Assembly: GCF_963921235.1 (NCBI RefSeq)
Contig: NC_086108.1
Location: 11,408,001-11,472,000 of the forward strand
Source of the DNA: Mobula hypostoma
Lineage: Eukaryota
Length of the DNA: 64,000 nucleotides
Direction of reading: 5' to 3'
In this document: positions 1 to 64,000 of the stretch, piece by piece
Numbering within the stretch: position 1 is the first letter of the stretch
How the letters are laid out: each line of letters starts with the position of its first letter
Notes under the pieces: generated by a model
Database searches by the model: none
Told to the model about the DNA's origin: nothing
The model's input: the letters and a program-made list of their open reading frames with translations, nothing else
Made by a program: the position numbers and the translations under genes

Positions 1-490
1 CAACCTCTGCTTTAAATATACCCAATGACTTGGCTTCCACAGGCATCTGTGGCAATGAATTCCACAGATTCACTGCCTCTGGCTGAAGAAATTCCTCTTC
101 ATCTCTATTCTCAAGGGACCTCCCTCTATTCTGAGGCTGTGTCCTCTGTTCCTAGACTTTCCCACCAAAGGAAACATCCTCTCTACATGCACTCTATAAA
201 GGCCTTTCACCATTCAATAGGTTTCAATGAGACGTCCCCTCATTCTTCTAAATTCAAGTGAGTGCAGGCTCAGGGCCATCAAGTGTTACTCAGATTTTAA
301 CCTTTTCATTCCCAGGATCATTCTTGTCAACTTCCTCCAGACATTCTCCAATGTCAGCACACCTTTTCTTCGATAGGGGGCACAAAATTTCTCCTAATAC
401 TCCAAGTGTTGTCTGGTCAATGCTTTACACAACCTCAGCGTTGCATCCTTGCTTTTATATTCTAGTCCTCTTGACTATGTCTAACATTCC
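1..490 (-). mobile_element. CR1-clade LINE 3' fragment (decayed)
   Basis: Reverse complement resembles the CR1 ORF2 C-terminus; near-identical wording recurs at 8620-8900 and 61980-62090. Confidence 0.75.
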
Positions 491-639
491 CCGCCTGAAA
501 TCCTTCATCAGTTCTCTCTCAGTTCTAAGTGATCATTTCTGATGTCCTGGCGCCAGGATCAACATCAGCAAAGTAGACTGCCTTCTCTTTGGTATGTGCT
601 GTGGTCATGGGATCTTGCTGTGCTAAATTCATTCATTTA

Positions 640-928
640 GAGAGACAGCGTGGAATAAACCCTTCTGCCCCTTTGAGCTGTGCTGTCCCAGAAACCCCCG
701 GCAAACGCAATTTAACCCTAACCCTATCACAGGTCAATTTACAACGATCAATTAAACTACCCAGGCTGTCTTTGGACTGTGGGAGGAAACTGGAGCACGC
801 GGGGGAAACCATGCACTCCACAGGAAGGGCGTACAGACTCCTTGCAGAAGACGCCGGAACTGAGCGCTGACCTCCGGCACCCTGAGCTGTAATTACCTCA
901 CAGTAAAACTACAACGCTACTGTGGCGC
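640..928 (-). mobile_element. V-SINE (HE1-like tRNA-derived SINE)
   Basis: Reverse complement contains the V-domain-like GGTTTCC..GTGCTCCAGTTTCCTCCCACAGTCCAAAGAC and a tRNA-like head at about 850-928. Confidence 0.75.
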
Positions 929-1296
929 TCCTGCCCTAGCGACAGCCGGTGAAATCAGTTCAGAACTAGATCACTGTATTAGAGCACAGAACATAGAACA
1001 CTAGAGCACAGTACAAGCCCTTCGGCCCACAATGCTGTGCCAACCTTTTAATCTACTCTAAGATCAATCTAACCTTCCCTCCCATATAATCCTTCAGCTT
1101 TCATGGAACATGGAATATCAGACATAGTCAATAGGACTAGAATATAAAAGCAGGGATGTAGTGCTTTATAAGTCATTGGTCAGACCGCTCTTCAAGTATT
1201 GCGAGCAGTTGTGTGCTGATCTAAGAAAGGATGTGCTGTCATTAGGGAGGGTTCAGAGGAGGTTGATAAGGATGATTCCAATTTTCTATCATCCAG

Positions 1297-1540
1297 GTGC
1301 CTATCCAACGTAACTTCATTGGACATGTGATTCGGAAAGAGGAGTTAGAATGCACGGTAATTATGGGAAGGATTGAAGGGAAGAAAGCAAGAGGAAGACA
1401 AAGACGAATGATGACGGAGACAACAGCCAGAGAACTGGAAATGAATACGGATGAATTGATCCACTTGACCCGAAACAGGAGTGCGTGGGCCATGGCAGTC
1501 AAAGCTCAAACTGGGCACGGCACCTGATGATGATGATGAT
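1297..1540 (+). mobile_element. RTE-clade LINE 3' end fragment
   Basis: Peptide FIGHVIRKEELECTVIMGRIEGKKARGRQR is typical of an RTE ORF C-terminus; it is followed by a (TGA)n tail. Confidence 0.8.
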
Positions 1541-2212
1541 CATGTGCCTATCAAAGAGTTTCTGAAATTTCCCTAATGTGTCTGCCCTTGGCAGGGCGTT
1601 CCACACATCCACCACTGTCTGTGTAAAGAACTTACCTCTTAGCTTTGTTTTGGAGAACTCGGGGAACTGCGGAGGAGCTTACTGATGAGACAGACTTTGT
1701 CATTACTGGATCTTACATGACTGGGAATTGGCTGGTGAGTAATGTAACCCATGCTGTCTCAGTGTGAGGGTCATGGGGCAATGTCTCGTTCAAGCAGAAA
1801 CTGGGTGTCAGAATAATCAGCATGGACTTTGGGATTTGCTGAACTGAAACCAGGAGGGTGAGCGGGGTGGGAAGCTCTCAAAGCCCTTCCTGTTCCTGAC
1901 TGCAGGCAGCACCAAGATCATTTGGTGCAGGAGCCTCAGGTCCCACACCACCAGGTTCAGGAACAGTTATTACCCCACAACTGCCAGGCTCCTGAACCAG
2001 TGTGGATAACTTCACTCACCTCAGCACTGAACTGATTCCACAACCTACAGACTCACTTTCAAAGATTCCATAATTAGTGTTCTCAGTATTATTTATTTAC
2101 TGATTCATTCATTTATTTATTTATTGTATTTGCATGGTTTGTCATTCTCTGTGTGTAGTTTTCCATTGACAGTGATTCAAGTTTTGAGATTGTTTAATGT
2201 CACTTCCAGTAC

Positions 2213-5200
2213 GGCACTGCTGCAGTGGCCTTTTGGACCTGGTGATACTTTAATTTAATTATTTAATTTAATTTTAAGGTACAATTTTTGATTAGGGCAC
2301 ATGGATAACAGAGCGACTATCTACCATCGCCAGATACTGCTACAGTACAGAGATCGTCCAAAAACAAGCCTTCATGAAGATCTGCTGGCTAAATTATGCA
2401 ACCTCGGCTCGCTGAGGGGATCGGGCCTACAGTCCTCGGAGTCGCCTGATGCCGGTGGCCGGAGGTGGAGACGTCGTAAGCGGTGTGCGAGGAAGCGGAA
2501 GCGAGGCAAGCGAGCAGGAGTCTGTGCCAGGAAAAAAGCAAACCCTAGCTGGCTGGCTCTCCAATGTCCGCTCCCTGGACAATAAATTGGACTGCATCCT
2601 ACTCCAATGAAATACTCGGCAGGAGTACAGAGTCTGCTGTGTGTATGTTTTCACGGAAACGTGGCTCACCGACGGAATCCCAGACGTAGCCATTCAGCTG
2701 GACGGGCTCGTCTTGTGTCGAGCAGACAGAGGTGCAGCTCTTTCCAGTAAGACTCGCGGTGGTGGCTTGTGTGTTTACAGCAATACGGAATGGTGCAAGA
2801 ACTCTGCTGGTTTCCAGATACTGCTCATCGCTAGTGGAGCTTGTGACTGGTAGATGCAGACCATTTTATTTGCCACGGGAGTTCACCACTGTCCTTATAG
2901 TCGATGTCTACATTCCCCCCAGCGCTAATGCTAAGGAGGTGCTCTGTGAACTGTATGGGGCTATTAGCGAACTGCAGAACGCACACCCTGGTGGACTGTT
3001 TATTGTCGCCGGAGATTTTAGCCACGCGGACCTTAAGTCAGTGCTCCCCAAATTCCATTAGAATGTGGACTTTTCAACGAGAGGGGAGAACACTTTAGAT
3101 CTTGTTTACATAATTATTCTTGACATGTACCAGGCAGAGCCACGCCCCCACCTCTGTTACTCAGACCACATCTCTGTTCTGCTAATCCCAGCATACAGAC
3201 CGCTCGTCAGGCGCTCCAGACCAGTTCTGAAGCAGGTGAAAACCTGGCCAGCAGGAACCATCTCTGCTCTTCAAGACTGCTTTGAGCACACTGACTGACA
3301 CATGTTCAGGGAGGCTGCAACTGATGGTGACTCTACCAGTTTAGAGGAGTACACGTCATCAGTGACTACCGACATCAGCAAGTGCATTGATGACATCACT
3401 GTGGCCAAGACCAGCACTACACGCGCTAACCAGAAGCCATGGATGACCGCGGAGGTGCGTGCGCTGCTGAGGACCCGTGACTCTGCCTTCAGAGCAGGTG
3501 ACAAGGCAGCCCTAACAACAGCGAGGGCCAAACTGTCCTGGGCCATCAGAGAGGCAAAGCGTGCACACGCCCAACGAATCCACAGCCACTTCCAGGACAA
3601 CGGCGACACGTGGCGCACATGGAGGGGATTCAGGACATCACTAACTACAAGACAACACCACCTGACTGTGCGGGTAATGCCTCCCTCCCAGATGCGCTGA
3701 ACAACTTCTACGTTCATTTTGAGGCAGAAAATGACGTGGCGGTGAGGAAGACCACCCCTCCTCCAAATGACCAGGTGCTGTGTCTTACCGTGGCCGATGT
3801 GAGGAGAACCCTGTGCAGGGTCAACCCACGGAAGGCTGCTGGACCAGACAATATTCCTGGCAGAGTGCTTAGAGGATGTGCAGACCAGCTAGCTGAGATT
3901 CTCACTGACATCTTCAACATCTCCCTGAGCAGTGCCGTCGTTCCTATGTGCTTCAAGGTTGCTACCATTGTCCCCGTGCCGAAGAAGTCTTCAGTGTCCT
4001 GCCTGAACGACTACCATCCCGTTTCACTCACAGCCATCATCATCATCGAGAGGCTCGTCATGAGGCACATCAAGACCCTGATGACCCCTCACTAGACACC
4101 GTCCCAACCATTCAACAGAGAATGCCATTGCCATAACCCTCCACCTGGCCCTAACCCACCTGGACAAAAAAGACATGTACGTTCGAATGTTGATCATAGT
4201 CTTCAATTCAGCATTCAACACAATCATTCCTCAGCACCTGACTGGAAAGCTGAAACTGCTGGTTCTGAACACCTCCCTCTGCCACTGGATTCTAGACTTC
4301 CTGACTGGGAGACCTCAGTCAGTCCGGATTGGAAGCAGCATCTCCAACACCATCACACTGAGCACGGGGGCCCCCCAGGGCTGTGTGTTCAGTCCACTGC
4401 TGTTCACTCTGCTGACCCATGACTGTGCTGCAACGCACAGCTCGAACCACATCATCACGTTCGCCGATGACACAACCGTGGGGGGGTCTCATCAGCAAGA
4501 ACGATGAATCAGCATACAGACAGGAGATGCAGTGGCTAACAGACTGGTGCAGAGCCAACAACCTGTCTCTGAATGTGAACAAAACAAAAGAGATGGTTGT
4601 TGACTTCAGGAGGACACGGAGCGACCACTCTCCACTGAACATCAACGACTCCTCCATAGAGATCATTAAGAGCACCAAATTTCTTGGTGTTCACCTGGTG
4701 GAGAATCTCACCTGGTCCCTCAACACCAGCTCCATAGCAAAGAAAGCCCAGCAGCATCTCTACTTTCTGCGAAGGCTGAGAAAAGTCCATCTCCTACCCC
4801 CCATCCTCACCACATTCTACAGAGGTTGTATTGAGAGCATCCTGAGCAGCTGCATCACGGCCTGGTTTGGAAATTGCACCATCTCGGATCGCAAGACCCT
4901 GCAGCGGATGGTGAGGTCAGCTGAGAAGATCATCGGGGTCTCTCTTCCCACCATTACAGACATTTACACCACATGCTGCATCCGTAAAGCAAACAGCATT
5001 ATGAAGGACCTCACGCACCCCTCATACAAACTCTTCTCCCTCTTGCCACCTGGCAAAAGGCACCGAAGTATTCGGGCTCTCACGACCAGACTATGTAACA
5101 GTTTCTTCCCCTAAGCCATCAGACTCCTCAATACCCAGAGCCTGGACTGACACCAACCTACTGCCCTCTACTGTGCCTATTGTCTTGTTTATTATTTATT

Positions 5201-5408
5201 GTAATGCCTGCACTGTTTTGTGCACTTTATGCAGTCCTGGGTAGGTCTGCAGTCTAGTGTAGTTTTTGTGTTGCTTTACGTAGTTCAGTGTAGTTTTTGT
5301 ATTGTTTCACGTAGCACCATGGCCCTGAAAAACGTCTCCTTTTTACTGTGTACTGTACCAGCAGTTATGGTCAAAATGACAATAAAAAGTGACTTGACTT
5401 GACTTGAC
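2213..5408 (+). mobile_element. Near-full-length Rex1/Babar-clade LINE, frameshifted
   Basis: APE endonuclease (FTETWL, VYIPP, GDFSH, SDH), RT ([20 protein letters not shown]) and C-terminal HPSYKLFSLLPPGKR; AATAAA plus (GACTT)n tail; flanked by a 77-bp duplication. Confidence 0.92.
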
Positions 5409-5485
5409 GGTTTGTCATTCTCTGTGTGTAGTTTTCCATTGACAGTGATTCAAGTTTCGAGATTGTTTAATGTCATTTCCAGTAC

Positions 5486-6125
5486 ACAAGTATATAGGGG
5501 AATAAAAATAACTGTTACTCCAGATCCGACGCAGCATAACAAAAATTACAATATGACAAAGACCGCATTAATAATAAACACAACAGATATGAATACAACA
5601 GATAGCTTATATACATCATTAGTTTGATGTCCATAAAGTAACGCTAGGCACAGGAGTGTCTGTACGTCAGGTCACTCTGAAAGGAAATGTTAAAGTAGGG
5701 ACAAAGGAAATGATAAAGAAGGGGAGGGTTAGTGGATAGAGGTGTCGATCAGCCTTACTGCTTGGGGGAAGTAACTGTTTATGAGTCTGTTGGTCTTGGC
5801 GTGGATGCTACGTAGCCTCCTCCCGGTTGGGAGTGGGACAAACAGTCCATGAGCAGGGTGGCTGGGATCCTTCACTGACCCTTTTCCAGCACCTTCCATG
5901 GGGAGTAAGCTGGTGCTGGCGAGGTTTGTTTTAACCACCCATTGTGGAGTCCACTGCAGTGCAGTTTCCATACCAAACAGTGATGTAGCTTGTTAGGTAG
6001 GTCTCTACTGCACAGCTGTAGAATGGTGTGAGTATAGATGTGCGTAGTCCAGTTCTCTCTAATGCCCCCTTATAATGTAGAGGCCTTGGTGAGCTTTCCT
6101 GATTGTGTAGGATGTGTTCTGAGAC
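5486..6125 (-). mobile_element. Rex-Babar LINE 3' fragment
   Basis: DPSHPAHGLFVPLPTGRRLRSIHAKTNRLINSYFPQAVRL in ORF 5729-5971. Confidence 0.8.
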
Positions 6126-7021
6126 CTTGTTTGAGTTTCCTTGTACTTACAATGAACTGCCTGTAAGAATCTCAAAGTTGTATAATGTAAATAGATTTTT
6201 CACTTTTAGATCTGTTTTTCCCCTTAAATGTGTTTCTGGGACTGTTAGAGCCTACAGTTTGCAGCTTGGAAATCATTTTCCAGGCTCCGAGAAGATTCCG
6301 GAAAGCGAGCGCGTACTCGGACAGCCTCAATGCGAAAGAACTTCAAGACAGAATGCGGGCCAAGGTTTGACTTCGTTTTGTTGTTTAAAGCGCCAGCGTT
6401 GAGGAAGACTGAGACGTCGAGGTGAATGCAGAAGGTGAGTGAGAGCGTCAGCGCTGACGGCCTGTCTTTTGATGGCTGCGGAGAAGGAGTCTGTGAGGGG
6501 CCTATCGCTGTGTGGCTCGCTGCGGCAGGCAGCTAGGCCTCTCTACCTCCTGTGCTGTCCCCCACTTTCGATGAACGTCAGTGATATTGTAGGACGGGAG
6601 CTTGGTTCAGCGTTTATGGGTTGGACTATTGCATTTATGAACTGTGGCCATTTTCAGACTTTTGGTCTTTACATTCTGATTTTCTATCGCAGTTCTTTTT
6701 CCGTTTTGTTGTGTGAGGGGAGGGGGTTGATGTCCTGTTGTGTTCTGTCAGTTTTTTGTGTGGGGGAGGGGTTGTTTTTGGTGGTTGGTGTTCCGTTCCA
6801 TTTTGTGTGGGGGGAGGTTGATGATTGGGATGCCGTTTGTTTCTTATGGTGGGGGGGTTGATGTTTCTCTATGAGCGACTCTCACATCCTTTCTTTGTTT
6901 CAAGTCTATCTGGAGAAGACAAATTTCAGAGTTGTTTATGGATACATGCTTTGATAATGAATGAACCTTTGATTCTTTGATCCTTTGACATACTTTGATA
7001 ATAAATATGCTTTATATGTTT

Positions 7022-7646
7022 GGGAGGAGAAGATGGCGGCGTGATGCAGCGCGCACAGCTCTCCGGTGAAATGATATCGTATTTGTAAGTAGGATGCCGT
7101 GCACAATTCTGATTTGATGGAGACAGACATGAGGAGGCACAGAGGAACATCTGGAGAAACTTCTGAAATACCCGGTTCGCTGCCGCTGCTACTGTGCGAT
7201 CGAGAATCTCCGGCAGGAAGGCCCCAAATCCTCGGCTTTGCCTGCCGCTGGCAGCCAGGGCTGGGGTCGAAGTGCTCGGCAGAGATGATGCTCAGTGCTC
7301 GGTGTCGGAGGGCTGGTCGGAGGCTCGAAGTTTTCGGATGACTCAGAGTCGGACTGTGGTCGGGCATGGCAGGGAGAGTTTTCTTCCTTCTCCCGTCTGC
7401 GCGAGATGTGGGACTTCCGAGACACTTTGAACTTTTTTTTACCGTGCCATGGCCTGTTCTTCATCAAGTTATGGTATTGTTGCACTGTCGTAACTATATG
7501 TTATAATTATGTGGTTTTTGTCAGTTTTTCTGTCTTGGTCTGTCCTGTGTTTCTGTGATATCACACCAGAGGAATATTGTATCATTTCTTAATGCATGCA
7601 TTACTAAATGACAATAAAAAAGGACTGCGTGTCCTCATAATCTAAT
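7022..7646 (+). mobile_element. ~620-bp non-coding non-autonomous retroelement, copy 1
   Basis: Starts GGGAGGAGAAGATGGCGGC; ends GACAATAAA...CATAATCTAAT; colinear with copies at 9583-10205 and 43620-44240. Confidence 0.85.
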
Positions 7647-8364
7647 ATAGTAATAAACTTTGAACTTATTTCCATGAAAATTGGGCTAATTGGGCATAAA
7701 TGTACTGGTCCCAATGTGTCTCCATTAACCAGAATCCATTACATATGGTGACAAATATGCACTTTGATAATAAATTTACTTTGAATTTTGAACCTTCATT
7801 GTATCCAGACACTGATTCATACAGAGAGTTTATCAGCTGTGATGTGGGCAACCCCTTTGCCTTGGATTGGAAACACTGCCTCTAAAAACCACATTATATT
7901 CTTCAGATGAACAGTTTATGAATTAAGTTTAATTAAATTGTGAGCTTTAAGTCGTTTTTTATCTTAATGTATGTAAAAATTTAGAAAATCGCTTTTAAAG
8001 GATGTCTACTTTTTGTATCTATGAGGTTATCCATTTAATTAATACAATTAATCAGACCACTTTGGACATCCGTCTTCAGTCAGAATTAATTTTTTTTTGC
8101 CGTTAATGCTGTGTCATGGAAGCAACATTCAAGCTGAAGGGCTTGCTGGAAACTAACTCGCTCTGCCCCTTTGCAGAGGTTCGTGGGTTCAAGTCTCACT
8201 CTGGAGGAATGGTCAGCAAAATCTCAGTGACATTCCCGTGCAGAACCGGGGGATTTCTGCAATATCGGGAGGAGGGGCATTCTTTGAATGAGACCGCAGA
8301 TGTCATTAACTGAGGGATGTTGGGATCCAAGCTCATAACTCACTGAAAGTGTCCACATACGTCC

Positions 8365-8900
8365 ATAAGACCATAAGACATAGGAACAGAATTAGGCTAT
8401 TCTTGCAGACAGTGGTGGGAATTCAACCATTTTCCATTTGGGAATGTATAGAACGTTGGAAGGTGGTAACCAAAGAACCATAAAACCGTACGACATAGGA
8501 GCAGAATTAGGCTATTCGGCCCATCAAGTCTGCTCTGCCATTCCAGCATGGATGAACTATTATCCCTCTCCACCGCATTCTCCTATCTTCTCCCGTAACC
8601 TTTCACACCCTGACTTATCAAGAATCTATCGACCTCTGCTTTAAATATACCCAGTGACCTGAACTCCACAGCCGTTTGTGACAACAAATTCCACAGATTC
8701 ACCACCTTCTAGCTAAATAAATTTTCCTCATCTCTTTTCGAAATGGTTGTCCCTCAATTCTGAGGCTGTGTCCTCTGGTCCTAGACTCCTCTACTATAGG
8801 AAACATCCTCTTCACGTCCACTCTATCTGCCTTTCAATATTCGATAAGTATCAATGAGCTCCCCCCACCCCCATTCTTCTAAACTCCAGTGAGTACAAGG
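8365..8900 (-). mobile_element. CR1 LINE 3' fragment(s)
   Basis: (CATAAGA)n-type tail and a CR1 3' UTR/ORF2 end (GELIDTYRILKG). Confidence 0.75.
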
Positions 8901-9582
8901 TAGCACACACAAAATGCTGGAGTGGATGTTGTATGGTGGAAGTTTCGGGCCAAGACCCTGCTTCAGGACTGAGAAAGAAGGGGGAAGGTGGCAGTTGAAA
9001 AGTTGGGGGAGGGGAAGAGTGATAGTTGAAGCTAGGTGGGTGGCAAGGGTCAACAGCTGGAGAAGAAAGAATCTGATGGGAGTTTCCTTCTCAGTCTGGA
9101 AGAAGAGTCTCAGTGGTATAACTGGGTGGGCAGGCTGGACTCGTCAGTCTTGGTTAGCCTATGAGAAGGACAACTTCGAATCTCAACCCAGGACGGTGGG
9201 ACTCATTAGCCTTGCCAGGCAGTCTGACTAGAAGAGGGAAATCTCTGGCTTGCGTGCCTCAATGACCTGCTGGAACCTGGGGCTTCATGCTTTGGTTCTT
9301 GGTCAAGTCATCCTTGCAAAACAGGACAAAGGGTAAAGGCCAGACTAAGAGCGGTCCACCAGTCCTCCGGGTTCGGTGGTTCAGCTGAGCACTAACAGCC
9401 CTGACTGGTCAAACAAAATTGTTATGGAAACAGCAATGAAGGATACTTCTACATCTGAGTGTAACAGTATTCCTGAGTCTCCACATGGGACTTGCATAAT
9501 TGACAGTTGTGAAAACCAAGAGAATATTAATGGACACGAAGAAGGAATCCCTGAACACCACCAGATATGGAGGACCTTCATG

Positions 9583-10205
9583 AGATTAGATTATGAGGAC
9601 ACGCAGTCCTCTTTTATTGTCATTTAGTAATGCATGCATTAAGAAATGATACGATATTCCTCCGGTGTGATATCACAAAAACACAGGACAGACCAAGACT
9701 GAAAAATTAACAAAAACCATATAATTATAACATATAGTTACAACAGTGCAACAATACCCTAACTTGATGAAGAACAGGCCATGGCACAGTAAAAAAGTTC
9801 AAAGTCTCTCAAATGTCCCACATCTCACACAGATGGGAGAAGGAAGAAAACTCTCCCTGCCATGTCGACCACAATCCGACCCTGAGTCGTCCAAAAACTT
9901 CGAGCCTCCGATCAGCCCTCTGACACCAAGTACTGAGCACCATCTCTATCCGAACGATTCGACCCAGCCTCGGTCGCCAGCAGCAGGCAAAGCCGGGAAT
10001 TTTGGGGCCTTCCCTCCGGAAGATTCTCGATCGCCCAGTAACAGCGGCAGCGAGCCAGTGTTTCAGAAATTTCTCCAGATGTTCTTCTGGGCTTTCACGT
10101 CTGTCTCCATCAAATCAGAATTGTCCACGGCCCCTATTTAACGGATACAATATCATTTTCACTGGAGAGCTGCTCACGCGCGTTGCGCTGCCATCTTCTC
10201 CTCCC
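9583..10205 (-). mobile_element. ~620-bp non-autonomous retroelement, copy 2
   Basis: Reverse complement of 7022-7646 over its full length. Confidence 0.85.
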
Positions 10206-10215
10206 ACCTCCCGTC

Positions 10216-10374
10216 CTAAACACAGGCAGTAAGTAAGTATGGGGGGATCTAACTCCTTTCTTTTCTGTTCTAAACACAAGCAGTAAGTAAGTATGGGGGG
10301 ATCTAACTCCTTTCTTTTCTGTTCTAAACACAAGCAGTAAGTAAGTATGGGGGGATCTAACTCCTTTCTTTTCA
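10216..10374 (+). repeat. 54-bp tandem repeat, ~3 copies
   Basis: CTAAACACARGCAGTAAGTAAGTATGGGGGGATCTAACTCCTTTCTTTTCTGTT units start at 10216, 10270 and 10324. Confidence 0.95.
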
Positions 10375-11019
10375 TTCTAGCCTTGTCGACACTTGACCAA
10401 AAGCACAGCAATATTTACTCTCCCTGCTTACCCCTGTCGTTGTCCGGGAACTATCATTTTGACTGACACTGTCAAGGAGCAGTTTTCACTTAATATTTAC
10501 GTAGTTATTGTTTTTGGCGTTAACTTTCATTATGAGAGTTTTAGTTAACAACTCTGTTGGCCTTGTGTTTATAGGATTCCTTTTCCTTTAAATTCTTCAA
10601 CAGTTTTCATTAAAGTCAATGAGCTGCTGACCCACTTTAGTCTCTCTCTCACCTCACTTTGGCCATATCGGATCATTTTGAAACCAGGAATGCTTTTCAG
10701 CGACCCTCCACCCACAGTGGCCCCCCCCCCACCCAACCCCACCACAGCCTCTGGTGACTCATTGCCAAAGCATGAGCTTCACTGTCTATTTTAACACTCA
10801 AGAGTCACACAGCAAGTGTGAGTGTAAGAGTTCTAGATGTTCATGACTGCCACGTGAGGTGCGAGTGTTGGAATAAATATTGACAATCAGTGTGAGAACG
10901 CAGAAGCTGATGGTCTCTTCACTCCTTTGTGTGTACATTTAAACACAGCTATTATGTTGTTGGTGTTAATTGTTGGGGAGGGGAAAGCCATGTGACCCTC
11001 AATGCAGTTGCAATGACCC

Positions 11020-11190
11020 CTGGAACCTGCAGAGACTGGGATCAGGCCTGAAGAGCTCCAGGGTGTCAGCCTCTCTAATCTGGAGAGGCTAGGATCAGGC
11101 CTGCAGAGGCTCCAGGGCATCTGCCTCTGTAACCTGGAGAGGTTGAGATCTGGCCTGCAGAGCTCCAGGGTGTCAGCCTCTGGAACTTGG
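11020..11190. repeat. 53-54-bp diverged tandem repeat, ~3 copies
   Basis: ATCWGGCCTG(C/A)AGAG..CTCCAGGG units start at 11041, 11094 and 11148. Confidence 0.85.
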
Positions 11191-11325
11191 CCCATTCTAA
11201 CATCAGACCCCTCAATCCTCCTTTCTTATGCTGAGCAGTAAGTAGTGAGGAACAGAGTGAATACAATTCCTTGATGGCTAAATCACAATCTACCGAGGGC
11301 TTTGTGAACTCAATAATTCAAGAAC

Positions 11326-11797
11326 ATGCTGACATTGGAAAGGGTTCAAAGGAAGTTTACGAAAATGATTCCGGGATTGAACAGCTTGTCATATGAGGAG
11401 CGTTTGATGGTTCTGGGTCTGAATTCACTGGAATTCAGGAGAATGAGGGGTGACCTCATTGAAACTTACCAAGTGGTGAAAGGCTTTGGTAGAGTGGCTG
11501 TAGAGATGATGTTTTCTATGGTGGGGGAATCTAAGACCAGATGGCAAAGCCTCAGAATAGAGGGACATCCTTTTAGAACGGAGATGAGGACAAATTCCTT
11601 TCGCCAGAGAACGGTGAATCTGTGGAATCTGTGAAGGGAAAGTCTTTATGCATATTTAGGGCAGAGGTTGATAGAGGCATGAAGGGATATGGTGTAGGAG
11701 GAAGGCAGGGGATTGGGACTAAAGGAAAAATGGATCAGCCATGACTTGATGGGCCAAATGGCGTATTCTTTCCTATATCTTATGGTTTTATGGTCTG
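11326..11797 (+). mobile_element. CR1 LINE 3' fragment
   Basis: [32 protein letters not shown]; (TTATGG)n-like tail. Confidence 0.9.
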
Positions 11798-12039
11798 ACA
11801 CAAGGAAAGAGGACCAGGTATGGACAGCTCAATCCCTTGCTTCCTCTTTCCCTTCATTGTGATCACAGCTGATCTGCCCAAAGCCTCATTTCCTTCTCTG
11901 TCTTCCCCATCGAAATCAATCATACTCCCCTTTACCGATCTTTCAGATACCCTTCTCCTCCTTAAATACTCCTAATGATCCAGTTGGCACCACCTTCAGG
12001 GACAGAGAGTTTCAGAGATTCACCCTCCCTCATTCCCCG

Positions 12040-12345
12040 GTGAGAAGGAGGTGAGAGGGGATAGGTTTAAAGGGGATATGTGGGTGACGTTTTTTTTTAC
12101 TCAGAGAGTGGTGGATGCCTGGAATGTGCTGCCTTGTAAGTGGTAGAGGCAACACATTAGAGGCTTTTAAGACTCATTTAGATAAGCACATGAATATGAG
12201 GAAGATGGAGGGATATGGACATCATGTAAGTAGGAGGCATTTTTTTTTGGAGGTTTTTGATTTGCTTTTTAGCTGGGTCAGCACAACATTGTGGACCGAA
12301 GGGCCTGTACCTGTACTCTATTGTTCCATGCTCTATGTTCTGTAT
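12040..12345 (+). mobile_element. CR1 LINE 3' terminal fragment
   Basis: CR1 3' end motifs (ACTCAGAGAGTGGTG, GGACCGAAGGGCCTGT) and a CTATGTT tail. Confidence 0.75.
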
Positions 12346-13112
12346 ACTAACTCACTTTTAAATGACCGTCCCAAATCTTGGGCCTCTGTCCCTTTGTTCA
12401 TCTCTCCCATTAGCTTAACATCTATCCCATCATGCCTTATCAGGAACTTGCAGGTCTCAGATAGTGCCTCGAACTCCAAAGAACACAGAACCATCCTGTT
12501 TACCCTCTCCTGTTTGGACAGCCGTCTCATCCCAGGAACTACTGTACCTGAGGCATCTGCTTCAAACCAACCCAGTACTATTGTGACTGAGAGCCATGTT
12601 GCCCAGGATACCATCCGCTCACAGACACTGGGGTGTCAGGGAGGGACAAGGATAGGCTGGCCAGTGGCTGGGAACTGGAGCCCTGGAATGAGGCACCTGC
12701 CAATCACCTCGAGCGACCCCCGAAAGGAGAGCAGCGATCAGTGGGGTATTCTGTCCTGCCAGGTAAGTCAGTCATTTGAAAAGAACAGCTGTTTGATTGG
12801 ACACTGATTGACATAATCATCTCTCAGAAACCACCCAACAGTGCATAAACAGACTATCACACAATCATACTCACAACTGCAGTCACTCTCCCTCATACAC
12901 CCACTCCCAGATGCAGAATGCAGCAGGAGGCTCTGTGATTGATGTACCTGGGAGCCAATCCAACTGTCACAGTGTGCACTGAATCCAAGTGCGGAGGAAC
13001 AACAGCCTCCCACATTGAGACAGAAATAAGAATTTATTCATCGGAACTCCAACTGAACTTCGGTCACTCGGCTGAGCAACACTGCGGGACAAGTTATTCC
13101 CAAACACCCCCC

Positions 13113-13130
13113 AACACACACGCACACACA

Positions 13131-13168
<38 letters not shown>
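13113..13168. repeat. (CA)n microsatellite
   Basis: Direct inspection. Confidence 0.95.
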
Positions 13169-13169
<1 letters not shown>

Positions 13170-13989
13170 GGACCCCGCTATGAATGATAATCGAGAGCTG
13201 GCTTTAAATTATCACAGTATGTGGCAATCTCGTGCCAGTCACAATTACTTAACAAGATTAAACAGAAAGCACAAGGGCTTAATGAGTCTAGTTAAGACAA
13301 CAATGAACAAATACAGGTACAAGGCGCGCATGACACCAACAGCAGCCCCAGCTGTGAGATCTCCCTTCCTCACTGACACTCAGACTGAACTCCCACTGGC
13401 TGCTTCCAGCTCCAGGATTCATTCCAGCATGAGTTGTAGCCGGACACATTGCAGCTTGATACGGCAACTGTTCTGCCCGTGACAACAAGAAACTGCAGAG
13501 TTGTGGACACAGCTCAGCACATCATGGAAACAAGCCTCTCCTCCATGGAGTCTGTGCAGAGAGGTGTGAATACAGCTCAGTAAATCATAAACAACAGCAT
13601 TCCCTCCATGTACTCTGTCTGCACGTCTCACTACCAACCAGCATAATCAAAGATCTCACCAACCCCAAAGATTCTCTCATTTCCCCCCACCTTCCATTGG
13701 GCAGAAGGTATAAAAGTCTGAAAGCATGTACCACCAGGCTCAAGGACAGAAGAAGGCAGTGGCAAACCACTTCTGTAGAAAAATTTGCCAAGAACAATCA
13801 TGCTCAAAGACCATAATCATCCACGTCATGTGACACAGCACATGATGATGATGCAAGGAAAAGGGGATTTTACCAGCCAGGTGGCTAAATTTGTGGGAAT
13901 AATAAAGCAATTCCAATTCCAAGCCAATGTTGCAATCAGTGGACTGATTGGAGTGGATCAATGGATTTTTGCCCTTCTGGTTTGGAAGG

Positions 13990-14300
13990 CTCATCATCAT
14001 CATCATTATGTGCCATGTCATTATGTGATCACGGTCTTTTTATTACCATGATTGTTCTTAGCAAATTTTTCTGCAGAAGTGGTTTGCCATTGCCTTCTTC
14101 TGGGCAGTGTCTTTACAAGATGAGTGACCCCAACCATTTTCAATATTCTGCAGAGATTGTCTGCCTGGTATCAGTGGTCACATAACCAGGACTTGTGATC
14201 TACACCAGCTGCTCATATGACTGTCCACCACCTGCTCCCATGGCCGTGACTGGGGAGGGGCTAAGTAGGTGCTACTCCTTGGTCAAGGGTAACCTGCAGG
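13990..14300 (-). mobile_element. RTE-related SINE with Bov-A-like 3' segment
   Basis: Reverse complement has GAAGGCAATGGCAAACCACTTCTG and a (TGA)n tail; homologous to 50868-51257. Confidence 0.7.
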
Positions 14301-14849
14301 AATCCATGCTAGAAATCTACACATATAAAAATGCCTCAATTGAGATTTCCCTTTCTCCAGACTTACAGCTGTAGGATACTCAGTACATCAGCGTGGCCTT
14401 GATCACACTTGGAGAAACAGTGAAATGCATTCATTATCTGCTCTTTGTCTCTATAATAGTTTATGAGGAGGAAAACAACTTGCAAATTGACCACTTCTTC
14501 ACATCCACGCTTTAATTCCCACATCCTCTCCTCCTCCTGCTTTCTCGAGGAGAGCGGGCAATGAAGACTGAGGCAAGTATCATAAATCACAGGATGTGCT
14601 TTCAGACAAGATCACTCCATCACTGTCAGTGATGTCACTGAAGCCTCCCGTAGCCTTGTTATGCTCAAGCATGGACAGCCAACACATCTGAAGCCATTTA
14701 CCTTCTGTCACTGTGGAAATCAATTCCAGAATGCGTTAAGAAATGAACTTTGACAGGTTTTGTAGAGCTGTTGTTAGAGGAACAAGACTGCACAGTCTAT
14801 CGGGCACACATATCCCTTCCCCTCTCTCTCTTCCTTTACCACAATGTAT

Positions 14850-15460
14850 TGACTGACTGCATTACAGCCTGGTATGGAAACACTAAAGCCCTTTAATGGA
14901 AAATCCTACAAAAAGTAGTGGATATGGTCCAGTACAGCATGGGTAAAGCCCTCTCAATTTATAAGCATATCTTTATGGAAACCTGTCATAGGAAAACAAC
15001 ATCTATCACCAGAGATCCCCACCACCCAGGGCAAACTCTCTTCTCACTACTGCCATGAGGATGAAGGTACAGGAGCCTCAGGATTCACACCACCAGGTTC
15101 AGGAATAGTTATTACCCCTCAAACTGCAGGGTCTTGAACCAAAGGCGATAGTTTCACTCAACTTCACTTGCCCCATCACTGAAGTGTTCCCACAACAAAT
15201 GGACTTACTTTCAAGGACTCTTCATCTCATGTTCTCGATATTTATTGCTTATTTGTTTATTATTATTATTATTTCTTTCTTTTTGTACTTGCACAGTTTG
15301 TTGTCTGTTGCACTCTGGTTGAACGACCTAGTTGGTGAAGTTTCTGTTATGGTCATAATTCTAATAGGAATTTATTGAGTATGTCCAGAAGAAAATGAAT
15401 GTCAGTGTTGTATATGGTGACACATATGCACTTTGATAATACATTTACTTTGAACTTTGA
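14850..15460 (+). mobile_element. Rex-Babar LINE 3' fragment
   Basis: CITAWYG-like start, the same 3' UTR as 27830-28510, (ACTTTGA)n tail. Confidence 0.8.
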
Positions 15461-15689
15461 ATTGACTTTATTTATTTCCTACCTCCTTCACATACATGAG
15501 GAGTAAAAATCTTTATGTTACGTTTGAACTTTACCGAGTTACCAGCTCTGTGAAGGAGACCTTCACTACAGGTTGTCCAAGCTGCTGCTCACCTGTCTCG
15601 CTGTCTCTCTTTGTGGATCAGTGTTGATCTCTGCTGCACCAGCTGTAATCATTCTTTTTCACAGAAAACATTTTTCAGAAAGACACTTG

Positions 15690-15992
15690 GGGCACAATGA
15701 TAGCAGAGTGATTAGAGAGACGCTATTACAGCTCGGGGTGTCAGGGTTTGGAGTTCATTTCCAGCATTTTCCTAAGCAAGCTTATACTTTGCTTCCTGGG
15801 TGTGCGTGGGTTTCCTCTGAGTGCTCCAGTTGCTTCCCACTGTCCAAGGGTGTACTGTATCATTTAGTAGGTTACTTGCTCCTTGTAAGTTGTCCTGTGA
15901 TTAGGCTAGGGTTAAATTGGTGCTTTGATGGGTGCCACAGGTTCATTGTGTCAGAAGGCCTGTTCCTCACTATATCTGTAAATAAAATAAAA
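15690..15992 (+). mobile_element. V-SINE copy
   Basis: V-domain-like GTGGGTTTCCTCTGAGTGCTCCAGTTGCTTCCCACTGTCCAAGG; A-rich tail. Confidence 0.7.
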
Positions 15993-16437
15993 TACCTTTG
16001 ACCAGAAACTCATCAGGCAGAGGACAGCAGGGAAAATCCTGCAGGATCCAGACCATAGAACATCTGCGACGGCTGCCTGAGCAAACTGTCAGAACCACTT
16101 GGCAGAATGCCTCTTCACCAGAACTCACCAACAAGGCCAAAACCTCATTTGGCTGCCAGTGAGACTGGCTGTCCTAGTCAGGTCCTTCTTCTGTGGCTGG
16201 ATGGACCGTCAGGACTGGTGTGAACAGGACAACACGGTTGCTTTGCTGATAAACAAAACTCTCCCCACTGTTAGGATATATTCTGGGGTTATGGAACTGT
16301 ATTAATTTCAGCAGCAACCAGTCTTCGGATCTGAATGTGGATTGTAGATTGAATTTAAAATGCAGCTCAGAACAATGACCTTCCTGGAGCTACAGACTGG
16401 GGTCGACTGCAAAGCAGGAAACACCCCATTTACCCTG

Positions 16438-16568
16438 GAAACATCCCATTAGCCTGAGTGGTCTGCATATATATGAATGCAGTAAACACCCCATTGGCCT
16501 GAGAAGTCTGCATATACATGAATGCAATTAAAAACCTCATTGATCTGAGATGTCTTCATATGCATGAG
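16438..16568. repeat. ~45-bp diverged tandem repeat, 3 copies
   Basis: CCATT.G.CTGAG..GTCTGCATATA.ATGAATGCA units at a period of 45-46. Confidence 0.8.
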
Positions 16569-17242
16569 GATAGCTCAGAGAGTATGGTGATTAACACTCA
16601 TTTTGGGTGTGTTGGTGTGAAGATCTAGGTGTTTGAAAGTCACAACAGTCCTCTCTGGCAGGGGTGTAAAACAAACCCATCTTAGCTCACCTGCCCGGTC
16701 AGAATGAGGCGCATGCTGAGGGGATCAGGTACACACAGGCAGTGAGACACCGGTTGACCATGACCAGTACAATGCACATAACCCCTGACTCACACACTGA
16801 GACCTGTCAACTGCAGTTTGTACTTCTTCTCCTCTCCCTGTCTTCTTATTCTGGCCTCCTACCCCTCCCTTTCCAGCTCTAATGAAGGGTCTCAGCCTGA
16901 AACATCGACTGCTTACTCCCCTCCATTGACACTACCTGACCTGCTGAGTCCCTCCAGCAGTTTGCATGTGTTACTCACACAATGAGATGTAATTTCATAT
17001 GACTGGAATGTATGTATAGTGGAGTACTGCCACAGCCATCTGGTGCTGTGATATTTAAAGTTTAAGCAAAATGTAATTCTGAATCAGAGTTAGGTTTAAT
17101 ATGGCAGGAGAGTCTAAGACCAGAAGACAGAGCCTCAGAATAGAGGTGCGTCCTTTTAGAACGGAGTTAAGGAAGAATTTCTTTAGCCAGAGGGTGGTAA
17201 GTTTGTGGAATTCCACATGCAGCTGTGGAGGCCAAGTCATTT

Positions 17243-18345
17243 TGTGTCAGTCAAAATGATAGTTGCTGGACAAGGAGAGGGGTAAGCAGGGAAAGTAAAT
17301 GTTGCTGTGCTTTTGGTCAAGTGTCGGCAAGGCTAGAATAAAAAGAAAGGAGTTAAATCCCTTCATGCTTACTTACTGCCTGTGTTTAGGGCAGCAATGA
17401 AGGTCCTCCATCTCTGGTGGTGTTCAGAGATCCCCTAATCATATCAGTAACATTCCCTTGGTTTTCACTACTGTCAATCACGCAAGTCCCAGGTGGAGAC
17501 TCAGGAATACTGTCACACTCAGATGTAGAAGGATCTTTCATTGCTGTTTCCTTTTTTTTGGCATGTGCCTGCATGCGTGCGAATTTGCGTGTGCGTGTGT
17601 GCGCATCTGTGCATGTGCATGTGCGTGCGTGTGTCTGTGATGATGGCTTTTTCATGGCTTTTTACAAGGCGCAGGGTGAGAGAGTGACTCTGTGGCACAC
17701 CACTCCTCACACAGGCGTTTGCGCAGTATTTTACCCTTTATTTTACGAGGTCGAGTTGCGATCTCGATGCTCAACCCAGCATGGATGGAAAGTGTACTCG
17801 GGAACGGACCCGACTGGTTTTGAACCCGGGAACCTCCGCTCGCGGGTCCGGCGCCGATCTCATTGCTCCACCAGCCAGCCCTCATTGCTGTTTCCATAAC
17901 AATTTTTTGTTCAGTCGGGACTGCTAGTCCTGAGCTGAACCCCTGAACCTGGAGGACTGGTGGACCACTCTTATCTGGCCTCTACCCTTTGACCTGTTTG
18001 GTATGGATGACTCAGCCAAGAAGCTGGCTGGTTCTTCGCTTGTGAAGATCAAGAGGAAACTCCATTGCTGTGGGACTTTTCTTCCCACCTCCGCTGCATG
18101 GATTTATAGTGAGGACTGGTGAACGTGGACCACTCTTCCACTCTTCAGGCTGGAGGATGTTCCACAATGGCGAGCTGCGATGACTTCGGCGACCACAACA
18201 CTGTAGGTTGAGTAACAGAGATTTCTCTCTCCTAGACAGATTGCCTGGCAAGGCTAATGAGTCCCACCTACCCGGGTTTGGAATCGGAGTTGTCCTTCTC
18301 CGAGGCTAACCAAGACTGATGAGTCCAGCCTGCCCGCCCAGTTAT
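17243..18345 (-). mobile_element. RTE-related bipartite non-autonomous element, longer copy
   Basis: Homologous to 9118-10470, including the same 5' start ATAACTGGG and the sequence beyond the (TAAG)n tail. Confidence 0.7.
17552..17881 (-). mobile_element. tRNA-derived SINE with microsatellite/poly-A tail
   Basis: Minus-strand A-box-like TGGTGGAGCAATG and B-box GGTTCAAAACC; 14-bp TSD TCATTGCTGTTTCC at 17538-17551 and 17882-17895. Confidence 0.85.
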
Positions 18346-19825
18346 GGGTGTAGAAAGAATAGAGCAGTAGGCTAAGCACACATTTTGAGGTGCACCTGCA
18401 TTGATTGTCTGCGAAGAGATGTTATTTCGAATCTGCACAGTCTGTTACCTCCTGGTGAGAAAATCAAGGATCTAGTTTCAGACGGAGGCAAAGAAGCCCA
18501 GGTTTTGGAGAATTTTGATTAGAACTGATTGTGTTGAATGCTGAGCTATAGTCATTAAACAGCAGTCTGACATAGGTATTACTATTGTCCAGGTGACCCA
18601 AGGCTGATTGGAGAGCCAGTGAAATTCCATCTAATGTGGCAATAGGCAAATTACAGTGGGTCCAAGTCCTTGCTTCGGTAGGAGCTGATCCTGGCCATGA
18701 GCGACTTCACAAAGCACTTTATCACAGTAATGTGAGTGTCACTGGGTGATAGGCATTGAGGCAGCTCACCCTGTTCTTGTGAGGCACTGGTACAATCGTC
18801 ACTCTTTCGAAGCAGGTGGGAACTTCCGACTGAGAGATTGAAGACGTCCTTCAACACTCCCACCAGTTGGTTGGCTCAGGTTTTCAGGGCCCTGCCAGGT
18901 ACACCATCAGAGCCTGACACCTTTCGAGGATTCACCCTCTTGAAAGATGTTCTAATGTTGACCTCTGTCACAGAGATCAGAGATCACAGGGTCACCAGAT
19001 GCGGCAGGGATTTGCGACGGTGTCGTTTTATTCTCCTTTTTAAAGCGAGCATAAAAGGTGTTGAGCTCATCTGGGAGTGAAGCATCACAGCGATTCACGT
19101 TTTTAGTTTCAGTTTGTAGGAAGTCCTGGCCTGCAAACCCTGTCCGAGCTGAGCTATATCCAATCCCACCTCTAGCTTCAATTGGAACTTTTTTTTCACT
19201 TTTGAGATAACCTTCTGTAGGTTGTGCTTGGACTTCTTGTATAGTTCTGGGTTGTCGGTCTTGAATGCCACGGATCTAGCCCTCAGAAACTACGAATCTC
19301 CTGGTTCATCCATGGCCTTTCATTTGGGTATGCCCGGTATGTTCTCAAAGGCCACACTCATCCATACAGGTCTTGATGAATTAGGTGACAACTGTGGTGT
19401 ATTTGTTCGGATTTGAAGATGAATCCTTGAATATTGTCCATTCCACCTTCTCAAAGCAGTCCTGTAAGCATTCCTCTGCCTCCCTTGGTCCTCACCATCG
19501 GTTCTACGATATTTAGACTCTGCCTATATGCTGGGAGTAGAAGTACAGCCACGTGTTTGGACTTTCCAAAATGTGTGTGTGGGGTGGTATGTTAAGCCTT
19601 CTGTGTAACAGACACAGGTCCAGTGTATTGGCTCCTCTGTTTCCACAGGTGTTATGCTGGTGATAGTTGTTCAGAGACTTCTTGAAGCTGGCCTGGTTGA
19701 AATCCCCCACAATGATAGGGAAGGTATCAGTGTGCATAGATTTGTGCCTGCTGATTACACTGTTCATCTCCTACAGTGTCTACTTGATGCTGGCCTGGGG
19801 AGGAACGTACACCACTACTAGGATA
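18346..19825 (-). mobile_element. Decayed Rex-Babar LINE (endonuclease-RT part)
   Basis: GDFNQA, RGANTLD and [15 protein letters not shown] motifs in minus-strand ORFs. Confidence 0.85.
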
Positions 19826-20132
19826 ATGTGAACTTAAGAACTCATGGAGTTACGGTCAGGTCCTCAGTTTACCAACCTGATGGGGTGGACTCCTGTGAAC
19901 CCATCCTGTCTGTGGGCCATTCCTCACACTGAGCCTGAAGCTCTTGCAGTAATGGACAAAGTCCATCTGGTTAGACTTGTACCAGGAATCGTCAACTGAT
20001 CGATGAGTCACCAACGTATCCAGAGAAACCCCAGTAGAGAAGAGACAGGATTCCAAGCCCATTTCTCCTCCCTGTCTTGTAGTTCATGGAGTGTTGTTTT
20101 CAGTTCTGTTCATCACACAACAGAGAAGATGT

Positions 20133-20964
20133 TTCAATTGGTTCAATTGGTGCATTTAATGTCAGAGAAATGTATACAGTATACATCCTGAAATTCTTTT
20201 TCTTTGCAGACATCCACAAAAACAGAGGAGTGCTCCAAAGAATGAATGACAGCTAAAATGTTAGCACCCCGCAACTCCCCATTCCATGCACAGGCAACAG
20301 CAAGGCAACAACCTCTGCCCCCAAGCCCCACCGGCAAAGAAGCAGCAGCACCCTCCACCGAACACTCAAACATGCAGCAAAGCATCAATAAAGATACAGA
20401 TTTGCAGTACCCAAATACTTCACCCGATAATTTGATATACCACAGGCTCTCTCTGTCCCTAAGAAGGGAAAAAAAAGTGTCCCCATTTCACAGCGAGAGG
20501 GGAGACATAACAAACAACTCGTTGATTTACGATGTTAAATGTCTGTTGCGTTGCTTTTTCTGAGCTCTGCACCCAGAGAGTTGGCACCAAAAAGCTGCAG
20601 CTCTCTGGGCACGCAACCCCCGGCAGCTAACCTGCTGCTCCTGATGTTCCATGTTCTCCTGCGACGCTTCAGTCAGGGGCACCCGCCTAGAATCAACCCA
20701 TCTACAGGGCCACGAAAATCCAGAACCCTGAAGGTGCACTCATCTTCCAGGCCACATCCTTGGGATATCAAAAAGTGGCTGGTCATGAGGCCCTGAGAGC
20801 AGGTGCCATTCCTGCAAAGAAACGGTCAAAGTGTAACTCCAGGTCAGGGTCTTCAAAAGAACCTCCCTCTCACAACCTGAAAAGGAAAGAAGGAGATACC
20901 AAAGATAGAAATAAAGCTGTTTCTAAAGATGCCAGCAAAGGAGTCGCTGTTTAACACCATCTTA
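20133..20964 (-). mobile_element. Non-coding non-autonomous LINE-derived element
   Basis: Minus strand starts AAGATGGTG and ends in a Rex-like 3' UTR (CTGACATTAAATG) with a short repeat tail. Confidence 0.55.
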
Positions 20965-21124
20965 ACTTCACTCCGCTTTTCCATGTGATAGCAATTAAGA
21001 GAGTGCAGAAGAGACATTAACTGGAATGCAGAGCTGTATTTATAAGGAGAGATTGGATAGAATGGATTTATTCTTATTGTAGTATATGAGCTGAGGGGTG
21101 ACTATAAAGGTTTATTTAGTTTTT

Positions 21125-21868
21125 AGTTCATTTAATTCAAGTTTAATTGTCATTCAACTATCCATGAGTACAGCCCAATCAACCAGCGTTACTCCAGGGT
21201 CAACGGCAAAACACAGTACCAACAGTCATGCACAACACAAGGCACATATAGCACATATAAGATAGCAGTAAAATACACACAAAAAAAATAGCCCAAGTCC
21301 CTGAGTTCACGAATGTTGCAGCAGTCTGCAGTCAAACACAATATGGCTTGTCTTCTGCCAAGCGAACAATGGGGGGGTGGAAGCACAGTCTTCACCTCTC
21401 GTGGAACGCACTGACTCTAATGCATGTCTTCTGGACATTCGAAAAAGGGTGATGCCATGTCTTGAGGCTTAGTCCTTACTACAACCAAGTCTATGCAGCT
21501 CCCTTGCCGTCCGCCCCTGTCATCCGTCGGTAAATCGGAAAATCGGCATTCCACATTAACAATGTTCAACAGGGTCCTGTGATCATCAGAAAAGTGACTA
21601 AGATAATCTCTCACTGTTAGACTGCACACTACCTTCACGAGTTGATTCCTCCGATGCCTCCCTGATGCAGGTAACTGTACGACCCACACCAAGTCCAGAT
21701 CCTTCAGTTTCTCTGCAATTTTCTAGTGGGGTAGACCTGCAGGACTAAGTTCTTAATGTCCAACATGGTCTTGAAATCGTAAAAAAAAACTTTAAAAATG
21801 GACAATGACACCTTTGGTAGACCCCGTAGAAGCCACCGTGATTGAACGCGCCGCCATCTTACTGGAAC
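21125..21868 (-). mobile_element. Non-coding non-autonomous LINE-derived element
   Basis: Minus strand starts near AAGATGGCGGC (21850-21860) and ends GAATGACAATTAAACTTGAA. Confidence 0.6.
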
Positions 21869-22702
21869 TACAATGAGAGGCATGAGAGGCATAGATAGGT
21901 AAGGAAGTGTTTTTTCTCAGGGCTGGGGAGTGTAGAATGAGAGGGCACAGATTTAATGTGAGAAATCCAGAAGCATTTTGAGTGGTAACAGAGGGTAGTG
22001 AATATCTGGAATGACCTTCAAGAGGAAGTGAGGGAGGCAGATATAGAAGATATTTAGATCGGAAAGGCATAGAGGCTAGGGGCCTAACATAGACATCGGG
22101 AATTAGGGTAGACACTCTCACAGGTGACAAGGACAAGATGGAATAAAAAAGCCCATTTCTGTGTGGTGCCAAGAAGTGACTCTCTGATACAAGGCTCCTT
22201 TGGAACCATGGGTCAAGGGATTTCAAATTTCCTGAAATTGCCCATGTTTTCTCATGACAGGAGCATGTTCTGCTGTCAAAGAAATTGACAGTCTGGAAGG
22301 GCCTTTGATGTGTTACTCTTCATCCTCAGCTAATGGAAGCTGAAAGTCAGTGCAAGCTGTGTGTTTGACCTCCCATCAACAGACACTAGTTACCATTTGG
22401 CGTCAACTCCCCTGGGAGCACTGTAAAACCAATTGAAATGATCTGCCAATGTTTATAAACTATGTTTTAAGATTCCCTGCACTTCCCTGACAAATCTAAT
22501 TCTTAATTTTGTGAAGGTTTTTTTGTGTGCTTCCCAAGCATGGTGTAGAGTGCTGAGAGTTCAGAGTTTCCATTTTGAGCACTTCTTATCATTACTGACA
22601 CCCTGTAAAACTGGCATGAAATGTAAAATAATTCTCTATGTGTCCGGAACTCCTTCATAGCCCAATGTTTGAGACATAGAATCCTTTGCCTTCTCTCTTT
22701 CT

Positions 22703-23380
22703 GAAGTTCAAAATTCAAAGTAATTATCAAAGTACAAATGTACATAAAGCATATTTTATTATCCAAGTGCACATCTCACCATATACAACCCTGAGATTCA
22801 TTTTCCTGCGGGCATACTCAGCAAATCTATGGAATAGTGACTATAACAGGATCAATGAAAGATCAACCAGAGTGCAGAAGACAACAAACTGTGCAAATGC
22901 AAATATAAATAAATAACAATAAACTATGAGAGCATGAGATAATGAGATAAAGAGTACTTAAAGTGAGATCATTAGTTGTGGAATCTCAATGATGGGGTAA
23001 GTGAGTGTTCAAGAGCCCGATGGCTGAGGGGTAGTAATCGTTCTTGAACCAAGTGGTGCGAGTCCTGAGGCTGTTGTACCTGCTACCTGATGGCAGCAGT
23101 GAGAAAAGAGCATGGTCTGGCTGGTGAGGATCTCTGATGATTGATGCTGCTTTCCTACAATATCGTTTCGTGTAGATGTGCTCAATGGTTGCAAGGGTTT
23201 TACCTGTGTCGTACTGGGCTAAATCCATTACCTTTTGTTGGATTTTTGTTCAAAAGCATTGGTGTTTCTATACCACAATATGATTCAGCTAGTTGAATCA
23301 CCCTACACTATACATCTATAGAAGTTTCTCGAAGTTTTAGATGTTAGCCGAATCATCGCAGACTCCTGTGGAAGCAGGGG
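22703..23380 (-). mobile_element. Rex-Babar LINE 3' fragment
   Basis: KAASIIRDPHQPDHALFSLLPSGSRY; (TTTGAA)n tail. Confidence 0.85.
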
Positions 23381-23829
23381 TTTTGTCCACCAGCAGTTGT
23401 ATCTAGATGATCCATCGTTATAGATCTGTACCATCTGATCCCCATACCATCTCCTGACAGTTAGTATTGGGCAGGGGGTACTGAAGCCTGATGTCCCATA
23501 CCATCAGGTTCAACAAAAGCTGTTCAATTTTTAACCAATTGGCACAAACAATCACTGCAGTTTAGTGATTCTATGGCCAATCTGATCACTTTGCACAAAA
23601 ATGGACTGTGTTTTTGTTCTAATTATATTAATTCTTGAAAAAAAATTGTGGTTATATTTTCTTGTGCATGCTGTGTACCTGATATAGAATAGAATAGAAC
23701 TTTATTGTCATTGCTTAAGACAATGCAGTGCTACTCCAGTCCATGAAAAATAAATGTTTACAATGCATGTGGTATGGTTTAATAAAAAAAATTCCCTTAT
23801 TTACATGCAACAAGTGACTTCAATTGTCC

Positions 23830-24927
23830 ATAAAGAGGGAGAAGCATAAGTCACATGTATCAGTATCACGATGGAATAAAGGGAATTACAGAGGCATGAG
23901 CGAGGAGCTTGCCCAGGTGGATTGGAGAAGGATACTAGCTGGGATGATGGCAGAGTAGAGAAGGCTGAAGTTTCTGGGAATAATTCACAAGGCACAGGAT
24001 AGATATGTCCTACAGAGGAAGAAGTTCTCAAGTGGCAGGAGTAGGCAACTGTGGCTGACAAGGAAAGTTAAGGACTGCATAAAAGCCAAGTGGGCAAAAG
24101 TGGGATGACTGGGAAGTTTTTAAGATCCAACAAAAAGCAACTAAAAAAGCTATAAGAAGGAAAAATTTTAAATATGAGGGCAAACTAACCAATAATATAA
24201 AGCAGGATACTAAAAGTTTTTTCAGTTATATAAGGATTAAAAGGGAGGTGAGATTTGATATCGGACCACTGGAAAATGATGCTGCTGAGGTAGTAATGGA
24301 AAACAAAGAAATGGCAGGTGAGCTTAACGGGTATTTTGCATCAGGCTTCACCATGGAAGACATTAGCAGTGTGCCAGAGGTCCGTGAGTGTCAGGGAGCA
24401 GCAGTGAGTACCATTGTTATTACAAAGGGAAGAAGTACTAGTCCAGAGGAGGTTCACGGGGATTATTCTGGGAGTGAAGGGGTTAACATATGAGGAGTGT
24501 TTGGCAGCTTTGGGCCTGTACTCACTGGAATTTAGAAAAATGTGGTTGTGTCTCATTGAAACCTACCGAATGTTGAAAGGACTAGATAGGTGGATGGGGA
24601 GAACATGTTTCCTATGGTGGGGGTATCCAGAACTAGAGGGTGCAGCTTCAAAATTGAGGGTCAACTTTTTAGAAGAAGTCAGGAGAAATTTTTTTAGCTA
24701 AAGAAGAGTGAACCTGTGGAATGCTGTGCCACAGACTGTGGTGGAGGCCGCCTGTGGGTACATTTAAGGTGGAAGTTGATAGTTTCCTGATTGGTCAGGG
24801 CTTCAAAGGATATGGCGAGAAGGCAGGTGTAGGGGTTGAGTAGGATCTGGGATCAGCCATGATGGAATATCGGAGCAGACACGATGGGCTGAATGGCCCA
24901 ACTCTCTTCCTATGTCTTATGGTCTTA
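23830..24927 (+). mobile_element. Internally deleted CR1 LINE
   Basis: Linker region (EMAGELNGYFAS) joined to the C-terminus (VQRRFTG..YEECL..LYSLEFR); CTTATG tail; homologous to 48580-50135. Confidence 0.85.
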
Positions 24928-25019
24928 CAACACTTAAAGGCAAGCTGGGTGTAGCATTATTCAGCTACTTAGCAGCCCTCAGGAAGAAGCTGCTTTTCAG
25001 TCTTACTGTCCTAGCTAAA

Positions 25020-25760
25020 ATGATAAGGTGCCCCATGCAAGGCTTATTGAGAAAGTAAGGAGGCATGGGATCCAAGAGATCCTTGCTTTGTGGATCCAGA
25101 ACTGGCTTGCCCACAGAAGGCAAAGAGTGGTTGTAGATGGGTCATATTCTGCATGGAGGTGGCTGACCAGTGGTGTGCCTCAGGGATCTGTTCTGGGACC
25201 CCTTCTTTTTGTGATTTTTATAAATGACCTGGATGAGGAAATGGAGGGATGGGTTAGTAAATTTGCTGATGACACAAAGCTTGGGGGTGTTGTGGATAGT
25301 GTGGAGGGCTGTCAGAGGTTACAGCGGGACATCGATAGGATGCAAAACTGGGCTGGGAAGTCTACTCCCGCCCTCCCCCATTAGAGGAAGGATGTGAAGA
25401 CTTTGGAGAGGGTTTAGAAGAGATACAGGGCACCATTGGAGGTGTTGGACAAACTTGGACTGGATTCTCTGAAGTATCAGAAGCTGAGGGTAGACCTGAT
25501 AGAAGTATCTACAATTGTGTGAATCAGAGTCTTTTACCTGGTCTGAAATCTCAACTGCTGAAAGATGCAGGCTGATGTCAAAGGGGGGTGGGTTTAAGTA
25601 GATTAAAATGGTACACGACATAGGTGCCTGGACAACATTGCTAAGCAAGTGGAGGGAGCAAATCTGAGAGCAACTGTTAGAGGCATTTAGACAGACACAT
25701 AGACAAACAAGGAATGGAGAGATTCTGACCGTGTGCAGACTGTTTACATTGACATTAAAG
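25020..25760 (+). mobile_element. CR1 RT fragment plus decayed 3' part
   Basis: [32 protein letters not shown]. Confidence 0.9.
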
Positions 25761-26384
25761 GGATTATTGTTATTTTGGGTCGAAGGACCTTTTACTGTTC
25801 CACGCTCGCTCGATTCTACACTGCCTAAAGCATTTGCAGTAAACCACCAAGTCTGGGTAATGTCACAATAATTTATTCATTAACTCCAATTGTGGATCAC
25901 TGGATAAATATTTAACTTGAGAGACTGGGGATTAGTGGAAGCACATTATATAAATCTACAGAAAAATACTGCTCTTTAACATTTAAAACACTGCTGTTCT
26001 GTTCAAAGAATGTATGATCTGAACATCAGTTCCACACCTCTGTTCTCAGACATCAGAAAGCGATGGCTCACTCAGCCACTACAAGTACTTTGATGACGAA
26101 TTCTCAATCCTTCTTATGGATATTTCCCATATTCCTGCAGCTTCTTCTGAAAAGACTCTGTGTCCAGCAGCCAATCTTAGTCCAATCTGAATAGCTCATC
26201 GCTGAAGAAAACGGTGTTTGCACGGCCTCGGCGTCCGTTGAGAGGATCTTCATCCTTCGACATCATTATTGAGGTCGGGAGACCAGGAAACCCACCCTGA
26301 GCCCACCTGTCCTGCAAAATGTGTTAACTCATTCCATTCGGCTTCTCCGTTCTGCCGTCTCAACCTTGGAACCAGAGGGCCACA

Positions 26385-27802
26385 CAAAAAGACATTTTTA
26401 ATCTCTCCCTTTCCCTGTGTAGCCTGCCCTCTTGCTTCAAAACATCCACCATTGTCCCTGTACCTAAAAAGACCAAGGTAACATGTCTGAACGACCGGCA
26501 TCCTGTCACACTCACCTCAATAATAAGTAAATGCTTTGAGAGGCTGATCAAGGATTACATCTACAGCTTGCTACCACCCAGGCTGGACCCAATACAATTC
26601 GCCTATCGTCACAAATGATCGACAAATGACGCAATAGCCATTGCTCTACATACTGTCCTTACACATCTGGAAAAGAAGGATACTTATGTGAGAATGCTGT
26701 TCTTGGACTACAGTTCAGCATTCAACACCATAATTCCATCCAGGCTCGACAGGAAGCTCAGAGACCTCGGCCTTCACCCTGCCTTGTGCAGCTGGATCCT
26801 GGACCTCCTGTCATATTGCCAGCAGGTGGTAAGAGTGGGCTCCCTCACCTCTGCCCCTCTGACCCTCAACACAGAAGCCTCTCAGGGTTCTGTCCTAAGC
26901 CCCCCTCCTTTACTCTCTGTACACCCATGACTGTGTCACCACCCACAGCTCCAATCTACTAATTGAATTTGCAGATGATACTACATCGATTGGCCTAATC
27001 TCAAATAATAATGATTGGTCTACAGAGAAGAAGTCATCACCCTGTCACAGCGACTTCAAGAGAACAACCTCTCCCTCAATGTCACAAAAACTAAGGAGCT
27101 GGTTGTGGGCTACAGGAGGAACAGAGACAGGCTCACCCCTATTGGCATCAATGGATCTGGGGTTGAGAGGATGAACAGCTTTAAACTCCTCAGCATGTAC
27201 ATCACTGAGGATCTCATGTGGCCTGTACATACCAGCTGTGTGATGAAAAAAGCACAACAGTGCCTCTTTCACCTCAGACGGTTGAAGAAATTCGGCATGA
27301 GTCTCCAAATCCTAAGAACAATTGGGCCCAATTGAGAGCATCTTGACTGGCTGTATCACTGCCTGGTATGGGAACTGTACTTCCCAAAATCACAGGACTC
27401 TGTAGAGAGTGGTGCGGATAGCCCAGCGCATCTGTAGATGTGAACTTCCCTCTACTCAGGACACTTCCAGTGACAGATGTGTAAAAAGGGCCTGAAGGAT
27501 CATTGGGAACCCGAGCCACTCCAGCCACAAACTCTTCCAGCTACTACCATCGGGAAATGGTACCGCAGCATTAAGGCCAGGACCTACAGGCTCTGAGACA
27601 GCTTCTTCCACCAGGCCATCAGACTGATAATTCATGTTGACACAATTGTATTTCTAAGCTGTATTCATTGTTCTGCTGTATATCTTACTGTACATACTAT
27701 TTATTTCAAATTACTATAATTTGCACATTGCACATTCAGACAGAGACATAACGTAAAGATTTTTACTCCTCATGTATGTGAAAATTGTAAGAAATAAAGT
27801 CA
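26385..27802 (+). mobile_element. 5'-truncated Rex-Babar LINE
   Basis: [29 protein letters not shown] and KKAQQCLFHLRRLKKF; homologous to 41005-42385. Confidence 0.9.
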
Positions 27803-27829
27803 CTTCAACACAGTTTACTCACAGCACCA

Positions 27830-28510
27830 ATTGCAGATGTCTTCATCTATTCAGAGGACATCTACATGAAACATTGTTGCAGGAAAGTAGCATCCATCAT
27901 CAGGGACCCCCACCACCCAGGGCATGGTCTCTTTTTACTGCTGACATGAGGAGCCTCAGGACACCCACCCCAGGTTCAGGAACAGTTATTACCCCACAAC
28001 CATCAGGCTCCTGAACCAGTGTGGATAACTTCACTCACCACAATGAGCCTCAGGTCCCACACCACCAGGTTCAGGAACAGTTATTACCCCACAACCATCA
28101 GGCTCCTGAACCAGTGTGGATAACTTCACTCACCACCTCAGGTCCCACACCACCAGGTTCAGGAACAGTTATTACCCCACAACCATCAGGCTCCTGAACC
28201 AGTGTGGATAACTTCACTCACCACAATGAGCCTCAGGTCCCACACCGCCAGGTTCAGGAACAGTTATTACCCCACAGCCATCAGGCTCCTGAACCAAAGA
28301 GGATAATTTCACTAAACTTCACTTGCCCCATCACTGAAATGTTCCCACAACCAATGGACTCACTTTCAAGGACTCTTTATCTCATGTTCCTGATATTGAT
28401 TGGTTCTTTATTTATTATTATTGTCTTTACACAGTTTGTTGTCCTTTGCACACTGGTTGAACGCCCAAGTTGGTGCAGTTTTATTCTAAACTGAACTTTG
28501 AACTTTGAGC
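27830..28510 (+). mobile_element. Rex-Babar 3' fragment with internal tandem amplification
   Basis: Four 88-95-bp tandem units at about 27950-28320; (ACTTTGA)n tail. Confidence 0.85.
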
Positions 28511-28600
28511 TACATTATATGTCCCATCTGCCTGTGGCACTGATGTTCCTCCAGACATGAGGAGAGGGAAGGACACGGGATATTGAAGGCACATCAGTTT

Positions 28601-29386
28601 TTTTTTAATATAATTTTTATTGAGTTTTCAAAATGATTACATAGAAAGATAATGTCTACCCTCCCCCCTCCCCTTAACCCTCCCCCCCCAATATATACCC
28701 CTACCTGAAAAAAAAAGAAAAAAAGGAAAAGAAAGAAGAACTGCCTGGATATTGGAAGGTTTCCACATGCTCCATGAGATTCAAAATAAATTTTGTATAT
28801 TTCTTTATTACTTTCCCCAAGGGACCAACATCTTTATCATCGGAGCAACTAAATATGCCATCCTATCTTTTGTAAATAAGGGCGCCAAATATTCAAAAAT
28901 GTATCATATTTATCTCTTAAATTATAAGTAATTTTTTTGAGTGGAATACAACTAGACATTTCATTGTTCCAACGATTCATACTTAAATACGAATCCGATT
29001 TCCAAGTAACTGCTATAGCCTTCTTGGCTACTGCCAATGCAATTTTTATGAATTCTTTCTGATATTTATTCAGTTTAAGTTTCGGTTTTGTCCCTTCAAT
29101 ATCACCTAATAGAAATAATACAGGGTTATGTGGAAGTTGAGTTCCAGTAATTTGTTCCAGACTCTAAGACTCTTAAATTTATCCAAAAAGGTTGAATTTT
29201 AGAACAAGACCAAGTAGAATGAGAGAAAGTACCTATTTCTTGATTACACCAAAAGCATTGATCAGATAAATTTGAATTTAATCTATTTTTTGTGGTGTAA
29301 TATATAATTGGTGTAAAAAATTATATTGTACTAATCTAAGTCGAACGTTTATTGTATTTGTCATACTGTCAAGACCCAGTCTTGAC
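28601..29386 (-). mobile_element. 5'-truncated L1-clade LINE
   Basis: AKKAIAVTWKSDS...WRPYL C-terminus, poly-A tail, 13-bp TSD GGCACATCAGTTT at 28588-28600 and 29387-29399. Confidence 0.88.
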
Positions 29387-30011
29387 GGCACATCAGTTTA
29401 ATAGGTGAAGGATGGACCTTCAGTGGGGTCAGGACTCAGGATTTCTGTAGGTTTTAGAGTTGAACCTGCTGGGTGCTTGAGAAGGTTTGCCAATGAGCTA
29501 AATTACTGACGCAGATGTAAAGGGCATTGGAGAATGGGTGGGTGTTTTCAGGGCAGACAAGTGGTATAAGCAGCAGTTGTGGGGTCTTGTGAGTTTTATG
29601 GTAACACACAGATTTGGTCAAATTGGATCAGATCTCTTGCTCTAACCATAGATTCCAGAGGGTCCACGAACTTGGATGAGAAAAGAATTACATCTTTATT
29701 TTCACCAACCTCGATCTGAAATTTAGTGTTTCTTTCAATGGTGAATGTGGTATTAGCAGTACCTATGACTTTGTCACTAATTGAAATCACAGGTACTTTC
29801 ACATCACAATACAGTTGTTACAAATAACATCAAAATATCATTTATGGCACACTCATCAGTACTTACAAGTTATGGTAGCTATTAGACCTGCTGCTAGCCC
29901 GAACGAGATCGCAGTCTTCCTGTCTGCAGACACATGTGAGACGTAGCTGGCCAAGTATCGGACAGCCCTGCACCTAGTAGTCATTCAGCTACCAAACAGT
30001 TAATAAGGAAG

Positions 30012-30266
30012 TGTGGTGACCCACTTTCTACGCAGGCGAGCCGGCTAACAAAATGGCGCCGGGCCTTCTTCTTCACCAGCAAGGGGAGAAAGCCCGCGCG
30101 CAGGAAGAGACTTTTGTAATGCACCTTTGACATCATTTCCTCCCAGAGAGGGTGGGAACAGAACTGCGTAAAAGCCAGTGCCGCGAAGTTTGAATAAGCT
30201 AGTCTCGAGTGCAACTTACAGACCGCGTGTCGCTATTTCTACCTCTGTGTGTAGCACATCGCTACA
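30012..30266 (+). repeat. 5' LTR (255 bp)
   Basis: TGTGG...CTACA; direct repeat of 34068-34357. Confidence 0.93.
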
Positions 30267-30305
30267 TTGGCGACCCCTACGGTCCAAATGGGATTTGGAC
30301 CAAAG

Positions 30306-31009
30306 ATGATTGACTCTTCATCTGTTCACACAGTTTCACTAAAACTGCCAACTTTCTGGACGCTGCGACCACGCGTGTGGTTTGACCAAGCAGAAGCCCA
30401 GTTCCAGATTCGGCAGATATCTTCTGATTCCACACGTTACTATTACGTGGTGAGCTCCCTTGACCAGGAGACAGCCGCCCAGGTTGAGAATTTCATACAG
30501 TCACCCCTGGAAGAAGGCAAATATGCAGCATTCAAAGCGCTGCTCATAGAGACCTTTGGCCTCTCACGGCGTGAGCGAGGTGCCCGCTTGCTGCACCTGG
30601 ACGGTTTGGGAGACAGGCCGCTGTCAGCATTAATGAACGAGATGCTGGCCTGGCTGAAGGACACAAACCCTGCCTCATGTTTGAGCAGGCGTTCCTAGAG
30701 CAACTGCCCGAGGACATACATCAGCTGCTGGCCGACGCAGATTTCAGTGACCCCCAGAAGGTGGCGGCCTGGGCAGACGTGCTGTGGAAAGCGAAGAGGG
30801 AGAGCGGGGCGTCTATCAGACAGATTACCAAGCCACACGCCCAACAGCAGGCCAGACCAGGCCCAGCAACGGAGAGCAGACAACCCAGAGGCAGGAGTTG
30901 GGAGGCCAATGAACAGTGGTGTTTCTACCACCAGCGGTGGGGCACAGAAGCCTGCCATTGTTGCCCGCCCTGCAATTACCCGGGAAACGCCAGGGCCAGC
31001 TGCCGCTAA
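30306..31009 (+). pseudogene. gag: Gypsy gag, frameshifted
   Basis: KLPTFW..PRVWFDQAEAQF; CHCC motif CFYHQRWGTEACHCCPPC. Confidence 0.85.
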
Positions 31010-33965
31010 TGGCTATGGAAGCTGGCCACCAGGACAGCCTCCTGTACGTCTGGGACAAATAGTTGGGACGCCGCTTCTTGGTCGACACTGGAGCGGAGAT
31101 CAGCGTCTTACCCCCAACGGGGTATGACACCCGCAACAGGGAGCCGGGACCCACCCTGAGGGCCGCAAACGGCAGCACGATACGGACCTACGGCACTCGC
31201 ACAGGGCAGCTACAGTTCGGCGCCGGCCATTTCACGTGGGACTTCACACTGGCCGCCGTGGCCCAACCACTCCTGGGGGCAGACTTCTTGTGAACCCACA
31301 ACCTGCTGGTCAACTTGCAAGGGAAAGACTGGTCCATGCCAAGACTTTCCAGACGTTCTCCCTGGGTGAAGCCAAGTTGCCGGCCCCACACCTGGACTCC
31401 ATCACGCTGTCTGACAACGAATTCACCAGAATCCTGGTGGACTTTCTATCGGTCCTGGCACTGCAGTTCACGGCAGCCATGCCCAGACGGAGTACAACAC
31501 CACATTCTGACACAGCGACCACCCCTCCATGCCCGCGCACAAAGGCTACCCCCGGACAAGCTCCGCCTGGCGAAGGAGGAGTTCAAGAGGATGGAGGAAT
31601 TGGGAATCATACGGAGGTCTGACAGCCTATGGGCCTCCCCCCTGCACATGGTGCCCAAAGCAGCCGGGGGCTGGAGACCATGCGGCGACTACCGCAGACT
31701 GAACGAGGCTACAACTCCAGACCGTTACCCCGTGCCGCACATACAGGACTTTGCAGCAAACCTGCACAGGGCAAGCAGCTTTTCCAAAGTAGACCTCGTC
31801 CTGGGGTACTGTCAAATCCCGGTACACCCTGAAGACATCCCCAAAACAGCACTCATCACCTCGTTCGGCCTGTTCGAATTCCTCCGAATGCCGTTTGGCC
31901 TGAAGAATGCCGCACAGACGTTCCAGCGGCTAATGGATGCGGTGGGACTCGACCTGGACTTTGCGTTCATCTATTTGGACGACATCCTCATAGCCAGCAG
32001 TAGTCGTCAGGAGCATCTGTCCCACCTCCGCCAGCTCTACTCCCGCCTGGGTGATTTCAGCCTCACGATCAACCCGGCCAAATGCCAGTTCGGACTTGAC
32101 ACCGTCGACTTCCTGGGCCATAGGATTACCAAAGACGGGGCAACACCTCTGCCCGCCAAGGTAGACGCGATCCACCACTTTGCCTGGCCCAACACAGTCA
32201 AAGGTCTGCAGGAGTTCTTCGCTATGGTGAACTTCTACTGCTGCTTCCTCCCCTCAGCAGCCCGTATCATGTGCCCTTTGTTCACCCTGATGTCGTGTCA
32301 AGGCAAGGACATTACTTGGGACGAAGAGGCCGTGGCTGCTTTCATTAAAGCCAAGGAAGCCTTGGCAGACGCCGCGATGCTGGTACACCCCAGAACGGAT
32401 GTTCCAGCTGCCCTCACAGTGGACACATCCAACACAACAGTCGATAGGCTGCTGGAGCAACTCATTGAGGGGCGCTGGCAACCCCTGGCGTTCTTCAGCA
32501 GGCACCTAAGGCCACCTGAACTCAAGTACAGTGCATTCGACCGGGAGCTGTTGGCACTATATCTGGCAATCCGGCATTTCAGGTACTTCTTAGAAGGCAG
32601 GCCATTCACCGCGTTCACGGACCACAAACCGTTGACCTTCGCGTTCATGAAGGTGTCCGATCCCTAGTCGGCCCGCCAGTAGCGACATCTGTCCTACATC
32701 TCCGAGTACACGACGGACATCCAGCATGTCTCAGGAAAGGACAACATCGTGGCAGACGCACTCTCCAGACCAGCTATCCAGGCCCTGTCGCAGGGGGTGG
32801 ACTATGCAGCACTGGCGCTGGCGCAGCAGGCAGACGACGAGATGCCCAGCTACAGGACCGCAGTCTCCGGTTTGCAGCTGCAAGACTTCCTTGTAGGCCC
32901 AGGTGAGAGGACCCTCCTGTGTGATGTGGCTACCGGCCAACCTCGCCCCCATTGTCCCAGCAGCCTGGCGGCAGCGAGTTTTCAACTCCATACATGGCTT
33001 TGCGCACCCATCTATCAGGACAACCGTCCGGATGGTCTCCAGCAAGTTCATGTGGCACGGACTTCGCAAACAGGTCAGTGAATGGGCCAAAACATGCACG
33101 CAGTGCCAAACGGCCAAGGTGCAGCGGTTCACCAAAGCCCCACCGCAGCGGTTCGAACCCACCCGCCAGAGGTTCAACCACACTCATGTGGATATCGTGG
33201 GGCCCCTGCCAGTGTCACGAGGAGCGCGGTACCTCCTAACTATGATAGACCGGTTCACCAGATGGCCAGAGGCAGTCCCGCTCACCGACACCACCTCCGA
33301 ATCCTGCGCCCGAGCACTGATTGCAGCCTGGGTAGCACGCTTCGGGGTACCAGCCCACATTACCTCTGACAGGGGCGCCCAGTTCACCTCCAGCCTGTGG
33401 TCGGCTGTGGCCAGCCTGTTGGGAACACAGCTACATCACACAACTGCCTACACCCACAGTGGAACAGACTAGTGGAGCGCTTCCACCGTCACCTGAAATC
33501 GGCTCTCATGGCCCGCCTGGAGGGGCCTAACTGGGTGGACAAGCTTCCCTGGGTCCTGCTCGGAATCCGTACGGCGCCCAAAAAGGATCTGCACACCTCG
33601 TTGGCTGAGCTGGTGTACGGCGCACCCCTGGTCATCCCAGGAGAGTTCATACCAGACTCAAGGGGGCAGGAGGAAGAACCCACAGCAGTCCTGGACAGAC
33701 TACGCGAAAGGCTCGGCAACCTGGCCCCTGTACCGACTTCACAGCACGGACAGATCCCGACCTGCGTACCCAAAGACCAGCAGAACTGTAAGTTTGTATT
33801 TGTACGAAGGGGCACACACTGGGCACCCCTACAGCGGCCGTATGAGGGGCCGTTCAAGGTGATCAGCAACAACGGGTCCATGTTCGTGCTGGACACTGGG
33901 GGGAGAGAGGAGGTTTTCACGGTGGACCGACTCAAACCGGCCCATGTGGACTTGGCGCAGCCGGT
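31010..33965 (+). pseudogene. pol: Gypsy pol (protease-RT-RNase H-integrase) with stops and frameshifts
   Basis: FLVDTGAE; WRPCGDYRRLN, MPFGLKNA, YLDD; YSAFDRELLA, TDHKPL; H..AH/CTQC, HVDIVGPLP, SDRGAQF, GPF motif. Confidence 0.95.
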
Positions 33966-34067
33966 TCGAGGTTCAGGCATCGAGGCGCAGAGGCAGACCA
34001 CCCAAACAGAGACTGATCCAGACTGTGGACATTGGGGGATGTATCGCCGGTTCTGGAAGGGGTGTTA

Positions 34068-34357
34068 TGTGGCAACCCACTTTCTACGCAGGCGAACCGG
34101 CTCAGAAAATGGCGCACACATCGGCAGAGAGGCCAGCCCCAAAATGGCGCTAGGCCTTCTTCCTCACCAGCAAGGGGAGAAAGCCCGTGCGTGGAAAGAG
34201 ACTTTTGTAATGCACCTCTGTCGTCATTTCCACCCAGAGAGGGCGGGAAGGGAACTGAGTAAAAGCCAGTGCTATGAAGTTTGAATAAACTAGTCTCGAG
34301 TACAACTTACAGACTGCGAGTCGCTATTTCTAGCTCTGTGTGTAGTACATCACTACA
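34068..34357 (+). repeat. 3' LTR (290 bp)
   Basis: TGTGG...CTACA followed by the TSD GAAG. Confidence 0.93.
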
Positions 34358-34871
34358 GAAGCACATATATTACTATATCACAAATTTGATCTATCTTAAC
34401 TACTTTGATAACTGTATTTCAATATAATCAGTTTCATTTGTAATCCCGTGTTTTCTATTTAAATACATTATTCTGAGAAGCAGTCCACAGGCTTGACAGA
34501 CTGGCAAAGGGGTCCATGGCATTAAAAATGTTAAGAACCTCTACCCTAGAGGGAAAAAATCTATCTGGGTTGCTCCTCTTATATTCAATCTGGGAAAAGT
34601 CAAGGGGGTCAACATCAGGAACTAACATTATCAATGTGGAACTCTCTCCCTTGTGGAGAGACCTAAGCAATCCTTGCAGGTCAGTTAGCATCTATACAGA
34701 GGAATAAATAGTTGTTGTTTCAGGTTGAGATACTTCTCATCCCAAAATGCTGACCCTTTATCCCCCTCCATAGATGCTGCCTGACCTGCTGTGCTCCTCC
34801 AGCATTTTGTGAGTGTGCTGCTTTGGATTTTCAACATCTGCAGAATCTCTTCTGTTTTAGCAAACCTTTAA

Positions 34872-35415
34872 GTCATAGAATCGGAGAAAAGTACAACTCA
34901 GAAACAGGCCCTTCAGCCTATCTGGTCCATGCTGAACCATTTAAACTGCCTAGTCCCATCAACCTGCACCAGGAACCATAACCCTCCATACCCTACCGTC
35001 CATGACCTATTCAAATTTCTCTTAAATGTTGAAATTGAGTTTGTATGCACCAACTGTGCTGGCAGCTCATTCCACACTCTCACAACCCTTTGAGTAAAGA
35101 AGTTTCCCCTCATCTTCCCCTTAAACTTTTCACCTTTCACCCTTAATCTATTACCTCAGGTTGTAGTCCCACCCAATTTCAGTGGAAAAAGCCTGCTGCA
35201 ATTTAGCCTATCTATACCCCTCATAATTTTGTGTACTTCTATCAAATCTCCTCTCAATCGTCTACACTCCAAGGAATAAAGTTCTAGGCTATTCAGTCTT
35301 TCCTTATAACTCAGGTCCTCCAGAACCAGCAACATCCTTGTAAATTTTCTCTGTACACTTTCAACCTTGTTTACATCTTTCCTGTAGGTAGGTGAACAAA
35401 ACTGCACAGAATACT
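34872..35415 (-). mobile_element. CR1 3' fragment, continuing at ~39063-39240 beyond the Rex insertion
   Basis: VQFCSPTYRKDV..VQRKFTRML..RRLRGDLIEV; FFTQRVVRVWNELP. Confidence 0.9.
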
Positions 35416-38400
35416 TTATACTATGTACTTTATTGTCGCCAAGCAATTGGTACTAGAACGTACAATCATCACAGCGATATTTGATTCTGCGCTTCACACT
35501 CCCTGGATTACAAATATTAAATATTAAAAATATTAAAAATAGTAAAAATTAGTAAATATTAAGAATTTAAATTATAAATCATAAATAGAAAATAGAAAAA
35601 TGGAAAGTAAGGTAGTGCAAAAAAACCGAGAGGCAGGTCCGGATATTTGGAGGGTACGGCCCAGATCTGGGTCAGGATCCGTTCAGCAGTCCTATCACAG
35701 TTGGAAAGAAGCTGTTCCCAAATCTGGTCGTACGAGTCTTCAAGCTCCTGAGCCTTCTCCCAGAGGGAAGAGGGATGGAAAGTGTGTTGGCTGGGTGGGT
35801 CATGTCCTTGATTATCCTGGCAGCACTGTTCCGACAGCGTGCGGTGTAAAGTGAGTCCACGGATGGAAGATTGGTTTGTGTGATGTGCTGCGCCATGTTC
35901 ACGATCTTCTGCAGCTTCTTTCAGTCTTGGACAGGACAACTCCATACCAGGTTGTGATGCACCCTAGAAGAATGCTTTCTATGGTGCATCTATAAAAATT
36001 AGTGAGGGTTTTAGGGGACAGGCCAAATTTCTTTAGTTTACTCAGGAAGTAAAGGCACTGGTGGGCCTTCTTGGCAGTGAGCTCTGCTTGGTTGGACCAA
36101 GTCAGGTCATTTGTGATATTGACCCCGAGGAACTTAAAGCTTTTGACCTGTTCCACTTGAGCACCACCGATGTAAATTGGGTCGTGCAGTCCGCTACTCC
36201 TTCTGAAGTCAACAACCAATTCCTTCATCTTGCTGACATTGAGGGATAGGTTATTGTCTTGGCACCATGCCATCAGGTTCTTAATTTCCTCTCTGTACTC
36301 AAGCTCATCATTACCTGAGATACGGCCTACAATTGTTGTGTCATCAGCAAACCTACATTGAGTTTGATGGAAACTTGGCTACACAATCATGGGTGTACAG
36401 TGAGTACAGCAGGGGCCTGAGTACACAGCCTTGTGGGGCACCAGTGATCAGAGTGATTGTAGAGGAGAGCTTGTCCCCTATTTTTACAGCCTGGGTCCTG
36501 TCTGTGAGGAAGTTGAAGATCCAGCTGCAGATCTGAGTGCTAAGGCCCAGGTTCCGGAGCTTAGGAATCAGTTTATTTGGAATGATGGTATGAAAGGCAG
36601 AGCTGTAGTCAATGAAAAGGAGCCCTACGTATTCGTCTTTATTCTCCAGGTGTTCTGAGGAGGAATGTAGGGCCAGAGAGATGGCATCTGCCATTGACCT
36701 GTTGCTCCGGTAGGCGAATTGCAAAGCATCGAGGTTGACCAGTAGGCTGTGGTTGATGTGTGCCATAACCAATCTCTCGAAGCACTTCATAGCAATTGAT
36801 GACAGAGCCACAGGTCTATAGTCATTCAGGCATGCCACCTTGCTCTTCTTCGGCACTGGGATTATCATTGCCTTCTTAAAACATGAGGGGATCTTAGACT
36901 GAAGCAAGGAGCAGCTGAAGATGTCAGCAAACACTCCAGCTAGCTCGCTTGCACAGGCCCGGAGAACCCATCCTGGGACGCCATCTGGGCCCATCGCCTT
37001 CCTTGGATTTATCTTCAGGAAGGCCCTTCTAACGTCCTCCTCGGTGATGATGAATCTCAATGCCACCAGGTCCGGTTCATCTGAAGGGAGCTGGACGCTC
37101 CTCTTCTGTTCGAATCTTGCGCAGAATACATTAAGTTCATCAGGAAGAGAAGTGCCACAGTTATTGATATTCCCAGCCTTTTCTTTGCACACAGTAATCT
37201 CATTTAGTCCCTGCCATAGTCTACTGGCATCCCTTTGGTTAGCTTGGGTTTCCAACTTGGCTCGATATTGCCTCTTGGCACCCTTAATGGCTTTCCGGAG
37301 TTCACACCTGGATTCCGTGTAGCGACTGGCATCCCTGGACCCAAAAGCCGCAGCTCTAGCCTTTAAAAGGGACTTGACCTCATAATTCATCCAAGGTTTC
37401 CGGTTAGGGAATACCCGGATCGTCCTGCGAGACACACAGTCCTCCGTGCATTTCCAAAAAAGTCCGTGACAGCTGAGGCATACTCATCGAGGTTAGCTGC
37501 CGAGTCCTTGAATACTAACCAGTCCACCGATTCAAAGCAGTCACGGAGGACCTCATCCGTTTCCTCCGTCCAACGCGACATTACTTTTGACACCGTGACC
37601 TTCCGCTTCAGTTTCTGTTTGTAAGCCAGGTTGAGGAGTATGGCCTGATTGTCCGATTTTCCGAAGTGAAGTCGTGGGACAGAATGGTAGGCATCCTTGA
37701 CTGCTGTGTTGCTGTGGTCAAGTATATTCGGGCCTCTAGTGGGGCAGGAGACATGTTGGTATAACTTCGGCAGGGCCTTTCTGAAGTTGGCCTGGTTAAA
37801 GTCCCCGGCTATAATGATCAAAGCCTCCGGATACCTGGTCTCAAGTTCACTGATGTTGGCATACAGTATGTTCAGAGCACACTCCACGACTGCCTGGGGG
37901 GGAATGTAGACCGCTGTCAGTATGACCGAGGTGAATTCCCGTGGCAGATAGTAGGGACGGCACTTCACTGACGTGTTCCAGGTCCGGGCTGCAGGAGCTT
38001 GTCAGTGCCACTGTGTCCGAGCATCACCCAGTGTTGATCAGTAGGCAGACACCACCTCCCCTCGTCTTGCCCAGAGATACCGTGTGGTCCATCCTATGGA
38101 TTGAAAATCCCTCCAGTTGGATGGCACAGTCGGGGGTGGCAGAGGAGAGCCAGGTCTCGGTGAAACAGAATACACAGCAGTTCTGCATCTCCCTGCAGTA
38201 GGTGAGTCTCCCTTTAAGAATATCCACCTTGTTCTCTATGGCTTGCACATTAGCTAGTAGGATGGTGGGCATAGGGACCCTGAAGCCCCTCAGCTTCAAT
38301 CTGACCAGCAGCCCAGCTCTTTTCCCACGCTTCCTCGGTAAGTAGTGCATCTTTCCAGGTTTCCATCGATGCAGTGTGTTGTCAGCTCTTTGAGGTAGGT

Positions 38401-39062
38401 GGACGCGTCCCGCGGGAATCGATCGGCAGGCCGCAATGTCGTGCACACTGGGTCAGGCCGAGTAACAGGGGAGGCTCCGCTGCCACTTCCAGCTGCCGGG
38501 GGCCCGGGCTGTCGATTGGGTTGGGCCCCGAAGCCGACACTTAATCCCGGATGGCCGGGCTCCTTGCTGAAACAAGTCCTTAAACTGAGTCACGGTTGCG
38601 GAGACCTCTTCTCCAGCCGAGCCTTGGGCTCGATTTCCAAGGTCAGCGGCGGAGGCCTCACTTCCGGCAGCTGTGGATGGCCACCAATGGGGCTTTACGG
38701 TGGTCACTCTGGGGAAGCGTCTGGGGCACCTTGAGGTCTCCGACTTCACTTCTGTGTGGTCGTCTGCTCGGGAGAGGTGCTGGTCGGAATAGGCCGTGTC
38801 TCCAAGCGCTCCGGCATGGTAACACTCCGCTGGTCTCCGGGAATGTGGTGGGCCTCGCTGGTCAGGTCCAGGTGCGATCCAGAGTTTAAGAAGCAGTTCT
38901 GGCACAGTGGTCTGCAGCTGGGTCAGTAACTTCGCCAGCGTGTTGTTGATCTTGATCTTGATAGATTGGAGGTTTAGAAGGGTTTCTCGGGTATAGGATA
39001 GTGGAGGGGGCAGTTTGCTCGGGAGAGCACGCACAAAGTCGCCAGTTACCAGCGCCATTTTC
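35416..39062 (-). mobile_element. Full-length Rex-Babar LINE, frameshifted
   Basis: 5' AAAATGGCG start; PTILLANVQAIENK, CFTETWL, GDFNQA, GPDGVPG, QFAYR, GAPQGCV; 3' tail AATAAAGTA..; nested in a CR1 copy. Confidence 0.95.
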
Positions 39063-41004
39063 AATGCTCCAAATTAGGCCTCACCAAGATCAGAAAAGCT
39101 TCAACAAAACATCCCATCCCCTATACTCAACATTTTGATTTATGAAGGCTAATGTGGCAAAAGCTTTCTTTAAGTCTTTATCTACCTGTGATGCCACTTT
39201 CAATGAATTATGGACCTTGATTCCCAGATCCCTTCGTTCTACCAAAGGGACAGTAATGCCACTTTCACCGGATTATAGACCTGTATTCCCAGATCTCTTT
39301 GTTCTAACACCCTTATTTAGCTGAATTGGCTTGCACAGTATTGTGGGCTGAAGAGTATTTCCTTTTGCTGTGTATGCTGCTCTATGTTCTTATGTCCCTG
39401 TCAGAGGAATCCTGCCGTCCTGACTCTCTGTGGTTCATGCCGGGCTCCTATATGGTTGCCTGTTATTCCAAAGGCGATTCAAGGTTGTGGTACGCATAAG
39501 CTTACAGTGACGGTGACAGTTCTATCCTGTGACTGAATCTGACTCTTAATTGAACATGATAACAGCAAAACTGTCCAACGGACTTCCAGCGAGAAGACGT
39601 GGAATAGATTAAAGAGCAAGAATCTAACGTTGCAAATTGAAATTAGCTTTTTGATTACTGTTCCATACTTAATAGACCACAGCGCTGAAAGTCTGTCAAG
39701 ACCCTGATAATACTCTATTTGACACAGAGTGATTTGCCTATAAGTCATTAGGCTCCAATCAAACACTGATCTGGTCACTCTGTTCAACAGTGCCTTACTC
39801 TGTCTGCTTGCATAATAACCAATCCCAACGATGAAATTGTCTCACTCAGAATCAGAGCTTTCCATTGAAGTAATGGTGAATTAATTAGTAGCAAAGTGTT
39901 TTTGAAATATCGAAACAGCAGATATATTTGAAGCCTGCAGAGACGTTTCTAGTCAGAATACAGAGCAAATTCTGAGTGTTAGAATGTTTGACCTGATCCT
40001 GTCAGCTACAATGAGACATGATCTATGATTCAATGCTTGGCTTCCCCTTGACCATAGGTGGCAGACCTGTACGAGGAGTGAGCAGACACTAAATGCAACA
40101 AGCCAACCCTGTGACCTGCCTTTCGAACAGTCAACTGCGAACCAATCCCCAACTTCAGCACTTGAGATGTTCCCATTGCAAAAAGGGACAGGTCTGCTGG
40201 TTCTTGAGTTGGGTGAGCTCGAATACGCATTGCATCAGACTGTAACATTGAAAGAGTGATCTGTTCAACCCCCCTCCCGCTGTGGAAAGGGTGACATCTC
40301 TCTCCTCCTTGTCAGTGAGAGAGAGAACCTGTGGCATGTTGAACTGTCAGGTGAACAGTGGTTTTCGTGAGACCTAGATAATACTCATGGTCTCTCTTTG
40401 GGGACGTTGCTCCTGCTTGCTTGGTGGGAGGTGGGCACTGGTGCTTCCTGCTGGAACATGTGGGGGAATGAGAAGTGGGGGAGAGTTAAAACTTTGCTGC
40501 TGCTTGTGTGTGGGAGGGGGGAGGGTGAGCTTTGGGTCCTAATGTTTTTCTGTCATTCATTCTTCTGTTTTGTGGATGTCTGTGTAGAGTAAGAATTTCA
40601 GATTGTATATTGTATACATTCTCTGATATTAAATGGAACCATTGAAGCATTGGGGCTTGAAGTGTTAGAGCACAGAACCCTATATCAGAGTATGGACCCC
40701 TTCAGTCCACAATACTGTGCTGAACTACTCGAAGATCATTCCAACCCTTCCTTCTACATTATCATCATCATTATGTGCGGTGATGTGACGTGGGCGATAA
40801 TGGTCTTTGGCCATGATTGTTCTTGGCAAATTTTTCTAAAGTCAAGATAAAAGTATATTTATCATATGCTACATGCCATCTTGAGATCTGTCCCCTTACA
40901 GGCAGCCATAAAACAAAGAAACCTAATAGAACCCATAAAAAAAGAAGACTGACGAACACCCAATGTGCAGGGAAAAAAACAAATCGTGCAGGCAACGGCA
41001 GTTC

Positions 41005-42385
41005 ATTGAATTGAATTGACTTTATTTCTTACATCCTTCACATACATGAGGACTAAAAATCTGTACGTTACATCTCCGTCTAAATATGCAATGTGCAATC
41101 ATAGTAATTTATAATCATTTATAATAAACAGAATAGTCAATGTAACACAGAAATACACTCAAATCAGTATGAGTTCATCAGTCTGATGGCCTGGTGGAAG
41201 AAGCTGTCCCGGAGCCTGTTGGTCCTGGCTTCACTGCTGCGGTACTGTTTCCCGGATTGTAGCAGCTGGAACAGTTTGTGATTGTGGTGACTCGGGTCCC
41301 CAGTGATCCTACGGGCCCTTTTTGCGCACACCTGTCTTTGTAAACAGCCTGAATCAAGGGAAGCTCACAACTACAGATGCGCTGGGCTGTCCGCACCACT
41401 CTCTGCAGAACCCTGCGATTAAGGGAGGTACAGATCCCATACCAGGCAGTGATGCAGCCAGTCAGGATGCTCAAAACTGTGCCCCTGTAGAAAGTTCTTG
41501 GGATTTGGGGGCCCATACCAAACTTCCTCAACCGTCTGAGGTGAAAGAGGCGTTGTTGTGCCTTTTTCACCACACAGCTGGTGTATAAAGATCACATGAG
41601 GCCCTCAGGTGATGTGGATGCTGAGGAACTTAAAGCTGTTTACCCTCTCAAGCACAGATCCATTGATGTCAATAGGGGTTAGCCGGTCTCCATTCCTCCT
41701 GTAATCCACAACCAGCTCCATTGTTTTTGTGACTTTGAGGGAGAGGTTGTTTTCTTGACACCACTGTGTCAGAGAAATGACTTCTTCCCTGTAGGCCAGC
41801 TCGTTATTGTTTGAGGTAAGGCCAATCAATGCAGTGTCATTGGCAAATTTAATTAGCAGATTGGAGCTGTGGGTGGCGACACAGTCATGGGTATACAGGG
41901 AGTAAAGGAGGGGACTTAGTACACAGCCCTGAGGGGCACCTGTGCTGAGAGTCGGAGGGGTGGATGATGGAGACCACTCTTACCACCTGCTGATGATCTG
42001 ACAGGAAGTCCAGGATCCAGCTGCCCCAAGGCAGGGTCAAGGCCGAGGTCTCGGAGCTTCCTGTCAAGCCTGAAATGAATTATGGTGTTGAATGCTGAAC
42101 TGTAGTCCAAGAACAGCACTCTCACATAAGCATCTTTCTTCTCCGGATGCGTAAGGATGGTACGTAGAGCAGTGGCTATTGCGTCGTCTGTCGATCGGTT
42201 GTGTCAATAGGTGAATTGTAGTGGGTCCATTTTGGGTAACGGCAGCTGCAGATGTAGTCCTTGACCAGCCTCTCAAGCATTTGCTTATTACTGATGTGAA
42301 TGCAACAGGACGCCAGTTGTTCAGGCATTTTACCTCGGTCTTTTTTGGAACAGGGACAGTGGTAGATAATTTGAAGCAGTCCACA
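41005..42385 (-). mobile_element. 5'-truncated Rex-Babar LINE
   Basis: KKAQQRLFHLRRLRKF, GCITAWYG and [10 protein letters not shown]; (TCAAT)n tail. Confidence 0.9.
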
Positions 42386-43619
42386 TGAAAGTGAGTCCAC
42401 AGCTGCGAAGCTGGTCATCACTGCAGCTGACTCAGGAACCTGTTGGCTGCAGGCCGCAGGCTCACTTAAGCACAGACTTCGTGGAAGAGTGAGCTGGACC
42501 AAACTGTCCCTCACCTCCAGCCCTGATATCCTGACCATTTCAAACTGGCCCGTTGCTTCAATACGCTTTTGGCCCCATCACTGTGACTCGGCCCATATCC
42601 AACCTTTCCAATTTGGCCTTGCGCTTAATTCGCTCAAACCTATGTTCTTTCCTTGCTCTCAGGCCAACGTCTTGACCCTGCCTTACCTCAGTCCTGCCGC
42701 ATCAAATTGCCTCCATGTCTGCTCCAGCTGCGACCAAACACTAGCTCATTCCCCGCTGCTGGGCCCAGGCCCCGCTGCCTCGATTTGGCCTGTACATGCT
42801 TTATTGCCACCATCCTGCACCTTCAGTTCACACCACAGAAGTGCCAAGTTGTACAGGTGGTTCAGAAGCTCAACTCTGAAAGGGAAGTTGCAGGCTATTG
42901 ATTGCAGTGATTGTTTGCCAGAAAAAGTGTGAGTAATAAAGTAATCAGTCTTTCTCTTTGTTTTATTTGCTGCTGGCAAGTAATAGCTGAGTCTCACTAA
43001 TGTCATCTTAAAGTAGAAGTGGTTTGCTATTGCCTTCTCCTGGGTAGTGTCTTTACGAGACGGGTGACCCGAGCCATAATCAATACTCTTCAGAGATCCT
43101 GGCATCAGTGGTCGCATAACCAGGACCTGTGATACACATCAGCTGCTCAGACGACCATCCACCACCTGAGCACATGGCTTCACGTGACCCTGAATGGGGA
43201 TCAGGGGGGTGGGGGGCTGCCTAAGCAGGTGCTACATCTTGCCCAAGGGTGACCTGCAGGCTAGTTGAGAGAAGGAGCATCTTACACCTCATTTAGTGAA
43301 GATGTAACTCCACTCAGCCATCCATCTACGTAGCCTTCCATTTTTAACTCATCCATATGCCTATCTAAGAGTTTCTTAAATGCTCCTAAAGTATCTGCCT
43401 TGACCACCCTCCAGCAGAGGTTCCACACACCCACCACTCTCTATGTAACAAATTTACCTTTGACATCCCCCTCTGCACTTCCTTCCAATCACCTTAAAGT
43501 TATATACATGAAAATGTCTGCAGATGCTGGAAATCCAAAGCAACACACACAAAATGCTGGAGGAACTTAGCAGGTCAGGCAGCATCTATGGAGGAGAATA
43601 AACAGTCGACGTTTCATGG

Positions 43620-44240
43620 ATTAGATTAGATTATGAGGACATGCAGACCTCTTTTATTGTCATTTAGTAATGCATGCATTAAGAAATGATACAATATTCC
43701 TCCGGTTACAAAAACACAGGACAGACCAAGATTGAAAAAATAACAAAACCCACATAATTATAACATATAGTTACAACAGTGCAACAATACCATAACTTGA
43801 TGAAGAACAGGCCATGGCACAGTAAAAAAGTTCAAAGTCTCTCAAATGTCCCACACCTCACGCAGATGGGAGAAGGAAGAAAACTCTCCCTGCTATGCCT
43901 GACCACAGTCCGACTCTGAGTCATCCGAAAACTTCGAGCCTCCGCTCAGCCCTCCGACACCGAGTACTGAGCACCATCTCTATCCGAACAATTCGACCTC
44001 AGCCTCGGTCGCCAGCAGCAGGCAAAGCCAGGGATTTTGGGGCCTTCGCTCCGGAAGATTCTCGATCGCCCAGTAACAGCGGCAGCGAACTGGCGATTTA
44101 GAAATTTCTCCAGATGTTCCTCTGTGCTTTCACGTCTGTCTCCATCAAGTCAGAATTGTCCACGGCCCCTATTTAACAGAAACGATATCATTTTCACCGG
44201 AGAGCTGCGCGCGCATGTCGCGCTGCCATCTTCTCCTCCC
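43620..44240 (-). mobile_element. ~620-bp non-autonomous retroelement, copy 3
   Basis: Colinear with 9583-10205; inserted into a Penelope-type terminal repeat at 43515-43616. Confidence 0.85.
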
Positions 44241-45459
44241 GACTCTCTGGATGAAAAGGAAGGGAGAAAGGTGCTCCCTGGTATTAGCCAATTTTGCCCG
44301 AGAACAGTCTCTGACTGTCCTCTCAATCTATGGCTTAGTCATCAGTGAGCGGAGGCCCAGCCTTACATGGAACATTTAACATTGAACACTGCAGCACACT
44401 GTAGGCCTTGCACCCCTCAATAATGTGTCGACCTACTCTAAAATCTCACATAGCCTAACTTCCTTCCCACATAGCCCTCAATTTTTCTGTCATCTCCTTG
44501 CCTAAGAGTTTATTAAATGCCTGTAATACTGGTCACAGGAAGACTCTGAAATTCCCACAATTCACATTTGGCTTTACAGCTGTTTAAATACACAATTACA
44601 GGATACACATGAGAGAGAAACACTCTCTGTATCATAAAACTTCAGTGTGAGATTAATAACCCATGAAGAATTCTATTAATAATTGATATAATGTATTCTC
44701 AAGGCTTAGCCTTCAGGATGCAGGCTTATCTGCAGCACTAATAATCCCCTTGTGTGTTAAAAGGAAGTTGGCCAATTCTGACCCATCACAATAGCCTGTG
44801 AGTTGGATTACTGTTCAGTGTGGGATCCAGGCAATGTCTTTGGTGACCCAAACTGCTTTAATGGGTTTTAGGCTATTGGACGTTTCTCTTGCGATCACAA
44901 GACTTTGTTAGAAATTGATAACATAAGATGCTTCAGGCCTGTTTCCCTTGTTTGGTGCTGTGACAGGTGGCGAGGCAGCAGTGTGGTCTTGGCTGTAGCG
45001 AGGACTTGGCCTCAAGTTGTGGGCTTGCCTGCTGCTGCAGTCCAGGTGAGGAGACGCTAGAGGCAGTGTAGCATGGCGTTCATGCTCGGTTGGGGGCTGG
45101 CCTCTCCCATCAGTGCTGCCCTCCAGTGTTTGATTGGTGGAATGGCAGATTGATTTGCTGGGAACTGTACCAACAACTTACGGAACATGACGCTCAGGGT
45201 ATTGGACTATATATGCGTTTTCTTGGGTGACTATGTTTTTTCTCAGTATTTTGAACGTTCTATTTATGTTTTACACCTTGGCCCCAGAGGAACGCTGTTT
45301 GGTTCAGCTGTGTGGTTGAATGATAATTAAACTTGATTTGATTTGAATGTTATATCTTATTCTCTGTTCTTCTTTCCTTACGTTTTCCTTTTTCTATCTC
45401 TCCATTTACTCTTATACGTTTTCCTTTCACAGTCTGGCATCACATGCCCCATAAGGTAA

Positions 45460-45870
45460 AAGTCAAGGAGGCAGATGGAATTTAATGCAGACAAGTGCGA
45501 GGTGTTGCACTTCAGTCGGACCAACCAGAGTAGGTATTATGCAGTGAACAGCAGGGCACTGAGAAGTGCAATAGAACAAAAGGGTTCTGGGAATCCAGGT
45601 CCATAATTCATTCAAAGTTGTGTCACAGGTAGATCGCGTCGTAAAGAAGGTTTTTGGCACATCAGCCTTCATAAATCAAAGTACTGCAGCACGTGGTGCT
45701 TGAGAGCTTGATTTCAACATTTAAGAGAAGTTTGGAGAGGTACATGGACAGTAGGGGTACGGAGGGCTCTGGTCCTGGTTCAGATTGATGGGAGTAGACA
45801 GTTTAAATGATACAGCACAACCTAGAAGGACTGAAGGGCCTGTTTCTGAGCTTACTTTTCTATAACTCTT
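45460..45870 (+). mobile_element. Deleted CR1 3' fragment
   Basis: ATGGAATTTAATGCAGACAAGTG (MEFNADKC) and CR1 3' UTR motifs. Confidence 0.75.
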
Positions 45871-46812
45871 TGACAGCACAAGAAAAGGCCCTTCAGCCCA
45901 GAATGCTGTGCCAAACTAATTAAGCTAAAAAAAAACCCTAATTAAACAAATCCCTTTGCCAACAGAAGTCCATATTCCTCTGTTCTCTCCATATTTGTAT
46001 GCCTATATAAGCATCCAAAGCCACCCCACTCCCTGGCCTCCCCGGCAGCTCATTCCAGACACCCACAGCTTTCCGTAAAAACTTGGCACACATATCTCCT
46101 TCGAACATGCCCACTGTCACCTTAATCATGCTCCCTGGTACTAGACATTTCATCCCAGGCAAAAAATATTGGTCGTCTACATTATCTGAGCCTCGCATAA
46201 TCTACTAACCTTCTAGCATATCATGCTTTATCCTTTGACAAGTCTCTACTCTCTCCTCTGCCTGCTGCTGCTGCCACTGGGAAAAATGGCTACATCTGCA
46301 CCAGCTGCTTCAAAATGCAGCTCCTGCAAGACCATGTTAGGGAAACAGAGCTGCAGCTCGATGAACTTTGGCTTGTTAGGGTAAGCGAGCAGTGATAGAT
46401 AGGTGTCACCCTAAGGCTACAAGAGACAGATAAATGGGTGACTGTCAGAGGAGCGAAGGAAGAATATCAGATAGTGGAGAGCATCCCTGTGGCCATCCCC
46501 CTCAATGATAAATACTCCATTTTGAGTACTGTTGTGGGGGGCGGGAGCTACCTGAGGGAAGCAACAGTGGCCGTGCTTCTGGCACTGAGTCTGGCCCCTA
46601 TGGCTTTAGAAGGGTAGGGAACTGAAGAGGATGGCAGCAGTAACAGGGGACTCTATAGTAGGTGGATAGATAGATGACTTGGTGTACATGTAAAAGAAAC
46701 ACAGATGATAGTTTGCCTCCCAGGTGCCAGGGTCCGTGATATTTCTGAACACATCCACAATATCCTGAAAACGCAGGCTGAGCAGCAGGAAGTCGCGATA
46801 CCAACGACATAG

Positions 46813-47371
46813 AGACATAGAAACATAGGAAACCTACAGCACAACACAGGCCCTTTGCCCCACAATGCTGTGCCAAACATGGACTTACTTTAGAATTAAC
46901 CTAGAGTTACCCATAGCCCTCTATTCTTCTAAGCTCCTTGTACCAATCCAAGAGTCTCTTAAAAGACCCAATCATATCCCCCTCTACCATCGTCGCCAGC
47001 AGCCCATTCCACACACTCACCACTCTCTGTGTAAAAAACTTACTGCTGACATCTCCTCTGTACCTACTTCCAAGCACCTTAAAACAGTGGCCTCCATTTC
47101 AGCCGTAGAAAAATGCCTCTGGTTATCCACACGATCAATGCCTCTCATCATCTTATACTCCTCTATCAGGTCACCTCTCATCCTCCATCGCTCCAAGGAG
47201 AAAAGCCAAGTTCACTCAATCTATTCTCATAAGTCATGCTCCCCAATCCAGGCAACATCCTTGTAAATCTCCTCTGCACCCTTTCTATGGTTTCTGCATT
47301 CTTCCTGTGGTGAGGTGACCAGAACTGAGCACAGTACTCCAAGTGGGGTTTGTACAGGGTCCTATATAGCT
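46813..47371 (-). mobile_element. CR1 3' fragment nested in CR1 ORF1
   Basis: PHLEYCAQFWSPH..ERVQRRFTRMLPGL; GACATAG duplicated at 46806 and 47372. Confidence 0.85.
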
Positions 47372-47935
47372 GACATAGGAAGAAAAAGGAAGGAGGTCTT
47401 GAAAAAAGAGTATAGAGAGTTAGGAAGGAAGCTGAGAAGCAGGACCACAAGGGTAATAATCATGACAGTGAGGAGAGGAATAGATGAGGCAGCAGATAAA
47501 TGCGTAGCTGAAGAATTGGAGCAGCATCACTGTGTCGTTGGTCGAAGAAGGCCATAGTTGGGAACTTTGTATCGAAAGGACAAGCCGGAAGGCATAGGCG
47601 GTAGTGAGGCTCTCTTGGTAAGAGATGGAATTACATCTTTAGAAAGAGGTGACATAGGGCTCTTTGTGGCTGGAGTTAAGAAATTGCAAGGGCGAAGAAC
47701 CATTGTGGGAATCACTTATAGGCCTCCCAGTAGTAGCTAAGATGTGGGGTTAAGATTGCAAAGGGAGCTGGAAAAGGCATGTTATAAAAGTAATGACACA
47801 ATTGTAATGGAGGAGTTCAATATGAAAGGGGATTGGAAAAATCATGTTGGTGTCGGATCGCAAGAGAAGGAACTTGTTGAGTGCCTACGAGATGGCTTTT
47901 TAGAACAGATTGTGCTTGAGCCTACTCAGGGAAAG

Positions 47936-48462
47936 TGTTGCAATCAGTGGCTGGAGTGGACCCAGGTGCAGGACACAGGCACGGAGACGGACTTGGACTT
48001 GACTTGGACTCGGACTTGACTGGAACACGAAGCCAGGACTTGGACTTGACTAGAACACGAAGCCAGGACTTGGACTTGATTGGAACACAGGGCCTGAACT
48101 TGGACTGGGACATGAAGAGACAGAATACCCAACTCTGAGTAGCAGCAAATGGCCAGACCTACTCACCTGGATACGAGACAACTAAACCAAACAACAAAAG
48201 ACAATACGTATCTTGACACAGAGAAGCTCATGAAGACAGTCCCTTATTTTTGGTGACTCGAAAGACAGTCCCTTATTCTTGGCGGCTCAGACCATGCATT
48301 ACCGCACTGGCTATGGTGACGAACCAGCAACGAGTAGATGTAAGCCAGAGTCTTTACGCTGCCAGTTCAAATGAGAATCAGGTGCCCTAATCAAGGAGCC
48401 CAGTGGAACATGGGGAAAAGGAAATTAACTGAAATGAGCAGTCAATGGACCAGACCGTGACA
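47936..48462 (-). mobile_element. Solo LTR (527 bp)
   Basis: TG...CA termini, 5-bp TSD GAAAG (47931-47935 and 48463-48467), internal 30-bp tandem repeats, interrupts CR1 ORF2; orientation is inferred. Confidence 0.85.
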
Positions 48463-50867
48463 GAAAGGCTATCTTAGATTGGATATTGTGTAATAGCCCA
48501 GATCATATTAGAGAGCTTAATGTAAAGGAACCCTTAGGAGACAGTGTTCATAATATGATTGATTTCATACCGCAAATTGAGAGGGAGAAGCATAAGTCAC
48601 ATGTATCAGTATTGCAATGGAATAAAGGGAATTATAGAGGCATGAGAAAGGAGCTTGCCCAGGTAGATTGGAGGAGGATATAGGTGGGAATGATGACAGA
48701 GCAGAGATGGCGGAAGTTTCCGGGAATAATTCACAAGGCGCAGGATAGCTATGACCCAAAGAGGAAGAAGTTCTCCAATGGCAGGGGTAGGCAACAGTGG
48801 CTGACAAGGGAAGTTAAGGACTGTATAAAAGCCAAGGAAAAAGCATTTAAAGTAGCAAAGGTAATTGGGAAGTTGGATGATTGGGAAGTTTTTAAAATCC
48901 AACAAAAGGCAACTAAAAAACTATAAAAGTGTTGGAATCTATTATTAAGGATGAGGTTTCAAGGTACTTGGAGACGAAGGATAAAATAAGTCAAAGTCAG
49001 CATGGTTTCTGTGAAGGGAAATCTTGCCTGACAAATCTTTGAGGAAGTAACAAGCAGGGTGGACAAAGGAGAGGCAGTGGGTGTCATTTACTTGGATTTT
49101 TGGAAGGCATTTGATAAGTGCCACACATGAGGCTGCTTATCAAGATAAAATCCTATAGTGTTACAGGAAAGATACTGGCAGGGTATGGCGGAATGGCTGA
49201 CAGGCAGGAGGCAGTGGGAGGGAATAAAAGAGGCCTTTTCTGGTTATCTGCTGGTGATCAGTGATGCTCCTCAGGGGTCAGTATTGGGATCACTGCTTTT
49301 CACATTGTTTATCAATGATTTAGGTAATGGAATTGATGGCTTTGTGGCAAAGTTTGTGGATGATACAAAGGAAGGCGGTGGGGTAGGTAATGCTGAGGAA
49401 GCAAAGCAATTGCAGAGGGCTTAGACAAATTGGAAGAATGGGCAAAAAAGTGGCAGATGGAATACAGGGTTGGGAAATGTAGATAATGTATTTTGGTATA
49501 AGGAACAATAGTGCAGACAATTATTTAAATGGGGAGAAGGTTCAAACATCAGAAGTGCAGAGGGACTTAGGAGTCCTCATGCAAAACTCTCAGAAGGTTA
49601 ATTCACAGGTTGAGCCTATGGTAAAGAAGGCAAATGCAATGTTCGCATTTATTTCAAGGGGAATAGAATATAAAAGCAAGGAGGTAATGCTGAGCCTTTA
49701 TAAGATACTAGTCAGGCTGCACTTGGCAGTATTGTCAACAGTTTTGGGACCCATATCTCAGAAAGGATGTGTTGTCCTGGGAGACAGTTCAGAGGAGGTT
49801 CACGAGGATAATTCAAGGAATGAAGGGGTTAGCATATGAGGAGTGTTCGGCAGCTTTGGGCCAGTACTCACTGGAATTTAGAAGAATGCAGGGGGATCTC
49901 ATTGAAACCCACTAAATGTTGAAAGGACTAGATAAGGTGGATGTGGAGAGGATGTTTCCTATGGTGGGGGTTCCTCTGGTGCATATATTTAAGGTGGAAG
50001 TTGATTGTTTTCTGATTGGTCAAAGCATTAAAGGAGATGGCGAGAAGGCAAGTGTATGGGATTGTGTGGGATCTGGGATCAACCATGATAGAATGGCAGA
50101 GCACCTAATTCTGCTCCCACGTCTTATGGTCCAGGGATAGAGTTCTTCTTGCCCTTCCCAACCACCTGACTTAACCTACCACCTTCAAGTTATCTTCCTT
50201 TCCTTTCCTCTAGCTTTTTATTCTGGAATCTTCTCCTTCCTTTCCAATCCTGAAGAAGGGTCTCAGCCCAAAACGTCAACTGTTTATTCATTTCCATCGA
50301 TGCTGCTTGACCTGCTGAGTTCCTCCAGCATTTTGTGTGTGTTGCAAACTTACTAATCCACTTTCTACATTTTCATTAAGCTCATAGGCAATACATCACA
50401 AACAGCAGACACACCAGTATAGATCCATGGAGAACATCACCAGTCACTATCCTCCAGACAAAATATTTCATAAACCAAACTTTTTTAAAGATAATTCCCA
50501 AGTTTTCACACTAATTTACCGATATTTGATTTTTTTCCCCCTGTAAATCAAGATTTTATTTATTTGTCTGAATTTAAATGCTCAGGTCCTTTGCTGGGAT
50601 TTGAATTTCTATTTCTGGATGAAAAACTGAGCCTCTGAACGGCAGTTCCAATAACTTAGCTGCAACAGTATTGTTGACCGTGCCTGGGAAGGAAGTTGTT
50701 TGGTTCCAGTGTTCCCCAGCAGTCTGTGAGCCGGAGTAGTTCTTAGTTTGAACCAAGACAACAAATCAGGGTCACAGAGTCACACAGCATGATCAGACCC
50801 TTTGACCCACCATGTAAATGCTGACCATCAAGTACGTATCTCCACTAATCTCGTTAACCAGGCACAC

Positions 50868-51257
50868 AGGGTGTGGTGGGGTAAAGATATGTCTTTACCA
50901 AAGGAAGTGTAAGGAGCACCTTCCCTCCGCTGGCCTGCAGGTCACCCTTGGGCAAGGGGTAGCACCTGATTAGCCCCCCACCCACCGATCAGGGTCACGT
51001 GAAGCCATGGGAGCAGGTGATGGATGGTCGTATGAGTAGCTGGTGCATATCACAAGTGATGCGACCACTGACGCCAGGCAGACAACCTCTGAGGAGTATT
51101 GATAATATCTGTGGTCACCTGTCTTGCAAAGACTCTGCCTAGAAGGAGGCAATGGCAAACCACTTCTGTAGAAAAATTTGCCAAGAACGATCTTGGTCAT
51201 GGAAAGACCATGATCACCCATGTCATACCACATGGCGCATAGTGATGATGAAGATGA
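50868..51257 (+). mobile_element. RTE-related SINE with Bov-A-like 3' segment, most complete copy
   Basis: GGAGGCAATGGCAAACCACTTCTG, (TGA)n tail; other copies at 13748, 13990, 40760/43010 and 62315. Confidence 0.7.
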
Positions 51258-51349
51258 GGTACACAGGCCTTGGTGACTCAGGTGCTCATCTACAGATGCT
51301 GTGAGAGGATCAGCTTCTCTCTCCTACTTTGGCAACGTGCTTCAGATTC

Positions 51350-51632
51350 CAGCCCCTCAGGTGAAAAAGTTCTGCCTGAGATCCCAGAGTTCGGAGTTCA
51401 ATTCCAAAGTAATCTGCAAGGAGTCTCTACCTTTTCCCTGTGGAATGTGTGGGTTTTCCCTGGGTGCTCCAATTTCTTCCCACTGTCCAAAGACTTACCA
51501 TTTGATTGGTTGATTGGTCATTGGAAATTGTCCCGTGATTAGGCTCGGGTTAAATTGGGGTGTTGCTGGGCAGTGTGGCTCAAAGAGCCGGAAGGGCCTA
51601 TTTTCTGCTGTATCTCAAAAAAGAAATAAATA
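51350..51632 (+). mobile_element. V-SINE copy
   Basis: GTGGGTTTTCCCTGGGTGCTCCAATTTCTTCCCACTGTCCAAAGAC. Confidence 0.7.
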
Positions 51633-52159
51633 ACATCTTATTGCTTTCCCCCAACCCCTCTACCAAGAGGAAAAGGTCTCAATTATCTGTAGTTTTTATA
51701 CTACCCACTTCCCGCCTAAGGAGAAAAGGTCCCAACTATCTATAGTTGTTATAATTTTTTTTGTAGCTCGTTTCACCTCAGCTACCTTCACTCCGGGAAA
51801 CACAATCTGTCCTTATGGAGTTTCTCTACAAGATGGAAGCTCGTCGGTTCAGGCTACTTCCCTTAATTCCATTGAATGTATCATTTCCACCTCCTTCCTG
51901 CAGTGTGTCCAGCCAGAAAACTGGGCTCTGGGCTAACCAGTGCTACGGTAGCACTGTAGCAAGCCTCTTAGCGTACTGGAGGATATATGGCCTCCCCATT
52001 ACAGTGTGGGTTTCTCTGGGTGCTCTGGTTTCCTCCCACAGTCCGAAGATCGATGGGTTAGTCAGTTAATTGGCTCCATCAGTATAATTGGGTGGCGCGG
52101 GCTTGTTGGCCCAGAAGGTCCTGTTATCGCTAATAATAAATAACCTCCTTACTCTGATT

Positions 52160-52770
52160 TCATGCTCAGGCCCCCTGCTCTACTCGCTTTACACTTATGA
52201 CTGTGTGGCTAAGCACCGCTCCAATGCCACAGTCACGTTCGCTGATGACACAAGGCTGTGCTGAATCAGCATACAGGAGAGAGACTGAAAATCTGTCTGA
52301 GCGGTGCCATAACAACAACCTCTCACTCAATGTCAGCAAGACCAAAGAGCTGATTATTGACTTCAGGAGCAGGAAACTAGATGTCAATGAGCCAGTCCCC
52401 ATTGGATGATCAGGGGTGGAGAGAGTCAGTAACTTTAAATTGATAATTTTGGAGGGCCTGTTCTGGGCCCAGCAAGTAAGGGCAATTACGAAGAAAGCAC
52501 AGCAGCACATTGACTTCCTTAGGAGTCTGCAAAGATTTGGCCTGACACCTAAAATTTTGACAAACTTCTATGGATGTGCAGTGGTTGATATATTGACTGG
52601 CTGCATCATAGCCTAGTATCAAAACACCAATGCCCCTGAATGGAAAATCCTCCAAAAATTAGTGGACATGGCCAAGTTCGTCAGGGGTAAAGCCCTCACC
52701 AACATGGATCACATCTACACAAAGCGTTGTCACAGGAAAGCATCATCCATCGTCAGAGACAGCCACCATC
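52160..52770 (+). mobile_element. Rex-Babar RT/C-terminal fragment
   Basis: NNLSLNVSKTKELIIDFR, KKAQQH. Confidence 0.85.
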
Positions 52771-53109
52771 ACACTCTTTATCTACATTTGCTTGCTTCAG
52801 GGACCTACAGCCTTGTACATCAGGGTCCCTCTGTTCCCCAATACTTTCACAAGGCCTTACCATTCATTGTCCTGATGAAGGATCTTGGCCCGAAAGCCTA
52901 ACTGTTTATTCCTCTCCATAGATGCTGCCTGACTGCCTGACTGCTGAGTTCCTCCAGCATGTTGTGTGTGTTGCTCTGGATTTGCAGCATCTGCATTCTT
53001 GGGGGAAAAATGTCAGATGGAATTTAATGCAGACAAGTTCAAGGGATTGCACTTTCATAGAACGAACCAGCTAAAAATTAAATGTAAAAACTCCCAAAAA
53101 TGAATCCCT

Positions 53110-54470
53110 CTTACTGGCACACTGTCCATATTCCTCCATCTGTCTCACATCCATGTGCCTATCTAAAAAGTCTCTAATATATTTGCCTCTACCAGCATAC
53201 CAGGCAGCACATTCCAGGCATCCACCACTCTCTGAGTAAAAAACTTACCCCTCACATCCCCCTTGAACCTACCCTCTCTTACCTTCCATGCATGTCCTCT
53301 GGTATTAGACATTTGAACCCTGTGAAACAGATCCTCTCTGTCTATATCTATGTCCCTTATAATCTAGTAAACCTTTATCAGATCTCCCCTCAGCCTCCGG
53401 TGCTCCAGAGAAAACAATTCAAGTTTATGCAGCCTCTCATGATAGCACATGCCCTCTAAACCAGGCAGCATCCTGGTAAACCTCTTCTGCACCCTCTCCA
53501 AAGACTCAACTTCCTTCCTATAGTGGGGCAACCAGAATTGGATGTAATACTCCAGGTGTGGCTAACCAGAGTTTTATAATATTGCAACATAACCTCATGA
53601 TTTTTGAATTCAATGCCTCGATTAATAAAAGCAAGCATTCCATAAGCCCACTTAAACAACTTATCAACTTGTGTGGCCGTTCTCAAGGAGCTATGAATTT
53701 GGATCCCAAGATCTCTCTGCTTAGAAACACTCTTAAGAATCTTGCCCTTGGCAGTGTACTGTCTCCTTTCATTTGCCCTACTGGAGTGCAGTATCTCACA
53801 TTTATTTGGGTTAAACTCCATCTGCCATTTCTTTGCCTGTATCTGCAAATGATCTATATTGTGCTGTATTCTGCCCAACGATGCTGAGGATGTTCTATGA
53901 GTCTGTGGTGGCCAGTGCTATCATGTATGCTGTTGTGTGCTGGGTCAGCAGGCTGAGGGTAGCAGACACCAACAGAATCAACAAACTCATTCGTAAGGCC
54001 AGTGATGTTGTGGGGATGGAACTGGACTCACTCACGATGGTGTCTGAAAAGAGGATGCTGTCCAAGTTGCATGCATTCTTGGACAATGTCTCCCATTCAC
54101 TACATAATGTATTGGTTGGGCACAGGAGTACATTCAACCAGAGACTCATTCCACCGAGATGCAACACAGAGCATCATAGGAAGTCATTCCTGCCTGTGGC
54201 CATCAAACTTTACAACTCCTCCCTTGGCGGGTCAGACACTCTAAGCCAATAGGCTGGTCCTGGACTTATTTCCTGGCATAATTTACATATTACTATTTAA
54301 CTATTTATGGTTTTATTACTATTTATTATTTATGGTGCAACTGTAACGAAAACCAATTTCCCCCGGGATCAATAAAATATGACTATGACTATTCTTTGCC
54401 CGTCTTCTACACTACCTACAACTCCACCAATCATGGTATCATCGTGAACTTACTAACCAACCCATCTACA
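53110..54470 (-). mobile_element. CR1 3' part interrupted by a Rex fragment
   Basis: KWQMEFNPNKCEILH, AYGMLAFINRGIEFK. Confidence 0.85.
53872..54391 (+). mobile_element. Rex-Babar 3' fragment (distinct subfamily)
   Basis: RMFYESVVASAIMYAVVCW..KSFLPVAIKLYN; AATAAA plus (ATGACT)n tail. Confidence 0.88.
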
Positions 54471-55353
54471 GTGGAGTTTGGCTGAATGTGACATCACCCC
54501 CTCTCCCTTCCCAGCGAGCCATTTGTGGAAGGGGATATTTTAAATCTCATCCATTAAGAAAGTTGTTCTGAAAGGCCTGCTAGAAAGGGCACTTATCATA
54601 TGATCAAGTTTTACAGGAACTTATAAAGGATGTTGTCAAATTTGAAACCAGGGATTTCAATCAAAAGGAACAGTGAAGTATAGGGTCAGGTCAGCAGTGG
54701 GAGTGACAGTGGACGTGCAGTGACTGACTTGTTAAGAAAATATACAGGGCTTGCAGCATATATACATTCCTTCAAGAGCGAAACCTTGTCCAAGTGGAGA
54801 AATTAAAGGCAGTACTAAAATTAAACAGTAATTATAAAACTACTTACTGCCTGATAGGACACTCCCACTTAGGGCAACAATAATGGTCCTCAATCTCTGT
54901 CTATTCTTGGCCATACTGTCGCAGACAGATATAGAAGGATGCTTCTGTGGGTTGTTCACGCGGAACTGAACAATGAACCTGGAGGACTGGTGGACCCCTC
55001 TTAGTTTGGCCTCAAGCCTTTGACCTGCTTGGCATGGGTGACCCTACCAAGGGCCAAAGCCCTGACCCCAGCCAACAGAGCTCGCAGGCTCACTGAGGCA
55101 TCTGAGCCTCCAAACCCTATGACAAGGTTGTGGGTTAAAGTTCAATGTTCAAAGTATACACACTTTATACAACCTTGAGATTCATCTCCTGACAGGCAGC
55201 CTCAAAACCAAGAAACAGCATGCACGGTAGTATAGCGGTTAGCACAACGCTTTACAGTAGTGGTGACCCGGGTTTGGTCCCCACCACTGCCTGTAATGAG
55301 CTTGTACATTCTCTCCATGACTGTGTAGGCTCTCTCCAGGGTGCTTTGGTTTC

Positions 55354-56712
55354 ATAGAACATAGAATAGTACAGAACAGTACAGGCCCTTCGGCCCACAA
55401 TGTTGTGCTGACCCTCAAACCCTGCCTCTCATATAAGCTCCCACCTTAGATTCCTCCATATACCTGTCTAGTAGTCTCTTAAACTTCACTAGTGTATCTG
55501 CCTCCACCACTGACTCAGGCAGTGCATTCCACGCACCAACCACTCTCTGAGTAAAAAACCTTCCTTTAATATCCCCCTTGAACTTCCCACCCCCTTACCT
55601 TAAAGCCATGTCCTCTTGTATTGAGCAGTGGTGCCCTGGGGAAGAGGCGCTGGCTATCCACTTTATCTATTCCTCTTATTATCTTGTACACCTCTATCAT
55701 GTCTCCTCTCATCCTCCTTCTCTCCAAAGAGTAAAGCCCTAGCTCCTTTAATCTCTGATCATAATGCATACTTTCTAAACCAGGCAGCATCCTGGTATAT
55801 CTTCTGTGTACCCTTTCCAATGCTTCCACATCCTTCCTATAGTGAGGTGACCAGAACTGGACACAGTACTCCAAGTGTGGCCTAACCAGAGTTTTATAGA
55901 GCTGCATCATTACATCGCGACTCTTAAACTCTATCCCTCGACTTATGAAAGCTAACATCCCATAAGCTTTCTTAACTACCCTATCCACCTGTGAGGCAAC
56001 TTTCAGGAATCTGTGGACATGTACCCCGAGATCCCTCTGCTCCTCCACACTACCAAGTATCCTGCCATTTACTTTGTACTCTGCCTTGGAGTTTGTCCTT
56101 CCAAAGTATACCACCTCACACTTCTCCGGGTTGAACTCCATCTGCCACTTCTCAACCCACTTCTGCATCCTATCAATGTCTCTCTGCAATCTTTGACAAT
56201 CCTCTACACTATCCACAACACCACCAACCTTTGTGTCGTCTGCAAACTTGCCAACCCACCCTTCTACCCCCACATCCAGGTCGTTAATAAAAATCACAAA
56301 AAGTAGAGGTCCCAGAACCAATCCTTGTGGGACACCACTAGTCACAATCCTCCAATCTGAATGTACTCCCTCCACCACCACCCTCTGCCTTCTGCAGGCA
56401 AGCCAATTCTGAATCCATCTGGCCAAACTTCCCTGGATCCCATGCCTCCTAACTTTCTGAATAAGCCTACCGAGTGGAACCTTGTCAAATGCCTTACTAA
56501 AATCCATATAGATCACATCCGCTGCACTACCCTCATCTATATGCCTGGTCACCTCCTCAGAGAACTCTATCAGGCTTGTTAGACACGATCTTCCCTTCAC
56601 AAAGCCATGCTGACAGTCCCTGATCAGACCATGATTCTCTAAATGCCTATAGATCCTATCTCTAAGAATCTTTTCCAACAGCTTTCCCACCACAGATGTA
56701 AGGCTCACTGGT
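55354..56712 (-). mobile_element. Young 5'-truncated CR1 LINE with an uninterrupted RT/C-terminal frame (~380 aa), nested in a V-SINE
   Basis: QHGFVKGRSCLTSL, DFSKAFDKV, GVPQG, FADDTK, RPHLEYCVQFW; V-SINE halves at 55222-55353 and 56713-56850. Confidence 0.95.
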
Positions 56713-57282
56713 CCCACCACAGTCCAAAGACGTATTGGTTATTGTAAAATGTTTCACGAGCAGATAGGGTTAAGTAAGTGGGTTGCTGGGTGGCAAGGCT
56801 CATAGGGCTCAGAGGGCCTGGTCTGTGTGCTATCTCAATAAAAAAAAATCCAAAAGAACCCATTAAAAAAAGACCATCAAACACCCAATGTGCAGAGATA
56901 AAACAAAACTAATCATGCAAACAATAAATGCAAGCAAACAGTGTTCTGGAAACTGAAGTCCACACAGACCCTCAATTCAGCACAGAACAGAGCAGTGATC
57001 TGAACCGACCTGCCCTTCACACCTTGACCTTTTCAATCTGACCCGGTCCTCGTGGAGGAAAGAAAAATGTTTCAAGATATAACAGAAATAAAACCTGTGA
57101 GATTTTTCAATTCAGTAAAGGAGGGTCAAGAAATCAATACAGAAAGAAATATGTGAGAATAGACAAACGAGATTCTGCAGATGCTCGAAATCTTGAGCAA
57201 GACACACAAAATGCTGGAGGAACTCAGCAGGCCAGAAAGCACCTATGGAAGGAAGTAAATAGCCAATGTTTCAGCCCAAAAT

Positions 57283-57850
57283 GACTGGCTGTCTGTCGTA
57301 TCCGACAATGACGGTTAGGTTTATGCAGTTCTCTTGTGTCTGCTGAGTCCAGTTGTGAGCGATATAGACGTCCACAATAAGGGCATGAAAACTGTGCTGG
57401 ATCTGGAAGTGAAGCTGCTGCCGTTGCGTTCCTCCCTTCTCTGGCAGTGATTTGTACTGTTCTGCGTCTCTCCTCTGGGCTGTTGTGAGCGGTTCTAACC
57501 AAGGCTTGCTGGACCACCCCGGTCTTGTGCACTCTGCTTCAGCCCGAAGGCTCACCAGCCAGTCTGATCTTACGCACTCCTTTCCGGCTGTCATGGTGCG
57601 AGCCTAGTGAGTGCAGTGTTAGCTTCCACACAGTCTTTGACCCTCTTATACGGCAGCCTTGATTCTCCTTGCCCAGCGAAAGCTCACCATGTAGCAGCTG
57701 CTTTGGAATTCGGGAATCATTTGTGCATGCTCTGTCCCCCAAAGATGTAATTTTACAGTCATAGCCTCAACATTGATTGTCCCTGCCTTGATGAGGACTT
57801 CTGGGTCTGTGACTCAGTCCTGCCAACCAATCCCAAGGATCTGCGCATAT
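57283..57850 (-). mobile_element. RTE-clade LINE 3' fragment with C-terminal zinc finger
   Basis: RIPKQLLHGEL and FSCPYCGR; GCCCAAAAT on both sides; lies inside a Penelope-type fold-back element (57170-57925). Confidence 0.8.
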
Positions 57851-58121
57851 GCCCAAAATATTGACAGTTTATTCTCGTCCATAGATGTTGACTGACCTGT
57901 TGAGTTCTTCCAGCATTTTGTGTGTTTTGTAAAACATGAGCATGTCACGTGGGGCAGGTTGACTTACTTGCTGGTCAAAAACTGTTGTCACCATGTCAGT
58001 CTTTGATTGGCCCTTTTAAAGGATGCGGCTGCTCTTTTCCATTGGTTGGTCTGCGTGTCATGGCATTAGTATACGGTACTGGGTGCGTCAGAGGTATAGG
58101 AATAGCATGTGCAAGAGATTT

Positions 58122-58403
58122 TAAAACGTAACCACGAGGAATTCTGCAGATGCTGGAAATTCAAGCAACACACATCAAAGTTGCTGGTGAACGCAGCAGG
58201 CCAGGCAACATCTCTAGGAAGAGGTACAGTTGACGTTTTGGGCCGAGACCCTTCGTCAGGACCCAGTCGACTTTTCGGGCCGAGACCCTCCGTCAGGAAC
58301 GAAGGGTCCTGACGAAGGGTCTCGGCCCGAAAAATCGACTGTACCTCTTCCTAGAGATGCTGCCTGGCCTGCTGCATTCACCAGCAACTTTGATGTGTGT
58401 TGC
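58122..58403. mobile_element. Palindromic Penelope-derived non-autonomous element with three hammerhead-like motifs
   Basis: ~100-bp inverted arms at 58164-58263 and 58305-58404; TGTGCAAGAGATTT duplicated at 58108 and 58404. Confidence 0.8.
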
Positions 58404-58710
58404 TGTGCAAGAGATTTGTTCCCTTTCCCTTGTCTCCAGGGGCCTGGTTCGGCTGAAGTCACAACCAATGGTAAAGGATCATTGGGAAAGAGTGTTGCAG
58501 ACATAGGGTTTGTTTAGTGAAGTATTTGTTTGTCAAGCTATTTGTTTTTAGCTGGACATCTGGTTTAGTGTTTCACTGCGCATCAGGTGTTGGTATTTCT
58601 TTTTTTTTAATTGGTTTCTTTCGGGTTTCTTGCTTTATGGCTGCCTGTAAGCAGAATTTATACATTCTTTGATAATAAATGTACTTTGAATCTTTGAGAC
58701 TTAGAAATTA

Positions 58711-59480
58711 CACTGACAACAATTTTTTTTCAAAAGTGTTGCTTTCTCAGAATTTTTCTTTTTGTTTATGATAGATTGTTTGAAGCTAAATATGACTATA
58801 ATTTCAGACTACTTGTATCATGTCCAAATTTGGAGAAACAAGAAATTAACTTTTATTGAATATAACGTGTTTAATTGCATAATGATGCCAACACTTTGCA
58901 ATAGTTCAACTAAACTAAAAATGATTCTCGTTTGTAATCAGTGTCTGAGGCTTTTTGCTTAAGTGTCCAACAGTAATCAGCCAGCACTGATGGATTGCAG
59001 TTGTCCTGATACCATTTCTCCATGACTGCAATGTCACGGTGAAACTTTTCACCATGCTCTGTCTCTGACAGCGCCAAGATTTGCGTCGAAGAAGTCTAAA
59101 TGGGAATGCAGAAAATGAATCTTCAGTAACATGTTGCACTTCATGGTTTTGTATGCATGTTGTCAACCAGCAGTTGTCAAGAAATTTTCAACAAAATCCT
59201 TAAATGCCTTCCATGTGATTTTCTCCAGTCCCACTAGAAGTTCTTCCCGAATTGCCTGTCATTGATTGTTTGATTTGTGAACTAACAAAAAAAATGCCTT
59301 CCTTAATCTTGGCATCAGTTATTCTGACTTGAATTATAAATTGAAATAACAAATATAGCCAATTTAAAAAAAAGATGGCGTGTGATCAGGAAACATCATT
59401 GTCATTTTCAAGATCAGTAGCCCAGAATGCATAGGATACACCTAAAGATATTCCAGTAGCAAAATATTTTTTGCCCAATG
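58711..59480 (-). mobile_element. Internally deleted Chapaev3-like (CMC) DNA transposon
   Basis: Minus strand encodes a frameshifted LKIHFLHSHLDFF..NLGAV..HGEKFH.DI..ME..YQ....S.LADYCWTL; ends CACTG... and ...GCCCAATG (degenerate TIRs). Confidence 0.75.
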
Positions 59481-59849
59481 TGTCTTCTAAAGAGGAATAA
59501 GCAAATAGCTGAGGAATTAGGAAAATATTTGGTTTCAGAAGAAGACATGAGAAGATCCCAGAAATAGAAGAAGATTGAATCAGCTAGTTGTTGGGATTAT
59601 GCGCCTATCCCGTGAGGGGAACCCAAATGGGCTGGATTTTTGTTGTCATGGTGACAGAAGAGTTAAAGATTATGTCATCAAAAATATACAAAATTGTTAG
59701 AGGGGGAGATACCGTGAAAATGTTCTCCCTGGCCAAGGAGTCTAGACCTGGGGGTGTTATCTCAACTTAAAGGCTAAAGTATTTAAATGTGAAATGAGGA
59801 GTCATTTCCTCACATGGAGGTGGTGAATCTTTGGTAGATGTGAAGACAA

Positions 59850-60800
59850 GTAACACCCGCAAAATGCTGAAGGAACTCAGCAGGATAGGCAGCATCTGTG
59901 GAAAAAAAGTACAGTTGACATTTCGGGCTGAGACCTCTCAGCAGGACTGGAGAGAAAAAGCTGAGGAGTCGATTTAAAAGATTGGGGGAGGGGAGAGAGA
60001 AATGCAAGGTGATGGGTGAAACCAAGAGGGGGAGGGAGTAAAGAGCTGGGAAGTTGATTGGTGAAAGAGATACAGGGCTGGAGAAAGGGGAGTCTAATAG
60101 GAGAGAACAGAAGGCCACAGAAAAAAGAAAAGGAGGAAGGAGGGAGGCAAGGAGATAACCTAGAGAACGTGAAAAGGGATGGGGGGGGGGTGCGGAGAAG
60201 GCATTACCAGAAGTTTGAGAAATCAATGTTCATGCCATCTACAGAACATAAGACATTCATCCTCCAACCTGAGTGTGGCCTCATCACAACAGTAGAGGAG
60301 GCCATGGATGGACATATCGAAATGGGAATGAGAAGTGGAATTAAAATGGGTGGCCACTGGGAGAAGCCACTTTTTCTGGCGGATGGAGGGTAGGTGCTTG
60401 GCAAAGTGGTCTCCAAATCTACATTGTGTTTCACCGATATTCAGGAGGCCACACCGGGAGCACCGGACACAGTATATGACCCCTACAGGTGAAGTGTCGC
60501 CTTACCCAGAACGAATGTTTGGGGCCCTGAGTAGTAGGGAGGGAGGAGGTGTAGGGGCAGGTGTGGCACTTGTTCCGCTTATAAGGATTAGTGCCAGGAG
60601 GGAGACCAGTGGGGAGGGACGAATGGACAAGGAAGTCACATAGGGAGAGATCCCTGCGGAAAGCAGAAAGTGACTCCCTTACAGAAGGTTGACCAATCGA
60701 CTTCCCAGCTCTTTACTTTATCCCTCCTCCTCCTGTCTTTGCCTACCACCTTTTGGGTGTGTTGCTTGGATTTCCAGTAGCTGCAGATTTTCTCTTGTTT
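59850..60800 (-). mobile_element. Penelope-like element remnant (GIY-YIG endonuclease, Neptune-like) with terminal repeats
   Basis: Minus-strand frame from 60483 reads GVIYCVRCSRCGLLNIGETQCRFGDHFAKHL..PVATHFNSTSH; upstream KCHTCPY; a partial inverted terminal repeat at 60690-60800. Confidence 0.88.
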
Positions 60801-61184
60801 GAGACAAACAAATGGATGGATTTCTGGACATCAAAGGACTTCAGGGGTGGGGTATCTTCCAAAAAAACACTCAGTTTATTTAAAGTGATAGTTGACAGGT
60901 TCTTCATTAGTCAGGGCATGAAATGTTACAGGGAGCGGGAAGGTGAATTGGGCTGAGAGGGATAGTAAATCAGCCATGATGGAATTGTGGGGCAGAATGG
61001 ATGGGCTGAATGGCCTAATTCTACTCCTATGTCTCATGGTCTTATGCTCTGATGGTCCAAAATAGTGTTGAGATGGAAGATTAGCTGCATCTTGTTGAAC
61101 TGTGCAATAGGACTGAGAGGCTCCTTCTTCTCCCACAGCTTGCATTCCAGATCTCTGAAGGACTCTGCCTCTCACCTACATTGG

Positions 61185-61720
61185 AATCAGAATCAGGTTT
61201 AATATTACTGGCATATGGTGTGAATTTGTTGACTTTGTGACAGCAGTATGAAGCAATACATAATAATAAAAACTGTGAATTACAATAAGTATATATATAT
61301 ATAAATAGTTAAATTAGATGAGTAGTGAGGTAGTGTTCAAGAGTTCAATGTCCATTCAGAAATCGGATGGCAGAGGGGAAGAAGCTGTTCCTGAATCGTT
61401 GAGTGTGAGCCTTCAGGCTCCTGTACCTCCTTCCTGATGGGAGCAATGAGAACAAGGCTTGTCCTTTGCGACGGGGGTCCTTAACGATGAATGCTGCCTT
61501 TTCGAGGCATCACTCCTTGACGAAGTCCTGGATACTGGGGAGGCTAGTGCCCATGATGGAGCTGACTGAGTTCACAAGTTTCCCAATACCTGACAGTGAT
61601 GTAGCCTGTCAGAATGCTCTCTATGTTACATCTGTAGAAATTTGTGAGTGTCTTTGGTGACATATCAAATCACCTCAAAGTCCTAATGAAGTACAGCCAC
61701 TGCAATGCTTTCATTGTATC
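61185..61720 (-). mobile_element. Rex-Babar 3' fragment
   Basis: Reverse complement encodes LLPSGRRYRSLKAHTQRFRNSFFP; (GATTCT)n tail. Confidence 0.8.
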
Positions 61721-62594
61721 CACATCATACCTGAAGCCTCAGGCAGCAACAGCTGGGTTACTGACTCCAGGAAGAATGTGATTACACACGGACTAGCATT
61801 GGGTCAGCTTCCACCTAGGAACTTGACCATAAGGCCATAGGATATACTGGAGGGCCAGAATTTAGACATCCAGCCCATCAAGCCTGTCCCACCATTCTAC
61901 CGTGGCTGATGCATTTTCCCTCCCAACCCTACTCTCCTGCCTTTTCCCTGTGACCTTTGATGCCATGACTAATCAAGAACCTATCAACCTCTGCTTGCTT
62001 TAAATATCTTGGCTTCCACAGCCATCTGTGGCAATGAATTCCACAGACTCACCATCATCTGCTAAAGAAATTCGTCCTCGTCTCTGTTCAAAAGATTCAA
62101 GGTTCAAGATCCCGTAATGTCATTTCCAGCACACAAGTGTCAATGAGAATGAAGTAAACGTTACTCTGGATCTGATGTAGCACAAAAAATACAATGTGAT
62201 AAAAATACAATAATAATAAAAATAATAAATCCAAATATGCCCCCTATTCTGAGGCTGTGCCTCTGGGTCTAGACTCTTCCACTGTGTGAAACATTCTTTC
62301 CACGTCCACTTTATCTCATCATCATTATCATTCTGTGCCATGTCGTACAGCATGTGCGATCATGATCTATACATACCATTATTGTTCTTGGCACATTTTT
62401 CTACAGAAATAGATTGTCATTGCCTTCTTCTGGGCAGTGCCTTTACAAGACGGGTGACTCCAGTCATTATCAATACTCTTCAGAGATTGTCTGCCTTGTG
62501 TCAGTAGTTGCATAACCAGGTCGTGATATGCACCTGCTCCCATGGCTTTACGTGACCCTGATTGAGAGGAGAGGGATAAGCAGGTGTAATAGGT

Positions 62595-62872
62595 GCAACC
62601 CCAAACTGTTCCAGCTTCTAGCAGCCGGGAAACAGTACCACAGCATTAAAGCCAGGACCAACAGGCTCCGGGGCAACGTCTTCCACCAGGCCATCAGACT
62701 GATTAATTCATACCGGTACCATTGTATTTCTGTGCTATATTGACTGCCCTGTTGTACATACTATTTATTACAAATTACTATAAATTGCACATTGCACATT
62801 TAGATGCAGATGTAACATAAAGATTTTTACTCCACATGCATGTGAAGGATGTAAGAAATAAAATCAATTCAA
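62595..62872 (+). mobile_element. Rex-Babar 3' fragment nested in an RTE-related SINE
   Basis: KARTNRLRGNVFHQAIRLIN; same 3' UTR as 27600-27800. Confidence 0.8.
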
Positions 62873-63083
62873 ATATTCGAAAATTCACTTTGCCCAAGGG
62901 CGACCTACAGACTAGTAGAAGGAAGGAGTGTCTTACACCTCCTTTGATAGAGACCAATCTCCACCCGCCACCCAAAATATAAACACGTCCTTGTATCTTG
63001 AGGCTGTGCCCTTTCGTGCTATACCTCCCACCATCAGAAATATCCTCTCCACATTGACTGTATGTAACACTTCCAATATTCAA

Positions 63084-63254
63084 ACAACAGGAATTCTGCA
63101 GATGCTGGAAATTCAAGCAACATACATCAAAGTTGCTGGTGAACGCAGCAGGCCAAGCAGCATCTATAGGAAGAGGCGCAGTCGACGTTTCAGGCTGAGA
63201 CCCTTCATCAGGACTAACTGAAGGACTCACCAGCAACTTTGATGTATGTTGCTT
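63084..63254 (-). mobile_element. Short Penelope-derived element with a partial inverted repeat
   Basis: CTTCCAATATTCAA duplicated at 63070 and 63252; same subfamily as 58122-58403. Confidence 0.8.
63179..63216 (-). ncRNA. Putative minimal type I hammerhead ribozyme
   Basis: Minus strand UAGUC-CUGAUGA-AGGGUCUCAGCCU-GAAA-CG-UC-GACUG: intact core, stem I AGUC/GACU, stem II AGG/CCU. Confidence 0.7.
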
Positions 63255-63432
63255 CCAATATTCAATAGGTTTCAGTGAAATTTCCCCTCACTTTTCTGAT
63301 CCAGCGAGTACAGGCCCAGAGCCATCAAATGTTCCTCATGCCTTAACCCTTTCATTGCCAGGGTCATTCTTGTGACCCTCCTCTGGCCCTTCTCCAATGT
63401 CAGTACATCTTTTCTTAGATACAGGTCCAAAA

Positions 63433-63874
63433 CAAACATCACACAAACCAATCTTCCGTCCTTGGACTCACTTTACACCGCACGCTGTCAGAGCAGTGCT
63501 GCCAGGATAATCAAGGACACGACCCACCCAGCCAACACACTTTTCGTCCCTCTTCCCTCCGGGAGAAGGCTCAGGAGCTTGAAGACTGGTACGGCCAGAC
63601 TTGGGAACAGCTTTTTTCCAACTGTGGTAAGACTGCTGAACGGATCCTGACCCGGATCTGGACCGTACCCTCCAAATATCCTGACCTGCCTCTTAGCTTT
63701 TTGTACTACCTTACTTTCCATTTTCTATTTTCTATTTATGACTTATAATTTACATTTTTAATATTTGCAATCGATTTGTACTCCAGGGAGCAGGAAGTGC
63801 AGAATCAAATATCGCTGTGATGATTGTACGTTCTAGTATCAATTGTTTGGCGACAATAAAGTATAAAGTATAAA
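63433..63874 (+). mobile_element. Rex-Babar 3' fragment, same family as 35416-39062, nested in a minus-strand CR1 that runs to 64000
   Basis: HPANTLFVPLPSGRRLRSLK; (TAAAGTA)n tail. Confidence 0.9.
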
Positions 63875-64000
63875 GCATAAAACTACTCACAGTATTCAAA
63901 ATACGGTCTGACCAATGCCTTACAAAGTCTCAGTGTTACATCTTTCACTTTATATTCTAGTCTTCTCAAAATCAACGCTAACATTGTGTTTACCTTCCTC

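Follow-up and report, generated by a model that had tools for sequence, protein, structure and literature searches.

A head-to-head pseudo-LTR insertion of a Penelope-like element, with a duplicated hammerhead core, in Mobula hypostoma

We analyzed an insertion in a 64,000-nucleotide stretch of Mobula hypostoma DNA (contig NC_086108.1 of assembly GCF_963921235.1), which we call the window. The insertion is flanked by an exact 14-bp direct repeat (Table 1) and contains two inverted arms of 101 nt, at 58164-58264 and 58304-58404, that are 94% complementary. The left arm continues into a 42-nt tail that is unpaired. A first-pass annotation had described a fold-back with near-perfect arms of about 100 bp, a target-site duplication of 13-14 bp, and three hammerhead motifs at the apex (two in tandem on the minus strand, 58227-58262 and 58264-58299, and one on the plus strand, 58306-58341), and all of these are present. 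The insert is predicted to fold into a hairpin of -212/-217 kcal/mol (z ~ -24), and none of 200 shuffled sequences was equally stable.

The sense strand of the element is the minus strand of the window. We number the family from the G that lies three bases ahead of the CUGA core (position 0; 58262 in the window, minus strand). This puts C3 of the hammerhead at +3, the predicted scissile bond at +30/+31, and stem I's 3' strand at +31 to +35. Along the sense strand, the order of the insert is: the target duplication, an inverted copy of +97 to 0, a 7-nt filler, a duplicate of +1 to +35, a single G, the main copy from 0 to +140, and the target duplication again. A genome-wide search for the apex junction found just this one occurrence.

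Table 1. Parts of the insertion in window coordinates, and a class of core duplications at other loci
Feature	Position	Strand	Basis
Target-site duplication, left copy, 14 bp	58108..58121	+	100% repeat match
Main copy (a solo pseudo-LTR from a Penelope-like element), spanning family positions 0 to ~+140	58122..58262	-	same sequence ends elements with RT and GIY-YIG
Tail of the Penelope-like element, ~42 nt, on one arm only	58122..58163	-	matches the 30-40-bp tail in the accessible text of PMC8557442 and PMC11167929
The main copy's minimal hammerhead motif, with G12A and G1.1A	58227..58262	-	compared with family majority
One extra G between the duplicate and the main copy	58263..58263	-	sequence
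Head-to-tail duplicate of the hammerhead core, +1..+35, with A9G and a broken stem III palindrome	58264..58298	-	compared with family majority
Filler at the junction, a short second copy of +6..+12 joined through shared letters	58299..58305	+	sequence
Inverted 5' pseudo-LTR copy, 0..+97, without the tail; hammerhead motif at 58306-58341	58306..58403	+	arm alignment
Target-site duplication, right copy, 14 bp	58404..58417	+	repeat match
Core duplications that end at +29 to +31, the predicted scissile bond	L245, L247-L257, L259-L264		

The insertion is a solo pseudo-LTR (pLTR) of a very abundant Penelope-like retrotransposon, with a shorter inverted 5' copy attached. When we searched the 3.48-Gb genome for exact matches to a 63-nt piece of the repeat, there were 12,121 (a control had 0). 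Long copies extend upstream into frames that match RVT_1 (E = 3.7e-6) and GIY-YIG (E = 1.1e-4), as shown on L065, which terminates in this repeat, so we identify the repeat as the pLTR of a Penelope-like element (PLE). On L065, the GIY-YIG match is above the Pfam cut-off, while the RVT_1 match, in a truncated frame, is below it (27.2 vs. 29.6). Besides its place at the 3' end, the pLTR also precedes the ORF, as the repeat enters the ORF start in L244, L029, and L060. (In L244:977-1400, on the reverse strand, an open frame extends across the entire repeat and into the ORF; a variable T run shifts the frame in L029 and L060.) The family has the features of EN+ PLEs: RT followed by GIY-YIG, a pLTR at both ends, an inverted 5' copy, a tail at one end, and a target duplication. 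In the parent ORF, a C-x4-C-x2-C motif precedes the GIY-YIG nuclease, which hints at the Neptune clade; a Zn-finger-like motif between RT and EN, along with placement in an RT tree, is a criterion for this clade (accessible text of PMC8557442).

Elsewhere, the window has another young copy from this family (91%), at 63089-63254, with a short inverted piece, and about eight older relatives (such as 57167-57271, 59849-59947, and 52869-52995). The window also contains a GC-rich region with an RT and RNase H frame (31294-34284), which is likely a fragment of an LTR retroelement; further pieces of RT lie at 36353-37483 and 55566-56738.

The breakpoints of the family suggest that position ~0 is probably the capped transcription start of the element's RNA. 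The 5' ends of copies spread from about -12 to +13, and in 21 of 98 copies they lie at -1 to +3. (Our breakpoint walker halts at subfamily variants, which gives false piles at -34, -15, and +28 to +40, so we only used -12 to +13.) The element in L244, which has an inverted arm, begins at -5 and continues through the repeat into the ORF start. The sequence around position 0 fits the consensus of an initiator, and internal promoters are described in PLEs in the accessible text of PMC2377424. We rejected two other explanations for this end. If short copies began at the ribozyme's cut site, their 5' ends would pile up at +31 instead of at -1 to +3; and position 0 is not an alternative NUH cut, as by inspection the stems do not pair. 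Just upstream of stem I, at about -25 to +1, there is a branch-point-like motif, a pyrimidine tract, and two AG sites, which resemble a splice acceptor. In Drosophila Penelope, an intron ends at helix I. The upstream tract may be a splice acceptor rather than a transcription start signal.

The identification of the motifs as hammerheads holds: they fit the minimal hammerhead described by Cervera and de la Pena (PMC4209133, accessible text). A scan of the window with Rfam at E <= 1 gave no match, so the call rests on the motif and on that published description. The family-majority hammerhead has the conserved core, stems I and II, and a palindromic stem III, and its helices can pair in most of the tandem loci that we examined. 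At our locus, both changes in the left motif are at CpG sites. Relative to the family majority, the middle motif has C15.2A and T at its first position as well as A9G, and the plus-strand motif has C15.2A and G16.2A. None of the three copies combines an intact core with the stem III palindrome: the left has G12A, the middle has A9G and a broken palindrome, and the plus-strand motif has an intact core without the palindrome, and is paired in the predicted fold with probability ~1. G12 and A9 are essential for hammerhead activity. We predict that none of the three motifs cleaves.

The tandem pair has the geometry of a double hammerhead, as the first-pass annotation had argued, and intact tandem pairs are present at other loci. 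At our locus, the two hybrid ribozymes would use the middle core (with A9G) and the left core (with G12A), with one mismatch in stem III and two in outer stem I. Forcing the double hammerhead costs 77 kcal/mol over the hairpin in the whole transcript and 28 kcal/mol in the tandem alone. At 12 other loci, the corresponding cost in the tandem alone is 15-21 kcal/mol; tertiary terms are absent from the energy model, so these values are meaningful only when loci are compared. Of 12 tandem loci examined for core lesions, 11 have none. The same annotation had expected that transcripts would carry a ribozyme or else fold into a long dsRNA hairpin. The hairpin is supported by the predicted fold; a working ribozyme is not, given the core lesions and the cost of the active fold. 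We predict that the insert is inert, and that, if transcribed, it would form the ~100-bp hairpin rather than cleave.

To see how common this layout is, we used the first 72 places among the listed matches to the 63-nt piece, all from one contig, as an unselected sample; after one segmental duplicate was dropped, 71 copies remained. An inverted 5' arm was present in 31 of these 71 copies. The outer end of the arm was at +95 to +104 in 21 of the 31, while main copies end at about +125 to +142. Target duplications of the family are mostly 12-16 bp. In 35 of 51 pairs of arms, both arms have the same subfamily haplotype (the mean was 9.3 and the maximum 18 when pairs were shuffled; the 51 pairs include a few duplicates and loci that were selected by other searches). 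Rare non-CpG variants were common to both arms in just 7 of 120 cases. Shared haplotypes with rarely shared rare variants imply that both arms came from one source and then decayed independently.

At least five inverted arms (L034, L066, L076, L077, and L099) extend beyond the 5' limit of their main copy by more than 100 nt. They cannot be fold-back copies of it, and this favors priming at both ends of the break. The accessible text of PMC3846280 proposes otherwise for rotifer PLEs, and reads such palindromes as the result of self-priming on an antisense template. Snap-back of a single cDNA or antisense RNA would account for the subfamily alleles that are common to both arms and for short palindromes at the junctions, but it does not fit the inverted arms that exceed the main copy in length, the outer ends that cluster at +95 to +104 instead of mirroring the main copy's 3' end, or loci where the long arm can be either one (L101, L103, and L111). 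We consider snap-back to be very unlikely.

The first-pass annotation had also raised the idea of a bidirectional self-cleaving mobile unit with fixed ends. Such a unit would be akin to a retrozyme and would spread as a palindrome plus tandem hammerhead. The structure does recur: at least 10 of 26 distinct loci that we examined have an inverted arm, a core duplicate, and a main copy, and tandem pairs elsewhere can form all of the double-hammerhead helices. The ends are not fixed, however. The apex of our locus is unique, and loci with the same layout differ in their junction letters, arm lengths, ends, target duplications, flanks, and subfamily alleles. No head-to-tail core duplicate like that at our locus was present in the 71 unselected copies. 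Also, both hybrid ribozymes at our locus have a core lesion, and every copy of the motif is damaged and buried in the hairpin. One odd apex junction is common to L116 and L117 (about 690 kb apart on contig C5), which have different flanks and subfamily alleles, but it has only these two copies in the genome. With one match for the apex of our locus and two for that of L116 and L117, we rejected a clonal palindromic subfamily. The structure recurs by convergence and is not amplified as a unit, and we see hardly any chance that our locus belongs to such a mobile unit.

We are confident that the locus is instead a one-off head-to-head pLTR insertion. Reverse transcription was likely primed by the element's protein at the two ends of a staggered break, and one of the cDNAs likely jumped back from the RNA's 5' end and re-copied the hammerhead core. 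This supports the other suggestion of the earlier annotation, an abortive PLE template-switch product. From what we observed (the parts, the parent element, the layout's frequency and breakpoints, and the lesions), we infer these copying steps. Staggered nicks 14 bp apart would give the target duplication. Copying would start near +140 at one end and near +97 at the other, and these sites would define the PLE tail. Both cDNAs would run off the RNA's 5' end at ~0, which is probably the capped transcription start. The first cDNA would then jump to +35 and copy the core again, while the second would slip back by 7 nt. The two cDNA ends would be joined, and point changes would damage the cores afterwards. 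This does not explain why C15.2A is common to the core duplicate and the right arm and absent from the left arm; either two templates or conversion could be responsible.

To see where such core duplications land, we searched the genome for junctions; all of these searches were anchored by design on position 0, the likely 5' end of the RNA. A search for the end of stem I joined to position 0 found 107 junctions. In a hand tally of the 100 that were listed, 77 landed at +36/+37 (1-2 nt past stem I), 7 at +35 (including our locus), 4 ambiguously at +35/+36, and 6 at +38 or beyond; the other 6 were not duplications. The +35 landing of our locus is thus in a minority class (7-11 of the 100 junctions listed). 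A second search found 32 junctions, with 24 at +29 to +31, 1 at +32, 5 at +33, and 2 at +34. We examined 20 of the 24 loci at +29 to +31, and 18 were true core duplications, while 2 were due to chance. A third search found 20 junctions: 1-4 per position over +23 to +28, 2 at +29, 2 that used a 3-letter homology, and 4 that were unclear. Because the searches used different anchors and gap ranges, their combined profile is approximate. Even so, the peaks at +29 to +31 and at +36/+37 both rise well above ~2-3 junctions per position. At a control position (+43), with a differently built pattern, the core start was rejoined in 1 of 54 cases; a search for landings at +45 to +56 was swamped by matches to the natural upstream pyrimidine tract. 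We also considered +37 as a third genomic start site for RT and rejected it: among the first 100 of 363 matches, about 5 pass into flanking DNA at +37, versus about 30 of 54 at the control position +43 (by eye). Stem-I junctions are unevenly spread, with 1 of 107 on the 256-Mb contig C1 and 13 listed on C5.

Many of the junctions have an extra base. G was the commonest in our hand tally, and at +37 junctions with one extra base it was G in 17 of 21 loci (the figure becomes 17 of 29 when 8 ambiguous A cases are included as non-G). In non-LTR elements, RT can copy the RNA cap. An excess of G would be expected if the cap is copied, and the extra G at 58263 is possibly a copied cap.

Overall there are ~150 core-duplication junctions, as compared to 22,051 matches of the core with upstream sequence that departs at -2. 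The latter include older families. By this comparison, duplication occurs in under 1% of cases. Some +36/+37 tandems (such as L104, L109, L124, L110, and L123) have both cores intact and can pair all of the helices of a cis double hammerhead. Some loci (L118-L121 on C5 and L129-L130 on C18) have arrays of 3-6 cores with a period of 39-53 nt and the same junction within each array, in a single insertion. Repeated jumps, a small circular template, or later DNA slippage are possible origins for the arrays. Further arrays of hammerhead cores are on C22, C45, and C1.

DNA slippage or cruciform repair at the palindrome's apex, after insertion, is a very unlikely source of the duplicate: long palindromes are unstable, and the duplicate and the right arm do have one variant in common, but loci that lack an inverted arm have the duplication too (L104, L109, L124, L127, L245, L247, L248, L252, and L255), breakpoints lack shared letters and often have one extra base, and just 2 junctions used the available 3-letter homology.

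The junction pattern likely records RT jumping onto folded or self-cleaved RNA. In the simplest reading, RT would jump end to end, from the RNA's 5' end to the 3' ends of RNAs: either the 5' cleavage product, which ends at +30, or RNAs that end, or a strand that turns, at the base of stem I. More specifically, we tentatively propose, with slightly more doubt than belief, that the junctions are a fossil record of RT resetting from the capped 5' end of the RNA to two fixed sites that are set by the hammerhead, one at +36/37, where stem I has its base, and one at +29/30, at the scissile bond. If so, the peak at +29/30 would be direct evidence that the minimal hammerhead of a vertebrate PLE cleaves itself in the germline. 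The peak at +36/37 and the arrays of 3-6 cores would reflect a telomerase-like stutter that adds repeats and builds intact cis double hammerheads, and this would be a route by which retrozymes are born from PLEs. The peaks would be a readout, from sequence alone, of RNA folding and cleavage during retrotransposition; they name exact positions for work with purified PLE protein and can be sought in any PLE-rich genome. There are thousands of head-to-head PLE end fragments, and our locus, as just one of them, carries little weight by itself.

The locus adds one more case of a structure that was already described. In the accessible text of PMC3846280 and PMC8557442, the head-to-head pLTRs of EN+ PLEs likewise have a shorter inverted 5' copy, a 30-40-nt tail on one arm, a target duplication, a templated junction, and solo pLTRs. 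The Mobula family differs in its target duplications (12-16 bp, versus 8-10 bp in the rotifer examples of PMC3846280), and our locus has the extra duplicate of the hammerhead core at its apex. Published minimal hammerheads share the extra base after A9, the G10.1-C11.1 pair, the stem I of 4-5 bp, and the 4-nt palindrome in place of stem III, and close pairs on opposite strands were already noted; in contrast, all three copies at our locus are damaged and the tandem spacing is only 37 nt. The minimal hammerheads of PLEs have low activity in vitro, according to the accessible text of PMC4209133.

For Poseidon from Anolis (PAc), studied in vitro (Frangieh 2024, PMC11167929), the accessible text also reports two internal start sites that bracket the tail and extension of both target strands, with a hammerhead that is dispensable for insertion. 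That text reports no reads that end at the cleavage site, whereas the Mobula junctions cluster there, and it does not describe the jump from the RNA's 5' end that we propose. More broadly, we found no description of the junction peaks in the accessible portions of the PLE and hammerhead literature, although the axolotl tandem figure, the supplements of the retrozyme papers, or Lunse et al. 2017 may show such duplicates. Axolotl PLEs with minimal hammerheads in tandem are mentioned in the accessible text of PMC7229834.

Non-LTR retrozymes (PMC7229834; bioRxiv 10.64898/2026.07.22.740005; accessible text of both) are also head-to-tail units of type I hammerheads and derived from PLEs, and the preprint derives them from pLTRs. 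Those units are 51-972 bp, with intact motifs, and form families of their own. Our locus does not fit the preprint's definition of a non-LTR retrozyme, given its unique apex and the lesions in its motifs: it is a damaged 35-nt duplicate inside a single PLE insertion, with no sign of having spread as a unit.

Follow-up and report, generated by a model that had tools for sequence, protein, structure and literature searches.

The 171-base insert at positions 63084-63254 of the window (that is, the whole 64-kb stretch of DNA analysed here) is almost certainly a single, heavily 5′-truncated copy of the pseudo-LTR (pLTR) end of an abundant Penelope-like element (PLE) with reverse transcriptase (RT) and GIY-YIG endonuclease (EN) sequence. 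We consider the whole account, in which such a 5′-truncated PLE copy was likely primed from both nicks on uncut RNA, to be highly probable. The insert is a real feature of an ordinary kind, the stump of a known retrotransposon class. A preliminary description had read it as a non-autonomous, retrozyme-like family with an RNA that cuts itself after GUC and is mobilised by PLE enzymes; of this assignment the last part stands, as the insertion was made by PLE enzymes, and the rest does not agree with the results given below.

Positions given as +n or −n count from C17 of the hammerhead (window 63184), with the minus strand as RNA sense. The longest direct repeat flanking the insert is 14 bp long (TSD; plus strand, 63070-63083 on the left and 63252-63265 on the right). 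At either end of the insert, 3 nt of this repeat are shared with the element; on the left these are the last 3 nt of the left copy, which match the tail start site of the PLE RNA as well. The insert sits inside an older host repeat, paralogues of which (e.g. L190, L116 and window 204) cross the site with a single 14-mer. Since these paralogous sites read through with one 14-mer copy, the insertion and its TSD are real. The long 'tail' arm (63081-63225, minus strand) consists of the last 145 nt of the PLE pLTR, from −41 to +103, and bears at 63081-63114 (minus strand) a PLE 'tail' of 31-34 nt that is absent from the inverted arm. We call it a tail on the basis of two 3′-end classes among the 100 arms described below, as in the tails reported in parts of PMC3846280, PMC8557442 and PMC11167929. 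The short, inverted, tail-less arm (63227-63254, plus strand) corresponds to pLTR +42 to +69 and is a perfect 28-bp inverted copy of 63115-63142; its last 3 nt overlap the right TSD. The 3′ ends of the two arms are therefore at +103 (tail) and +69 (tail-less), with a 3-nt match between target and element at each. A single base outside both arms, 63226, forms the inversion junction. The roughly 170-bp insert with its 14-bp duplication and 3-nt overlap at the element end, and the short inverted self-copy at its end, are present as the preliminary description had them. Its term 'non-coding' holds for the insert as it sits and fails for the stretch itself, which is the start of the reading frame of the parent element. 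The folding z-score of −6.8 reflects the inverted arm only.

The window holds a second insertion of the same family, from an older subfamily (about 89%), at 58108-58417, with a tail arm at 58122-58262, a tail-less arm at 58306-58403, a rearranged junction and a 14-bp TSD. There is also an older PLE 3′ fragment (60210-60755) with GIY-YIG coding sequence at 66% amino acid identity to P0001 and pLTR pieces reaching to about 59873. At least eight older PLE pLTR-end fragments, 69-93% identical to the young family, lie at 16884-16977, 34770-34857, 43517-43616, 50248-50345, 52869-52995, 57172-57251, 59873-60073 and 60757-60801; some of their hammerheads have decayed. Other retrotransposons in the window include a gypsy-type LTR element (30049-34357), with direct repeats at 30049-30266 and 34140-34357 that are 89% alike and broken frames bearing RT, RNase H and integrase-like sequence (domains assigned by eye). 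LINE-type RT fragments occur at 3271-5114, 35899-38001, 55566-56738 and 63436-63878, and window 63436-63702 is 93% complementary to 35620-35886.

The parent element was reached through searches of the genome. A first search scored 40 candidates and gave 79 matches, most of them the insert segment in head-to-head pairs, and in two of the loci (L009 and L031) the segment extends upstream into pLTR and the GIY-YIG coding end. A search with the ORF region gave 668 candidates; of the loci retrieved, all 30 of 30 carry the pLTR segment at 93-99% identity, so that the supposed retrozyme-like family is the pLTR end of an ORF-bearing PLE. On widening 20 of these 30 loci to 10 kb, three (L065, L067 and L069) were found to be partial tandems of the form pLTR-ORF-pLTR with a unit of about 3.5 kb. 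Window 63225-63081 is identical to the L065 pLTR at 142 of 145 positions. Two of the differences are CpG transitions in the window copy, at 63207 (N7) and 63196 (loop II), both outside the conserved core, and the third is private to L065, as 108 of 108 sampled arms carry the base of the window. In L065 the RVT_1 (E 4e-5) and GIY-YIG (E 6e-4) matches are both below the Pfam cut-offs, and the GIY-YIG match of L031 passes. The open frame of L065 spans 1038 aa and is not an intact ORF, since two compensating indels put the linker region between them into another frame; a parent with a fully intact ORF was not found. RT, linker finger and endonuclease share one frame in the natural copies L075 and L119, with the CX2-5CxxC finger lying in the RT-EN linker. 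By the linker-finger criterion given for Neptune and Nematis in parts of PMC8557442, the sequence places the putative parent with Neptune or Nematis, the two not being separated. A frameshift shared by ORF copies (27 of 27) was rejected as a feature of the family because the query had selected for it: of 13 unbiased copies, 7 keep the frame across the C-rich run concerned, which lies between RT and linker (L065:6981-7000 and equivalents), varies in length and often shifts the frame. A sister PLE family forms a cluster at G000:C1:97.1-98.1 Mb (L195-L198), with 55-80% amino acid identity, tandem or inverted ORF pieces and a compensatory change in stem I of the hammerhead.

The copy numbers separate the family from the particular unit seen in the window. 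An exact 25-mer of the pLTR has 71,367 matches in the genome and a 23-mer of the ORF 5′ region has 573, whereas the 24-mer across the window junction occurs once in 3.48 Gb. As the pLTR 25-mer is found 71,367 times but the window junction only once, the insert is not a mini-family, and the family unit of the preliminary description is lost with it. Among 413 insertions with both arms reaching −40, the first 50 have about 41 distinct junctions, the commonest seen 4 times (hand count); among 375 insertions with a short arm, the first 100 likewise show varied junctions. The unique window junction and these heterogeneous junctions mean that the unit is assembled anew at each insertion. A master copy with a fixed junction had been considered, as a similarity-ranked search suggested recurrence; exact and gapped pattern counts revealed this to be an artefact of likeness to the query.

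The minimal type I hammerhead motif is at 63180-63215 on the minus strand. In RNA sense it reads AGUC (63215-63212), CUGAUGA (63211-63205), an extra A, stem II (63203-63192), GAAACGUC (63191-63184) and GACU (63183-63180), with AGUC/GACU as stem I and a palindromic ACGU replacing stem III. All core bases (C3-A9, G12-A15.1, U16.1 and H17) are present along with helices I and II, the extra A lies between 9 and 10.1, stem I has 4 bp, stem II has 4 bp opening with a G-U pair, and the predicted cut is between 63184 and 63183. The intact core on the minus strand, and its assignment to the minimal type I hammerheads of PLEs, were thus correctly described before. A strict core regular expression found this hammerhead as the sole match on both strands of the 64-kb window. 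A type I descriptor with checked stems, a search of the kind that had been proposed for it, gave 95 distinct matches in 777 kb of family-enriched DNA against 0 in the reversed control, and a looser pattern gave 1,227 matches genome-wide against 13 in the control. An Rfam scan of the window returned nothing at E<=1. For the 46-nt segment the hammerhead fold (stems I and II) has −5.4 kcal/mol against −10.1 for the minimum-energy fold, so the hammerhead is not the minimum. In place of the G10.1-C11.1 pair that serves as a criterion for PLE minimal hammerheads, the window has a G-U wobble, which can still pair; this G-U is found in 79 of 99 arms, and G-C in 20 of 99 and in older families. Small PLE hammerheads reportedly cleave as dimers.

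Hammerhead copies within the family decay neutrally, mainly at CpG, with G8 altered in 7 of 90 arms, and in the within-family alignment CpG decay strikes core and palindrome positions alike. Because of this neutral decay, covariation within the family cannot discriminate, and stem covariation, the check that had been suggested, appears only between families. The between-family search imposed the core and a changed +2 base and left the partner bases free. Here stem I changes from U-A to A-U in the sister cluster L195-L198 (ORF-linked, one genomic cluster) and from C-G/U-A to A-U/A-U in L192, which also has an altered stem II. In L190 and L191, stem II has 7-8 bp and stem I has a mismatch; among the other 30 loci of this search many are cases of one-sided decay. 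As the core is kept in other families with different, compensated stems, the comparison suggests selection on the motif in active parents. The hammerhead of the insert is cargo from the RNA leader of its parent and is probably under selection in that leader. Two further repeat families with minimal hammerheads and different stems were seen (L172, L175, L180, L182, L184, L190, L191 and L194, at about 1501, and L192:1501-1537). Most of these have a TATA-like box 36-39 nt upstream, and their parent ORF was not identified.

Two overlapping motifs, TTCAGT and TTAGTC, occur at 63212-63222 on the minus strand and resemble the Inr consensus; they may act as initiator-like elements or alternatively as 3′ splice acceptors. 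An AT-rich box lies 33-39 nt before the core in 6 of 8 representatives. It is missing from the window copy and from L191, both of which appear truncated short of it, and its spacing in the others is consistent with a transcription start near stem I. A TATA box plus an initiator-like element is described for the pLTR of a rotifer PLE in part of PMC3846280. The insert copy has neither the upstream AT-rich box nor the downstream ORF sequence, and as both are missing it was probably dead on arrival. Four contig sets (their type was guessed) displayed no starts, ends or GT-AG joints over L065:2892-4900 among the matches listed.

To describe the ends of the copies, an unbiased sample was taken as the first 100 matches of an exact 25-mer (+33 to +57) on contig C1, 0-3.6 Mb (loci L085-L167). 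This sample comes from one chromosome end, and arms ending 3′ of +33, such as the short arm in the window, fall outside the probe. The arm ends given by BLAST may be off by a few bases, and L088 and L151, which have a flank in common, may represent a single insertion that was duplicated. Two sites, some 35 nt from each other, account for the 3′ ends: 57 of the 100 arms end between +57 and +78 and the other 43 from +95 onwards (42 up to +114 and one at +182), with 15 of these 43 tail arms reaching +106 or beyond, into parent ORF sequence. All 34 of the 34 inverted pairs combine a tail arm with a tail-less arm, 17 in each orientation. The tail arm is the shorter in 13 of these pairs, the longer in 11 and within 5 nt of its partner in 10. 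TSDs of 11-15 bp are present in 31 of the 34 pairs, 13-15 bp in 28-29 of them, and 3 pairs have none that long, the TSD of the window insert being a further, 32nd entry in the tally of lengths; the AT fraction of the TSDs is 0.68. Within an insertion, the two arms carry the same letter at 156 of 168 positions that vary among subfamilies, as against 54% in shuffled pairs (p=2e-4). Microhomology at the ends has a mean of 1.07 nt vs 0.40 nt when shuffled (57 ends, p=2e-4); it is modest, as 22 of the 57 ends share none, and for the anole Poseidon protein PMC11167929 describes initiation at a site not homologous to the cut DNA.

The 5′ ends are also unevenly placed. Of the 100 arms, 16 end 3′ of −20, 41 between −20 and −60, and 43 further upstream (4 censored), so that 41 of the 84 arms at risk stop in the −20 to −60 region. 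Stops occur at about 1-2 per 100 nt within this pile-up vs about 0.1 per 100 nt beyond −100, and arms with and without a tail pile up at the same place (medians −31 and −29.5, respectively; hand count). Within it, 15 of 62 short-arm 5′ ends lie in −35 to −29 (p=5e-7 vs uniform), with the peak over the initiator-like motifs; the window arm ends at −41, 6 nt past the main initiator-like site. Run-off at the RNA 5′ end is our tentative reading here, at slightly less than an even chance. Run-off at the cleavage site was rejected, as a single arm out of 100 begins where the hammerhead would cut and 2 ends were observed at −2 to +3 of the cut site vs 2.8 expected. Paired arms show the pile-up far more strongly (42 of 68) than unpaired ones do (11 of 52; 2 double-counted arms removed, overlapping loci), and annealing of two cDNAs at a short inverted repeat at about −40 to −18 may for this reason contribute to it. 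An upstream probe with 44,465 genome matches, above the prediction from the sample, gives no genome-wide confirmation of the pile-up because it also catches other subfamilies.

The marks of an EN+ PLE insertion were all found, namely a parent with RT and C-terminal GIY-YIG, partial tandems, a one-sided tail and a TSD. As to how the two arms arose, both 3′ ends of a staggered cut probably primed reverse transcription on element RNA, and the simplest account would be two-site priming from both nicks on uncut RNA of one source with the cDNAs end-joined, which agrees with anole Poseidon. In the main text of PMC11167929 the anole Poseidon protein cuts and extends both strands in vitro with uncut RNA as template and uses two internal start sites that bracket the tail; the protein is a predicted dimer, depends on the first 172 nt of the ORF, which lie downstream of these sites, and inserts hammerhead mutants normally. 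Reading the steps from genomic end-products, the PLE endonuclease would have nicked both strands 14 nt apart. Priming would then have occurred at two start sites, the tail site (about +103) for the top-strand 3′ end and the inner site (about +69) for the 3′ end of the bottom strand, with 3 nt of pairing to aid each. One cDNA would have copied 145 nt through the hammerhead to −41 and the other halted after 28 nt, with end-joining through one extra base and gap filling by repair to follow. A broader reading is that a protein dimer primes both nicks of a 13-15-bp staggered cut, always with one tail and one inner start site, copying mostly an uncut mRNA whose 5′ leader begins at the first strand of the hammerhead. 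The minimal hammerhead would then be less a cutter than an ACGU-palindrome dimerisation signal that brings two templates of one source to two active sites. We regard this extension as rather unlikely in its full form; if the dimer two-site reading is true, tens of thousands of short copies record the unsolved insertion reaction of PLEs.

The main rival to two-site priming starts from the same truncated PLE copy and derives the inverted arm by self-priming or fold-back, with an endonuclease resolving the palindromic intermediate at two staggered sites and leaving the tail on one end. Self-priming on the antisense template was proposed from junction palindromes in part of PMC3846280, and sections of PMC8557442 ascribe the tail to EN-mediated resolution. 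Many of our junctions are hairpin-like, and the concordance of arms within an insertion fits fold-back as well as it fits two primings. Simple fold-back of one tail-initiated cDNA is nevertheless insufficient, as the tail arm is shorter in 13 of the 34 pairs and longer in 11, and the former would need extra trimming. The RT start sites found in vitro (main text of PMC11167929) moreover coincide with the tail ends, and microhomology from target to RNA is present at both ends. We judge this route improbable. Less probable again is the use of short pLTR copies as secondary templates, their transcripts being reinserted in trans by PLE protein with a new junction each time. About 60 of the 100 arms are short, solo pLTRs of rotifers mobilise other sequence in trans (passages of PMC3846280) and some junctions are seen repeatedly (up to 4 of 50), all of which speaks for it. 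The recurrent junctions, however, sit at palindromic microhomologies, and the tail arms noted above that run into the parent ORF speak against it, as does the first part of the ORF that the anole protein requires (main text of PMC11167929) and that short copies lack. Upstream of the hammerhead, a polypyrimidine-AG tract resembles an acceptor, which makes a spliced template or a branch-point stop a possible alternative; no intron-less copies or common upstream exon were seen among the arms starting at −33 to −30.

A retrozyme-like family, in which a short RNA would cut itself after GUC in dimeric form, become circular and be reinserted through PLE enzymes, is very improbable, and for the insert locus itself this reading is already largely refuted. 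The core is intact with its palindromic ACGU, short copies far outnumber full-length ones, and animal retrozymes derive from PLE pLTRs according to parts of bioRxiv 2026.07.22.740005. Yet the junction is unique, the motif is minimal and not canonical, the same subfamily variants are present in ORF-bearing copies, neither boundary of the insert is at the GUC site, and the arms very rarely start there. Head-to-tail arrays, a mark of retrozymes, were absent from the insert locus and from the 73 loci with a whole hammerhead; the sole same-strand neighbour is a fragment of an older family (81%) lying 178 bp away.

Stumps of this sort should be left out of retrozyme counts in hammerhead screens. As a dataset the family is useful, and the copy statistics are the part worth keeping, as they bear on the mechanism of PLE insertion. 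With about 70,000 arms, a young family offers sharp, testable numbers for inverted pLTRs, one-sided tails and the role of the hammerhead, that is, the strict pairing of tail with tail-less arms, TSDs of 13-15 bp, the lack of ends at the cut site and the pile-up just upstream. Neither two-site priming for PLEs nor the upstream pile-up was found in the literature searched, which consisted of main texts and few subscription papers.

On comparing the insert with known systems, the animal non-LTR retrozymes (parts of PMC7229834 and bioRxiv 2026.07.22.740005) resemble it in being short, non-coding, related to pLTRs and dependent on PLE enzymes, with a type I hammerhead. They differ in forming head-to-tail arrays and circular RNAs with mostly canonical hammerheads, whereas the insert is a one-off inverted insertion with a minimal motif; neither head-to-tail repeats with at least two hammerheads nor a fixed-boundary unit amplified as its own family, the two marks of a retrozyme, is found here. 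The motif is like the metazoan PLE minimal type I hammerheads in sections of PMC4209133 in its full core, the extra base between 9 and 10.1, the short helix I and a helix III reduced to a palindromic residue. It departs from them in that 10.1-11.1 is mostly G-U and not G-C and helix II is short (4 bp); activity here is predicted, and in the same source the minimal hammerheads cleaved weakly, and then only when dimeric or trimeric or when a helix III was added. With the EN+ PLE insertions in parts of PMC3846280 and PMC8557442 the insert shares a hammerhead pLTR, an adjoining inverted truncated copy, a TSD, strong 5′ truncation and a 30-40-nt tail on one end only, but unlike those described it is cut down to 171 bp without the ORF body, and TSDs are 13-15 bp here as against 8-10 bp in the rotifer examples. 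The finger found in the parent copies is that of a Neptune/Nematis-type PLE (C-terminal GIY-YIG, CX2-5CxxC linker finger). Anole Poseidon PAc is of a different clade, and here the microhomology between primer and template is small but significant; it is nonetheless alike in its two internal RT starts bracketing the tail, the extension of both strands, the uncut RNA and the AT-rich targets (main text of PMC11167929, which does not discuss inverted pairs and TSDs). To these systems the present family adds a count for the pairing of tail with tail-less arms.
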